A stretch of DNA of 63,142 nucleotides, filler included, from Candidatus Zapsychrus exili (lineage in GTDB: Bacteria > Omnitrophota > Gorgyraeia > Zapsychrales > Zapsychraceae), in the NCBI GenBank assembly GCA_030765585.1. It is 11 parts of 11 records of this genome, joined end to end, with 100 filler letters (N's around TTAATTAATTAA, not from the genome) between each part and the next. Parts side by side here need not be neighbours in the genome. Positions count along the whole stretch, not along the records: positions 18,430 to 21,438 come from JAVCCJ010000081.1; 10 more parts are not named here. One strand, 5' to 3'. Position 1 is the stretch's first letter. Every line of letters starts with the position of its first letter. Shown here in pieces: positions 1 to 63,142 of the stretch. Below the pieces are notes generated by a model, which saw nothing but the letters and a program-made list of their open reading frames with translations, made no database searches and had not been told where the DNA came from. Position numbers and translations under genes: made by a program.

Positions 1-294
1 CTTCAGTAATAAATCCTTGTGAGATTTGCCATTGAATTCACCAAATGGAGATTTATGAAGCGTAGGAGGTTTGGGTTTTCCTTCTATGATATAGCACACA
101 ATCTTAATAGTTTCTTCCGGGGCCTTATAGACGAATTCACTTAATAAATCTAAACCCTCAAACACAGATTCGTTATCTTGAGATTTTTTAATGTCAACAA
201 AAATATCACGCGCAAATTTAGCAAGGGATTTATCGACCCCCTGGTTATTTAGAATCATTAACCTTGATAAAATTTGTTTCTTTTTATTATTCAT
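1..294 (-). CDS. Hypothetical protein, 3'-truncated by the window edge (MNNKKKQILSRLMIL...)
   Basis: My translation gives an open frame from ATG 294-292 to base 1 (98 codons). The ATG overlaps the HNH gene stop (ATGA). Not in the ORF track. Confidence 0.75.
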   Translation of the reverse strand, partial: MNNKKKQILSRLMILNNQGVDKSLAKFARDIFVDIKKSQDNESVFEGLDLLSEFVYKAPEETIKIVCYIIEGKPKPPTLHKSPFGEFNGKSHKDLLLK

Positions 295-953
295 ATTTCC
301 GCAAACATTGTTAAGAGTTTCGATAAATCTAACTTACCCTTGGTAATGAGTTCGTCTAGGGCTATTCTTGCATCAGCACTATTCTGTAGAGAAACCAAGC
401 TTCCAACGATGCTAGTTGCATTTAATTTCTGCAGGTGCGCAATAATTCTTTCCTCTTCTTCTGCATTAATATTTAAGAACGTTCTTACTGTTTCTCGCGT
501 CTGTGCACCGCGGTCATCAATATAAAATTCCGGGATTAAGTATATGAAACATTGATAAAAAATAAGTTTATCGCCGTAATCATTCAATACAGCTTGATAT
601 TTTAGTTTAAGGTCAACGAAATCTTTTGATGCGGAAATCTTTGATGATCGCTGAAAATATTCTAACTCTTGCGCAAGCCGAGAGGGAATATCATTTTCCT
701 CTCTCACTTTTCTTTTGCATTCTCTCAAGTCTTGTGCTGATATCTTCCCCTCATGAACCATTCCATGACAGTTAGCACATAAAAACGCAAGATTTTCGGG
801 ATTATTGTTTTCTCTATTTCCATCAATATGATGCATACGGAAAGAAACTCGTTCCTTACAAGCAATACAAGCAAAGCGGGCCTCAATCTTAACCTCTCGC
901 TGAGTTATAGTAGGTATATTGGGTCGCGGGTTGGAATATTTTTTGACGCTCAT
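291..953 (-). CDS. HNH endonuclease with a C-terminal helical domain
   Basis: CIAC...HHIDGNRENNNPENLAFLCANCH is a Zn-binding HNH signature. Confidence 0.85.
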   Translation of the reverse strand: MSVKKYSNPRPNIPTITQREVKIEARFACIACKERVSFRMHHIDGNRENNNPENLAFLCANCHGMVHEGKISAQDLRECKRKVREENDIPSRLAQELEYFQRSSKISASKDFVDLKLKYQAVLNDYGDKLIFYQCFIYLIPEFYIDDRGAQTRETVRTFLNINAEEEERIIAHLQKLNATSIVGSLVSLQNSADARIALDELITKGKLDLSKLLTMFAEI

Positions 954-1075
954 TTTCTTTTTTCAATAATTTTAATTTCCTCTGATGTTAGGCCTTAGAG
1001 TTTATAAACCAATTGGTCAATTTGATGTTCGTATTCTTTGACCTTTTTTTGTTTGGATTCATCATTTATTTTTTG
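950..1075 (-). pseudogene. C-terminal remnant of a Type IIG/Eco57I-like RM enzyme
   Basis: Translates as EYEHQIDQLVYKL*GLTSEEIKIIEKRK*, matching the typical IDxLVYxLYGLTxEEIxIIE terminus, with TAA (997-995) in place of Tyr. Confidence 0.7.
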
Positions 1076-1164
1076 ATTTAATTTTTAACACTACCGGCAA
1101 TGAGATTTTCAGGAAATATTTTTGCAATTTTATTGCGTCCAACTTCTTCGTCCATAAAATTATT

Positions 1165-3339
1165 TTATGGATTATTTACAAAAATTTCTTCGGGTTTATC
1201 TCTGTAATCTTTTTGAGAAATTACTGTATCATAAAGACCAATACTTTCACCTTCATGCTTATTTATTCCAGTATAGACAAGGCTTGTGTCCTCATATCTT
1301 TTAAATTTATACACTGCATCATTCATAAGTGCGCTATTAAAAACCCCAAGGCCAACGAGTATCTCAAAATCCTTTTGAGTCAGCCCAGTGACTTTTTTAA
1401 ATAAACCCGGCTCAAGCTTGGTGATCACATCCTTCAGTGTTCTTTCCCTGTAATCTGTAAGATACATAAAAACAGGAATTCGAGTAGCAAATTTAATTAA
1501 CTTTTCTTGAACTTGTTTACGAAGACTTTTATATTCTTTTTCTTCTTCTGTTAACTCTTTCTTTTCTTTTTTGTTCAGCTCTTTATCATTTGTCTCTTTT
1601 TTAATATTTTCAACAGATTCAGATTTGTTAATAATAGTCTCAATATTTTGATTTAGATTCCTAAAACCCTCAATATTCATAAGCGCATCCATCGCGGCTT
1701 TATTATCCATCAAACGTTTAAGCGTGTTGTTATCAACATTCACAAGAAGTGCACTTTCCCATCGGCGAGCGAGAAGCGTTGCAGTTGTACTACTCATCGC
1801 CATATCTAAAATTCCAGCCGCATCAATCTGCTTCATAGCACTTCCGTCATAAGCAAGAACTGGTAGAAAACTTATAAACTCCGCTACTTTGGCCTCTGGG
1901 TTAGATTCATTTACATTTAATCGGCAGCTATATTCCGCGATTTGTCTCAATGCTCGATTGGGCGCAAAGTCAAAAACGTAACATTCGTTTTTGATAACCT
2001 CTTCTTTGTTTGGAGATTTGTCGTCAGGATTTTTAATAGTCCAAGGCGACTGCACACGAAAAGCTGCTTGAAAGTATGTCTCTGGCGTCGAGCAACTACG
2101 AAGCATAAAAATACCTGCCCACGGCTTTACAGTCACACCAGTCAAAAGCTTTCCGCAGGTTAAAGTAATAGTTTTCGATTCTAAAGGATCATCCATGGCT
2201 TCAAAAACCGGCGGAAGTGCTTTTATTCCAATACCTGCACCCTGACCAGCCGCTACAACTACTTCATAATTATTATAAAAAGTATTTTGTTTCTTCTTTA
2301 GCAAATTTCGCATGGCATAACACGAAGCAACTGATGGCAAAAACCAAAGAGTATGATTGAGTAAATTTAAAAGCTCTGCGTGAGAAAAAGGCATCGGGGG
2401 CTTTTTTGCGCCTAATTTTAAATTATCTATGGTAGTTTCCATAAAAGAACCGCGTATCAAATCAAGCCATTTCTGTACTTCATCTTCGTAAATAAATTTT
2501 GCGTTTTTATCCTTACCTTCGGCAGAGAAAAATACATTTAAATCAAACTCATTAAATTCTCCCTGTTGAGCGATATCAATAATTGGATCAGGAAGCTGGT
2601 ATGTCATCATTACCATTCGCGGAAGTGAGGCGTAAGGATTAGTCGCTACCTTATCACTCCATGATTCTTTTGCTTTTTGCTCATCCGAGTATGTCCAGTT
2701 ATATATTTGTTCCTCGATGAATTCTCCTGATGCAATTGCTCTAAAGGGCGTCCCCGAAAGGTATAAATATGCCTCTGTCTTGATAGGTAATATCTTCTCA
2801 TCAAAATCTTCTAACCCTTGCCCTTCGGCAAATTCTTTTTCTTTTTTTTCTTCTGCCTCAAAAAGTTCTTTAGCATTCTCGCGCCATGCCCCATAATGAT
2901 ATTCATCAAAAACAATACAATTCCATTTAGTTTTATGCACCCACTCGTTTTTTGTTTTTATTCCGCCCGTGCTTTTGTTTTTACCTAAATAATCCTGAAA
3001 AGAACCGAAGCATACAAATGGCTTTTTAGTATCAATATCTTTATGCCAAAGTGTATTCTCTGAAGCAGAAATAAACTGCCAACCCTGAAAGTCAACATGC
3101 TCTTTTAAATCATCATCCCACGCGCTTTCCACTGCTGGCTTAAAAGTTATTACCAAAATCTTCGTCCAGCCCATTTCTTTTGCCAGTTGATAGGTCGCAA
3201 AGGTTTTACCAAAACGCATTTTGGCATTCCACAAAAAATGCGGAGTTCTATCAGGATTTACTTTTTTATAACTTGCAAAATATGCCTCGGTTTTTTCTAC
3301 CGCAGCTTTTTGCTCCGGACGCATTTTAAAATTTAATTC
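1165..3339 (-). CDS. Restriction-associated SF2 (ResIII/DEAD-like) helicase/endonuclease, probably 5'-truncated at the contig edge
   Basis: Walker A variant NAKMRFGKT, DEYH, LSGTP and YFQAAFRVQ. The frame is open upstream of the called Met (ELNFKMRPEQ) to the contig edge. Confidence 0.8.
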   Translation of the reverse strand, partial: ELNFKMRPEQKAAVEKTEAYFASYKKVNPDRTPHFLWNAKMRFGKTFATYQLAKEMGWTKILVITFKPAVESAWDDDLKEHVDFQGWQFISASENTLWHKDIDTKKPFVCFGSFQDYLGKNKSTGGIKTKNEWVHKTKWNCIVFDEYHYGAWRENAKELFEAEEKKEKEFAEGQGLEDFDEKILPIKTEAYLYLSGTPFRAIASGEFIEEQIYNWTYSDEQKAKESWSDKVATNPYASLPRMVMMTYQLPDPIIDIAQQGEFNEFDLNVFFSAEGKDKNAKFIYEDEVQKWLDLIRGSFMETTIDNLKLGAKKPPMPFSHAELLNLLNHTLWFLPSVASCYAMRNLLKKKQNTFYNNYEVVVAAGQGAGIGIKALPPVFEAMDDPLESKTITLTCGKLLTGVTVKPWAGIFMLRSCSTPETYFQAAFRVQSPWTIKNPDDKSPNKEEVIKNECYVFDFAPNRALRQIAEYSCRLNVNESNPEAKVAEFISFLPVLAYDGSAMKQIDAAGILDMAMSSTTATLLARRWESALLVNVDNNTLKRLMDNKAAMDALMNIEGFRNLNQNIETIINKSESVENIKKETNDKELNKKEKKELTEEEKEYKSLRKQVQEKLIKFATRIPVFMYLTDYRERTLKDVITKLEPGLFKKVTGLTQKDFEILVGLGVFNSALMNDAVYKFKRYEDTSLVYTGINKHEGESIGLYDTVISQKDYRDKPEEIFVNNP

Positions 3340-3439
3340 NNNNNNNNNNNNNNNNNNNNNNNNNNNNNNNNNNNNNNNNNNNNTTAATTAATTAANNNNN
3401 NNNNNNNNNNNNNNNNNNNNNNNNNNNNNNNNNNNNNNN
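3340..3439. other. Artificial contig spacer
   Basis: N44-TTAATTAATTAA-N44. Confidence 0.99.
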
Positions 3440-3440
3440 C

Positions 3441-3497
3441 CCTGAGAAAAGTCAAACTTTAGGATTAAAAATACTAGAAAACTTTAACAATATTTAA
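3441..3497 (+). CDS. hisH: Imidazole glycerol phosphate synthase HisH, C-terminal fragment
   Basis: PEKSQTLGLKILENFNNI* (the HPEKS motif end), directly upstream of hisA. Confidence 0.85.
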   Translation, partial: PEKSQTLGLKILENFNNI

Positions 3498-3499
3498 AT

Positions 3500-4228
3500 A
3501 TGATAATTTTTCCAGCAATTGACATAAAAGACGGTCGTGTGGTTAGACTCCTTCAAGGAAAGTTTGATAGAGTCACGCAATACTCTAAAGATCCAGTATC
3601 AACTGCAAAATATTGGCAAGAAAAAGGTGCGGAATGGATTCACGTAGTTGATCTTGACGGCGCCTTAACTGGAAAAGTCAAGAATTTTGAAACGATAAAA
3701 AACATTGTAGAAGCTGTTGATGTTCCTATTCAAATTGGTGGAGGAATCAGAGAAGAGAAAGACATAGAAAAACTTATTGATGCTGGCGTATCTAGAGTCA
3801 TCCTAGGAACAAAAGTAGCTAACAACATACCTTTTCTAGAAAAAGTAACAGCTAAATGGCCTGATAAGATTGCTGTAAGCCTTGATTGTTCAGATGGAAT
3901 TGTTCTTAAAAAAGGATGGACATCATCCACAAACATAAAGGCAATTGATTTAGTAAAAGACCTAAACAAGCTTAATATTTCCTGCATTATTTATACTGAT
4001 GTTGCAACAGACGGAATGATGAGTGGTCCTAACTTTAAAGCCTTAGAAGAACTTATAGAAAAAACAAATATTCCAATTATTGCATCTGGCGGCGTATCAA
4101 ATTTAAAAGATCTTGATAAACTTGCAAAACTTGAAGATAAGGGCGTGATGGGAGCAATAACAGGAAAAGCAATATACGAAGGAAGATTTGATTTAAAAGA
4201 AGCTATTCAGATAACGAGGAAGAATTAG
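3500..4228 (+). CDS. hisA: ProFAR isomerase
   Basis: [30 protein letters not shown]. Confidence 0.97.
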
Positions 4229-4229
4229 A

Positions 4230-4985
4230 ATGCTGACAAAACGAATAATACCTTGTTTAGATGTTAAAGATGGTCGCGTTGTAAAAGGAATCAACTTTGT
4301 AAACTTACGTGATGCAGGAGACCCTGTAGACATCGCAGAAATCTATGATAAATGTAAAGCAGATGAAATTGTATTTCTAGACATTACCGCAAGTCATGAA
4401 AAGCGATCTATAATCATAGACGTACTTAAAAAAACAGCTGAAAAAGTTTTTATGCCTCTAACTGTGGGTGGCGGAATAAACTCTTTAGAGGACATAAGAG
4501 AACTTCTTAATGCTGGAGCAGATAAAGTGTCCATAAACACATCTGCCGTTAAGAATCCAGAGCTTATAAAGCAAGCTTCTGATAAATTCGGAAGCCAATG
4601 CATAGTTGTCGCTATTGACGCCAAAAAAGAAGAAGGCAATTGGCAAGTATACATACATGGCGGAAGGACTCCTACAGGACAAGACGCAATAGAGTGGGCA
4701 AAGCAAACAGAAAAGCTTGGAGCCGGAGAAATTCTTTTAACTAGCATGGATTTTGATGGAACAAAAAATGGATACGACATAGAACTTACAAATGCAATAT
4801 GTACTGCTGTTAATATTCCAGTTATCGCATCTGGCGGTGCTGGCAAATTAGAAGATTTTAGCGAAATACTAAGCAAAACAACTGCTGATGCAGCACTTGC
4901 CGCATCAGTGTTTCATTACGGAGAATTATCCGTAGAAGAAGTGAAAAACTTTTTAAAGAAAGAAGGGATTAAGGTTAGAATATGA
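4230..4985 (+). CDS. hisF: Imidazole glycerol phosphate synthase cyclase subunit
   Basis: [31 protein letters not shown]. Confidence 0.98.
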
Positions 4986-5350
4986 CATCAAAAAAAAGAG
5001 TAGATACTCCAGAAACAATCAAAATAACACCTAGGACTTTAAAAAAACTAAAATTTAATAAAGACGGACTTATTCCAACTATCGTGCAAGACTACAAAAC
5101 AAACGAAGTCTTAATGCTTGCATATATGAATATAGACTCTTTAAAAAATACTTTAAAGATCAAAAAAACTTGTTTTTGGTCTCGTTCAAGACAAGAATAC
5201 TGGGTAAAAGGAATGACATCAGGTCACATTCAATACGTTAAGTCAGTTAGCTATGATTGCGACTGTGATACGCTTTTGGTCAAAGTAAGACAAATTGGAT
5301 CTGCATGTCACACAATGAAAAGAAGCTGTTTTTATAGAAAAATAAAATAA
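4982..5350 (+). CDS. hisI: Phosphoribosyl-AMP cyclohydrolase
   Basis: WSRSR..W.KG.TSG, DCDCD, ACHT...SCF. Confidence 0.96.
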
Positions 5351-5355
5351 GACAA

Positions 5356-5386
5356 AGGGGTCGTACCCTAGGGGTACGCGACCCCT
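5356..5386. terminator. GC-rich intergenic hairpin (terminator- or REP-like)
   Basis: AGGGGTCGTACCC-TAG-GGGTACG(CG)ACCCCT between hisI and trpE. No clear U-tract on the + strand. Confidence 0.45.
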
Positions 5387-5402
5387 ACACATATAATAAA
5401 TT

Positions 5403-6905
5403 ATGCTTAAACCTAAAGAACAAGAATTTTTGAAACTAGCAAAAAAAGGGAATCTTATTCCGGTATACAGAGAAATACTACTGGATTTAGAAACGCCAGT
5501 CTCTGCCTACTTAAAAATAGCAAATAAATCAAAACATTCTTTTCTTCTAGAATCCATCGAAGGAGAGGAGAAATTTGCAAGATTTTCCTTCCTTTCTAGA
5601 GATCCTGAACTTATACTTGAAACAAAAAATAACTCTGCTAAGATTACACGTTTTGTAAAAGGCAAACCTGTTCATAAAAAGAGTTCGGTCAAAGATACTC
5701 CGCTATCTTTCATACGGCAGATAATGAGCAAATATAAGTTTGTAAACGTAGCTGGTCTGCCAAGATTCTGCGGTGGAATGGTGGGATACATTGGTTATGA
5801 CACTGTCAGGTTCTTTGAAAAATTGCCTAAAAAAACAAAAGATGACCTCAAATTACCAGATAGTCTTTTAGTTCTATCAAAAGACTTGATAATTTTTGAT
5901 CATTTAAATCATAAAATAAAAGCTGTTTCTTGCGTTTATGTAGATTCGAAAAGTACTAAGGCTCAAAAAATAAAAGAATATAAAAAGGCATTAAGCAGAA
6001 TAGATAGTCTTATATCCGACCTAGAAAAGCCTCTTCCAGCATCAAGCAAGAAGAGATCTACTAAAAAATCTAAAAAACTTAAAATTAAATCAAACTTTAC
6101 CGAAAAAGGTTTTAAGAGAATAGTTACTGAAGCTAAAAAGCAAATTAAAGCAGGGGAGATAATACAAGTAGTTCTTTCCCAACGATTTGAAGTTGATTTA
6201 AGCACAGATGCATTTAATATTTATAGGAGACTACGGGCGCTAAACCCATCACCATATATGTATTATCTAAATCTTGATGGAATTCAAATAGTGGGCTCAT
6301 CTCCTGAACTTCTTGTTAGATGCGAAAAAGGTGTAGTCGATACAAGACCTATCGCGGGCACAAGGCCAAGAGGCAAGAATGACAAAGAAGATAAACTTCT
6401 AGCCAAAGAGCTTCTAGCTGATCCTAAAGAAAAGGCTGAGCATATAATGCTCGTAGACTTAGGAAGAAATGATCTTGGGAGAATATGTAAAAAAGGTACT
6501 GTGCATCTATCAGAGTTTATGGGAATAGAAAAATACTCTCATGTAATGCATATTATAAGTAATGTAAGAGGAAGTTTACGAAAAGATAAGGATGATTTTG
6601 ATGTTCTTGAGGCTGCATTTCCAGCTGGAACAGTTTCAGGCGCGCCAAAAATAAGAGCAATGGAAATTATAGAAGACCTTGAAAAAGTCTCTCGCGGACC
6701 ATATGCAGGATGTATCGGATACTTCAGCTTTTCTGGAAACTTAGACACATGCATTACAATACGTACCATTGTTGTTAAAAATAAAAAAGCATACATACAA
6801 GCAGGTGCTGGTATAGTTAACGATTCAAATCCAGCAAAAGAATACAAAGAAACAGTTAATAAAGCAAAAGCCCAAATTATGGCTATTGAACTAGCACATA
6901 AGTAA
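5403..6905 (+). CDS. trpE: Anthranilate synthase component I
   Basis: LNPSPYM, GSSPELL, RPIAGTRPRG, AEHIMLVDLGRND, PAGTVSGAPK. Confidence 0.95.
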   Translation: MLKPKEQEFLKLAKKGNLIPVYREILLDLETPVSAYLKIANKSKHSFLLESIEGEEKFARFSFLSRDPELILETKNNSAKITRFVKGKPVHKKSSVKDTPLSFIRQIMSKYKFVNVAGLPRFCGGMVGYIGYDTVRFFEKLPKKTKDDLKLPDSLLVLSKDLIIFDHLNHKIKAVSCVYVDSKSTKAQKIKEYKKALSRIDSLISDLEKPLPASSKKRSTKKSKKLKIKSNFTEKGFKRIVTEAKKQIKAGEIIQVVLSQRFEVDLSTDAFNIYRRLRALNPSPYMYYLNLDGIQIVGSSPELLVRCEKGVVDTRPIAGTRPRGKNDKEDKLLAKELLADPKEKAEHIMLVDLGRNDLGRICKKGTVHLSEFMGIEKYSHVMHIISNVRGSLRKDKDDFDVLEAAFPAGTVSGAPKIRAMEIIEDLEKVSRGPYAGCIGYFSFSGNLDTCITIRTIVVKNKKAYIQAGAGIVNDSNPAKEYKETVNKAKAQIMAIELAHK

Positions 6906-6932
6906 ACTAACAAAAAAAGAGGAGAAGTATTC

Positions 6933-7181
6933 ATGGAAGTAAAAATAAGGCTACAAAGAATAGGTAAAGCCGCAAAAGGCCGTCGCAACTATCGCATCGT
7001 TGCCATTAGTAAAGCCAGAGCTCGTGATGGAAGGCATTTAGAGATACTAGGTCATTATGAGTCTGACAAGAATCCTGCTGCTATTTCTATTGATCACGAA
7101 AAGCTTGAAAAATGGATAAAGAACGGCGCACAAATGAGCGACACCGTTAAGTCTTTGGTAAAAAAGACAAAGAAACAATAA
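6933..7181 (+). CDS. rpsP: 30S ribosomal protein S16
   Basis: VKIRLQRIG...YRIVA...RDGRHLEILGHY. Confidence 0.96.
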   Translation: MEVKIRLQRIGKAAKGRRNYRIVAISKARARDGRHLEILGHYESDKNPAAISIDHEKLEKWIKNGAQMSDTVKSLVKKTKKQ

Positions 7182-7210
7182 ATATATACATTTAGGCGAA
7201 AGGATGTTTT

Positions 7211-7501
7211 ATGCAACCAGAACAAGCTGCTGGTCCACTTGCAGGATTGCCAATTATTCCATATGTGCTTATATTCTTGGTTTTTTATTTTCTTGTAATC
7301 AGACCGCAAAAAAATAAACAAAAAGAGTTAAAAGAACTAGCAAATAACATAGCAAAGAATGATCAAGTTGTTACAATGGGAGGGATACACGGAACTGTTG
7401 TAATGGTTAAAGAAAAAACTGTTGTAATAAGAGTTGATGATAGTACAAAAATAGAATTTGATAAAGAAGCTGTAACTACCGTTATTAAAACTAAAAACTA
7501 G
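7211..7501 (+). CDS. yajC: Preprotein translocase subunit YajC
   Basis: FYFLVIRPQK, DQVVTMGGIHG. Confidence 0.95.
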   Translation: MQPEQAAGPLAGLPIIPYVLIFLVFYFLVIRPQKNKQKELKELANNIAKNDQVVTMGGIHGTVVMVKEKTVVIRVDDSTKIEFDKEAVTTVIKTKN

Positions 7502-7509
7502 GGGTATCT

Positions 7510-7587
7510 ATGGGAAATAATCTTAGGAATAGAATTCTTATTATCTTGGCGATTACTATCGCATCTTTATTTTTTGCATTTCCTGTA
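7510..7587 (+). CDS. secD: Probable SecD N-terminal fragment (contig end)
   Basis: N-terminal TM helix directly after yajC. The assignment rests on synteny. Confidence 0.6.
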
Positions 7588-7687
7588 NNNNNNNNNNNNN
7601 NNNNNNNNNNNNNNNNNNNNNNNNNNNNNNNTTAATTAATTAANNNNNNNNNNNNNNNNNNNNNNNNNNNNNNNNNNNNNNNNNNNN
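7588..7687. other. Artificial contig spacer
   Basis: N-linker-N. Confidence 0.99.
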
Positions 7688-9216
7688 AAATATGTTTTAT
7701 AACTCATATAATTCTGAAGCACATCGAGAATGAACCCTTCTTCGATAGCCTGTCTCATAGAATAGAGATGAAATGGTTCGGGTTTACCGCTATAACCTTT
7801 TTGTCCAAATGTTTCAATCGTCTTTGCCTTGGGGGTTGCGGTAAAAGCAAAAAAACTGACATTTGGTTGGGGCCCGCGCGCTTTCATCATTTCCCTAAGT
7901 CCATCTTCGATATCATCTTCATCGCGGATCATCAATACTTTTTTCAAATCTCCAGCCATTTCACCACCCTGCGAGCTATGCGCTTCATCTACAATAACCG
8001 CATAATTACTTTTCGGCAGCTCCTTCGCCTTATCAAGCACAAAGGGAAACTTCTGTAAAGTTGTTATAATAATATTCGTTCCGCTCGCTAAAACATCCGC
8101 TAATTGCTGAGAACCCTTATCGATCTTTTCAACAACACCTCTTTTATGCTCAAACTGATAAATCGTGTCCTGAAGCTGTTGATCCAAAACAATGCGATCG
8201 GTGACAACGATAACAGAATTAAATACTCGTTTGTCCAAATTATCGTGAATGCTTGCCAAGCGATAAGCAAGCCATGCGATTGAATTGCTTTTACCGCTTC
8301 CCGCGCTATGCTGAATTAAATAATTCTTCCCAACCCCATTTATTAAAGCATCATTAGCAATTTTTCTTACTGAATCAAGCTGATGGTAACGCGGGAAAAT
8401 CATCTTCTCTTTTTTGACCTTTTTACCTTCAATCAAAAAATCCTCAACCTGCAAATGTATAAAACGCGCAAGAATATCCATCCAGCTCGTTTTCTCAAAA
8501 ACTTCTTCCCACAAATAATGGGTTTTGTGTTTTTCTTCAACAACAGGATTACCCGCTCCCTTATTGACACCTTTATTAAAAGGTAAATATCGGGTTTTAC
8601 TGCCTTGAAGCCTCGTTGTCATATAAACAACATCTGTATCAACCGCGAAATGCACAAGCGCGCGCTTTTTAAACTGAAATAAAAGCTCCCGCTCGTCTCT
8701 ATCATACTTATACTGCCGTTTAGCATTATTCACATTTTGACCGGTATAAGGATTCTTCAGTTCTATTGTTCCGACAGGAAGACCATTGAGGCTTAAAAGC
8801 ATATCAATAGAACTTTCATCTTTAGTGCTGTAATGAACCTGCCTGGTTACTGTAAGTGCATTCTTTTCGTATAAGGTTTGAGTTTCGGGATTGAGGCCGC
8901 TAACCGGTTTAAAATATGCCAACCTAAACTTTTTGCCGTAATCAATAATGCCATTTCGCAAACAATCAAGCATGCCTCTTGTGTCAAGCTCCTGATTAAG
9001 GCGGTATAAGAATTTCTTCTCTACTTCGGCGCCATGAATGTCCGCAAGCTCATCCCAGACATCTTTTTGAGTATCCTTAATAAACTGGAAAAGCACAGAA
9101 GTATCCATTGCCAGTTCGCGATTAAACTGAGCTGGATTGCCTTTTTCATAACCACCATCCGTGATAAGGCTGTTCTCTATTAATTCTTCAAATGCTCTTT
9201 CATTGGTTATACTCAT
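7688..9216 (-). CDS. hsdR: Type I restriction enzyme R subunit, 3'-truncated
   Basis: IELKN nuclease motif, QHSAGSGKS, DEAH, FTATPK. Confidence 0.93.
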
Positions 9217-10187
9217 ATTTTAAATTCCCCTTTTGACAATTTTTCATATACAAAATCTATCCAGTTTTGGTACCAATACCAATATTTAACAACTTTTGTT
9301 CCAAAACCTTTATCAGGATTTTTTCCATCATATTTCTTCCAACACCTAGTGTGCTGGTGCATACTAAATTTTTTAAACCCTCTTTTTTGAATTTCTTTAA
9401 GCACTTGCGTAGCGGAATACTTTGGTTTTTCCCTATCCTCTTTAACCCAATATTGTTCTTCGATATCTTTAGCCATTGGATCTTCGGGAGACAAAAACCT
9501 AATCACCCGATCCGCCTGCCCTTTTCGTTTTGCTGTTACTTTTGTAAACAGCAGCCGGTAAGCAAACCGTTCATTTTTTATATCATCTTCTGTAAGATTT
9601 TTTTCAAAGTCGGCAACGTAATTTTTTATGTAATTAGGAATTTTCTCTTCTTTATCCTTTATAATATCAGCTTGAGTATAATCAAGTTCAGCAAATTGTA
9701 AACTTAACGCTAATTTTTTGTCAAGCGAATACTCAAGCCCATGCAATGTTTTTAAATAGTAATTATAATTTAGTGCACATGCTTGATATCGAGCAGAAAA
9801 ATAAGAATCTAAACCTACAGCTTTTTTATGTTCAATCTGGTTGCGAAGCCCGATCAAGAACTTCAAGTTGTTCTTGGTATGTTCATCCAATGGGCATTCT
9901 TGTACTGAGATACATTGCGCCAAATCCCAATACTTATATGCACCATCTAAACGGGTAAATTTCCTTCTTCCATTTACTAACTGAAAATATCTATATTCTA
10001 CTTTCTTTTCTCGGTAATAAGCATGCAATAAATAGACCCATGCGATTATAAAAAGTACAATGAAAGATTCTGTTTTGAATGTCGTATTCGGATTATTGTA
10101 AATCTGCACTGCTGACAAAGCTGCTTCTCTTGACTTCTCAACCAATTCCCTTCTTTCCGAATATATTCTACGTTTTCTCTTAGGCAT
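9213..10187 (-). CDS. DUF3644-family protein inside the Type I RM operon
   Basis: LVEKSREAALSAVQIYNNP...FIVLFIIAW.YLLHA N-terminus and a HEPN-like RNQIEH motif. Confidence 0.75.
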   Translation of the reverse strand: MPKRKRRIYSERRELVEKSREAALSAVQIYNNPNTTFKTESFIVLFIIAWVYLLHAYYREKKVEYRYFQLVNGRRKFTRLDGAYKYWDLAQCISVQECPLDEHTKNNLKFLIGLRNQIEHKKAVGLDSYFSARYQACALNYNYYLKTLHGLEYSLDKKLALSLQFAELDYTQADIIKDKEEKIPNYIKNYVADFEKNLTEDDIKNERFAYRLLFTKVTAKRKGQADRVIRFLSPEDPMAKDIEEQYWVKEDREKPKYSATQVLKEIQKRGFKKFSMHQHTRCWKKYDGKNPDKGFGTKVVKYWYWYQNWIDFVYEKLSKGEFKI

Positions 10188-11451
10188 TATTCCTCACATC
10201 AATTTTCCCCGTCACCACTTCTAAAATTAAAGCAGTGCGATATTCTCTGAGTAATTCGATCGATTTTTGCTCGCGCTCTATCTGGTCAGTAATTTGTTTA
10301 GTTTTTTGATCAATATAATTCACAATTTTAGTTTGCTCTTTTATTTCTGGATACGAAATGAAAAGATTACCAATAAAATCCCAACTAGCTCGAGGCATTT
10401 TTGCCCCATAGGTTGAACCATCTATCACTCGTATAAAATCATTTGAAATAGCCCTATAGTACAAAAGCTTTGAATACATTAATTTGCTAGGACGCAACAC
10501 CAATAACTCACCTCCACAGATACCATTTTGTTTGGCATAAAACACCTTAGCTAAATATGGACGCAGTTTATTAAAAAGCACATCTCCAATAATAAACTGT
10601 TTCATTCCCTCATCCTTATCCGGCAAAGTATCATTTTGTAAAAATTGCCCTGTCCAGCACTCAATATTTTCCAAATCTATGCGAATACCATCATTATTAA
10701 TTGCTCCAACCTCATTAATCAAGGTGACTAAATATTTCAAATTTTTTATCTCCCAATGCTTCGGGATTTCGCCCAGCCATTCAATGCCTGAGTCTTTCAT
10801 TTCTACATCAGGATCAAGCCCCTTTGTAACTGCATTGTTGATAATCGCCGTGCGTTCTTCTTTTAGAAGCTCGGTCATGCATTCTTTTTTTGCAATAAGA
10901 TCATCAATTTTGCTTGTTTTACAGTCGAGATATTCAGCAATTGATTTTTGTTCTTCAAATGGTGGAATAGAATAACTTATAAGTCCTTGACGAGTTGAGT
11001 TCAATATAGGTACAACGTTTGTATTTGATAAACTTTTCCATTCCTGAGAAGAAACTGAAGTAAGGTAGAGCCCAAAACGAATGTTTATTGTTTTGTCAAA
11101 TATAACAGCATTTATTTGCTGATTTGTGGCAGCCGGCTCTTCAGTAAAACCAAATTTACCTATGCCACCAATACAACAAACCAAAGGCATTCGAGAGGAA
11201 ATTTTTCTAATTGCTTTTTCCCCTTTATCAGACAAATAAGCTTTTGTTTTACAAATAGCGCTAAATTCTGATAAATTATCTGGCTTAATCCACATAAGTC
11301 CTTGATTAGAATAATTATCTTCATCTTTCATTGTTGGAGTGGCCCCTGTAACAAGATTAGCAATACGCTTTAATTTCTTAACATCCCAATGCTCTGGAGT
11401 ATCGCCAACCCATTCAATCCCTGAATCTTTATATTTTTGATATCGTTTCAT
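10180..11451 (-). CDS. hsdS: Type I restriction enzyme S subunit
   Basis: Repeated KDSGIEWxGxxPxHW, PPFEEQKSIA, VVTGKIDV; two TRDs. Confidence 0.95.
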   Translation of the reverse strand: MKRYQKYKDSGIEWVGDTPEHWDVKKLKRIANLVTGATPTMKDEDNYSNQGLMWIKPDNLSEFSAICKTKAYLSDKGEKAIRKISSRMPLVCCIGGIGKFGFTEEPAATNQQINAVIFDKTINIRFGLYLTSVSSQEWKSLSNTNVVPILNSTRQGLISYSIPPFEEQKSIAEYLDCKTSKIDDLIAKKECMTELLKEERTAIINNAVTKGLDPDVEMKDSGIEWLGEIPKHWEIKNLKYLVTLINEVGAINNDGIRIDLENIECWTGQFLQNDTLPDKDEGMKQFIIGDVLFNKLRPYLAKVFYAKQNGICGGELLVLRPSKLMYSKLLYYRAISNDFIRVIDGSTYGAKMPRASWDFIGNLFISYPEIKEQTKIVNYIDQKTKQITDQIEREQKSIELLREYRTALILEVVTGKIDVRNNA

Positions 11452-11454
11452 TGT

Positions 11455-11717
11455 TTATTTGACCATTTTTATACTGTTTACTATCCAAGGTAATATTCTT
11501 ATACCCCAAAGAAAAACCAAAGCATGTATGCCAAAAAATACCCAGGGGACATTGATCTCAATATGAGTAAAGGGTAAATACAGTTTTTTATCTTCGCCGC
11601 GACCGGCTTTTTCCCATTCCACATCATATGGGGCAAAAGGAAGATTCGCTTCCATTTCATGAATCACTTTAAATTTCGCGCTATTTAAATCTTTATACGA
11701 TCTTATCAGCCTATACC
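11455..11717 (-). CDS. Small integral membrane protein (RipA-like family), 5'-truncated
   Basis: The frame extends to the contig edge: YRLIRSYKDLNSAKFKVIHEMEANLPFAPYDVEW...YLPFTHIEINVPWVF. Confidence 0.65.
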
Positions 11718-11817
11718 NNNNNNNNNNNNNNNNNNNNNNNNNNNNNNNNNNNNNNNNNNNNTTAATTAATTAANNNNNNNNNNNNNNNNNNNNNNNNNNN
11801 NNNNNNNNNNNNNNNNN
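11718..11817. other. Artificial contig spacer
   Basis: N-linker-N. Confidence 0.99.
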
Positions 11818-14014
<2,197 letters not shown>

Positions 14015-14019
14015 TTTGT

Positions 14020-15137
<1,118 letters not shown>

Positions 15138-15237
15138 NNNNNNNNNNNNNNNNNNNNNNNNNNNNNNNNNNNNNNNNNNNNTTAATTAATTAANNNNNNN
15201 NNNNNNNNNNNNNNNNNNNNNNNNNNNNNNNNNNNNN
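15138..15237. other. Artificial contig spacer
   Basis: N-linker-N. Confidence 0.99.
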
Positions 15238-15366
15238 AAAGGCACTAACTTAAAAGGCGCTAACTTAAAAGGCGCTAACTTAAGGTGGGCTAACTTAGAA
15301 GGGGCTGTTTTTTATGAAGGATGGATTATAACCAAACAGGAGATGAAAAATGAAACTAAAACTTAA
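15238..15366 (+). CDS. Pentapeptide-repeat protein, C-terminal fragment
   Basis: KGTNLKGANLKGANLRWANLEGA, encoded by 15-bp tandem repeats. Confidence 0.8.
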   Translation, partial: KGTNLKGANLKGANLRWANLEGAVFYEGWIITKQEMKNETKT

Positions 15367-15571
15367 AAAAGGAGAAAGGTATAATTTTCAAGATTTAGCG
15401 ATCGTTGAAGTTATATGTCTTTCTGATGAAACATATGACCTATATGATTTCGAAATTATTAAAATAATTGATCCATTAATTATTGTGATTTTTATTTTTC
15501 TTGAATGGTATAGTGAGGGTGATATTATTAATAAAGCGCATATAGGTAATCTCAAAAGAATTTCAGAATGA
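15350..15571 (+). CDS. Phage hypothetical protein
   Basis: ORF with upstream GGAG; no motif recognised. Confidence 0.55.
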   Translation: MKLKLKKGERYNFQDLAIVEVICLSDETYDLYDFEIIKIIDPLIIVIFIFLEWYSEGDIINKAHIGNLKRISE

Positions 15572-15616
15572 TAAGGAGTAACATGAACAATTTTAACAAA
15601 AATACGGAGTTAACTA

Positions 15617-16519
15617 ATGAGTAATATACCGGCTTTTACAAAAATATATAATATCGGCCATAAAGAGGTTGAAAACATATTTGACGGTCCAGTTGAAGTG
15701 ACAGAGAAAATAGATGGCAGTCAATTTTGTTTTGGCGTTATTGATGGTAAATTGTATATACGATCAAAGGGCAGAGAAATTGATGAAGAAAATCAAGATT
15801 CGATGTTTAGTAGGGCGTGTGATCATGTTAGAAATTTGTATGAAAATAAAAAACTGCCAGAAGGATATGTATTTTTCTGTGAACGTTTAAATAGGCCTAG
15901 GCATGTTCGTTTAAAATATGACCGTGTTCCAAAAAATAACTTAATTTTGTTCGGCACACAAATAAATAATGGGTATTGTGACAATAAGCTGCGATTTGCT
16001 GAACATTTAGAATTGATATATTATGCTGACCGCTTAGATATCGAGCTTATTCCGTTAATTTATAAAGGTGATAATATTACAATCGCTAAATTAGACGAAC
16101 TTATCGATAGAAAAAGCATTCTCGGAGACGTTGATATAGAAGGACTTGTTATCAAAAAATATGATGGCGCTAACTCTCCGATCTCTGCAAAATATGTATC
16201 AGAGTCATTCAGGGAACGTAAAATAATAAAACTACCAATAGCAGAAACAAGAAAAGAGGCGATTGATGAGTTTATTAAAACATTTAGATCAGAGGCTCGG
16301 TGGGAAAAGGCTGTACAACATCTCAGAGATGACAGCAGGCTTGAAAACTCACAAAAAGATATCGGAAAGCTGGCAAAGGAAATTAATATTGATCTTTTGG
16401 AGGAAGAGGAGTCTACTATTAAAGAATTCTTCTATAAGATGTACAAGAAGGATTTTACAAAATACGCGCTCCTCGGCTTTGCTGATTGGTATTTGAATAG
16501 GTTAAGTTATGAAAACTAA
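15617..16519 (+). CDS. RNA ligase (Rnl2-like nucleotidyltransferase)
   Basis: Motif I TEKIDGSQF, motif IV EGLVIK, motif V AKYVS. Confidence 0.82.
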   Translation: MSNIPAFTKIYNIGHKEVENIFDGPVEVTEKIDGSQFCFGVIDGKLYIRSKGREIDEENQDSMFSRACDHVRNLYENKKLPEGYVFFCERLNRPRHVRLKYDRVPKNNLILFGTQINNGYCDNKLRFAEHLELIYYADRLDIELIPLIYKGDNITIAKLDELIDRKSILGDVDIEGLVIKKYDGANSPISAKYVSESFRERKIIKLPIAETRKEAIDEFIKTFRSEARWEKAVQHLRDDSRLENSQKDIGKLAKEINIDLLEEEESTIKEFFYKMYKKDFTKYALLGFADWYLNRLSYEN

Positions 16520-16844
16520 AGATGAAACGATTGACATCAGAATGCAAGACATCATAGATTTATCAGAATCCATAATGAAGGAAGCATCCCGGATTAACGA
16601 CATTACGAATGAAATATATTCTCATCATAGAATTTCTAATTTAATACTAACAGCGGATAGCATACGGGCAATTGCACAAAATGTGTCCTCTGAATATTGC
16701 GCATGGCGACATAATGGTTTTTATTTTGAAACGCAATGTCAAAAGACTTTTTCATTTGATTCTCCAAAACAATTATATGACTGTCATATTGAATATTGTC
16801 CTTTCTGCGGTAAAAAGATTATTATAAAAGAGGTTAAATCATGA
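16509..16844 (+). CDS. Phage hypothetical protein with a C-terminal Zn ribbon
   Basis: TQC...YCPFCGKKI. Confidence 0.65.
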   Translation: MKTKDETIDIRMQDIIDLSESIMKEASRINDITNEIYSHHRISNLILTADSIRAIAQNVSSEYCAWRHNGFYFETQCQKTFSFDSPKQLYDCHIEYCPFCGKKIIIKEVKS

Positions 16845-16996
16845 TTATTGATGAAAAACAACAGTATGATCCAACAAACAAGGATCATGTCGAATATTTA
16901 AAGAGGTGCTTTGCAGAAAGTGATAAGATATTTCAGAGAAGACAAGAGATGAAGAAAAAGTTGAAGAAAGAGAGAAACAAGTTAAAGCTTAAATAA
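16841..16996 (+). CDS. Small basic hypothetical protein (51 aa)
   Basis: GAGG RBS and ATGA overlap; MIIDEKQQYDPTNKDHVEYLKRCF... Confidence 0.55.
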   Translation: MIIDEKQQYDPTNKDHVEYLKRCFAESDKIFQRRQEMKKKLKKERNKLKLK

Positions 16997-16997
16997 A

Positions 16998-17276
16998 TCA
17001 CTTAGGCCTCGCCATCATCCTCTCTATTATTTTCGCCAATGAGCTCTTTATCTCTCCGATATCCTCTTTCAACTCCTTGTCCCTTTCACGCATTAAATCA
17101 AATTTTAGTTCTATATTCTCGTTGTGGGATTTTAAACTATCACTGATACGTTTTTTCTCGCCGCGAACATGCTGATAAAACTGATATAACTGAAAAAGAA
17201 TAGCTGAGGCAAATATCAAATCAAATCCCGCCAAATGGGTTGCAATATGTTTCTGTATAAAACTAAGCATAAACAT
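16998..17276 (-). CDS. Phage membrane protein (one TM plus coiled coil), lysis-module associated
   Basis: Hydrophobic N-terminus, heptad-like C-terminus, downstream of the holin. Confidence 0.55.
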   Translation of the reverse strand: MFMLSFIQKHIATHLAGFDLIFASAILFQLYQFYQHVRGEKKRISDSLKSHNENIELKFDLMRERDKELKEDIGEIKSSLAKIIERMMARPK

Positions 17277-17379
17277 CCGTGTATTATACCCTTATTAAAG
17301 GGAAAGCCGTTATCCTTTAATAACAGTCTTCCTTATTAAACTTTATTTAAATAGTAATTCCCTATTAAAAGAAAATCAA

Positions 17380-17775
17380 TTAAACTGTAAATCTGTTCCC
17401 AAACCAGAATGAAATAGTGCCTGCACATAATTCTTTAAAAGATTGATCCATGTGAAAGCCAAAAAGAACACAGCATGCAACCAATAAAATTGAGATAACA
17501 ACATAAATAGGTCTGATTGAAGCACGCAGATCGAGTATCCATTGACTAACTTTTTTCGGATTTGGCATATCTCTGTTATAATATTTAGTCTGTGCATCGA
17601 CTAAAGCCGCTTGTCCTTTTGTATAGTCAGCAATTACTTCTGGTTTCGTTATAGCAAGTGTATTTAAAGTTGCAGAAGCCGTATCATTCTTGCTTACAAA
17701 TATCTTCTTTATAAGATCAAAAACAGGGGGCATAATAAGGCCGCCTAATGTTACAATTGCAGTCGGATCAAACAT
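17380..17775 (-). CDS. Holin (3TM/GTA-holin-like)
   Basis: W...LRASIRP followed by TM helices and ISFWFGNR; adjacent to the lysozyme. Confidence 0.75.
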   Translation of the reverse strand: MFDPTAIVTLGGLIMPPVFDLIKKIFVSKNDTASATLNTLAITKPEVIADYTKGQAALVDAQTKYYNRDMPNPKKVSQWILDLRASIRPIYVVISILLVACCVLFGFHMDQSFKELCAGTISFWFGNRFTV

Positions 17776-18287
17776 TATAATGACTCATCATGCGGCCCGT
17801 ATTCTTCAAAAAACTTGTTGTTTGCCACTTTTCTTATAATATTAGACATTCGTTGCGCTCTCTCTGGTGTATCATCTCTGTACCATTCAGAGTCTAGCAT
17901 TTCCTCTGCTGCTTCGGCATATTTATCGTCTTTTAAATATCCAAGTGTGTTTTTAAACTCCATTAGATCACTGAAGCCCATCTGATAAGCCATACAGATC
18001 AAAACAGCCTGGACAGTAAATGACTCATCCCTATAAAATGGCAAACGATGCTCTAATTTAATATGAAGCGTTTCAACAGAATCATCTAAAATCTGTGCTG
18101 CGTATTCTTTAGATATTTTCCCCTTTTCAATAATTGCATCTACAGCTTTCTTAGGGAGAATGCCATCTTCAAGATTTGTACCATAGCCAATAGTGAGTTT
18201 TTTAGCTGTGCATCGATAAGGGGTATCACTAAACCCCTCCTCGAATATCAATATATTTTTGGCATATTCACATGCAGTTTCGGTCAT
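17775..18287 (-). CDS. Phage lysozyme (GH24/T4-like endolysin)
   Basis: EEGF..PYRCT..LTIGYG, MAYQMG, AAEEMLDSEW...PERA. Confidence 0.9.
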   Translation of the reverse strand: MTETACEYAKNILIFEEGFSDTPYRCTAKKLTIGYGTNLEDGILPKKAVDAIIEKGKISKEYAAQILDDSVETLHIKLEHRLPFYRDESFTVQAVLICMAYQMGFSDLMEFKNTLGYLKDDKYAEAAEEMLDSEWYRDDTPERAQRMSNIIRKVANNKFFEEYGPHDESL

Positions 18288-18329
18288 TTACTTTTTTCAT
18301 TCTTGACTTCGGCTGCAATCTTTTCAACT

Positions 18330-18429
18330 NNNNNNNNNNNNNNNNNNNNNNNNNNNNNNNNNNNNNNNNNNNNTTAATTAATTAANNNNNNNNNNNNNNN
18401 NNNNNNNNNNNNNNNNNNNNNNNNNNNNN
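18330..18429. other. Artificial contig spacer
   Basis: N-linker-N. Confidence 0.99.
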
Positions 18430-18743
18430 AACTTATCTACAATATCATCAACACCCAACTCTGATGGATTTAATCTATCTACAAGACTTGCTCTAGCAGT
18501 CCATAATACAATAGGATTTGTATATCCTGCAGCTCTCATCCTTTTTGCAGTTTCAATACCACTAAATCCTGGCATTTCAATATCCATCAAAACTAAATCG
18601 GGTGTTTGTTGAACAATATAATCAAGTGCTTCTTGACCACTGGTGGCTTCACTTACACTACCGCTACCGTAAATATTTTCTATTGGCCCAGATCTTAACA
18701 TCCTATCATTTGCTTCATCATCAACTAATAATATGTTCTTCAT
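18430..18743 (-). CDS. Receiver-domain response regulator, 3'-truncated
   Basis: ILLVDDE, DLVLMDIEMP, WTA, DK. Confidence 0.88.
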
Positions 18744-18853
18744 ATCCAATAAGAATGATATTATATTTAAAAATATAACTGATAGCTAACCCTTAATTCT
18801 CTTAATAAAAGGCACTCCGTGCTTGATGCAAAAAAACTTTCTCTCTGCGTCAT

Positions 18854-18900
18854 ACTGTCGACTTCGTCGATTTTTTCTTGCAGAAAAAACGTATAACAGC
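18854..18900 (+). repeat. 47-bp inverted repeat, left arm (pairs with 19373-19419)
   Basis: ACTGTCGACTTCGTCGATTTTTTCTTGCAGAAAAAACGTATAACAGC; its exact reverse complement is at 19373-19419. Confidence 0.95.
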
Positions 18901-18984
18901 GATTCGTGATGTTATATACAATCAGAATTCGGCTAAAACAAGCGCAAATTATCTAGTGTCAGATGTTGGTTTACCATGATTCCC

Positions 18985-19194
18985 TTAAGGGCTCTCATGA
19001 GCTAAATATTCAAGTGGAGGTAATGGAATATTGCCAGTGTCACTCCTCCATGATCTTCTTTCTTCTATAATTCTTATATCCTGTTCAAATTGTTTTACTA
19101 ACTCCGCTTGATGAGCTTCACTATTTTCATAACACACATGAGAATAAAGACATCTCTGAGGACCATATTCTTTAGTTCTTGGTGGTGGAATCAT
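18985..19194 (-). CDS. Hypothetical 69-aa protein (MIPPPRTKEYGPQRC...)
   Basis: 3' part of ORF 18985-19395. ATG 19194 is preceded about 25 nt upstream by TTTTATATATT. Confidence 0.5.
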   Translation of the reverse strand: MIPPPRTKEYGPQRCLYSHVCYENSEAHQAELVKQFEQDIRIIEERRSWRSDTGNIPLPPLEYLAHESP

Positions 19195-19254
19195 TATATC
19201 CACAAATTTTATGAAATATATAAAATATTCGTCAAGGTGCCCAAAATCAATTTC

Positions 19255-19382
19255 ATTTAACATCGCAACTATGCGAAGTTGTTTATATCCGAAGGATAAT
19301 AAACAATTTGGGTGAAGTGGAGTTCGGCTACGAGCGAAGCGGAGTGGACGAATGGAACGTAACCGTATAGTTGCTGTTATAC
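19255..19382 (-). repeat. attC-like recombination site (128 bp)
   Basis: Minus strand reads GTATAAC-AGCAACTATACG...CGCATAGTTGCGAT-GTTAAAT: an AAC/GTTRRRY core, a long imperfect stem with a 2-nt bulge, and internal hairpins. Confidence 0.7.
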
Positions 19383-19419
19383 GTTTTTTCTGCAAGAAAA
19401 AATCGACGAAGTCGACAGT
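19373..19419 (-). repeat. 47-bp inverted repeat, right arm
   Basis: Exact reverse complement of 18854-18900. Confidence 0.95.
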
Positions 19420-19485
19420 TTAGAATAAGTCCGTCATCAGATAAGCGAATGCGATACATCAAACAAAATAATCAAGGGGCTGGGG

Positions 19486-20448
19486 CTACTTAATATCTAA
19501 TCTTTCTGCTCTTTGTGCTATTTTTGTATAGAATTCATCCTCTTTTCCAATTAAATTAGGATATCTACTCTGATAAAATTCAATTGTCTTTCCAATTAGA
19601 CCTTTGAGTCTTTCATAATCTAAATCACCAAAAGCTTTAAAGAAATTTCTTAAATATCTATTTAAAATTGTTTTTCTACTACTATTAGTATCTCCAGATA
19701 ACTCAAAAGCACCGTCTTTTGCTAAAAAAGCCAATCCTCGGATATGATCTGCGACAATAGGATTATTATCAATTTTTTTAAAAATAGTACTAATTGATTC
19801 TAATCCATTTATTGCTTGTACTACACGTTCTAAACCAAAACCAGCAGCAATAGTTGGAGGATTATATTCGCTAACAATTTCCCCTTTCTCAACTCTTTGG
19901 TCATATAGGACAGAAGTAAATAATTCTAATTCTCCTATATTTGATGGGAAAAATAATTCAGTACGTGGACCTCCATAAGGTTCAACTTGATTAGCAACAT
20001 ATGATTCCATATCTGTATGGGGAACAAATTTTTCTATCCCAAGAGATTCCCATATAGGTTTTACTTCATCTGGATTTACTTTTACATTATTAATGGTTCC
20101 ACCATCAAAATAATGTGCAGTAAAATTATCTAATTTAATACTTCGTAAAAATGATAATTGATCTTGAAGAATCCTTTCTCTATCCAGGGGATTGTCAGAA
20201 AAGGTTACTGCCATTTCAAAGAAAGAAAGATGAGTTTTATCTCCAACTTTTTCAATATCCCAATATCTATGACAGGGCTGTATAACAACATACGGTCCAT
20301 TACTTTTTCCTACAAAGTTTGGACCACCACTCACTGTAAAGCAGGTTGGAAATGTTTCATTAACAAGCGAATCTGAACTAATTGAATTGTATCCTCTTTC
20401 AGTCATATATTGTTGAAATTGCTTTCCAATTTCATTTATATTAATCAT
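19486..20448 (-). CDS. Stand-alone alanyl-tRNA-synthetase-like catalytic domain (divergent paralog, 320 aa)
   Basis: Class II motif 2 QPCHRYWDIEKVGDKTHLSFFEM, GPRTELF, motif 3 GFGLERV, and IVADHIR. No editing or C-Ala domain. Confidence 0.85.
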   Translation of the reverse strand: MININEIGKQFQQYMTERGYNSISSDSLVNETFPTCFTVSGGPNFVGKSNGPYVVIQPCHRYWDIEKVGDKTHLSFFEMAVTFSDNPLDRERILQDQLSFLRSIKLDNFTAHYFDGGTINNVKVNPDEVKPIWESLGIEKFVPHTDMESYVANQVEPYGGPRTELFFPSNIGELELFTSVLYDQRVEKGEIVSEYNPPTIAAGFGLERVVQAINGLESISTIFKKIDNNPIVADHIRGLAFLAKDGAFELSGDTNSSRKTILNRYLRNFFKAFGDLDYERLKGLIGKTIEFYQSRYPNLIGKEDEFYTKIAQRAERLDIK

Positions 20449-20536
20449 AGAGTAGTTAATTGCATTAGAGTATATTAGTGTTTGTAGTAGTATTTTTAAC
20501 GACAGATTTAAATATAGGGAGTGTATTAATAATTAT

Positions 20537-21277
20537 ATGGAACCTGAAGAAGCGCTAAAATCAATTGGTTTGTCAAGTAAAGAAATTAAAGTTTATCTTG
20601 CTTGTTTAAAGATAGGATCTGCAACAGTGAACCAAATATCTAAAGAAGCTGGAACTTTTAGAACATATACTTATGATATTTTGAAATCATTGGCTGAGGA
20701 AGGATTGGTTCATCATGTGATGAAAGAAAGAAAACAATTCTTTGAGTCTTCTGATCCTGAGAGAATAATTGAAATTTTAAAAGAAAGAGAAGATAAGATA
20801 AAGGATGTTCTTCCAAAATTGAAAAGTATGAGTAAATCCATAACAGAAAAACCCTCTGTTGAATTCTACGAAGGATTAGCAGGAGTAAATTTCATACATG
20901 ATTTAATTTTACGTGAAGTTCCAAAAGAAATAAGAGTTTTTGGAAATCCCGAACAGCACTTTGAAATCATGAAATTTTACCTACCTAGATTTGTAAGAAC
21001 AAGAGTAAAAAAGAAAATAATGGCGAGGGTAATAATTAAGGAATCAAAGATTGGCAGAGAATGGATGAAAGGAAAAGAAAAACTAGAATTAAGAGAAACA
21101 AGATTCTTTTCTTTACAACCAAAAGAATTTCCTGCTGTAATATATATGTGGAATAATAAAATTGCCTATTTTACAATCGAAAAGAAGATAATTGCAGTTT
21201 TAATTAAGAATGAAAATATAGCACAAGCACAAAGAGCAGTATTTGACAATTTATGGGAAGTAGCTAAGAAAGGATAA
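20537..21277 (+). CDS. TrmB-family transcriptional regulator
   Basis: LKSIGLSSKEIKVYLACLKIG...RTYTYDILKSL..GLV wHTH, VEFYEG, and a C-terminal effector domain ending FDNLW. Confidence 0.9.
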   Translation: MEPEEALKSIGLSSKEIKVYLACLKIGSATVNQISKEAGTFRTYTYDILKSLAEEGLVHHVMKERKQFFESSDPERIIEILKEREDKIKDVLPKLKSMSKSITEKPSVEFYEGLAGVNFIHDLILREVPKEIRVFGNPEQHFEIMKFYLPRFVRTRVKKKIMARVIIKESKIGREWMKGKEKLELRETRFFSLQPKEFPAVIYMWNNKIAYFTIEKKIIAVLIKNENIAQAQRAVFDNLWEVAKKG

Positions 21278-21320
21278 AGCCCCAGCCCTCTCAAAATAAA
21301 AAGGACTTATTCTAAATTGC

Positions 21321-21438
21321 GTATAACATCGCAATTAAGCGACCCGTAGGGCTCGGGCGGAGTGAAACGACCCCGAGTGTTTTTGCGAAGCAAAAATATG
21401 GGTGGAAAAACCTGCAAGGTTTTGGAACCGCTTAATCT
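21321..21438 (-). repeat. attC-like site, truncated by the contig end
   Basis: Minus strand ends CGCTTAATTGCGAT-GTTATAC, the same TTGCGATGTT end as 19255-19382. ATTAAGCG/CGCTTAAT stem with internal hairpins. Confidence 0.65.
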
Positions 21439-21538
21439 NNNNNNNNNNNNNNNNNNNNNNNNNNNNNNNNNNNNNNNNNNNNTTAATTAATTAANNNNNN
21501 NNNNNNNNNNNNNNNNNNNNNNNNNNNNNNNNNNNNNN
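21439..21538. other. Artificial contig spacer
   Basis: N-linker-N. Confidence 0.99.
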
Positions 21539-21697
21539 AAACGCAGGAAAAGATGTAAACACTAATAGGGCAAATATCCCTAAAAGAACAATCACAGAAA
21601 TAATACCGTTAAAAAAGAAAAAGCCATGAATAAGCTTTTCTTTTATAGAAGAACTTATCCATGATCTTTTTCTTTGTATTAAAATGCTTCCTTGCAT
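21539..21697 (-). CDS. pstC: Phosphate ABC permease PstC, N-terminal fragment
   Basis: KEKLIHGFFFFNGIISVIVLLGIF, downstream of pstS. Confidence 0.75.
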
Positions 21698-21701
21698 ATA
21701 T

Positions 21702-22574
21702 TTATAATCCAGCCTTTGCATTTAATTCCTCGTACTCAACAGGTATTTGAAAAAAACCTTCCTCTTCAACTTTTTGTTGGCCTATATTACTTAATTCATA
21801 TGCAAGAAAATTCTTTAAATCACCAGTAGGATTACCATTTACATATTGATTTAAGGGACGAGAAATTGGATATTTCCCGCTTTTAACATCTGCAGAATTC
21901 AATGGACTTGCATAAGTTTCACCTACTCTTGAAGCTACTTTTAATACATTTAAGCCCGTTGCTTCTTTTACATAACCAACTCCTACATAACCTATTCCAG
22001 ATTTATCTTGTTTTATGGCTTCAACTATTTGAGCATTTCCATTCATTCTATTCATTTTTTGAGAATAGTCTCCTTTTAATATTGCATCACGGAAAAATAC
22101 AAAAGTCCCAGAATTTGATTGGCGTCCATAAAGAGTAATTGACATACTTGGACCACCAACTTCACTCCAATTAGTAATTTCCCCTCTAAATATTTTTCCA
22201 ATCTCATTTACTGTTAATTGTGTAACAGTACTATTTCCATTAGTAATAACACTTAATCCATCCATAGCAATAACAACACGATTTACACTGACACCATTAT
22301 CTGATGCTTGTGCTACTTCTTTTGATTTCATTAACCTTGATGCATTTGCAATATCACATTTCCCATTAATAAGTGCAGCAACTCCTGTTCCTGATCCTCC
22401 CCCAGTTACAGCAATATATTTTCCAGGGTTAGCTTCCATATAATCTTCGGCTAATCTTTGTACAAGATTAATAAGTGTATCTGATCCTTTAATCTGCAAC
22501 ATTTCCTGTGCACTACTACTATGCGCAAACATCAATGAGCTAATCACCATTATTAACATTAGTAATTTTTTCAT
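21702..22574 (-). CDS. pstS: Phosphate ABC substrate-binding protein
   Basis: IKGSDT, GGGSGTG, RQSNSGT, YPISRPL. Start placed at MKKLL after AAGGAG. Confidence 0.94.
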   Translation of the reverse strand: MKKLLMLIMVISSLMFAHSSSAQEMLQIKGSDTLINLVQRLAEDYMEANPGKYIAVTGGGSGTGVAALINGKCDIANASRLMKSKEVAQASDNGVSVNRVVIAMDGLSVITNGNSTVTQLTVNEIGKIFRGEITNWSEVGGPSMSITLYGRQSNSGTFVFFRDAILKGDYSQKMNRMNGNAQIVEAIKQDKSGIGYVGVGYVKEATGLNVLKVASRVGETYASPLNSADVKSGKYPISRPLNQYVNGNPTGDLKNFLAYELSNIGQQKVEEEGFFQIPVEYEELNAKAGL

Positions 22575-22634
22575 TTTTATTTCTCCTTTTTTATTCAGCA
22601 TTATTTTATTTCTTTTTTAATTATATTATTTATA

Positions 22635-22673
22635 TGTGACAACTTTGTGACAACACTGTTAAATTTCTGTCAA
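22635..22673 (-). promoter_or_regulatory. Pho-box array upstream of pstS
   Basis: Minus-strand hexamers TTGACA, TTAACA, GTCACA and GTCACA at exact 11-bp period (22668, 22657, 22646, 22635). Confidence 0.8.
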
Positions 22674-22678
22674 TTTTT

Positions 22679-23914
22679 CTAGAACTTAAATTCGACATCT
22701 GTTTGAACAATATTCTCACCAATAGTTGGCCCTGTGATGTTCTCCATATAGTAATAATCCAGGCCTAACGTTACATTCTTGGCCAAACCATATGTAAAGA
22801 CAACCTCATGACCCTTAATGCCTGTCTCCCCACCATAAGAATCAGAATCAGGATATGCATCAATCCATGCATCTTTTTCTAAACGACGATACATATATTT
22901 TGCCTGCCATTGACCTGACTTTTTAACTTTCTTAGCTCCAAACTTAATTCCAGCTAAGTAACCATCTCCTTCATTAGCAGGATTTGGGTTATGAACATAC
23001 TGACCAAACATAGCCGCGTAAGGAACAAGCCCACCCAAAGGCTCTTTAATAGATAACTCAATCTCTGGGTTAATAGTGTTATAGTCATACATCAAGTTAC
23101 CGGCTGCATCTAAACTGTTGGTACCCGCGCTATGATCTAAATTACCTTTTCCTTTAAGGCTATTGAATCCATATAAAGCAACAGCCATCTTTAAACTCAT
23201 ACCATCGCCCATGTCCCATTTCATTCCTGGCTGAGCGTAATACATAACAGGATCAGATGTGTCACTGCTTGATTCATCCAAAACAAAAACACCAGTATTT
23301 AAAAATAAATTAACATCATCAGAAGCAGATCTTGTCAAAGCAACTGCCACACCCTCTGGGTTAATGTCACCATCCCACAACAAATCACCTGTCTGCCATA
23401 ACACAGGCTTACGCGTAAATTTACCACCATAAATTGTAGCCCATGATTTTGGCTGATATTGAGCATATGCATAATCCATGCGAATATCCGCTGTTTCAAA
23501 ATTGTTTGTCATTGTCTGATTGGTTGAACGAGGATCTGTCCCTCCTGTTGACAAACCAGCGGCTACCTTAAAATTATCAGCAACATTTGATTCTAGTCCT
23601 AATCTAAAGCGATAACGCCCACGATTACGGTCTTCTGCCCCATCCTTTTTACTCCATTGATGACGCAAACGTAAATCGCCCTTTAACTTCGTGGTTTGAA
23701 TCCACTCTGGCAAATTAGGATGTTTTCCTTGCGCAAGTTCTTCAGCGACTCTCTTTTTGGTTTCATCTCTGACAATTTCAGCTTTAATCGGAGTTAAAAC
23801 TCCTTGCTCGACTAAAACGTCTAACAAAACATCAATTTCTCCTGCATATACATTCGAATTAAAACAAAAACCAAGCATTAGAAACACAACTAAAATCCAT
23901 AAACTTTTTTTCAT
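22679..23914 (-). CDS. Putative outer-membrane porin (phosphate-regulon associated)
   Basis: Signal peptide, KLKGDLRLR, RYRFRLG, STNQT, and a C-terminal FKF. Confidence 0.82.
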   Translation of the reverse strand: MKKSLWILVVFLMLGFCFNSNVYAGEIDVLLDVLVEQGVLTPIKAEIVRDETKKRVAEELAQGKHPNLPEWIQTTKLKGDLRLRHQWSKKDGAEDRNRGRYRFRLGLESNVADNFKVAAGLSTGGTDPRSTNQTMTNNFETADIRMDYAYAQYQPKSWATIYGGKFTRKPVLWQTGDLLWDGDINPEGVAVALTRSASDDVNLFLNTGVFVLDESSSDTSDPVMYYAQPGMKWDMGDGMSLKMAVALYGFNSLKGKGNLDHSAGTNSLDAAGNLMYDYNTINPEIELSIKEPLGGLVPYAAMFGQYVHNPNPANEGDGYLAGIKFGAKKVKKSGQWQAKYMYRRLEKDAWIDAYPDSDSYGGETGIKGHEVVFTYGLAKNVTLGLDYYYMENITGPTIGENIVQTDVEFKF

Positions 23915-23995
23915 CTTTTTCCCTTTCTTTTCAATTTAAAATTATCATTTAAATTTTTAATATTTATTTTTAAAGATTTAATCATAATTAAAATG

Positions 23996-24169
23996 TCATG
24001 AATTCTTGAATCTTGCGATTAACATTCTTTTTCTTTGCATCTTTTCCTCCGTTTTAGTTTTTATATTTGACAAAATCTCGTCAGTAAATCTTTTACAATT
24101 CAAATAATAAAAAATCCCATATGCCGAACCGATAGAAGTTAAAATTAATAAAACAAATATTCGATTCAT
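23996..24169 (-). CDS. Small single-TM hypothetical protein (57 aa)
   Basis: AAAGGAG RBS; a hydrophobic N-terminus followed by a basic tail. Confidence 0.55.
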   Translation of the reverse strand: MNRIFVLLILTSIGSAYGIFYYLNCKRFTDEILSNIKTKTEEKMQRKRMLIARFKNS

Positions 24170-24207
24170 ATTTTTCTCTCCTTTCAATAACAAGATTACA
24201 TTATTGA

Positions 24208-24246
24208 TGTGACAGAAATATTGAGATGGTGTGAAATGTTAGTGAC
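24208..24246 (-). promoter_or_regulatory. Second Pho-box array
   Basis: TGTGAC (24208), TGTGAA (24230) and AGTGAC (24241) in 11-bp register. Confidence 0.6.
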
Positions 24247-24283
24247 TTTTTAAATAATAATATGAGAAGAAACTGAAGGCGTT

Positions 24284-24662
24284 TTATGCCTTAGGGAGGG
24301 TAAAACTAAACGTGGATCCTTGACCTTCTATGCTTTGAACAGATACTTCGCCATTGTGGGCTTGAATAATATGTTTAACAATTGAAAGACCTAAACCAGT
24401 GCCACCTAATTCGCGGGAACGAGCTTTATCTACACGATAAAAACGTTCGAAAAGTCTTGGCAAATCTTTTTGCGGGATTCCTATGCCAGTATCAGTAATA
24501 TCAACCTTTACGGAATCATTTGTTTCGTTGGCTGTTATTAAAATTTCTCCATTAGGATTATTATATTTGATAGCATTATCAATAAGGTTAAGGACAACCT
24601 GTTTTATTCTTGTTTCATCAGCAAGTATGTTTGGTATATTTTGGGGAATGCTAATTGTGAGG
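24284..24662 (-). CDS. phoR: PhoR-like sensor histidine kinase, C-terminal fragment
   Basis: My translation: NLIDNAIKY, DTGIGI, FERFYRVDKARSRELGGTGLGLSIVKH. Not in the ORF track. Confidence 0.85.
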
Positions 24663-24762
24663 NNNNNNNNNNNNNNNNNNNNNNNNNNNNNNNNNNNNNN
24701 NNNNNNTTAATTAATTAANNNNNNNNNNNNNNNNNNNNNNNNNNNNNNNNNNNNNNNNNNNN
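24663..24762. other. Artificial contig spacer
   Basis: N-linker-N. Confidence 0.99.
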
Positions 24763-25625
24763 ACTTCTGGTCTCCAACCTGTTTCTTTCTTTATCTTGTT
24801 ATTGCATCCAACACAATCAAAACTTTTAGAAAAATACGTCCTATCTTCTTTCAGAATGATGTCATCTCGACTTGATAGCTTTAAAAGCTTCTTTAATAGA
24901 TCTCTCATATTATATGAGTTGCCTGAGCAAATATTGTAAATATGACCAGGTTTACCCTTATAAGCTATTAATAATAAAGCCCTACATACATCTTCAATAT
25001 CTAAAAAATCTCTTTGTCCACTTAAATTCTTTGTGCGCAATATCTTTTTTCTTGTTTGCTTCTCTAAAATAGATATTTCTTTAGCAAAATATCCTAAAGA
25101 TAAAGTTGTAGGAGTGCCTTTTCCTGAAACGTTAAAAATCCTTCCAATTGTAACATCAACTCCTTTTTCGATATAAGATGCACTTAATAATGTTTGCATA
25201 TACTTAGTCATGCCATACCAAGAAGAAGGGCTGGGTTTGATAGTCTCTCTAATGCAGCCATTTACCTTATCAACAAAACCATACTCAGCAGCAGAACCTG
25301 GAATTACAACACGCGGTTTATAGCTACCAATACTTGAAATTACGTCTAAAACAGCTTGAGTACTTAATACATTAGAATTGAAAAGTTTAGCTGAATCTCC
25401 TGATATACTACCTGCTAAATGAAAAATATAATGTGGCTTTAATTTAATAAATAAAGCTTTTATTCTTCTTCTATCATGCAAATCGCAAACAAGCATATGT
25501 TTAGAAGATGTTTCTAACTTTAAATCAACTCCGAAAACTTCAAATTTATCTTCTTTCAATATAAGATCTCGGAGTCCATTCCCTAAAAATCCAGATACTC
25601 CCGTTATAAGAACTTTTTTTCTCAT
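24763..25625 (-). CDS. NAD-dependent sugar epimerase/reductase (Rmd-like), 3'-truncated
   Basis: VLITGVSGFLG, GSAAEYG, YGMTK, RDFLDIEDV. Confidence 0.85.
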
Positions 25626-25673
25626 CTATTTATCTTTCATAAATTTATTTTTATCGCTGTCTCTTGAATAATT

Positions 25674-27581
25674 TCAAAGCCTCTTTAACTTAGAATAATA
25701 TGCAAAAGTCATGCCATATATTGTCCATATAGGTATTGCGGTGTATGGCAATTCAAATATCAATAAAAAATTAGCCGCAACAAACCAATTTATTATAATG
25801 GCGCAAAGTAAGATACCTACAAACGACCTATTTATTATAAAAAACTTAACCATCTTAAAAAGAATAGTCAAAATGCTTAATATAAAAATTAGTCCAACTA
25901 AACCAGCTCGATAAATCATATTAAAATAAGAATTGTGAGCTGCCACCCAGCCTTCTCTTGACCACTCACTTTTTCCCCATTCTAACATTTCTAAACTAAT
26001 AGACCTTAAAGGCTTTCCAAAAGAAAATCCAAGCAATGGCTTTTCTTTAAAGAGCTCAACAAACATATCTCTCCAAATAAATATTCTAAAAACCGCATTA
26101 ACACATGCATTATCAAAATCTCTATAGCCAATTTGTTGCTCATCTATGCCAATTGTATAAATATCTTCTACGGCTTCCTCAGACATTTTGGATATAGCTG
26201 CTACCTGCCTTTCTTTCTCCACATTTATCTCTTCTATTTTCTTAGTATAATTTTCAATAAAAGAATCTTCCCTGTAAATATCTTTTACAAACGCGTCTTT
26301 TTCTTTATGCGTATCAAATCCTATAGTACTATTAGTTCCTTCAGATTTTTGTCCTTCGCTTAATTCTGAAGTAGAAACAATACTGTCATCCAAAACATAT
26401 TGACTAACAGACTCATCGTTATTCTTAATCAGATCTACTATTTTATTTTCCATATTAATTGTCTGATTTTTCACTTCTAATACAGCCAACATATCCTGCT
26501 CTGCCATCCGTCCTTCCTTCTCTTTTAAAACAAATTCTTCTTTTCCTTGTATAGCGCTTTCTAACTCAGCTTGTTTTATTTCTAGTTCTCTGTCTTTCTC
26601 TTCTATAACTTTCCTTTTTAAACGCTCATAATGCAGTTTTATATCCTTTTCTTTTCTTTCTTTCCCTATTTGTCCATTTATTTTTACCTGCAAACTACTT
26701 AAATCAGGATTATAGAGTCCAACCTTATCAATATGCTTAACCTCATAGCTATCAATACTCTTTTTAATAATATCTTCATAATTCAAAAAAGTCTGCGTCA
26801 TTTGATCGAAGCTAAATATTGATTTTATTGAAATATTCCTCTCTACCAACTTAACAAAGAAAAAAGATACAAAAATTACAAATGAAATAAAAAGCAACAC
26901 CTTCTTTTTCTTGCTTAACTTTACAAAACAAGACAATGCAACCCCCAGAAATATCATTGCAGCTAAATTACCCAAGATCATCATCCTAGCCATATTTACA
27001 AAACTTGCATATGGAATCACTGCAATAAATCCTGCAAAAGCAGCATACCTAATTAACTTTATTCTAATGCTACCAATTAAGATAAAAACAAGAGCACAAC
27101 AAGTTAAAAGCCAATATGAATCATTCTTAAAAAGAATAATACATAACAATATGCAAAAGAATACAAAAATATTTCTCTTGCTAAAAAAGTCTTTCCTGTA
27201 AAATGAATATCCAAGAACAATAAAAAGAGGATAGTAAAATAATGCAGCATGTCTAAAAGCTAGTGGACCCCAGAAATGATAGCCAATTAAAGCTTTTAGC
27301 ACAACAAAAACTAAATAACAAAGAATAGCTATCTGGGTTTTATTAGAAAACTTAAGCTTAACACCACCCTTTAAAAAGAATAAAATTAAACATATAAAAA
27401 GTACCACTTCTCCTATAAATATTGGAAAACTCAAAAATGAAAACTTTATATTCCACTCTGCAAACTGGCTAGAGAATAATATATATAAGAGAGAAATAGC
27501 TCCAATAAAAAACAAAGCGAACTTGTCTATAAACTCTCCATTAACCTTAAAATCTAACTTTTTAATAACTTTATCTATCAT
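25674..27581 (-). CDS. O-antigen ligase/Wzy_C-family membrane protein with a long charged insertion
   Basis: Many TM helices, FRIFIW, PLLGFSFG, AAHNSY. Confidence 0.78.
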   Translation of the reverse strand: MIDKVIKKLDFKVNGEFIDKFALFFIGAISLLYILFSSQFAEWNIKFSFLSFPIFIGEVVLFICLILFFLKGGVKLKFSNKTQIAILCYLVFVVLKALIGYHFWGPLAFRHAALFYYPLFIVLGYSFYRKDFFSKRNIFVFFCILLCIILFKNDSYWLLTCCALVFILIGSIRIKLIRYAAFAGFIAVIPYASFVNMARMMILGNLAAMIFLGVALSCFVKLSKKKKVLLFISFVIFVSFFFVKLVERNISIKSIFSFDQMTQTFLNYEDIIKKSIDSYEVKHIDKVGLYNPDLSSLQVKINGQIGKERKEKDIKLHYERLKRKVIEEKDRELEIKQAELESAIQGKEEFVLKEKEGRMAEQDMLAVLEVKNQTINMENKIVDLIKNNDESVSQYVLDDSIVSTSELSEGQKSEGTNSTIGFDTHKEKDAFVKDIYREDSFIENYTKKIEEINVEKERQVAAISKMSEEAVEDIYTIGIDEQQIGYRDFDNACVNAVFRIFIWRDMFVELFKEKPLLGFSFGKPLRSISLEMLEWGKSEWSREGWVAAHNSYFNMIYRAGLVGLIFILSILTILFKMVKFFIINRSFVGILLCAIIINWFVAANFLLIFELPYTAIPIWTIYGMTFAYYSKLKRL

Positions 27582-28288
27582 TTAATTGCCAAAAATCCTT
27601 CAAAACATAAATATTTCATTACACTTTTTATATTAAGAAAACCGGCTTTCTCTAATAGCCTTAAATTATCCTTAGATGTAAGTGGCATTAAAACACCTTG
27701 CAAGCTTTTATCTTTGTTTTTAATCTCATCTAAAGAAAACCCTTGGCTCAACTTATAGTTATTATAAATAGAGGTAACTGTCTTTTGAAAATCGGCATCT
27801 TCGAACTTTATTTTCTCAAAAAGCAAAAATGCCCCACCAGAATTCAAACTTTTGTATATACTATTAAAAACTTCTTGGCGTAAATTAGATGGTATAAATT
27901 GCATACAGTAATAAGAAACTATCATGTCTGATTTTTCATATTCAAAATTTAATACATCACCACAAACAAATCCTATATTATCTATGCTATCACAATGCTC
28001 GTATGCATGAGCTATCATCTCTTCTTCTATATCTATACCTATCCATCTGATATTTGGCTTATGCTTATTACATTCAGCTAATTTCCTAATCAACTGTCCA
28101 GTTGAAGTTCCGAGCTCATAGCAAATGCTTTCTGATTTGCAAAAGAAATCGCTTAACGAACATATCAAATCGTGTCCCATATCATAAAGCGGAACAGACT
28201 TTCTTATGTGCTCTACAAATTTATCCGGAACATCTCCTGAGAAACTCCATCCTGAAATTCCTTTTTGTATACCATCGCCTACATTCAT
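27578..28288 (-). CDS. CmoA-like SAM-dependent methyltransferase
   Basis: WSFSGDVPDKFVEHIRKSVPLY, ELGTSTG, QFI, LFEK. Confidence 0.8.
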   Translation of the reverse strand: MNVGDGIQKGISGWSFSGDVPDKFVEHIRKSVPLYDMGHDLICSLSDFFCKSESICYELGTSTGQLIRKLAECNKHKPNIRWIGIDIEEEMIAHAYEHCDSIDNIGFVCGDVLNFEYEKSDMIVSYYCMQFIPSNLRQEVFNSIYKSLNSGGAFLLFEKIKFEDADFQKTVTSIYNNYKLSQGFSLDEIKNKDKSLQGVLMPLTSKDNLRLLEKAGFLNIKSVMKYLCFEGFLAIK

Positions 28289-28307
28289 AAAATTCCTTAA
28301 ATATTAA

Positions 28308-28395
28308 TGTCATTCCTGCGAATACAGGAATCTAATTGTAATTTTTAGAAACAACGTTTTACAAAAACAAGATCCCTGCATTCGCAGGGATAACA
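28308..28395. repeat. Paired REP-like palindromes (GTCATTCCCGCG-type)
   Basis: GTCATTCCTGCGAATACAGGAATC ... GATCCCTGCATTCGCAGGGATAAC; same family as 62138-62246. Confidence 0.75.
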
Positions 28396-28466
28396 AACGT
28401 ATTAAAAACATTAAAAAACTATTAACACCACTTTACGATTTTATCCTTTATCTTCTAACTTATTCC

Positions 28467-29579
28467 TTATACTACTTTAGAAATTCCTAGCTTATAAATA
28501 GCTTTTCTTCTATAAAACCATTCATAAAATTTAATAACAAGATTTAATAATAATTTTCTAAACAAAGTCGATATAAAAAGTGCTGAGAAAATACTTAGAA
28601 TCCCAAATTCTTTAATAGCCGACAAACAAACTTCTCTTGCCTTTATAAAATCTTCTTTTACAAAAAATGAATATATTCTTCTTAAATAAAATGTCTCAGC
28701 TTGTTTTGTTCTCCAACTTTTAATATAAGAATTATCGATATTTAACTCTAGATTTATATTCTTGTACACATAATTATGCACATCTAAAGCTTTAGAAAAT
28801 TCTTCTTCGCTTAGAGCCCCTTCATCATAATGTGCTCTACATAATAGCTCTGCATCACATTCCAATAAGTGAATCTTAGACACAAAACCAATATGCTGAT
28901 TAATAATTTTAGATATCTCAACAACACCTTGACCTCTTCTACCTAATTGAGATGCTGATTCATCATGCCTTCTTACTGCCATAAGAATATCTGGATTACT
29001 TTTAATATTACACCCTTTTCTTATCAGCTCAACCCATAAACCATAATCTGCTGCTATTTTATACTGCTCTTTATAGCCTCCAGCAGAAAGAACAACCTCT
29101 TTCTTCATTAAAGAACTACCATGATTAATTGGAGAATTAATTATAGCCCTCAACAGCACATCTTCTCTTTTTTCAAGAGACATGTGTATCTTCTTTATAT
29201 TATTTTTTACATCTATAGTAACAAGCCCGGAACTTAAAATTACACAATCAGAATTCTTCTTCAAATAAGCAACTTGACTATCAATCCAGTTAGGAAATGC
29301 TATATCATCTGCATCTATACGCGCTATATAATCTCCACTTGCTTTATTAAATCCAATATTTAAAGACTTCGTTTGTCCTATATTAATTTCATTGTTATAA
29401 ATAACAACTCTATTATCATCAAACGACTTAATAACTTCAAGAGAATCATCAGTACTACAGTCATTTATAACCAAAAACTCAAAATCCCTATATGTTTGAT
29501 TAATTACGCTTTTTATAGCAGATCTTAAATACTCTCCACCATTATATACTGTCATCAAGACAGTTATTTTCTCTATCAT
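28467..29579 (-). CDS. GT2 glycosyltransferase
   Basis: ITVLMTVYNG, INDCSTD, ARIDADD, AADY. Confidence 0.93.
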   Translation of the reverse strand: MIEKITVLMTVYNGGEYLRSAIKSVINQTYRDFEFLVINDCSTDDSLEVIKSFDDNRVVIYNNEINIGQTKSLNIGFNKASGDYIARIDADDIAFPNWIDSQVAYLKKNSDCVILSSGLVTIDVKNNIKKIHMSLEKREDVLLRAIINSPINHGSSLMKKEVVLSAGGYKEQYKIAADYGLWVELIRKGCNIKSNPDILMAVRRHDESASQLGRRGQGVVEISKIINQHIGFVSKIHLLECDAELLCRAHYDEGALSEEEFSKALDVHNYVYKNINLELNIDNSYIKSWRTKQAETFYLRRIYSFFVKEDFIKAREVCLSAIKEFGILSIFSALFISTLFRKLLLNLVIKFYEWFYRRKAIYKLGISKVV

Positions 29580-29583
29580 AACT

Positions 29584-31360
29584 TTAAGCAGATATAACTT
29601 CCTTATAACAATTTAAAGCATCCTTGCTTATGCCAACCTTTAAATCATAAGAAAATTCTCTCATATCATTACTTTCTTTAATTACGCCAAAACCGTTCTT
29701 TTCATAAAAGTCTTTTGTCTGGCCATTTTTAGCCGTAGAAAAATACTGCCCCAACACCTTACCTTTGCCTTTTTTCTTGATCAAATTCAAACATTCAGAT
29801 AAAAAGATCTTTTCAGCCTTTCTGCCTAAAACACGACAAGACATTAGAAAAGTATCTAGACATGCCTCTGTTTTATCGTATTTGATTATAGAAACTCCGA
29901 CTACCATATTCTCCGAATTTATCTTTTAAGTTAAGATAAAGAACATCATAATCCTTGTTATCTACAAAACTTTTAATATCTACTTCACTATATCTCTTTG
30001 TTGTTAAATTGAACTGATTAGTTTTCTGAGTCAATTGAGCTACCCTTTGGATCTGAGAATCAGATGCTTTAGAAACCTCTGCAACAAGCTCCAATGAGCT
30101 TAAGAAATCATCTAAATTATCAAACTGTTTTTGAACCTGTTTTCTTTTCGTTTCAGTAACGTACATATTTGTTCTGTTCTTGTCTTCTGAGCTTTTTGCC
30201 AACGAAGCAAATAAACCATCCTTTAGAAGAGCAGTTGAATATTTTGAGAGATCTTCAGGAACTTGTATAACAGCAACATCAGGTATCATCTGTTTTACCA
30301 TCTCACACTCTAAAGGACTATCATCTACAAAAACAAAACTATCTACACCTAAGCTCAATTCTTTTGCAATTGATAATATGTTTTCTGGTTTATTCCCCCA
30401 ATTAATCCTGCAAGCTGACAAGTATTTTCTTTTTATAAGACAATACTTATGGTTATCTAGAACTTCAAAAACGTCCGCTTCATTATTTTTACTGCTTAAT
30501 GCTAAAATTGTTCCGCTGTCCATCAACTTTAGAATATCTTGCTGAAAAGAATAGTATATGTTGCCAGGATACTCATATTTATCTAACTTTATTCCGTCTA
30601 TACCTTCCTCACCTAACACTCCTCCCCATAATGTATTGTCACAATCTAACACAAGGCATTTTTTTACTTTACCTTTAAGCACTTTTATTATATTTACAAT
30701 CTCAGTTGCATATTCTTTTATAAATGCATTTTTAAACAAAGACCTAGCCACATACCACATTCTACGATCTCTTACATTATCTGAACCTATTCTTTGTTCT
30801 ATCTGGTTAAAATCTACTAAGTAAATATTGCTGCTTTCTAAAACTTGTTCTCTTAGCCATAAATTAACTTTAGCTATTATACTTTCGTAGGAATTCCCAT
30901 CTTTAAATGATGCAGCGCCAATATGGTTATAAAGCGGCATAAGAAATGTATTACATAAGATAAGGCTGCTTGAGCGAGTACTTATAGCTTTTATTATTTG
31001 ATCAATACGGTCTACTATATTTCTATAACCAAATTCATTGCTACTAGACGATATAAAATTCTCAAGAACTAAAGATAGCACCACCACATCCGGCTTCGAT
31101 GCATACAACGCTGAGTTATCATCCAGTATTTCTTGCATAAACGCATCATAATCGCCAATTACAGTATCAATATTAAGCTGAGACAATATACCTAAACCTT
31201 TTAAGAACGGTTTTATATTATCAATTGTATGATTTCTTAATACATGAACCTTGGCCTCTTCTAGACCCGAAGAATCATCTTTCTTAAAATCATTTATTGC
31301 TTTCATTAAATGATGCAATGAAGCTTTTTCTATTGAATCTTTTATGCAATTTATATTCAT
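29584..31360 (-). pseudogene. fkbH: FkbH-like protein (HAD-IIIC plus GNAT domain), split by a frameshift near 29903
   Basis: VLDCDNTLWGG, QLTQKTNQFN and KDKFGEYG in one frame; VVGVSII...FLMSCRVLGR in the next frame. Confidence 0.82.
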
Positions 31361-31368
31361 TTTTAAGA

Positions 31369-31614
31369 TTATTTTAATTTTTCATCTATCAACATTGCTG
31401 CGAGTCCAAAATTAAGCATTTCGTTTGACTCCTCTGGAGTAATGCTAAGACCAAACTCTTCTTCGATAGATAAAACTAAATTAAGATGCTGCAAAGAATC
31501 CCACTGTTCTATATCCTCTGGAGATGTTTTATCATTAACGTCTTCTGGATTAACAAAAAATAAATTCTGAAATATTTCTTTAAGCTTATTTTGTATATTT
31601 AGTTCCACGCTCAT
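31369..31614 (-). CDS. Acyl carrier protein
   Basis: WDSLQHLNLVLSIEEEF (phosphopantetheine Ser). Confidence 0.92.
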   Translation of the reverse strand: MSVELNIQNKLKEIFQNLFFVNPEDVNDKTSPEDIEQWDSLQHLNLVLSIEEEFGLSITPEESNEMLNFGLAAMLIDEKLK

Positions 31615-32759
31615 ACTATTGCCGAGCCTCCCGATAAAATTAAATTATGTCCGTTTATATATGAAGCCTGCGGACTACAAAGATAAACAACATTCTCTGC
31701 TATTTCATCAAGACTTGCCAATCTTTTAAGAGGTGTTTGCGCCTCAACTAATTGCTTTGTCCTTTCAGAAACATTTTCAGTCAAATCTGTTCTTAGCATA
31801 TTAGGAGATACCATATTCGCGCAAATATTATGCTTTCCATATTCAACCGCAATAGACTTTGTAATAGCCTCCAACGACTTTTTGTTTACGTTATACGCAG
31901 AAAACCCTGTTGGTGGAACATTTACAATTGAAGTAGATAAAACACTTACAATGCGTCCAAATTTTTGCTCAACCATTTTAGGCAGAAAAACTTTAAGCAA
32001 ATTAAACGGCCCCTTTGCTCCGTAATCGAATGCTTGTTTAAAATCATCTGCTTCTTGTTCCAGTAACGGAACCTGATTTAATTTGTTTACAGCATTAAAG
32101 ACAATTACATCAAGCCCATCTTTTATCTGCTTTGCTAAAGAACTTGCTCCATCCTCTGTTGTCACATCTGCCTTAACCAACTCAATTGTTCCATCAAAAG
32201 CTTCGCATTCTTTTTGAACTTCAAGAGCTTTGTCATCTGAGGTCTTATAATTCAAAAAGACATGCGCACCTTGTTTGGCGAACTTCTTAACTATTTCAGC
32301 ACCCAGACCACGACTAGCCCCTGTTACTAAAACCTTGTATTCTTTTATCTGTTTATTATTCATTTTGTCTTTTTCCTCCAATATTTTTACTCTTCCTTCA
32401 CCTTTTAAAACTACCAATCCCCTTTTGTTCCTTGCCTCAACTTTTACAGTAATTACTTTCTGAGATTCAGATTTACTAACAATCTCTCCATAAAGATCTA
32501 TCTTGTCTCCTACCTTTACAGGTGCTAAAAACTCAAAATTCTGCGACAACCATAGTGCTCCAGGACCTGGCAAATGCATTCCAACAACTGTTGACACAAA
32601 AGATCCAACAATCATACCATGGGCAACTCTTTCTTCGAACTGAGTATTCTTAGCAAAATGGCTATCAACATGGAGGGGATTTAGATCACCTGTTAGGTCT
32701 GTAAATTGACCAATAATCTTTTCATCAACTACAATCTCTATATTACAGTTGTCCCCCAC
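31611..32759 (-). CDS. MaoC-like dehydratase fused to an SDR (FabG-like) reductase
   Basis: TGDLNPLHVD...AHGM, LPGPG; then VTGASRGLG and YNVNK. Confidence 0.88.
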   Translation of the reverse strand: MGDNCNIEIVVDEKIIGQFTDLTGDLNPLHVDSHFAKNTQFEERVAHGMIVGSFVSTVVGMHLPGPGALWLSQNFEFLAPVKVGDKIDLYGEIVSKSESQKVITVKVEARNKRGLVVLKGEGRVKILEEKDKMNNKQIKEYKVLVTGASRGLGAEIVKKFAKQGAHVFLNYKTSDDKALEVQKECEAFDGTIELVKADVTTEDGASSLAKQIKDGLDVIVFNAVNKLNQVPLLEQEADDFKQAFDYGAKGPFNLLKVFLPKMVEQKFGRIVSVLSTSIVNVPPTGFSAYNVNKKSLEAITKSIAVEYGKHNICANMVSPNMLRTDLTENVSERTKQLVEAQTPLKRLASLDEIAENVVYLCSPQASYINGHNLILSGGSAIV

Positions 32760-32797
32760 CTTTATATCTCTTATATCTCTTATAATTTCTCTGGCAT

Positions 32798-33349
32798 TTA
32801 AACTTCTTTCCTTTTCCTTATTACTCTTGCAGGATTGCCGGCAACAATTGAGTATGGAGGAATCTTAATCGACACAACGCTTCCTGCTGATATTACAGAG
32901 TGATTGCCTACATCAGCTCCACCTAAAAATATACATTTTGCTCCAACATAAACATCATCACCCAATATTATTTTTTTCTCTTCGCTGCCTTGCTCAATAA
33001 ACAACTTGTCCGGATCGTCAAATCTGTGATTTGAAGTTCTAAAAAAGCAATACGGCCCTATCCAAGTATTATCTCCTACGACAAGGCAAGGCTTCTCTCC
33101 TGGTCCAGGATTAAGCTCAGTATAGCGACCAACACTTGAGCTATGTCCAATTTGCATAAGTTCTGGGAAAAATACTGTACAGCCCTGCTGAATAATAGAC
33201 TTCTCTCCAAATGAATGAAATTTCTTTCTGTAATACCATCTTCTCAAATTATTTCCATAAAGTTCTATTGGCCAAACTCTTGTTATTGAACGTAGAATGA
33301 TCCCTGGTATTGATAAAATAGATTTAAATAGGTTTATTATTTTTTTCAT
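32798..33349 (-). CDS. Hexapeptide-repeat O-acyltransferase
   Basis: ILGDDVYVGA...VISAGSVV...VAGNPAR. Confidence 0.88.
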   Translation of the reverse strand: MKKIINLFKSILSIPGIILRSITRVWPIELYGNNLRRWYYRKKFHSFGEKSIIQQGCTVFFPELMQIGHSSSVGRYTELNPGPGEKPCLVVGDNTWIGPYCFFRTSNHRFDDPDKLFIEQGSEEKKIILGDDVYVGAKCIFLGGADVGNHSVISAGSVVSIKIPPYSIVAGNPARVIRKRKEV

Positions 33350-33351
33350 AT

Positions 33352-34284
33352 TTACCTTTTCTCTGCTAATGCGCGCATCCAAGTGCCATTGTTATTTTCA
33401 TAAAAGGCCTTTAAGCGCCAAGCATAAAATTTTATTAAAAATGCTTTAGGTATTATCCTTCTTGCTTTGTAAAAGAATACTTCTACACAATAAGCAAAAA
33501 TGTTATCCTTTTTTGCTTTCTGAGCATCCTTTCCATAAAAACAAATTGACTTCACATTCAACTAAATACTTTCCATCAATATCTCAATACTTTTTTTGCT
33601 AAAAAAGAACAAATGAGGAAAAACATCCGCTTTAAACAAATAGTCCTTATTAGGAACTCCTAAAAGCAATGTTCCTCCATCGTTTAGATAAGTAGACACG
33701 TTTTCTAAAAACGACTTGGGGTCTAAAACGTGTTCTAAAATATGCGACAAAACAATCAGATCATATTTTTTATCTATTTTCTCTGTAGAATCATAAATCT
33801 CTAGCTTAGTTTTAAAGTTATTCTTATTCCAAGTCTTAGCTAGTGACTCTTTTAATGCTTTATCAGCTTCAATAGCACAATATTCCACCACATCAATATC
33901 TTTATCATCTGCCGCGATCATTCCATAAAAACCATGACCTGCACCAACATCAAGAATTGACCAACTTTTCTTGATATTATTCTTTATGCCATTCTTAAAA
34001 AAATCCCATCTAGATTTTGAAAGAACATACTGTCCAGGAAAACTATTTGGCGTAATCAGCTGTATCTTTGAATCATCCCAATACTCACCATTAAAATATA
34101 ATTCCTCGAGCTGTTTCTTGCTTAACGGTGGATATGCAATTCCCACGCCACAGTTCCCGCAAAAATAAATATCATTTGGTACATTCTTATCTTTTTTATC
34201 ATAAGGATACTTGATACACTCTGCTTCCTGCTCTTTAAAGCGATTTGAATATACTGGACATGTTAAAAAATTATCATTATTCAT
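33352..34284 (-). pseudogene. Class I SAM methyltransferase interrupted by an in-frame TAG at 33562-33564
   Basis: CPV/CGNC, ILDVGAGHG, SHILEHV. ORF 33352-33561 continues in the same frame immediately after the stop. Confidence 0.72.
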
Positions 34285-35206
34285 TCTGATTAAAAAAATC
34301 TAATAAATTTTGAGTTGCCTCTATTTCCATCTGAAGCCTTGACTCTTTAGTCAAGGTAGCAACATGTGGTGTTAAAATTACATTATCCAGCTCACATAGC
34401 GGACCCAAATATGGTTCTTTTGAAAATACATCCATTGCAGCGCCTGCTATTTTACCGCTCTTTAGAGCTTCAACTAAAGCATCTTCATCAACAAATTGAC
34501 CCCTCGCGACATTTACAAGAAAAGATCCATCTTTCATCGTTGATATTTCTTTTTCTCCTAAAACAAATGGATTGCTTTCCACATTTGCTAAATGAATACT
34601 TACAATATCAGACTTTTTAAGTAATTCTTCTGTTGATACAATTTCTATTTCTTTTTCCTTAGCCCAAGCTTCATCAGGGGCAATATCAGCACCTAAAATA
34701 TCAGCTCCTAACACTTTGAGCATCTCTGCTGTTCTTTTACCTATTCTTCCCAAACCAAGAATTCCAACCTTTTTACCTACAAGTAGATTCCCAGCCTTCT
34801 TCTTCCAATTATCAGATTTTAATAATATAGTGTGCACCGTTAATTTTTTTAATAAATCAAAGATAAATGCAACAGTCAACTCTGCAACAGGTTGTATTAC
34901 AACATCTGGAGTATTCCTGATAACAACTCCTTTTTCTTTTGCTTTATCATGATCGATACTGTCAATTCCTACTCCACAACGACTTATACATTCTAAACTT
35001 GGCATCAAATCTAAAACTTCAGCATCATATAGTTCAACTCCAGCAACAACACCATTACAATCACCAGCAAGCTCTACTATTTCATCCTTAACCAGCCTTC
35101 TTCCTAAAGTATTTACTTTATATTCAAATCCACTTTCTTTAAGCAAATTCAAAGGTTCTTCCCCATATTGAGAAAAAGTTGATAATGTCACAAATATTTT
35201 TTTCAT
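34277..35206 (-). CDS. D-2-hydroxyacid (phosphoglycerate-like) dehydrogenase
   Basis: SRCGVGID, GILGLGRIG, NVARG, LTPHVA. Confidence 0.9.
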   Translation of the reverse strand: MKKIFVTLSTFSQYGEEPLNLLKESGFEYKVNTLGRRLVKDEIVELAGDCNGVVAGVELYDAEVLDLMPSLECISRCGVGIDSIDHDKAKEKGVVIRNTPDVVIQPVAELTVAFIFDLLKKLTVHTILLKSDNWKKKAGNLLVGKKVGILGLGRIGKRTAEMLKVLGADILGADIAPDEAWAKEKEIEIVSTEELLKKSDIVSIHLANVESNPFVLGEKEISTMKDGSFLVNVARGQFVDEDALVEALKSGKIAGAAMDVFSKEPYLGPLCELDNVILTPHVATLTKESRLQMEIEATQNLLDFFNQNE

Positions 35207-35976
35207 AAATTCCTTATCTTTTCGTAAATTTCAGATTGTTCTTTGTTTTTTTCTAAAATTTCTTCTATTCTTTTTACATGTTCAGGCTCATCTAACCCAA
35301 ACATCTGTTTGTCAAATACAACGCCACGAATACCGTATCCATGTTCTAATATTCTCAAGAAATCTACAGACTCTGCAATCTCTAGCGGTGTAGGTGCAAG
35401 ATTAGAAAATTTTATAAGAAATTCCTTTCTAAAAGCCGAAAGTCCTGTTTGACGATAAAGAGGTGTCTTATTCTTTTCTTGCAAAAAAGGTATTAGTGAC
35501 CTTGAAAGATACAAAATATTATTATTATTATCTAAAGTTGTTTTAACCACACTTATATCATTAAAGTCTTCTTGCGTTTCAATTGTAGACAATAAATTCG
35601 TACATAATAAATTTTTATCATTTTTAAAAGGCTCAAGCAGAAGATCAGCTACTTTTGGATCAAACAAAGGCTCATCACCTTGAAAAATTAAAACTATTTC
35701 AGCATCAATATCTTTTGCTGCTTCCTCCACTCTATCTGTGCAGCGATCGTGGGTATCTTTAGTCATTATTGCTCCCCCACCATAACTTTCAACAGTATCA
35801 AATATTTCCTTATCACAAGTTGCAACATAAACTTCATCTATGCTTTTACATAGCTCAACCCTTCGTCTTACATGCTCAATCATAGGAAAGCCTAGTATTT
35901 TAGCTAACGGCTTTCCTGGAAAACGTGATGCAGCCATACGAGCAGGTATTACAGCTATTATTTTTCCTTGTTCCAT
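35203..35976 (-). CDS. KdsB-like CMP-ulosonate cytidylyltransferase
   Basis: IPARMAASRFPGKPLA, CTDRV, QGDEP, ESVDFLR. Confidence 0.88.
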   Translation of the reverse strand: MEQGKIIAVIPARMAASRFPGKPLAKILGFPMIEHVRRRVELCKSIDEVYVATCDKEIFDTVESYGGGAIMTKDTHDRCTDRVEEAAKDIDAEIVLIFQGDEPLFDPKVADLLLEPFKNDKNLLCTNLLSTIETQEDFNDISVVKTTLDNNNNILYLSRSLIPFLQEKNKTPLYRQTGLSAFRKEFLIKFSNLAPTPLEIAESVDFLRILEHGYGIRGVVFDKQMFGLDEPEHVKRIEEILEKNKEQSEIYEKIRNL

Positions 35977-35985
35977 AATTATTTC

Positions 35986-36732
35986 CTATTGCGGCAAAAC
36001 TCCACAATCAACATTTAAAGATTGACCAGTTATAGCAGTTGCCTCATCTGAAGACAAAAACAGACAAGTCTTTGCAACTTCATCTCCACGAGGCAGCCTT
36101 TTAAGCGATGCCTGTTTAGACGCAAAATCTTTCAAATAAACATTTGCATTTAGTCCTTTGGTTGGCGAATCTTTGTCTTTTAATGCCTTAAGCAAGCCTT
36201 TTGTTTTAACATAAACAGGACAAATAGCATTTACTCGAATACCATCTTCGCCTAATTCTTTCGATAATGCTTGAGTAAGACCTGTTACTCCAAACTTTGA
36301 TGCACAATAAACTGAATTATTAGCGCTACCTCTTCTACCTGCAAGGCTTGATACGTTCAAGATAGAGCCACCTTTTCTCAAATACTTTGCTGCTGCCTTA
36401 CATCCCAAAAAAGTGCCCTTTAAATTAACATCAATCATCTCATCCCAAAACTTAACGTCTATTTTATTAATAGGGCTCCATTTTGAGAAACCAGCGCAAT
36501 TTATGTACACGTCCAATCTCTTTGTCCATTTAATCGCTACTTTAGCAAGGTCAATATGTCCTTCTTCATTTTTCACGTCCATCTTACAAAATTTAACTTT
36601 TTTACCTAATTTCTTTGCAATTCCATTATCAGTACGCGCACCAACAACCACATTAAATCCATTCTTACAGAACTCTTCTGCTATTGCTGCTCCGATTCCT
36701 TTACTACCACCCGTAATAACAACCGTTTTCAT
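35986..36732 (-). CDS. SDR oxidoreductase
   Basis: TGGSKGIG, YCASK. Confidence 0.92.
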   Translation of the reverse strand: MKTVVITGGSKGIGAAIAEEFCKNGFNVVVGARTDNGIAKKLGKKVKFCKMDVKNEEGHIDLAKVAIKWTKRLDVYINCAGFSKWSPINKIDVKFWDEMIDVNLKGTFLGCKAAAKYLRKGGSILNVSSLAGRRGSANNSVYCASKFGVTGLTQALSKELGEDGIRVNAICPVYVKTKGLLKALKDKDSPTKGLNANVYLKDFASKQASLKRLPRGDEVAKTCLFLSSDEATAITGQSLNVDCGVLPQ

Positions 36733-36744
36733 ATACTTACCTCC

Positions 36745-37527
36745 TTATATAGTCATACAAGAAAAACCGCCATCAATCGTTACCTCTGACCCAGTAACAA
36801 AACTTGCAGCATCTGACGCTAACCACAAAACAGCTCCAACGAGCTCTTTTGGCTTTCCATAGCGCTTCATTGCGGTATGACCTAAAATTGCATTTTCTCT
36901 TTGTTTTGTAATAAAATGTTTCATGCTCCAGTTAGTCGGAAAGAATCCTGGCTTAAGAGCATTTACTCTTACATTATAAGTAGCCCATTCTCTACCTAAA
37001 TTTTGAGTAAGATTTTTAACACCTGCCTTTGCGACAGAATAAGAAAATGCCTTAGACAAAGGTGGTCCTGAAGATGCTGAAGACATATTTATTATCGAAC
37101 CTTTTTTTCTTTTTATCATTTCAGCGCCAAAAACCTGACACCCAAACAATGTTGCTGTAACATGAGAATCTATTATTGCACTCCACTCCTCTTTCTTTAT
37201 ATCCATAACAGGGGTCGGAGCATTAATACCTGCACCATTTATAAGAATATCTATTTTCTTAAACTTCTTTAAAACCTCTATTTTTGCATTCTCTAGATCT
37301 TGTTTTTCTGTAACATCAACGCAAACACTCAGCACCTTTGTATTTATTTTCTTAATCTTTTTTTCAAATAAATTAATATTTTTTTTGTTCTTATCTAAAA
37401 GCGCTACGGACACACCTGCTTGAGCCAAGCCAATTGCCATCTCACCACATAAAAATCCTCCAGCGCCTATAACAACTGCAACCTTATCCTTTAAATTAAA
37501 AAGTTCTGATACATAATTATTTTTCAT
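36745..37527 (-). CDS. SDR oxidoreductase (gluconate/mannonate-dehydrogenase-like)
   Basis: LFNLKDKVAVVIGAGG, YSVAK, PGFFP. Confidence 0.88.
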   Translation of the reverse strand: MKNNYVSELFNLKDKVAVVIGAGGFLCGEMAIGLAQAGVSVALLDKNKKNINLFEKKIKKINTKVLSVCVDVTEKQDLENAKIEVLKKFKKIDILINGAGINAPTPVMDIKKEEWSAIIDSHVTATLFGCQVFGAEMIKRKKGSIINMSSASSGPPLSKAFSYSVAKAGVKNLTQNLGREWATYNVRVNALKPGFFPTNWSMKHFITKQRENAILGHTAMKRYGKPKELVGAVLWLASDAASFVTGSEVTIDGGFSCMTI

Positions 37528-37540
37528 AAATTTTCCTCAT

Positions 37541-38517
37541 TTATTTGCTATCAATTGATAAAACAGATAATCTATGTCTTATATCTCCATCCATATAATT
37601 AACAAGTGGCACACGTACATTAAATAACTTTGGCCCTCTGCTAGCTTTACAACGAGCAAAGAAATACTTACACCACGGGCAAATCTCATCAATCAAATGT
37701 TTATCTTCCTCTTCCCAAGGATAATCTACAAAGCAAGATATTTCTCCATCAGGAAGCTGTTTTTTTCCCTATTACAACAATAAAAAAGATTGTCTTCTTT
37801 TAAATATTTTCTTAAAAATTTAAAGTAGCGCAAAACTGTTTCCTCATTCATCTCTTGCATTGAAACTATAGTAATAGCTAAATCAAATGAAAACGAGTCC
37901 AATAAGTCCAAATTTTCAGCAGGACAATAAAGAAAATCAGAATCTAAAGCTAATTTCTGAGCAAAAGAATCCTTAGACACTAAATAATGTCGCGCATTCT
38001 TATGAACTTTATTGCAAAAATTAGCCTGGAAAAGAAGTGTTTTACCCAAATCAACTAAACATATTTTTGCATTAGGAAAGACCTCTTTTATTAGATTAGA
38101 CATAAAGCCATATCCATCTCCAATATTAATTACCCTTATTTCTTTGTCTTTTGGAATGTCTTTTGAAAAAACAATAAAACTACAGACCTGGCGAAAACAC
38201 TCATAAGAAAAATGAAACCCCATCTTCTTTGTTATCTTTTTAGCTATCTTTATGGTCTTTAGAATTTCTTTACGATTATCAATCCAAATAAGATAAGTTT
38301 CATTAGTTAACCAATGAAAAAACTTAGATGCTATTCCCTGTTGTTCTAAATCGCCAAAACCATAACCACAAAGAGAATCAAACTTGCCATCTGTCATCTT
38401 AACATTGGCCTTATTATGAAATTCTCTCCAATGAGAAGACCTCGAAATCTCTTCTGTATTATCTTCACAATAATAATCTTGATAAAGCTTATCTAGTATA
38501 TTTCTTGTACTATTCAT
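37541..38517 (-). pseudogene. Putative sugar O-methyltransferase, frameshifted in an A7 run (37760-37766)
   Basis: NIGDGYG, VDL, SMQEM. Adding one A gives REKKQLPDGEISCFVDYPW..., ending at TAA 37541. Confidence 0.7.
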
Positions 38518-39142
38518 TTTCTATAAACTCTTTTATTTTATACATATTCTCAAAAACTTTTACATCTTCTCCTAAGTCTTTTGAGCTTTTTACTCCCACA
38601 AATAAAACCTGTGCATTTTGTGCCGACGCATAATCCTCAGGACTATCTCCTATAAAAATAGCTTCACTATTATCTATGTTCTCTTTTTCTAAGATATCTT
38701 TTATTGCATCTAACTTTTTCCAAGGCACGTTATAAATTCCTTTAAAATATTTATCGATCCCGCGCGCTTTAAGGATGTCTAGAAATTCATCCGGTGGATT
38801 AATGGATGCAACATACAACGGAACTTTTCCATAAAAATATTCTAGAAACTCTTTAGCGCCACAAACAAAAGGACATTCTATTATTTTCTCAACACAAAAT
38901 TCAGAATATCTCCTGCACAAATCTTCTTTAATACTTTCCGTGTACTCTTCTTTTAAAATATTTTTATATATATGCTCAAACTTCTCAAAACGAATAGTAG
39001 CATTATGGACAAGATGATAATCCATTATTTCTTTAAAATATTTGTCGTATTTCTTAAATAAACTTTCAAAAGCCTTATCTTTTATGCCAACTGACTCAAC
39101 TATAACGCCATCAAAATCTAATATTATTGCTTTTATATTCAT
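38510..39142 (-). CDS. HAD-family phosphatase
   Basis: ILDFDGVI, FIGDS..D. Confidence 0.9.
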   Translation of the reverse strand: MNIKAIILDFDGVIVESVGIKDKAFESLFKKYDKYFKEIMDYHLVHNATIRFEKFEHIYKNILKEEYTESIKEDLCRRYSEFCVEKIIECPFVCGAKEFLEYFYGKVPLYVASINPPDEFLDILKARGIDKYFKGIYNVPWKKLDAIKDILEKENIDNSEAIFIGDSPEDYASAQNAQVLFVGVKSSKDLGEDVKVFENMYKIKEFIENE

Positions 39143-39146
39143 ATCT

Positions 39147-39941
39147 TTATTTACTTTTCCCTAAAGACTCAATACAATTCTTAATCTTTTCAGTCCATTC
39201 CCAAAGAACAAATATATCCGAAGCAAGCACTACAAAATTAAACCCTTCTATAAAATTACTCTTTATACTTTTAATATCAGGCTCTGTATTCTGTGTTCCG
39301 CATGCCTTCTTATATTTCTTGCATGAATTTATAACAACCCCGCACATATCCTTTACTCTTTTATGCCCAATCTGTCCTGGCACACCTAAAGAACTTGAAA
39401 GGTCATAAGGGCCGATCATAACTGCATCTATTTCTTTAAAAGATAAAATCTCATCTATATTTTCAACTCCCTTTACTGATTCAATCTGAACAATAATTAC
39501 TGATGAATCATTCCAGGATTTAGAATACTTATCAAAATCAAAACCATATCCTTGAGCGCGCGCTATTCCATAGCTACGTTTTCCAACAGGAGTATATTTG
39601 CTCCATTCGATTATCTTCTTAACTTCTTCTTTAGTTTCCACCATAGGAACTATAATTCCATCAGCTCCGGAATCTAGAAGGCGTTTTATCATCTCCATAT
39701 TATGCGATGCTATCCGTGGCAAACATAGAGAGCCTTCACTTTGAGCTGCAGCTATTATTCTTTGAGACTGTTCTTGGCTTATTGTACTGTGCTCTATATC
39801 TATTCCAACAAAATCGAATGGCGCCTTGCAGAACATCTCTGTTATAGAAGGATGCGCTATTGAAGTCCAAGCTCCAAAAATCTTACTTCTTTCTTTAAAT
39901 TTCTTTCTTAAAGCCAATCTTCTTCTTATTAACTCTTTCAT
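39147..39941 (-). CDS. HpcH/HpaI class II pyruvate aldolase
   Basis: IDIEH, LDSGADG, QIES, IGPYDLS. Confidence 0.9.
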   Translation of the reverse strand: MKELIRRRLALRKKFKERSKIFGAWTSIAHPSITEMFCKAPFDFVGIDIEHSTISQEQSQRIIAAAQSEGSLCLPRIASHNMEMIKRLLDSGADGIIVPMVETKEEVKKIIEWSKYTPVGKRSYGIARAQGYGFDFDKYSKSWNDSSVIIVQIESVKGVENIDEILSFKEIDAVMIGPYDLSSSLGVPGQIGHKRVKDMCGVVINSCKKYKKACGTQNTEPDIKSIKSNFIEGFNFVVLASDIFVLWEWTEKIKNCIESLGKSK

Positions 39942-40310
39942 TATGATTTTTCTCCTTTTGCGGCATCATCAAGAAACATCTGAACTGTCTCTTTTGTATA
40001 AGGATGTACTAACATACCATTTAAGAATTTAGGAAGAACTGTTACAATATGTGCTCCAGCTGAAAGCCATTCAGATATATTTAGAACTTCTCTAGTTGAG
40101 GCTGCAATTATCTCTGCTTTAAGACAATGCTCATCTAATAAATCTCTTAATTTCTGAATTTCATCAATACTGTTATAGCCCATATTATTTACTCTACCGC
40201 AAAAAAGCGATACATATGATGCTCCTGCCATAGCAGCTAAAAAGCATTGCTGCGCGCTCATCATAGCTGTAACGTTTACCCTGACATCATGCTTTGTCTC
40301 AAGCTCATGA
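39941..40310 (-). CDS. Transaldolase/FSA family protein, C-terminal part
   Basis: VNVTA, AGASYVSLFCGR, IIAASTR, HPYT. Confidence 0.85.
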
Positions 40311-40398
40311 ATGACAGGGTAAACGTTACAGCTATGATGAGCGCGCAGCAATGCTTTTTAGCTGCTATGGCAGGAGCATCATATGTATCGCTTTTTTG
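40200..40398. repeat. Perfect 84-bp fold-back at the contig end (likely amplification chimera)
   Basis: 40200-40283 is the exact reverse complement of 40315-40398. Confidence 0.9.
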
Positions 40399-40498
40399 NN
40401 NNNNNNNNNNNNNNNNNNNNNNNNNNNNNNNNNNNNNNNNNNTTAATTAATTAANNNNNNNNNNNNNNNNNNNNNNNNNNNNNNNNNNNNNNNNNNNN
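40399..40498. other. Artificial contig spacer
   Basis: N-linker-N. Confidence 0.99.
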
Positions 40499-42439
40499 AT
40501 CATTAATACCGTGCTGTTTTAATATTTGAATAGTATTTGTTTTAACAACATCATCTTTAAAACCCGCATCGGAGAAAACAACACGCGATACCTCAGGATT
40601 AAGTTCCTCTTTTAGTTTTGCTATTTCTTCTACAACATCAAGAGATATATCTTTATCCAAACAAACTATCAATGCGCCTAAACCGATAGAATATACTGTT
40701 TTTTTACAAATTTTTCTTTCTTCAATAGGCAAGGTCAAATCAAGCCCATATTTCAATAGGATTTCATAGAGCACATCTTCAGCAGAGCGGTCTTTCTTTA
40801 TATTATCAACAGTGTCCAACAAACTCTTCTCAAGCGAACCAAAATCACTATCCCAAGTCTTAATATTTGATGAATCAAGTTTGAAAACCTTAAAACCCAT
40901 ATCCAACTTAATATTTTTTTCTGTCTTATTTTCAAATAAAGTCCCTTTGTCTTTCTTGGACTTATTATTTTGTTCAGATTTAATCTTTTTTATTACCCGC
41001 CTAATACGCTCTTTACCAATATCGGCAATCGTTTTGTATCCCGCCTTAGATGCTTCAGAATCATCATCTGTTTTTTCAGGAAGTTGAACCATAATAAATT
41101 TACGATTACCTTGATTTTCAGCGTTTAAATCTAGAATGGCTTGAGCAGTAGAACACGAGCCAGCAAAGAAATCTAAAATTGTTGTTCTATAATCTGACTT
41201 ATGATTCTCTGGCAAAAATCTGAATAAATATTTCATTAATGATACTGGCTTTGGATAATCCATAATATTTTTCACTTCCATTAAGCCATCCATCGCCGAA
41301 CTTGCATTTTCGTTAGTACCTACTCCAAACGACTTGTCTATTATATTCCAAGGTTTTTCTGGCGCATATTCTTCTCGCTCGTAAGAAGGAGAAAAACTTT
41401 TTGTGCGTATTGACACTTTTGTTCCATTTTTAATTTCCTCATCTAGGTTAGACTGTCCCCACTTAAATTTACCTCTAAGCCTAACTGGTTTTACGAAAAC
41501 ACCACTTTCTACTTTAGTGCTCTCAAGCAAATCAATTTCATAATTGGCTGTACCATACTTCCCAGAATGAATAACACAATCTTCTATTCCCGTATCTATT
41601 TTACCTGCAGGAAAAATTAGCTCATGAACTGAATTAGTCTGATTCATTAACCCATTACTAGCTTTACTTTCCTTTGAAAGACCTTCAAAACTTCCGCCAT
41701 TGTCACTTTTTTGATAGCAGAGAATATATTCTATAGCTTTTTTTGTTTTTTTGGCTAAATTAGCAGGGGTTTCCGTTTTTTTCCACGAGAATTTTTCAAC
41801 AAAATTTTCTTCTCCAAAGATTTCATTACATATTTTTTTTAAATTATCAACCTCGTTGTCATCAATACTAATAAAAATTATGCCTTCATCCCTAAGTAAA
41901 TTTCTAGCAAGCTTAAGCCTAGGATACATCATGTTAAGCCAATCTGTGTGGTAGCGTCCACTAGTCTCTGGATTGGCAGAGAGCTTTTTGCCTTCACTAT
42001 CGGCTTGCCCAGTAAGCTCAAGATAATTTTTGATATTGTCTTTAAAGTTATCCTTGTAAATAAAGTCATTCCCTGTGTTGTATGGCGGATCAATATAGAT
42101 CATTTTTACTTTTTTGTGGTATGTCTTTTGTAAAAGTTTTAAGACTTCAAGGTTGTCACCCTCAATAAAAAGATTCTCAGTTGTATCCCAATTGACACTT
42201 TCTTCTTTGCGTGGCCTTAAAGTACCCGTAGAAGGCGTTTGCGCGAGGCGTTTTGCCTTAGATTTTCCATTCCAGGTAAAATTATATCGTTCTTCACTGT
42301 CATCTACATAATCGCCAAGAGTGGTTTTAAGTTTATCAAAATCGATATCCCCTTCGGTTACAATGTCAGGGAATATATCCTTTAATTTTTCAATATTTTC
42401 TTTAAGAATATCTTTACTTTTTCCGTCAAGTTTTTGCAT
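40499..42439 (-). CDS. mod: Type III RM methyltransferase (Mod), end truncated
   Basis: IEGDNLEVLK, IYIDPPYN, YPKP, LDFFAGS. Confidence 0.93.
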
Positions 42440-42456
42440 AACAAACTCCTATATGT

Positions 42457-44541
42457 TTAGATATTTTCAGCTTCATCTGTTTCGCTTTGTGTTGTATTGT
42501 TAACCTGTTGCCAATCATCAGTAATTGTTTTCCAATCAACATCTCTTTGCACTTCATCCCCTTTGATATTCTTGCCTATCCATACATCCCAATAATCTGG
42601 GTCTTCTGATTGAGGCCTTTTAGATTCAGGCAAATCGTTCATGCGAACCATTACAGGAAGTTCAGATGCCCAGCCCAATAATATCGCGTTTTGAGAAGGC
42701 AATGATGGGAGTTCACGAAGTAATCCCCTAAGGTTATCCGGGACCAGCCGATTAACCAGCTCCTGATCTCGATCATTACTGATTCTATGCAAAAGAAAAC
42801 TATTACATTGTGAAAGTACTGTTGGTGAAAGCTCAGAAGGTCTCTGTGAAGATATAATTAGACCTAAACCAAACTTTCGTCCTTCTCTTGCAATTTTTTC
42901 AAAAACCTGACAACAAATTGCGGCTACATTTTGATTTTCAGCATCTTCTTTATACCGCTTAATAAAAGTATGAGCCTCCTCCATAACCAAAACAGTCGGC
43001 AAAGTTTTACCTTCAATTTTTCGATAACGTTGCAATGATTCAAACGTAACTCGTGCAATAACAGCGATTACAATGTGAATAATCTCTGTAGGAACCAATG
43101 ATAAATCAATAACTGTAACACACCCATTTTCAGCTTTATTTTTACCAATATAATCTTCCAACCATTTATCAAGTGTAATATCTATGTCATTCCCTATAAT
43201 CGTCTTCATGCGAGTATCCGCTAACATAGTACGAATACGTGCTAATAAAAACTCTACATACTGTTCATTCCCGCTTTCTTGTGCAAGAACCTCAAGAAAG
43301 TTAACCAATACTTCACCTGAAAACTTAATTGGCAAGTCTTCGTTCTTAGGGAGAAGCTCTCGTTCAGCACCTCCAAGCAATAAAAAAACATTTCGGATTA
43401 ATTCTATAATCCCATCAATTTCTTCACTTGTGTATTCTTTATAATTTATAAATCCATTTTTCTGAATATCTTTATGACTATTTATATATATATCTAATCC
43501 TGAGGAGAGAGAACTAATATCCTCAGCTATTACTGAATTATAATGTTCTACTGTTTGTTTCCAAATTAAAATTCGCTCAGTAAAATTTCTATTATGTGGA
43601 AATTGTTTATACGGTTCCCCTATATTTTTACTAGCAATAGTTGACTGAAGGATAACACCAAGGAACTTCTTGGCATCAATTGATTTATTTGCTGTAACTT
43701 CAAATTCTTCATTTCGCATTGATCGTAAAGCCTTCTTCAACAAAGGAACTTGTGCTCTTGCACTGGCCTGAGTAAAGGAACACCATTCAGCACTATTCCA
43801 AAACCATAACGGGACTTGTAATGGATTTTCAGGAGCATCAACCTGAAATATCCGTCCTGTATCTTTAAATACTTTTGAATATTCTCCATTAGGGTCGAGT
43901 ATTATAAACCTAGCGTTTGGATTATTTGACACTTTCTTCTTTGCTTCTTCAAGAGACCATTGAATCAAGCCAGCAACAGAGCATGATTTTCCGCTACCAG
44001 TGTTTCCTAACACAGCCAGATGCCTTCCAAACAACCTATCTGGATCAACGCAAACATCCGCATTAGCGGCAAGTGGGCTTGTGCCAATCTTGACTCGCTT
44101 TTTCTTTCCTGATTCAATGATTGCTTTAAGCTGTTCATCTGTGGGAATTAATACAGACTCACCAACACTTGGAAAAGATTGAACACCTCTTTGAAACAAA
44201 AATTGATCATCTTTTCCTTGTTTTAATAACCCTAAAGGATTAACTCTCATTTTTCTTAAAGGGAACGGAAGGTCTATCAATCCATAATCTTGAAAACCTT
44301 TTCGCTTTGGAAATGGAGACCGTTCAACTGCAATCCACTCTATTTGTCCGACAACATGACCATTTTCTGTTGAAATAAGGACATAGCTATTGATCCTAGG
44401 GAATGAGCGCGGAATACCTGCATTTGCAGCTACACCATCTGGCGCCTCAACATCCAAACAAATTTTAATCTCATCTGGAGAAACAAATTCAACCGTACCT
44501 ATTCTTAATAATGCAGATTGTTCTAAAGGAGTTAAACTCAT
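42457..44541 (-). CDS. herA: HerA/FtsK-like ATPase (SIR2-HerA defence)
   Basis: HLAVLGNTGSGKS, EEAH, AREGRKFG, SQRPSEL. Confidence 0.9.
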   Translation of the reverse strand: MSLTPLEQSALLRIGTVEFVSPDEIKICLDVEAPDGVAANAGIPRSFPRINSYVLISTENGHVVGQIEWIAVERSPFPKRKGFQDYGLIDLPFPLRKMRVNPLGLLKQGKDDQFLFQRGVQSFPSVGESVLIPTDEQLKAIIESGKKKRVKIGTSPLAANADVCVDPDRLFGRHLAVLGNTGSGKSCSVAGLIQWSLEEAKKKVSNNPNARFIILDPNGEYSKVFKDTGRIFQVDAPENPLQVPLWFWNSAEWCSFTQASARAQVPLLKKALRSMRNEEFEVTANKSIDAKKFLGVILQSTIASKNIGEPYKQFPHNRNFTERILIWKQTVEHYNSVIAEDISSLSSGLDIYINSHKDIQKNGFINYKEYTSEEIDGIIELIRNVFLLLGGAERELLPKNEDLPIKFSGEVLVNFLEVLAQESGNEQYVEFLLARIRTMLADTRMKTIIGNDIDITLDKWLEDYIGKNKAENGCVTVIDLSLVPTEIIHIVIAVIARVTFESLQRYRKIEGKTLPTVLVMEEAHTFIKRYKEDAENQNVAAICCQVFEKIAREGRKFGLGLIISSQRPSELSPTVLSQCNSFLLHRISNDRDQELVNRLVPDNLRGLLRELPSLPSQNAILLGWASELPVMVRMNDLPESKRPQSEDPDYWDVWIGKNIKGDEVQRDVDWKTITDDWQQVNNTTQSETDEAENI

Positions 44542-45839
44542 TCCTCTCCTCCTTCATTCTTTTTTCCATCAAAAGGATATCCCCTTGACTTAAGCAACTC
44601 AACCATTCGAAAAGTAGTGCGATCAATGGCTGGCTTAGGAAGATAATTATCTACCAAAACCTTAATATCTCCAAAATGGCTACCTATTAAAAGTGATACC
44701 TGAGCTGGTCGTTTTAAATCCTGATAAAATTTCTGAATTCTATCATTCTCGTCACCATAAGAAATAATTACAAGATGAGTTGAAGGTATCGTGATCATGT
44801 CCTTAATAACTCTATTAATATGTTCATCCCCAAACCCATAACCATACAATATTAAAGTAGAATTAGGACGACATACAGATACAGCTAAATCACGAAATAG
44901 TTCAACATAAGGATATTCTGAGGTCTCTCTATCTTTGGAGGAATTAGGATAAATCATTACAGATTGGGCAGAACTACTTTGGCCTTCAGCTTTCGGAAAA
45001 TATGATTCAAGATTTTCAGAACCAAACGGAACAGAAATACGCCTAACGATATCATTTGCATAATACCAATCTAAAGAACCATGTAATTTTGTAAAATATA
45101 CAACCCCCTCTAAATATCTTGGTTCCCCTCGAATACCAGGTGGATTATAGTGCATATCAATATTCAAGCGTGATGAACGGAATATGGGATTGACAGTACC
45201 GACAAAACGGTCTATCAAACGAATTCCAGCTAATTCCGTACCAAATTCAATAATCCGGTCATAATTTGTAGTAAATATATTTAAACGTTCTCTAGTTCCA
45301 GAACGACTAGAAAAACTTATAAGAAAGTTCATTAGGTACGCTGCTGCTTCCGAGTCTGAAGCTGTTACAATATTTTTTTCTGCTTGAAGAATATTAATTA
45401 AAAAACTTAACATCCCGGAATTTAATTCCTGTTTAAATTTGCCAATTTTCTTCTTCAATTTCTTGGAGCCATACTGATTAGATGAAGTATAAATCTCTAA
45501 ACCGCGCGACAAATCGTTTGCAACTCGTATTTGATCTTCAATATTTCCGTCTCCTCGACCTAATTTATTTGCAGCTGCTTTAACAAAACCTTCCATTTGT
45601 TCAGAAAAAGTAGCAAATTGGATTCTACCCATATCTACTCCAGACTCCCCCTTTGCCAAATAATGCACTGCAGAAGAAAGTCCTGAGCCCAATAATAATG
45701 AGAAATGTTCACTCTGAAATAAAGCTGTAAGCCACGGCTCAATTTCTGTGCGCATTTTTTCAGGATCAAGCTCATCAAGTTCTTGAAATTTACGGTCTCC
45801 CTTTACTTTCAGAATATTTTTCTCATGCCATGTGGTCAT
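44538..45839 (-). CDS. SIR2-family NADase (SIR2-HerA defence)
   Basis: LLLGSGLS, FTTNYD, KLHGS, GYGFGDEHIN. Start placed after GAGGAG. Confidence 0.9.
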   Translation of the reverse strand: MTTWHEKNILKVKGDRKFQELDELDPEKMRTEIEPWLTALFQSEHFSLLLGSGLSSAVHYLAKGESGVDMGRIQFATFSEQMEGFVKAAANKLGRGDGNIEDQIRVANDLSRGLEIYTSSNQYGSKKLKKKIGKFKQELNSGMLSFLINILQAEKNIVTASDSEAAAYLMNFLISFSSRSGTRERLNIFTTNYDRIIEFGTELAGIRLIDRFVGTVNPIFRSSRLNIDMHYNPPGIRGEPRYLEGVVYFTKLHGSLDWYYANDIVRRISVPFGSENLESYFPKAEGQSSSAQSVMIYPNSSKDRETSEYPYVELFRDLAVSVCRPNSTLILYGYGFGDEHINRVIKDMITIPSTHLVIISYGDENDRIQKFYQDLKRPAQVSLLIGSHFGDIKVLVDNYLPKPAIDRTTFRMVELLKSRGYPFDGKKNEGGEE

Positions 45840-45850
45840 TTTATAACTCC

Positions 45851-46606
45851 TCACTTATTCATTATATAAATTAAATTTTGCTCTTTTTTTTCAAGTTCTT
45901 TTATTCCAACATTAAACTTTACCTTCTTCGCAAAATTAGCTTCATTCTTTATTTGCCTCCGCAAGGTGATCTTCTGCTCTTCTAACTCTTTTATTTTTTG
46001 ATACGATTGATAAAGTGTTGCTGTAGTGCTTTTGTCTTTATATTCATATGTTTTTTTATACTCACAAACACAAAACAATTTCACTCTATCCACAAAATCC
46101 TGATAAAATTCATAAAAATTAATAAAAGATAAGTTCTTTATTTTAATACTATCCAAGAATTCCTTCTCTGCATTACCTTGACCGCCAATCCAGATAGAAT
46201 TATAGATTTCATCAACTACGCTTTTTGAAGTATCAACTTTATTAATTCGTTTGTATGCGACATTAAAAGCAATTTTTTCTGTATATTCAATCACAAGAAT
46301 AACCGGATACTGAATGGCCTTCTGGATGATCTCCGCAATATTATACGCGTATTTATCATCTCTTAAAATAACGCCTATTACCTGTACTTCATGGTAATCA
46401 ATATCGTCATTCTTATATCCTGGGATATTAATATTTTCTTGCTTTAAGGCGTAATACCATCTGACTTCATTTACATCTCTCTTAAAAAGTTCTACTTGTT
46501 GTTTCGTAAGCCCGGCATTTGCATAGAAGGCTTTCTTGAATACTTTCTTATCTGCTAACGCTTTTTCAGGAAAACTTAATAGCTTAATTACATCATAAGC
46601 TGTCAT
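45851..46606 (-). CDS. DUF4391-family protein
   Basis: KVFKKAF, NINIP, IQKAIQYP, AYKRIN, coiled-coil C-terminus; located between the helicase and mod. Confidence 0.78.
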   Translation of the reverse strand: MTAYDVIKLLSFPEKALADKKVFKKAFYANAGLTKQQVELFKRDVNEVRWYYALKQENINIPGYKNDDIDYHEVQVIGVILRDDKYAYNIAEIIQKAIQYPVILVIEYTEKIAFNVAYKRINKVDTSKSVVDEIYNSIWIGGQGNAEKEFLDSIKIKNLSFINFYEFYQDFVDRVKLFCVCEYKKTYEYKDKSTTATLYQSYQKIKELEEQKITLRRQIKNEANFAKKVKFNVGIKELEKKEQNLIYIMNK

Positions 46607-46609
46607 AGT

Positions 46610-47275
46610 TTATTTAACCACTAAAAATGATACTAATTCAAAATCGTCTTTTCCAAAATAGTCGTTGTTTAATATTGTTGTCCCGCCTTTTGAGAAAAGG
46701 CTTTCTATTCCTTTTTCCTCTTTCTTACCAACGATATTTTTGATAGCGTTTTCAAGAAGCGCTGAATAGGCCTGCATATCTTTACCTTCATTGGTTTCTT
46801 TATTAAATGCTGCAGCCAATTCTTCTAAAACTTCCGCTTGCCCCAGACATAGTTTTTTATACATATCCAATATCTTCTTGGTTGCTATAAAATTAAATGC
46901 AATTTCGCCGTCACCTTTTACATACACCAAATAGTAAGGATAAAAAGCATTATGCTCATCAGGAACAGTACCTCTGCTTATATGCCGTAGGCAATAAATG
47001 ACACCTTTTGACTCTTCACAACATTGTGTTGTTGTCAGCGCGTACATCCCGCAAGCTGCTTTTTCAAGAGCAGCTCTATTTGTTTTCAGATATTCCATGA
47101 GATCCATACGAAAATCATTAAAACTAAGATCGGTAATGGAAATTCCCCCTGTCATTTCTTCCAAGTCAACGACTTCTTTTTGTAACTGTTTTAATTGATT
47201 GCGCCGGTATTCAAGATCATTCATTCTTAGCTTTCCGGTATCAATAATGTTCTCATCGCCGGTTGCTGACACATC
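46610..47275 (-). CDS. SNF2-type helicase C-terminus (Type III RM associated), 5'-truncated
   Basis: VVDLEEM.GGISITDL..NDFRMDL, PYYLVYV, DDFELVSFLVV. Confidence 0.78.
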   Translation of the reverse strand, partial: DVSATGDENIIDTGKLRMNDLEYRRNQLKQLQKEVVDLEEMTGGISITDLSFNDFRMDLMEYLKTNRAALEKAACGMYALTTTQCCEESKGVIYCLRHISRGTVPDEHNAFYPYYLVYVKGDGEIAFNFIATKKILDMYKKLCLGQAEVLEELAAAFNKETNEGKDMQAYSALLENAIKNIVGKKEEKGIESLFSKGGTTILNNDYFGKDDFELVSFLVVK

Positions 47276-47375
47276 NNNNNNNNNNNNNNNNNNNNNNNNN
47301 NNNNNNNNNNNNNNNNNNNTTAATTAATTAANNNNNNNNNNNNNNNNNNNNNNNNNNNNNNNNNNNNNNNNNNNN
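47276..47375. other. Artificial contig spacer
   Basis: N-linker-N. Confidence 0.99.
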
Positions 47376-47485
47376 TCATCCCCCTTCTGAGCCATAACAT
47401 CAACACTTTCAACCTCAGAATGCACAGTATACCCCTGTGCTTGTAAGAATTTCTTAAGGGGCTTATACATCTCCACTTCTTTCAT
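47376..47485 (-). CDS. DUF2161-like putative PD-(D/E)XK nuclease, N-terminal fragment
   Basis: MKEVEMYKPLKKFLQAQGYTVHSEVESVDV. Confidence 0.65.
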
Positions 47486-47495
47486 AACTAATCCA

Positions 47496-47750
47496 AGCAA
47501 TATGCTTTTAGCATATTGCGATAAGGTGTTGCTCATCTAGAAATTGCTATGCTTCTGAGCAATTTCGTCTTCAAAGCAACACCGCATATTATTAATTTTA
47601 TATTTATTGCGATAAGGTAGGCGATATGCTTTTAGCATATCGCTTAAATCACCGCCACATTAAATCAACAACTATTAAAATTCTGCCTTTTATCCGCGGT
47701 GTTTCCTTGAAACTGGAAACACCTTACAGCGATAAGCTTCGCTTATTGCT
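47496..47750. repeat. Multi-hairpin quasi-palindromic element, copy A
   Basis: Hairpin 47497-47519, 62-bp core 47524-47585, hairpin 47621-47643, and an inverted variant half 47696-47750. Confidence 0.85.
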
Positions 47751-47819
47751 TGCATATCGCTTGCATTACCTTGCGTGAACGAGTTTTGCAACTGGCTATC
47801 AATAAATCATAAAAATCTA

Positions 47820-48899
47820 TCAGCGAAACCAACGCTGAGTCTTTAAGCACACTTTCACCAGCATAAGCATTACAGGAACCTCAATCAGCACTCCCACAAC
47901 CGTTGCCAACGAAGCACCCGAAGACAACCCAAAAAGCATTGCTGATGTAGCAATCGCAACCTCAAAATGATTACTTGCCCCAATCAACGCTGAAGGCGCA
48001 GCATCCCTGTAAGGTAATTTAAACCACCTTGCCAAACCATATGCAATCCCAAAAATCAAACACGTCTGAATAAAAAGCGGAATAGCGATCAGAAGAATTA
48101 TCTGCGGCTGATTCATAATAAGTTCGCCTTTAAAAGAAAATAACAATACCAGTGTAACAAGCAACGCTCCAATCGACACAGGAGTAAGACGATGAATAAA
48201 TCTTTCTTCAAACCACTTAATCCCCTTTTTTGCAATGATCAACTTCCTCGAATAATATCCCAGTAACAACGGCATCCCGACATAAGCTACGACTGACAAA
48301 ATAATTGTCTGCCATGGAATCGGCATTTTATTAACACCTAATAGCCATCCACCTAATGGCGCGTATAAAAACAACATCGTAAGAGAATTTATAGCGACCA
48401 TCACAAGCGTATGGCCATCATTGGCTTTAGAAAGATGCCCCCAAACAAGAACCATCGCCGTACAAGGAGCAATGCCTAACAAGATACAACCAGCAATATA
48501 AGACCGATAAAGTTCAACCTGCGCCCCGCCCTTAATGATCTCAACCCCTGGCAGCCAACCTTTAAATAAAACGCCAAGAAATAATGTTGATATGGCAAGC
48601 ATCGTAAAGGGCTTAATGCACCAATTGACAATCAAAGTAAGCATTACAGGCTTGGGACTCTTTCCTGCTTTAATAACTTCCGCAAAATCAATCTTAACCA
48701 TAATGGGATACATCATAAAAAAGAGACATATGGCAATCGGAATAGAAACCTGATAGACCGAAAAACTGTCTAAGGTAACCGCAACATTAGGAAAAAATTT
48801 TCCCAATAAAACTCCGCCACCGATACAGCCAATAACCCATAGCGTCAAATACTTCTCAAAAAACCCTAAATTTCCTTTTTCATGAATTGCTTTCTCCAC
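47820..48899 (-). CDS. acr3: ACR3-family arsenite efflux transporter
   Basis: [40 protein letters not shown]. Confidence 0.95.
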
Positions 48900-48918
48900 C
48901 TATGAACTCCCTCCTCCG

Positions 48919-49602
48919 CTAAAACAAGCCAATAGCTAAATATTTCCATATAAAATAAAAACCCACAAAAATAAATACAATACCCGTAATTCTTTTTGTC
49001 ACAAATTCAACTCTAGCTGTATTTTGAAACCATTTAGAGAACAATTTTACTCCAAAAACAATGCCCAGCGCAAAGACGACAACTGGAATCCCTGTTCCAA
49101 TACCATACATAAATGGATATATGATTCCGATCCTACTACTCAAAGCCAGAGGAATTAAACTTCCAAAAAATAATGCCGCAGCAATAGGGCAAAATGATAG
49201 AGCAAAAAGAACCCCCAAGAAAAATGCTCCAACAATACCCGATTCCGCTAACTTATTTTGTTTTTCCTGGAAAAAAGATACTGATGGAATGTTGAATTTA
49301 AAAACATCCAGAAGAAATAATCCGACAATGATCAGGACAGGACCGACAATCTTGTTCATATATAATTGCAGAAAATTCGCAATAGGCGGAACACTGGCAA
49401 ACGAAATGATTATTATAGATCCAATAACAGCGTAAGTTACCATTCTTCCTGCAGCATAAGCCATACTTGCAAAGAAAACAGCTTTAGGATGATTCACCTT
49501 CTTTGAAAGAAAAGAAACAGCTGCTATATTAGTAGTCAATGGACATGGACTAATAGAAGTGAGCACGCCAAACCACAAAGCAGACAAAAGCTCTATCATC
49601 AT
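48919..49602 (-). CDS. arsG: ArsG-like (DsbD/CcdA-type) membrane protein
   Basis: LTSISPCPLTTNIAA, FALSFCP. Confidence 0.75.
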   Translation of the reverse strand: MMIELLSALWFGVLTSISPCPLTTNIAAVSFLSKKVNHPKAVFFASMAYAAGRMVTYAVIGSIIIISFASVPPIANFLQLYMNKIVGPVLIIVGLFLLDVFKFNIPSVSFFQEKQNKLAESGIVGAFFLGVLFALSFCPIAAALFFGSLIPLALSSRIGIIYPFMYGIGTGIPVVVFALGIVFGVKLFSKWFQNTARVEFVTKRITGIVFIFVGFYFIWKYLAIGLF

Positions 49603-50021
49603 ATTTCCTCACCTTTTTTTATAAACTTTTCTGTCTCTTCTTTTATATATTCATAAAACTTCTCTTTGTTGTGTAAATACTGCCAGACCTGTTCTAGATT
49701 TTTGTAGGCAACCTCTTTCCCGTTCTTCACTTTAAAAAGAACAACAGATTTTGTGTAAAGCTTATAATCTTTCGTATAATGTCCATTCCCCTCTTCTTCC
49801 ACATTAATTACCTGATAATCAATGCTTTGGGATGCCATTTTATCAAAAAAGTATTTCTCTAAAGCCTCTTTGGTATATTTTTCTATATTCCGACATGAAA
49901 CACAGCGGGCATTACCATGAAAATAGTACACAACAGTCCTATCCATGGATTCTTGTTGACCGAAAACATTAAAAGATAAACCACCTAATAAAAATAAAAT
50001 CACAAATAATATTTTTTTCAT
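49599..50021 (-). CDS. arsF: ArsF-like periplasmic thioredoxin-fold protein
   Basis: Signal peptide and VYYFHGNARCVSC..IE. Confidence 0.72.
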   Translation of the reverse strand: MKKILFVILFLLGGLSFNVFGQQESMDRTVVYYFHGNARCVSCRNIEKYTKEALEKYFFDKMASQSIDYQVINVEEEGNGHYTKDYKLYTKSVVLFKVKNGKEVAYKNLEQVWQYLHNKEKFYEYIKEETEKFIKKGEEI

Positions 50022-50040
50022 CGCCTACTCCTTTGGGAAC

Positions 50041-50069
50041 ATTCTATCCCAAATAAAAAGCCGTTGCAA
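50041..50069 (-). promoter_or_regulatory. Sigma70-type promoter for arsF
   Basis: TTGCAA-17 nt-TAGAAT; 25/29 identical to 58190-58218. Confidence 0.65.
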
Positions 50070-50072
50070 GCA

Positions 50073-50136
50073 GTTGATAAATAATAAGTTGTTTATCAAC
50101 ACGAGGTGTTGCTCATCTAGAAATTGCTATGCTTCT
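50073..50136. repeat. Multi-hairpin element, truncated copy B
   Basis: Hairpin 50073-50100, then 33 bp identical to 47524-47556. Confidence 0.85.
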
Positions 50137-50228
50137 TTCTTTTTTATATATTTAAACGAAAATTCATTATTCCATATTCCATCTATTTCTTTACTAATAT
50201 TAACTTTTAACCTATAATCATAAACAAA

Positions 50229-52433
50229 ATGAAATTAAAACAAATACAAACCCTTAATAACCTTTTCCAAAACTCCCGTAAAAAATTAACTACACTATTT
50301 AAACAATTTTCACCAGAAGTAATTGCGTTTAGTGTGCTTGCCTTATTAAGCATAATATTCTTACTTAATTTTGTCAAAATTACTCCCACAGTAGATAACA
50401 ATATCTTCTTCTCAAGCAATGATCCGCAGTTTCAAAGCGAGCATCTAATAGACAAGCTATTTGTTAGACAAGATTCTCAATTAATCATATCTGCAACTGG
50501 GGATATAAAAGATGAGAGATATAAAGAAAATATATCTAGACTAAGCAATGCTCTTCTTTCGCTTAAGGACGTATCTTCTGTCAATAGTTTAACTAATTCT
50601 GGACCAAATTCCTTAAAAGATGCAATAAACAGTCCACTATGGAAACGTCTTATCATTTCAAATGACAAAAAATCAACAAATTTTGTCGTCCTTTTAAAAG
50701 ATAAAAGCTTCTCGGAAGTTATCCCTAAAATAGAGAAGCTTATGTCTAAATTTGAATCAAAAGACTTTCACTTACGCGCGGCAGGGCTTCCCTATGTTAT
50801 AGAACTAATAAAACGAAATCTGCTAAGAGACTTAAAAATTTTTAGCCTTCTTGCTTGTTTAATATTTGGATCCTTAATTTTCTTTATATTTCACTCTAAA
50901 GGCGTTTTAATAGGCACCATGATATCTTGCTTAAGTGCATGCGTATGGACATTAATGATTACTAGCCTAATGAATGTTCCAATGGGAATACTGACAGCTA
51001 ATCTTGGGACCATAATTTTTGTCATGACCTTGTCTCATGTTATATTTTTAACATTTAATTGGAAATCTTGCATATTAGACCCGTCTATAACAGATCCTGT
51101 TAAAGGCGCGATAAATAAAACTTTTGCAGGATCTTTCTGGAGCATGTTAACAACTTTACTAGGATTCATAAGTCTCTCTTCTGTTGCAGCAAAACCTTTA
51201 AGAGATTTGGGAACTTCTGGAGCCGTAGGAACAGTGGTTGCTATTATAGTTGCATATGCTGTTTTTCCATCATTCTTAAAGCTTGCAACCTTTCGCCTAA
51301 ATCAGAAAAAAGGGGAAATAGAAAAATATCAGGCAAGGACATATAAATTCATCGACCTTGAAAAACAATTTATCATGTTAATCATATTTGTAACCTGTTT
51401 GATAACTTTGCCTGGACTTACAATGATTGATTCTGACCCAAGCCTACTTTCATATTTCTCAGAATCAAGTGAAATCTATAAAGGCTTTAGCTATATTGAT
51501 AAAAATGGTGGTAGCAGCCCTTTGATTTTAGTTGTAGAGCCTAGAAATGGAGATAAAATTCATTCTGATAGATCTTACAACAAACTATGGAAACTACAAG
51601 AATCGCTTGAACAGCACAGATCTGTTGGATCTGTCATTTCCCTACCGGTTCTTATAGCTCAAGCTCATAGAACAGCTCCTTTTGGATGGATACTACCCAG
51701 GCACTTACTGCTAAGTGCGATGGAAACGCCATCTAATGATAATATTGCAAAAAGTTTTATCACAAAAGATAGGAAATCTGGGCTTTTTATGCTTCGCATG
51801 ATTGAATCTTATAGAACTTGTCCGCGACTAGATATTGTAAAGGAAATAGAAGCAATTGTTGAAAGTGAAGGATTTAATTTAAAAATAACTGGTGGTATAT
51901 ATAGCCTACAAGGACATCTTGCAAAAATTGTATTCTCAAGTTTAATATTAGGACTTGGAAAATTAATACTACTATTCTCAATAATAGCTTTTGCTATTTC
52001 ACGATCGATAAAGGTTACTATCGCAATTGCTGCAAGCATATTTATTATCCCGCTAACCATATTAGGATGTTTTGGAATTTACAGAATATCGCTAGATATT
52101 ATCTCTGCGCCTGCATCTAATGTTGCTATTGCAATGGGTATAGACTCTATGATACATATGATTCTTGCGTTTAAGAGGATTGGGGATTGGCAAAAAGTTC
52201 GAGATGAGTTGTGGAGGCCAATACTAACTTCTGTAACTGTTGTTGGAATAGGATTCTCTATTTTCTTATTTTCCAACTTCCCTCCTACGCAACGTTTTGG
52301 TGGGGCTATTTTATTTGGAACAATACTGGCAGGGCTATCTTCTCTCTACATTCTCCCTCTGTTCCATCAATGTCTTCAAACTAAAAATTTAGATAAAGTA
52401 AAAACCTTCTTTCTAAACAAACTAAAAAGCTAA
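50229..52433 (+). CDS. MMPL/RND-family membrane transporter
   Basis: Two repeated TM bundles with periplasmic domains; SMLTTLLGF, AMGIDSMIH. Confidence 0.82.
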   Translation: MKLKQIQTLNNLFQNSRKKLTTLFKQFSPEVIAFSVLALLSIIFLLNFVKITPTVDNNIFFSSNDPQFQSEHLIDKLFVRQDSQLIISATGDIKDERYKENISRLSNALLSLKDVSSVNSLTNSGPNSLKDAINSPLWKRLIISNDKKSTNFVVLLKDKSFSEVIPKIEKLMSKFESKDFHLRAAGLPYVIELIKRNLLRDLKIFSLLACLIFGSLIFFIFHSKGVLIGTMISCLSACVWTLMITSLMNVPMGILTANLGTIIFVMTLSHVIFLTFNWKSCILDPSITDPVKGAINKTFAGSFWSMLTTLLGFISLSSVAAKPLRDLGTSGAVGTVVAIIVAYAVFPSFLKLATFRLNQKKGEIEKYQARTYKFIDLEKQFIMLIIFVTCLITLPGLTMIDSDPSLLSYFSESSEIYKGFSYIDKNGGSSPLILVVEPRNGDKIHSDRSYNKLWKLQESLEQHRSVGSVISLPVLIAQAHRTAPFGWILPRHLLLSAMETPSNDNIAKSFITKDRKSGLFMLRMIESYRTCPRLDIVKEIEAIVESEGFNLKITGGIYSLQGHLAKIVFSSLILGLGKLILLFSIIAFAISRSIKVTIAIAASIFIIPLTILGCFGIYRISLDIISAPASNVAIAMGIDSMIHMILAFKRIGDWQKVRDELWRPILTSVTVVGIGFSIFLFSNFPPTQRFGGAILFGTILAGLSSLYILPLFHQCLQTKNLDKVKTFFLNKLKS

Positions 52434-52480
52434 GCTAAAGAGAGCGACAAAAGTGCAGCTTCTCATTGCTTGAGTCTAAT

Positions 52481-54148
52481 TTAGCTATTCTCAAGAAGTT
52501 TTCTTGATACAAAATTCTGATACATTCGTCTATCAAAACACCCCACAATAGACCCCATATCATCCACCACAGGAAGAAACCCTAATCTGCGCTTATCCAT
52601 ATACTGCTTGGCGTCATATAAAGAAGCTGATTTCTTAATTGAGTGCTCAAAAGGTTTTTTAATATCAAACCCCAACAAAAAAGAAGCATCTCCTCCGAAC
52701 TGAAGGGAATCCTTAATGCTTTCAATATTGATAACACCACTCAGTTTTCCATTATCATCCGCTACAGGATACTGCGTATAAGGACTATCTGAAAAAACAT
52801 TGAGAATCGCCTGAATTGGAGTGCTGTTTTTAATAATTGGATACGATGCATCTAAGAGGTCCTCAACATTTATTGTGCAAATCAAATCTTGCTCTGTAAT
52901 ATTCTTTCCAATTTCCCCTGCTCTTGTAATAGCTAACTTAACGCAAGAAGGTCCTATTAGCTGAACCACAAATGTTGATACCGTTATGATAATAATGATC
53001 ATGTTTCCTATATTTTCAGGTAACATATGAGCAGCAACTATTGACAGACCAATCGCAACCCCTGCTTGGCTAAAAAGACATAAAGGCAAATTATTTCGCA
53101 CGGTTTCCTCTGCACCTGAAATTCTTGCCCCCAAGAAAGAACCAATCATTTTGCCAGAGGTCCTTCCAATAAGATACACAACAACGCACCCAGCTAAAAC
53201 TAAATTGAGATTCGAAATATCTAATTTCGCCCCAATAAGCACAAAAAACAATATAAATATCGGTGGAGTAAATTCTTCCACAAGACTAAACACCTGTTTA
53301 CTCATTTCAGGAAGACCGTTAGAAACAACTAAACCTAACACCATTGCTGCCAAAATCATACTTACATTCGTAGCAAGTGATAAGCCTAAAACAAACAAAA
53401 CTATCCCAACCAAGAAGACCAAAACCTTCCCTTTCTGATTATAATGCCTAAGAATTCTTACAAGCAAGAAACCAGACGCGCCCCCTACAAAAACAGCTCC
53501 GCCAATCTCATAAATTGGATGGACAAAAGCCATAAAAATACTTTCATGAACAGTTCCAAATATCCGAGAAGCAATGCTTGAAGCAACTGCAAATAACATA
53601 AGAGCTAGTGCATCATCAAGTGCAACAATCCCAAAAACCGTTGTCGTCAATGGTCCTTTTGCCTTATATTCCCACAATACATCTGTAGTCGCTGCAGGAG
53701 CTGTGGCTGATGATATTGCCCCCAACAAAAGTCCCAGCCCAATAGCAAGCTCCTTATCGTGAAAAAGAAAATAACCTGCGACGCTAATGAACAATGCCAC
53801 AAAAATAAAAGAGAATAGTCCTTCAAACAACAAAATTAAGATAAACTGCTTTCCATATTTCTTAAAAACATCCTTTTTTAGCTCACCCCCGATCATAAAG
53901 CCAATTAACCCTAATGCAAAATAATTAAACGGCTGCAATGTTCGGACTGTTGCTCCATCAATTATCTTAAAACCACTCTGTCCAAGGATAATCCCAATAA
54001 TAATATACCCCACAACCTGAGGAATCTTCATTTTCTGAAAGAGACGCCCCCCAATAGTACCTCCGAATAAAGCAAGCCCTAAGACAAAAAGAGTATTCAT
54101 GTGAAAATAAGATATGTTCTGAAATATAGAGATAATTTTTTCTATCAT
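52481..54148 (-). CDS. CPA2 cation:proton antiporter with C-terminal CBS pair
   Basis: IPQVVGYI, GFMIGGEL, ATAPA, VALDD, and CBS motifs YPVAD/LPVVD. Confidence 0.88.
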   Translation of the reverse strand: MIEKIISIFQNISYFHMNTLFVLGLALFGGTIGGRLFQKMKIPQVVGYIIIGIILGQSGFKIIDGATVRTLQPFNYFALGLIGFMIGGELKKDVFKKYGKQFILILLFEGLFSFIFVALFISVAGYFLFHDKELAIGLGLLLGAISSATAPAATTDVLWEYKAKGPLTTTVFGIVALDDALALMLFAVASSIASRIFGTVHESIFMAFVHPIYEIGGAVFVGGASGFLLVRILRHYNQKGKVLVFLVGIVLFVLGLSLATNVSMILAAMVLGLVVSNGLPEMSKQVFSLVEEFTPPIFILFFVLIGAKLDISNLNLVLAGCVVVYLIGRTSGKMIGSFLGARISGAEETVRNNLPLCLFSQAGVAIGLSIVAAHMLPENIGNMIIIIITVSTFVVQLIGPSCVKLAITRAGEIGKNITEQDLICTINVEDLLDASYPIIKNSTPIQAILNVFSDSPYTQYPVADDNGKLSGVINIESIKDSLQFGGDASFLLGFDIKKPFEHSIKKSASLYDAKQYMDKRRLGFLPVVDDMGSIVGCFDRRMYQNFVSRKLLENS

Positions 54149-54304
54149 AATTTTGATGCTCCAAAAAATAAAAAAATCGCAAGCCATTAAAATTAATAAC
54201 TTACGCTTTTAACAATATACTCTTAAACAAAATCTAATCAAGAATTATCTTTTATCAACAAATTGTCATATTTTAAATATATAAAATTACAACTGTCACT
54301 ATTT

Positions 54305-55684
54305 TTAAGCTTTTCCAACCTTAAAGTTTTTGCCTTTAATCTTACCTAAATTCAAATGCTCGATAGCATATTCTATTTTATCTTGCGTGATAGCTACATA
54401 ACTATTGATTTCTAAAATATGAATTTTTCCAACATCTGAACCTTTAAGCCCTGCTTCCCTGGTCAAAGCTCCCAAAATATCACCAGGACGCAGGTTATTC
54501 TTCCTGCCACCGCTAATATAAATGGTCGACATTGCTGGACACAAAACATTTGATTGCATCTTTTTCTCTTTATTTAACTCAGTGATTTGACAATCAATTT
54601 TTAAATATTTACTAATATTCTCAAGCATCCAACTGTCTTTATCCGTGTATAAACTAAGCGCTAACCCTTTTTTACCTGCGCGTCCTGTTCGCCCAATGCG
54701 ATGCACAAAAAGTTCCTGATTAGAAGGTAAATCATAATTAATAATTGCACTAACATCCTTTACATCAAGTCCACGAGAAACCAAGTCCGTCGCAACCAAA
54801 ATACGGCAACTTTTATTATCAAACTTCAGAAGAAACAATGTCCTTTCCTGTTGCTCTAAATCAGAATGGATCTGCAATACACTCATATTTTTACTATTAA
54901 GATACTCCGCAACTTTTTTGCAAGTCGCCTTACTATTACAAAAAATAATACAAGACTCAGGATTATACTTGCGCAATACCTGCAATAACGTATCATTCTT
55001 ATTTTCCGCCTTAAAAAATAATTTTTCAATTAGATTAGTTTGATGTTGAGAATCAATCGTGATCTGAACCACATCTTCTTGTATGCTCTCACTTAATTTC
55101 CTTATATCGTTAGGTAATGTCGCCGAGAACAACAATGTTTGACGGTTCCTTGGAGTAAACGCAGCAATACAATTAACCTCCTCAATACTTCCCATTTCAA
55201 GTAAACGATCTGCTTCGTCTAATACCAAAACCTTAATATCATCAGCCTTCAGTACACCTGTCTTGAACAATTTTAAAATACGCCCCATTGTACCTACAAC
55301 AACGTGAGCCCCTTGCTTTAAAGATTTAATCTTTATGCATTCTTTTGATCCTCCTGATATAGCCAGCACTTTAATGTTATTTGTAAAACGAGCCAGACGA
55401 CGTATCTCTAGAGCCACCTGTTGGGCCAATTCACGCGTTGGTACAAGGACTAAGCCCTGAGGTGTACAATTCGTTACATCCAATTTAGACAATATTCCTA
55501 AAGCGAATGCTGCTGTTTTACCACTACCGGTATTTGCCTGACCGATAAAGTCCTGGTTACTTAAAATAAACGGCAAGCCCTTCTCTTGAATAGGCGTCAT
55601 TTCCAAATAGCCCAATGACTTTAAGTTATCGAGCATTGCTTCATTCAAACCTACACTTTTAAAACTATTAGATACTTCACTCAT
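54305..55684 (-). CDS. dbpA: ATP-dependent RNA helicase DbpA
   Basis: DEAD, SAT, HRIGRTGRAG, and the DbpA RBD LRPGDILGALT. Confidence 0.92.
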   Translation of the reverse strand: MSEVSNSFKSVGLNEAMLDNLKSLGYLEMTPIQEKGLPFILSNQDFIGQANTGSGKTAAFALGILSKLDVTNCTPQGLVLVPTRELAQQVALEIRRLARFTNNIKVLAISGGSKECIKIKSLKQGAHVVVGTMGRILKLFKTGVLKADDIKVLVLDEADRLLEMGSIEEVNCIAAFTPRNRQTLLFSATLPNDIRKLSESIQEDVVQITIDSQHQTNLIEKLFFKAENKNDTLLQVLRKYNPESCIIFCNSKATCKKVAEYLNSKNMSVLQIHSDLEQQERTLFLLKFDNKSCRILVATDLVSRGLDVKDVSAIINYDLPSNQELFVHRIGRTGRAGKKGLALSLYTDKDSWMLENISKYLKIDCQITELNKEKKMQSNVLCPAMSTIYISGGRKNNLRPGDILGALTREAGLKGSDVGKIHILEINSYVAITQDKIEYAIEHLNLGKIKGKNFKVGKA

Positions 55685-55807
55685 ATGATCCTTTTTCTAA
55701 TTTCTGTATTAAATATTTATCTTAAAAGAACATCAACTTTTCTTGTCGCATAGGAAAGCATAGAATGTCGCTTTCTTTTTTTTAAGCTTCAAGGAATCTC
55801 AGCTTTT

Positions 55808-57082
55808 CTAATTGCGAGGCGGTAGCCGAGCTTTCTTGTTCCCTAGTTTATTAGCTGCAGCACGTGCTTTATCTTTCTTACTCATCCGCAAACCTTTGAG
55901 CGGGGCTTTACCTTTAACTTCTGCTATAGGCTCCCCGGTTAATTCAAAACCCTTAACAGATTCTCGTTGTAAATGAATTCGCGCTCGTTTTTCAATCAAA
56001 GCAAAATGCAACTGATCTTCATGCCCGATAAAAGTTATCGCCGTTCCTGCTTCTCCTGCCCTAGCAGTACGTCCAATTCGGTGGATATATACATCCGCTG
56101 AACGCGGCAGGTCATAATTAATCACATACGGCAATTTATCAATATCAATTCCACGAGCAGCTAGATCGGTTGCGACCAAACACTTAAATCTCTTATTCTT
56201 AAATTGACCTAATACATGCGTCCTATTCGCTTGAGTTAAGGCTCCGTGAAAAGTTTTTGTATCAATATTAGCCTTATTAAGCTTTGACGCTAAAATTTCA
56301 GCACCCCTCACACTTGCAACAAAAATCAGTACATGCTCCCAGTTTTCAGCTTGAATCAGATTCCGCAGCAAAGGCCCCCGATTAGTACGGTTGACTTCAA
56401 TCACCCGCTGATTAATCTGCAGAACGGTTGGCGTCACATCATCAATTTTAATGTGCAGAGCCTTAGAGCTGAAACTCTGCGCCAATTCCCTCACCTTATC
56501 GTCAATCGTTGCAGAAAATAATAAATTCTGCCTATTATGCGGTAACAATTTTAAGATCGATGCAAATTCTTTGGCGAATCCTAAATCAAACATCTTGTCG
56601 GCTTCATCAATAACAAAATATTTAAGAAAATCGAAATTTATTTGCTGACGCCGAACCAAGTCCAATAAACGTCCAGGTGTTGCCACAACAATATCTGCTC
56701 CAAAAATCACCCCTCTTAATTGAACATCAATATTCAATCCACCAACAAGCAATAACGTCCGCATTGGCTTGGTTAAATGTCGTCCGTAAATTTTGATAAA
56801 ACTTCCGACCTGCATTGCCAATTCACGCGTCGGGGTTAAAATAAGAAGCTTAATCATTTTTTGTTTTCCAACAGCATCAGTCTGTAGTAACTGTAAAAGT
56901 GGCAAAATAAAGGCCGCCGTTTTTCCCGTACCTGTCTTCGCTTCGGCAATAACATCCTTACCATTTAATATATGTGGAATAGACTGCGCTTGAATAGCCG
57001 TTGGTTGTTGATATCCAGCATGTCCAACAGACTCCAATAGATCCTTAGATAATCCTAATGTTTTAAATGACATGAGAGACAT
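55808..57082 (-). CDS. DEAD-box RNA helicase (RhlE-like)
   Basis: AKTGTGKT, PTRELA, DEAD, HRIGRTARAG, basic tail. Confidence 0.9.
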   Translation of the reverse strand: MSLMSFKTLGLSKDLLESVGHAGYQQPTAIQAQSIPHILNGKDVIAEAKTGTGKTAAFILPLLQLLQTDAVGKQKMIKLLILTPTRELAMQVGSFIKIYGRHLTKPMRTLLLVGGLNIDVQLRGVIFGADIVVATPGRLLDLVRRQQINFDFLKYFVIDEADKMFDLGFAKEFASILKLLPHNRQNLLFSATIDDKVRELAQSFSSKALHIKIDDVTPTVLQINQRVIEVNRTNRGPLLRNLIQAENWEHVLIFVASVRGAEILASKLNKANIDTKTFHGALTQANRTHVLGQFKNKRFKCLVATDLAARGIDIDKLPYVINYDLPRSADVYIHRIGRTARAGEAGTAITFIGHEDQLHFALIEKRARIHLQRESVKGFELTGEPIAEVKGKAPLKGLRMSKKDKARAAANKLGNKKARLPPRN

Positions 57083-57323
57083 AATAACTTAAAATATCTC
57101 TTATGTACATCAAAACATCCGATGACAGGGGAAATTTTTAACACCAATGTTTAAAGAGAAAAGCACTATTAAAAATTAAAGGGGACAGGTGTTAATGCTC
57201 ACTAATTAGGTAACTCTGGGAGGACACCTTGAAGCATGCCTACCTACAGGCAGGGACTCTGGTTGTTCGTTCTTGATCGAAAGAAACATAATGCATATTT
57301 ATAATATATCATCCTTCAACTCA

Positions 57324-57533
57324 AGCGATATTCAAGAAATGAATATCGCTAAAAGGTGTTGCTCGTCTAGAAATTGCTATGCTTCTGAGCAATTTCGTCT
57401 TCAAAGCAACACCGCGAAATACTAATAATATTATATCTTTTGCGGTTATGCTATCGTCAAAACGTTATTGCCTACTAGCAATAACATCTTAAGAGCATAA
57501 CCTTATAGAGACTAACCTTTCAGGTTAATCTCT
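57324..57533. repeat. Multi-hairpin quasi-palindromic element, copy C
   Basis: Hairpin 57324-57350, core 57354-57415 (61/62 identical to copy A), and a structurally equivalent right half 57442-57533. Confidence 0.85.
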
Positions 57534-57630
57534 TACTCCCCCAAGTGGACGAACTTTGCAACTTTTTGGAAGAATTTAAAACGTATTACCAATCAAATGA
57601 AGCAAGTAATTTGTTGAGCAAAATTTCTTA

Positions 57631-58167
57631 TTAAGCATCTCTGTCCCTTAAATAACAACTCATTACAAGAGAATCGTTGAATACTTCCGTTTTCGTATGC
57701 TTAAACTTGAGCTTCTGGTCAATTTCACCAAACAAAGGAATCCCTCTCCCAAGAAGAATTGGAATTTTATTAATAATCAACTCATCTATTAAATCCTCTT
57801 TCAAAAAACTCTGAATCAATTTACCACCATCAACATATAAATTCTTATATCCTTGACTGTTTAAATTCCGCACCACCTCCCGCATATCACCTTTTACAAT
57901 CTCTACTTTGTCTTTAAGATTCTCTGGGATTTCTGTGAGACTATTACTTACAACAAATACTGGCTTAGTGTAAAACCATTCGCCAAATGTTAAAACTTTC
58001 TCAAAAGTGCTTCGCCCCATCACTAAAGCATCAGTATTTTTCATTAACTCAGCATATCCATAATCAATCTTGTCTGGATTTGGCACTTCCATCAACCAAT
58101 CTATTCCACCATTTTCATCTGCGATGAATCCATCCAGACTCGTTGCTACAAATACATAATTAGACAT
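57631..58167 (-). CDS. Dihydrofolate reductase/RibD C-terminal family protein
   Basis: ATSLDGFIA, MGRSTFE, YVDGG, LIDEL, ILLGRGIPLF. Confidence 0.9.
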   Translation of the reverse strand: MSNYVFVATSLDGFIADENGGIDWLMEVPNPDKIDYGYAELMKNTDALVMGRSTFEKVLTFGEWFYTKPVFVVSNSLTEIPENLKDKVEIVKGDMREVVRNLNSQGYKNLYVDGGKLIQSFLKEDLIDELIINKIPILLGRGIPLFGEIDQKLKFKHTKTEVFNDSLVMSCYLRDRDA

Positions 58168-58189
58168 TCCTCAACCCTCCTTTTGAATT

Positions 58190-58218
58190 ATTCTACCCCA
58201 TACAAAAAGACGTTGCAA
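58190..58218 (-). promoter_or_regulatory. Sigma70-type promoter for the DHFR-family gene
   Basis: TTGCAA-17 nt-TAGAAT, overlapping hairpin 58211-58240. Confidence 0.65.
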
Positions 58219-58344
58219 CTATATATTAATAGTTACAACGCCTTATGATGCAAATTACTCCCCGAACGAGAGGGAAACACGAACTTTTTTCCTACTCTTG
58301 TTTACATTATTCAAAAAAATATACGGGATGAAAAACGATATTCA

Positions 58345-58671
58345 TTGAGTACTGACATACCACCTGAAAAGGTAAAAACCAATCCAATTATTGAGGCTAA
58401 AACAATTGAAGCCTTAATTGCAAAAAATACCGACTTTTCTAAAGTTAGAATTGCGAGGAAGTTAGGAACTTCTAGGGCAAGAGTTACTCAAATGCTTAAT
58501 CTACTACAGCTTGATCCTAAGATACAGAAACACATCATATTATCAGAAGATGCGTTCACAGAACGCCAGTTAAGACCACTCACAAGGTTAAAATGCTTCG
58601 AAAAACAAAGACAATTATTCAATAATATTCACCCCGCTTTCCATGGTTTGTGCGACCAAAATACGACTTAA
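58345..58671 (+). CDS. ParB-like HTH protein of the kind found beside serine recombinases
   Basis: IARKLGTSRARVTQMLNLLQL.P.IQ...TERQLRPL; the frame is open upstream to 58249. Confidence 0.6.
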   Translation: MSTDIPPEKVKTNPIIEAKTIEALIAKNTDFSKVRIARKLGTSRARVTQMLNLLQLDPKIQKHIILSEDAFTERQLRPLTRLKCFEKQRQLFNNIHPAFHGLCDQNTT

Positions 58672-58798
58672 ACACAAAGAGTTGCTTTAAAAATGTTAAC
58701 GGTTTTAGGTACGGTTTGATTTTGTTAATCGTGTATTATTCGTTTAGTAATCACATAATTCGACTTGGCAGATGACTTGTCCGGTCAAGCTCGATGTT

Positions 58799-59225
58799 TT
58801 ATGGCTGAACTTCCCAGTATCCGCCTTTATCTGGTCCAACTCTTTTAAGCAATCCTTTTTCCTGCAATGCTTTCAAATTATATTTAACTCCCGATTCCGT
58901 AATCACTTTAATGTTTTCAGCCATCTCTTCTCTGCTAGCTTGAGGATTTTCTTGCAAATACAAAAGCATATCTTTCTGTTTCTGGGTAGTTTTCTGGGTA
59001 GCTTTCTAGACAGTTTCCTGGATAGTTCCTTGGGTAGTTTTATCAGATGTTTTAAGCGAAAATTTAAGATCACGATAAAAAGTAACTCTAAAGAATTTTT
59101 CACTTTTAAAAACCGGCACCTTCAAGCCAGCATTTTTCATAAGACTCCGCATTTTCCGAATACCAGAACCAATGCGTTCAACTTTACCCATACGATGAAA
59201 CAAATCAGCAACAATCAAATTTCTT
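58799..59225 (-). pseudogene. C-terminal fragment of an AlbA/RecG-C-like HATPase-wHTH protein with an internal TAG
   Basis: RNLIVADLFHRMGKVERIGSGI...ETV*KATQKTTQ...GLLKRVGPDKGGYWEV; the N-terminus is missing. Confidence 0.78.
58981..59040. repeat. 12-bp x5 tandem repeat (coding xTxQ linker)
   Basis: TCTGGGTAGTTT, TCTGGGTAGCTT, TCTAGACAGTTT, CCTGGATAGTTC, CTTGGGTAGTTT. Confidence 0.85.
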
Positions 59226-59378
59226 TTTTTTAAAAACACTCTTAATTGAAGATACAGAAAAACATAACTTCTTTACAAAAAGAAAGCTGAGAAAGATTGC
59301 TTTAATAATTGACAAGAAACAGCAAATAATTGCTTTTCAGCACTTGAAACAAAGACTTGCTCAAATGTGAACCCTAAA

Positions 59379-59478
59379 NNNNNNNNNNNNNNNNNNNNNN
59401 NNNNNNNNNNNNNNNNNNNNNNTTAATTAATTAANNNNNNNNNNNNNNNNNNNNNNNNNNNNNNNNNNNNNNNNNNNN
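59379..59478. other. Artificial contig spacer
   Basis: N-linker-N. Confidence 0.99.
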
Positions 59479-60952
59479 CTGGGTTCCACATATGAAGCTG
59501 TCCGGACGAGCTCCAAACATTATTTCCAAAATGAGGATCCGCCCCTCCACCGGTTAAACCTAAAATAATTGCATCAAATTCAAAAGTACCAGTAAGTTTG
59601 CTTACAAGTGTATTAAATTCTAATATTTTAAAATTGACCTTCATTCCTAGTTTCTCTAAATCATAACGAATTATTCCAGCTATTTGAATTCTTTCAACCG
59701 CCCCAGCATTAGTGTATAAATTAAACTCAATTGCCTTACCCTGATCATCTTCTAAGACACCATCACCGTCTCTATCCAAATATCCTGCATCAGCTAAAAT
59801 TCCCTTGGCTTTCTCTAAATCATAATCGTACTTAACAACATCGTCGCTGTGCCAAAATCCTTTCGCAGGACTTATTGAAGAGTTCTGCGGATATCCTAAC
59901 CCATTCATTAAAATCTCAATAATTTTAGCTTTATCAATTGCGTACGCAACAGCTTTTCTAAAGCTAACATCAGAAAACCATCTTAATTTATGAGGTTCTA
60001 CAAATGGCTTTTGAAAATCAGAATTCAAACCTTGGTTCTGATTGAAGAAAACAAAATTTGTACCAAACCCAGGACCTGTATCGTAAACAGTAAAATCTCT
60101 ATTGTCTTCCTCTGGCTTAAGCAATGGATAGTCACTGCCACGAACTCCGTAATAATCTAATTCTCCGTCTAAAAACTTCAAAAGCGCTGTATCAGCATTT
60201 TGCACAATTAGATAAATAATGCCATCCAAGTAAGGCAGCGCATCTCCCTCTTTTGAATGTTTCCAGTACAAAGAATTTCTACCAAAAACTATTCGCTCAC
60301 CAGGTCTGTATTGAGAAAGTTTGAAAGGTCCAGTTCCTACGATTTCAGATGGATTGGTATCAATTCCCCAAGTAAAATTAAACTTGTTAGCATCTACTGC
60401 TTCTCTTAATTTATGCTCAGGCAATATCGCTTGACCCATCGACCTTAAAAAAGGTGCGAATTTAACAGGCAAAACAAACCGAACCGTGTAATCGTCTATT
60501 CTTTTAACTTCAAATATCTTTCCCTCAATTGCAAAGATATCTCGTGAAGAATTAGGGATTTTATCATTGTAAATAAGGTCATTAAAGGTAAAGACTACAT
60601 CATCTGCACTAAACTTTTCGCCATCGTTCCAGTAAACATCTTGACGCAAAATAAAATCCCACGTCAAGCCATCCTCGCTTACGGTCCAACTCCTCGCAAG
60701 ATTAGGTTCAACGCGAAGATTATGGGCATTTGTTTTTGTTAGACCTTCAAATATAAGACTTGTTACTGCTGTAGTGGATGTCTCTTTGGCTAGTATGTCA
60801 TTAAATGACTTTGGGTCTGATGTAGTAGATAGAACTAGCTTGCCTCCATACTTATAGTTGGAGTCAGCTGCTGCATAAGAGAAACATGCAAAAGATGCAG
60901 TTATTAAAAAAAGAACAAGGACATTTTTTAGTGAAAAGACTGCTCTTGTCAA
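59479..60952 (-). CDS. Peptide/oligopeptide ABC substrate-binding protein (family 5), 3'-truncated
   Basis: SDPKSFN, PNLARSW, WNDGEKFSADDVVFT, VGTGPF. Confidence 0.92.
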
Positions 60953-60987
60953 TTGGATAGAACCTTAATGTTAGAAAGAAGTTTATT

Positions 60988-61326
60988 TTATTCTACTATT
61001 GGAACTTCAGCTGGAGCTTCAACTGGAACCTCAGCCTGAACTTCTGCAACTTCTTGTGTTTGCTCTGTTTGAACTTCAACAGTATCTGGTATCAGTGATT
61101 TATCTTTTCTAGATGATATAAATGCAAGACTCAAAGATGTCACAAGAAAAACTATAGAAAGAACTGTTGTTCCTTTTATTAAAAATTCGTTTGTCTTTGC
61201 TCCAAACATAGACTCAGCTGATGAAAAAGCCTCGGTAAGCCCTCCTCCGCGACCAGATTGCATCAAAATCACAGTAACCAATAAAACACTGACTATAACA
61301 TGTGCAAAAATAATAAGACCTGTCAT
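60988..61326 (-). CDS. secG: Preprotein translocase subunit SecG
   Basis: VILMQSGRGGGL...FGA..NEFL.K.T. Confidence 0.92.
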   Translation of the reverse strand: MTGLIIFAHVIVSVLLVTVILMQSGRGGGLTEAFSSAESMFGAKTNEFLIKGTTVLSIVFLVTSLSLAFISSRKDKSLIPDTVEVQTEQTQEVAEVQAEVPVEAPAEVPIVE

Positions 61327-61362
61327 ATTTACCTCACTTGTTAACAATTTTAAATTTGTATT

Positions 61363-62118
61363 TTATATTGCGCCTTTTACAATACCTGTAAATAAATCAC
61401 TTTTTAAACTTGCTCCACCTACTAATGCGCCATCAATATCAGGCTGCGACATTAATTCTTTAACATTTTCTGGCTTAACACTTCCACCATATTGAAGACG
61501 AACACCATCTGCTATTTCTTGACTATATAATTTCGCTAGAAGATCACGAATAAATTTATGAACCTCTTGTGCTTGATCAGGAGTTGCTGTCTTGCCTGTA
61601 CCAATTGCCCAAACAGGCTCATATGCAAGAATTAGTTTGCTCATCTCCTCTGACGAAAGACCAGCTAAAGATTCTGTGCATTGTTTTTCTATTACATCAA
61701 AAGCTTGCCCAGCTTCTCTTTGTTCTAAAACCTCTCCAACGCATACAATAGGAGTAAGATCATGTGCTAAAGCTGCTTTAATCTTTTTATTTACAGTCTC
61801 GTTTGTTTCGCCAAAATACTGTCTTCTTTCAGAATGGCCTACAATAACGTATTGGGCTCCAGCTTTCTTGACAATTTCAGCTGATATCTCCCCTGTAAAC
61901 GCACCAGAATCTTCCCAATAAATATTTTGAGCACCTAAACCTATATTTGTATCAAGAATAATATCGCTTACGTCTCTCAAAGAAACAGACACAGGACAAA
62001 CAACAATATCAACTTCCGTCACATCTATTAATTCTCTTTTAAGAGCTGTTACAAGCTCCATTGCATCATCTGCCGTTTTATTTAATTTCCAATTTCCTGC
62101 TATGATTGGTTTGCGCAT
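61363..62118 (-). CDS. tpiA: Triosephosphate isomerase
   Basis: IIAGNWK, VGHSERR, AYEPVWAIGTG, YGGSV, LVGGASL. Start placed at MRKP after GAGGAG. Confidence 0.97.
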   Translation of the reverse strand: MRKPIIAGNWKLNKTADDAMELVTALKRELIDVTEVDIVVCPVSVSLRDVSDIILDTNIGLGAQNIYWEDSGAFTGEISAEIVKKAGAQYVIVGHSERRQYFGETNETVNKKIKAALAHDLTPIVCVGEVLEQREAGQAFDVIEKQCTESLAGLSSEEMSKLILAYEPVWAIGTGKTATPDQAQEVHKFIRDLLAKLYSQEIADGVRLQYGGSVKPENVKELMSQPDIDGALVGGASLKSDLFTGIVKGAI

Positions 62119-62137
62119 TTTTAATCTCCTCTTTTTA

Positions 62138-62246
62138 TTGTCATCCTCGCGTAAGCGGGGATCCATTGATCATTTAAAACATAGATTCCTGCCCGTAAAG
62201 GGACGTGGTCCCAACGGGACTTTACGTGCCTACGCAGGAATGACAA
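62138..62246. repeat. Paired REP-like palindromes with a nested hairpin insertion
   Basis: TTGTCATCCTCGCGTAAGCGGGGATCC ... GATTCCTG[insert]TGCCTACGCAGGAATGACAA. Confidence 0.78.
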
Positions 62247-62270
62247 GCTATTTTTTAATACTAAATAGTA

Positions 62271-63142
62271 TCATTTATCTGTTAATGCAGCTATACCTGG
62301 AAGTTCTTTTCCTTCTAAAAATTCTAAAGAAGCTCCACCACCTGTTGATATATGTGTCATTTTTTCTTCTACATTAAACTTTTTAGCAGCAGCAGCTGAA
62401 TCGCCACCACCTACAATAGTTGTGCAATCATCTAAGGTTGCTAAACATTCTGCTATTTGCTTAGTACCTTCTGCATAAGCATCTTTCTCAAAAACACCTA
62501 CTGGACCATTCCATACAACTGTCTTTGCAGTTGCTAAAACTTCTTTAAATCTTGCTATTGTCTTTGGACCAATATCTAGGCCTTCAAATCCAGGTTCAAT
62601 AACATCAACTGTTTTTCTGGTAGCTGGGTCTGCGTTAAAATCGTCTACAACAACAAAATCTTGACTTAGCTCAATATTAACACCTTTTTCTTTTGCTTTA
62701 TCCAACAATTCTTTTGCAATATCAACTTTATCTGCCTCAAGCAAAGAATTTCCAATTTCTTGTCCTAATGCTTTTAAAAACGTATACGCCATACCTCCAC
62801 CAACAAGAATCGAATCTGCCTTATCAAGAAGATTTTCTATAAGCATAATCTTATCAGACACTTTTGCCCCACCTAAAATTACAACAAAAGGTCTGACAGG
62901 GGCTTGAACAGCCTTACCTAAATAATTAATTTCTTTCTCTAAGAGAAACCCAGCTGCTGACTCTAAATGTTTAGCTATTCCTTCTGTTGAAGCGTGTGCA
63001 CGATGAGCAGTTCCGAACGCATCATTTACATAAATTTCAGCTAAAGAAGCAAGCGCTAAAGCAAAATCCGAATCATTCTTAGTCTCTTCTTTATGAAAAC
63101 GTAGATTTTCTAAGAGAACAACTCTTTTATCTGATGCATCAA
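62271..63142 (-). CDS. pgk: Phosphoglycerate kinase, 5'-truncated by the window edge
   Basis: [42 protein letters not shown]. Confidence 0.97.

Follow-up and report, generated by a model that had tools for sequence, protein, structure and literature searches.

Integron gene cassettes carry recombination sites (attC) whose R'' and R' cores contain AAC and GTT and at whose GTT the neighbouring DNA switches; these sites form long imperfect hairpins with an asymmetric spacer and a variable centre, the cores of one cassette are complementary to each other, and in arrays the sites stand in tandem on the same strand (PMC2727003, PMC4889954, PMC8946536). Cassettes with two ORFs and cassette-borne promoters have already been published (PMC8618304). 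In archaea, Ghaly et al. (10.1101/2022.02.06.479319) described attC clusters in metagenome-assembled genomes (MAGs), those of Nanoarchaeota and Aenigmatarchaeota among them. Most of these clusters lacked a recognised IntI, their cargo included restriction-modification and acetyltransferase genes, and IntI1 was reported to recombine 8 of 9 archaeal attC sites. An IntI-specific domain is required in that study, the available text of which mentions neither extended cassette ends nor short recombinases; its site set may include some sites of the family described below.

The locus studied here shares all of the above properties of integron cassettes, sites and arrays, and like most of the archaeal clusters it has no recognised IntI. 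It lies in a window of 63,142 nt, the whole stretch of DNA that was analysed, in which separate contigs are strung together by N linkers; the cassette is on contig C6 (18430-21438, 3,009 bp), which belongs to a 2.0-Mb genome bin (G000). An earlier note on this DNA had proposed that two attC-like sites in the same orientation bracket a divergent gene pair, and this was borne out: the sites are 2,066 bp apart and end in TTGCGAT-GTT on the minus strand. Since the neighbouring DNA switches at the GTT cores (see below), the minus strand is the top strand of the cassette, which runs from 21326 to 19261. The features are collected in the table. In our assessment the cassette is genuine and mobile and belongs to an integron-like archaeal system; it behaves like an integron cassette but departs from the classical definition in two respects, the bulged bases of the site and the insertion of IntI.

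Features of the cassette and its surroundings, in positions of the window (a dot marks features without a strand)
Feature	Position	Strand	Remarks
Hairpin-module copy and shrunken attC-like hairpin	18854..18917	+	outside the cassette; mini-site 18891-18917, 27 nt, faces the opposite way
Cassette	19261..21326	-	2,066 bp; starts with the TT that follows the right site's crossover G, stops at the crossover G of the left site (its own)
Cassette's own (left) attC-like site	19255..19382	-	model R1 46.8 bits, E 5e-8
Two-hairpin module	19384..19418	.	between R'' and the tail arm; repeated family element, second copy at 18854-18900
Patch 1, tail arm	19419..19432	.	pairs with 21303-21316
Patch 2, tail arm	19477..19487	.	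at the TAG stop of the alaS-like gene, 2-nt overlap
AlaRS paralog	19486..20448	-	320 aa; PF01411 E 9e-12; aminoacylation and tRNA-recognition domains only
Patch 3, tail arm	19506..19519	.	within the 3' end of the alaS-like gene, reads AQRA
Divergent promoter region	20449..20536	.	88 bp; conserved non-coding block in 3/3 aligned loci
TrmB-family regulator	20537..21277	+	246 aa; PF01978 E 7e-14; antisense to the top strand of the cassette
Patch 3, head arm	21226..21239	.	within the 3' end of trmB, where it encodes AQRA; pairs with 19506-19519
Patch 2, head arm	21278..21288	.	at the trmB stop; pairs with 19477-19487
Patch 1, head arm	21303..21316	.	head positions 12-25; pairs with 19419-19432
Preceding cassette's (right) attC-like site	21321..21438	-	complete in L100 (1887-2014), 51.6 bits

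The left site has the hairpin architecture of an R stem, an unpaired spacer, an L stem and a variable centre: R'' (GTATAAC) is followed by an 11-bp L stem, a hairpin-rich centre, a GAT spacer and the GTT of R'. Within the cassette the GTTATAC and GTATAAC cores are complementary over 8 contiguous bases, R'' deviating from RYYY at one position, and the complementary unit ends GTTATACG (21327-21320) and CGTATAAC (19383-19376) of the earlier note are present. Classical attC has bulged bases (PMC2727003), whereas the L stem is unbroken both in the left site and in the alignment of the family, and the extrahelical L-arm bases (G on the bottom strand) are absent; the right site has a single extra L-arm base, which is a C on the bottom strand. 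Contig C6 ends at 21438 and the right site is therefore short by 10 nt there. The right site folds with z-scores of -4.7 and -4.2, the left with -2.3 (plus strand) and -2.9 (minus strand); on its own, the left site does not form the full stem in the minimum free energy structure of the minus strand or in either centroid, the full stem being weakly populated. A CALIN has at least two same-strand attC sites within 4 kb and no IntI; with two R1-recognised sites 2,066 bp apart the locus corresponds to one, provided that its sites count as attC.

Both sites were recognised, in the proposed orientation, by a model (R1) built from 19 archaeal sites of other genomes, recombinase loci L268 and L295 being among the contributors. 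In its stem 9 of 16 pairs changed on both sides and 99% of cells were paired, in training sites that had been picked for having a stem. The site-family pattern occurs in 14 of 371 archaeal genomes of one phylum, that of the MAG G001, which carries a 9-site array on contig C9 and 5 further sites on C8; the reversed control pattern gave 0 in every genome among those listed. In locus L224 (G001:C9:41000-57822), R' and R'' of the same cassette match in 6 of 8 intervals, across different DNA. Queries with the cassette-end DNA against 215 archaeal genomes returned 6 and 2 weak matches, and Rfam 3 matches, all far under their gathering scores and none of them real. There was no match in viral contigs by protein or by two DNA patterns, none in a first single-protein search of genome contigs, and no further R1 match elsewhere in the bin. 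Some other sites of the family are unusual: one on C8 (L225 9040-9129) is symmetric, with an R'-type spacer at both ends and scores on both strands, and could accept either orientation, and in an archaeal genome half a family site adjoins an apparent tRNA gene (L185 338-410).

Evidence that the cassette moves comes from assemblies. A metagenome contig (L100) is identical to the window over 2,181 bp and diverges exactly at the left core, only TAAC being common to the two. We also compared four salt-lake runs (X1, X3, X4 and X5), all as contigs. A contig of X1 carries 1,597 identical cassette bases and then, beyond the right core, a different site, whose first bases are also found in an archaeal site of L225; the right site continues into other DNA from 21322 in both X1 and X3, and in X1 and X5 another site is followed by the 48 nt with which the cassette's left flank in the window begins. 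The natural junction thus appears to change at both cores, with a crossover at the GTT of R', with the caveat that repeated sites can produce chimeric assembly joins. Identical DNA carrying the gene pair recurs with other neighbours. Among the joins listed for the contigs of the four runs there was no circle or excision joint, and contigs cannot show absence. Two parts of the left flank (18430-18833 and 18935-19136) were covered in none of the runs, so the left flank as it stands in the window rests on one assembly and the 48-nt piece. A loose end in X1 hinted at a swapped cassette order, which we set aside as site halves and arm are common to several cassettes. We likewise rejected the reading of the complementary outer flanks of L100 as an isolated target site, since other sites begin in the same way and the flank is therefore family consensus. 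L100 also contains a NitT/TauT-type ABC transporter operon (152-1887). Ahead of the right site this operon closes with a tail module and an arm, and it may thus itself be a multi-gene cassette.

The two ends of the cassette pair well beyond the 7-bp core, as the earlier note had observed. Its 14-bp repeat (patch 1) lies where it was reported, and no match of this length arose between the end windows in 5,000 shuffles, the maximum being 11; on the bottom strand a G-T wobble (G19418, T21317) precedes it. The 11-bp repeat (patch 2) had been described as abutting both stop codons, which holds for trmB, but it overlaps the TAG stop of the alaS-like gene by 2 nt. A third patch of 14 bp, collinear with the others and located in both coding ends, had been missed. 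These three patches are the three longest inverted repeats of the cassette; the next is 10 bp long and within the range of codon-shuffled sequences, so the body does not fold and the proposed stem of the whole body shrinks to a pairing within roughly the terminal 100 nt on one side and 145 nt on the other. Most integron cassettes pair over 9-11 nt in total (PMC2727003), compared with 14-17 bases more than R here, plus the patches; a further difference is the hairpin module that stands here between R'' and the arm. This module has contig coverage in all four runs and forms a side branch of the modelled circle junction.

Such arms are not what sets this cassette apart. Among 27 intervals between consecutive same-strand sites, some of which may hide missed sites, 15 (14 of 26 without this cassette) have an arm starting at head position 12 with at least 12 matches to their own tail, as compared with 4 of 702 mismatched pairs; the other 12 have no such arm. 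The mean number of perfect patches of at least 10 nt is 1.33 for own pairs and 0.087 for mismatched ones. Head position 11 is A in 24 of the 27 intervals and is opposed by C in 14 of the 15 that bear an arm, which gives the G-T wobble on the bottom strand, and this fixed register with a conserved mismatch suggests selection. When folded, the circle junction of this cassette reaches -52.9 kcal/mol compared with -32.1 in the array, and the circle junction was the more stable form in 20 of 22 modelled intervals. A bacterial-type array of seven sites (L103), which we take to be CPR-like, has the same extension without the hairpin module, the own score exceeding the best mismatched one in 4 of 6 cases. 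We considered and dropped two back-to-back single-gene units sharing a 3' motif, the arms being both cassette-specific and general.

To the left of the cassette the module is found again, in a perfect 47-bp inverted repeat (18854-18900 / 19373-19419) that was absent from the earlier note and ends in the oppositely oriented mini-site. The mini-site has no R1 match at E<=1, and a 54-nt stretch related to this region (18854-18917) was present in run X4. Between the two opposed sites lies a 340-bp stretch (within 18854-19261), both ends of which start like a cassette head; it is either a rearrangement or an assembly join and is mostly uncovered by the four runs.

There is no recombinase on C6 or L100, and the bin assembly G000 contains no IntI, the best score being 92 bits with a cut-off of 265. 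In G001, however, a 269-aa recombinase on the opposite strand heads the 9-site array of C9. It scores 199 with the IntI model (cut-off 265) and 209.7 bits with the XerA model NF040815 of NCBIfam (cut-off 220), and solved XerA structures match it end to end. Unlike the IntI of integrons it is without about 45 residues of IntI4, whose positions 178-238 face only its residues 175-190. No IntI with the specific insertion is present in G000, which is probably not the true host bin, or in G001. The recombinase thus resembles XerA in score and structure but belongs to a separate starred clade that heads cassette arrays. A site lies within 1.5 kb at 13 of its 30 closest homologue loci; within the clade, 13 loci extend for at least 800 bp upstream, and 11 of these have an upstream site on the opposite strand, or 10 of 12 when the training locus is left out. 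By comparison, 19 distant XerA-like control loci (of 20, one having been left out for size) had sites in 2 cases, and in their main clade, the other starred one, in 0 of 15. On the tree the adjacency label was no better clustered than in shuffles (126/500), largely because 12 of 29 loci of the clade end within 200 bp upstream; motif spacings are unreliable in the recombinase-locus rows where the pattern matched an earlier site. The adjacency conflicts with the conclusion drawn for bacterial genomes by Cury et al., in the accessible text of which recombinases without the IntI domain near attC are not IntI (PMC4889954). The cargo of the 9-site array behind the short recombinase (L224) comprises GNAT, NUDIX and GmrSD-Schlafen genes, a restriction-modification gene of 1,131 aa and a shikimate-kinase-like gene, and thus resembles that of the archaeal clusters of Ghaly et al. 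in its restriction-modification and acetyltransferase genes. Inside the L103 array there is an 87-aa fragment (5242-5505) similar to the start of the XerA-type model.

From the point of view of its host, C6 is probably an archaeal contig that was misbinned, since its relatives suggest an origin in small-genome archaea. For the AlaRS paralog there is a 44% homologue labelled Nanoarchaeia, and the same gene pair is present in an archaeal MAG (locus L020 of G001), which fits the archaeal affinity that had been suspected. The full-length AlaRS of the bin itself is encoded on another contig (C122), and a tblastn search of the bin found no second TrmB homologue. By tetranucleotide composition C6 is not set apart from the bin: 12% of 389 pieces lie equally far off. 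Contig C5 of the window (15238-18329), from the same bin, is phage-like and carries an RNA ligase and a lysozyme gene.

Taken together, we consider it probable that the locus is an integron-like mobile cassette of DPANN type, with a short XerA-type recombinase, a hairpin split between the cassette ends and a regulator-enzyme cargo. The cassette would leave and re-enter DNA through site-specific recombination, with the crossover at the GTT of sites folded from single strands. The enzyme is likely to be the short tyrosine recombinase found at the head of same-family arrays in relatives, and not a classical IntI. The recombination hairpin would be longer than that of a textbook attC and divided between the two cassette ends, so that head and tail meet only in the circle, where an outer stem (the wobble, the 14 bp and further patches) would extend the R stem and the hairpin module would branch off sideways; the outer stem would make the folded bottom strand more stable and so serve its re-insertion. 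A rival reading, in which a classical IntI from elsewhere moves the locus as an ordinary CALIN cassette, the arms are a functionless by-product and the short recombinases are bystanders, has several points in its favour: archaeal CALINs and IntIs are known, IntI1 acted on archaeal attC in the study cited above, the bacterial survey rejected short recombinases as IntI and the long arm is missing in 12 of the 27 intervals. We nevertheless hold it to be unlikely, because integron geometry recurs at 11 of the 13 informative loci of one recombinase clade, the family's 11-bp L stem lacks the bulges that are read by the IntI insertion (PMC4792948, PMC2727003) and the start of the arm keeps its register and its conserved mismatch.

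Sites that are single and in both orientations, as in L225 and the mini-site here, a short and probably misbinned contig, and Logan contigs that break at the repeats could instead be taken as signs of a dispersed palindromic repeat family, REP- or MITE-like, whose different neighbours are assembly chimeras. In that case breakpoints should fall anywhere in the shared repeat, but they fall at the GTT core; moreover the match of R' and R'' across different DNA in L224, the one-orientation arrays behind a recombinase and the pairing of arms within and not between cassettes all speak against it, and we regard such a family as highly improbable. Least credible of all is the distinct autonomous cassette type of the earlier note, whose whole body would fold into one stem. 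The three collinear patches, one of them in both genes, and the status of this cassette as the sole divergent pair among the 27 intervals can be cited for it, but complementarity beyond the terminal 100-145 nt is not above chance, the arms are general and the gene pair also occurs without sites. If, as we prefer, a short recombinase acts on these sites, integron-type shuffling would be independent of the domain by which IntI is defined and detected, and a large number of the "integrase-less" clusters of DPANN and CPR genomes would turn out to be complete and active. A search of literature titles and abstract openings, outside subscription journals, found no description of long private cassette-end arms or of arrays at whose head stands a recombinase that lacks the IntI insertion.

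The cargo is a divergent pair with its own promoters. The regulator has the N-terminal helix-turn-helix of TrmB (51.9 bits, Pfam cut-off 25.6) and 54 homologues at E<=1e-20, and is far under the cut-offs of the named TrmB equivalog models. The conserved intergenic block is a candidate operator to which TrmB probably binds, and together with the gene arrangement it suggests that the cassette regulates itself, as the earlier note had supposed. As the pair is also divergent in L020 and in L110, which shows just 128 bp past trmB, these comparisons identify it as a conserved module; for several further pairs of homologues the lengths of the contigs agree. Among the 27 intervals, 6 have several ORFs and 8 a single antisense ORF.

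The second protein belongs to an undescribed family of AlaRS paralogs. It scores 56 bits with the full AlaRS model (cut-off 529), is without the editing and C-terminal domains and falls in a separate long-branched clade; at E<=1e-30 the paralog was found in 1 of the 371 genomes of the phylum of G001. Its predicted structure (pLDDT 94) has the fold of the AlaRS catalytic fragment, with best matches at TM 0.78-0.83. In alignments the motif-2 Arg and GxGLER are retained, whereas the motif-3 Asp is replaced by Ala and the Trp before the GPC motif is also replaced; in AlaRS this Asp and the pocket Trp presumably bind alanine. AcmF of ascamycin synthesis, as far as it is described in the available text (PMC12945691), likewise consists of the aminoacylation and tRNA-recognition domains only and is altered at the motif-3 Asp, there to Glu, and at the preceding Asn; unlike AcmF, the paralog retains the motif-2 Arg and GxGLER, lies in no biosynthetic cluster and has relatives fused to or beside regulators and histidine kinases. 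The paralog is probably an amino-acid or adenylate transferase or a sensor: it may well be an AcmF-like transferase or ligase, a role as a sensor is quite conceivable, and we doubt that it charges tRNA. A 36%-identical paralog is a single-gene cassette in L103, and relatives also form single-gene cassettes in L105. Two AlaRS-like stretches occur in relatives P0089, P0090, P0091 and P0098, of which two are fusions with GAF and histidine-kinase ATPase domains and one carries an N-terminal MerR-type helix-turn-helix, which suggests a sensor family derived from aminoacyl-tRNA synthetases. In bacterial loci L021, L104, L106 and L107 the paralog stands after an ABC operon of the branched-chain-amino-acid type and before large proteins without Pfam domains, in L021 and L106 also with a response regulator downstream.

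The origin of new cassettes is stated to be unknown (PMC4889954, PMC5371416, PMC4792948), and this cassette may offer a handle on it, as its module exists inside and outside cassette form, its natural junctions lie at the predicted base and its patches reach into coding sequence. In L020 no site lies within 21 kb around the divergent pair. The earlier note had counted a pair without sites, together with sites failing attC models, as evidence against its proposal; the former holds in part, through L020, and both window sites fit R1. A divergent pair with its own promoters cannot be copied from one mRNA, so either the cassette arose at the DNA level or the sites were lost from the copy in L020. 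A length of 14, that of patch 3, was reached in 2 of 5,000 codon shuffles for the last 60 nt, a range chosen post hoc, and in 14 of 300 when any position was allowed. As the C-terminal helices of the two proteins are similar, the patch could be a coincidence. AQRA or VQRA is present in 6 of the 15 AlaRS-paralog C-termini shown, and AQRA in 2 of 24 TrmB sequences compared (that of the window and a 93% relative), most having AQK; the site-free pair of L020 shares only 8 nt in this region. This distribution would fit a copying from end to end. We tentatively suggest, as one possibility, that the collinear patches are footprints of cassette making or maturation, by a fold-back with discontinuous template switching at the DNA level that overwrote coding sequence. 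The hint at cassette formation in the earlier note would then survive as end copying, though not by way of a whole-body stem. Such copying, combined with a recombinase without the IntI insertion, would make this a second integron-like lineage in which cassette genesis is testable. Patches of complementarity to the coding 3' end of their own gene are also found in two non-coding leaders of L224.
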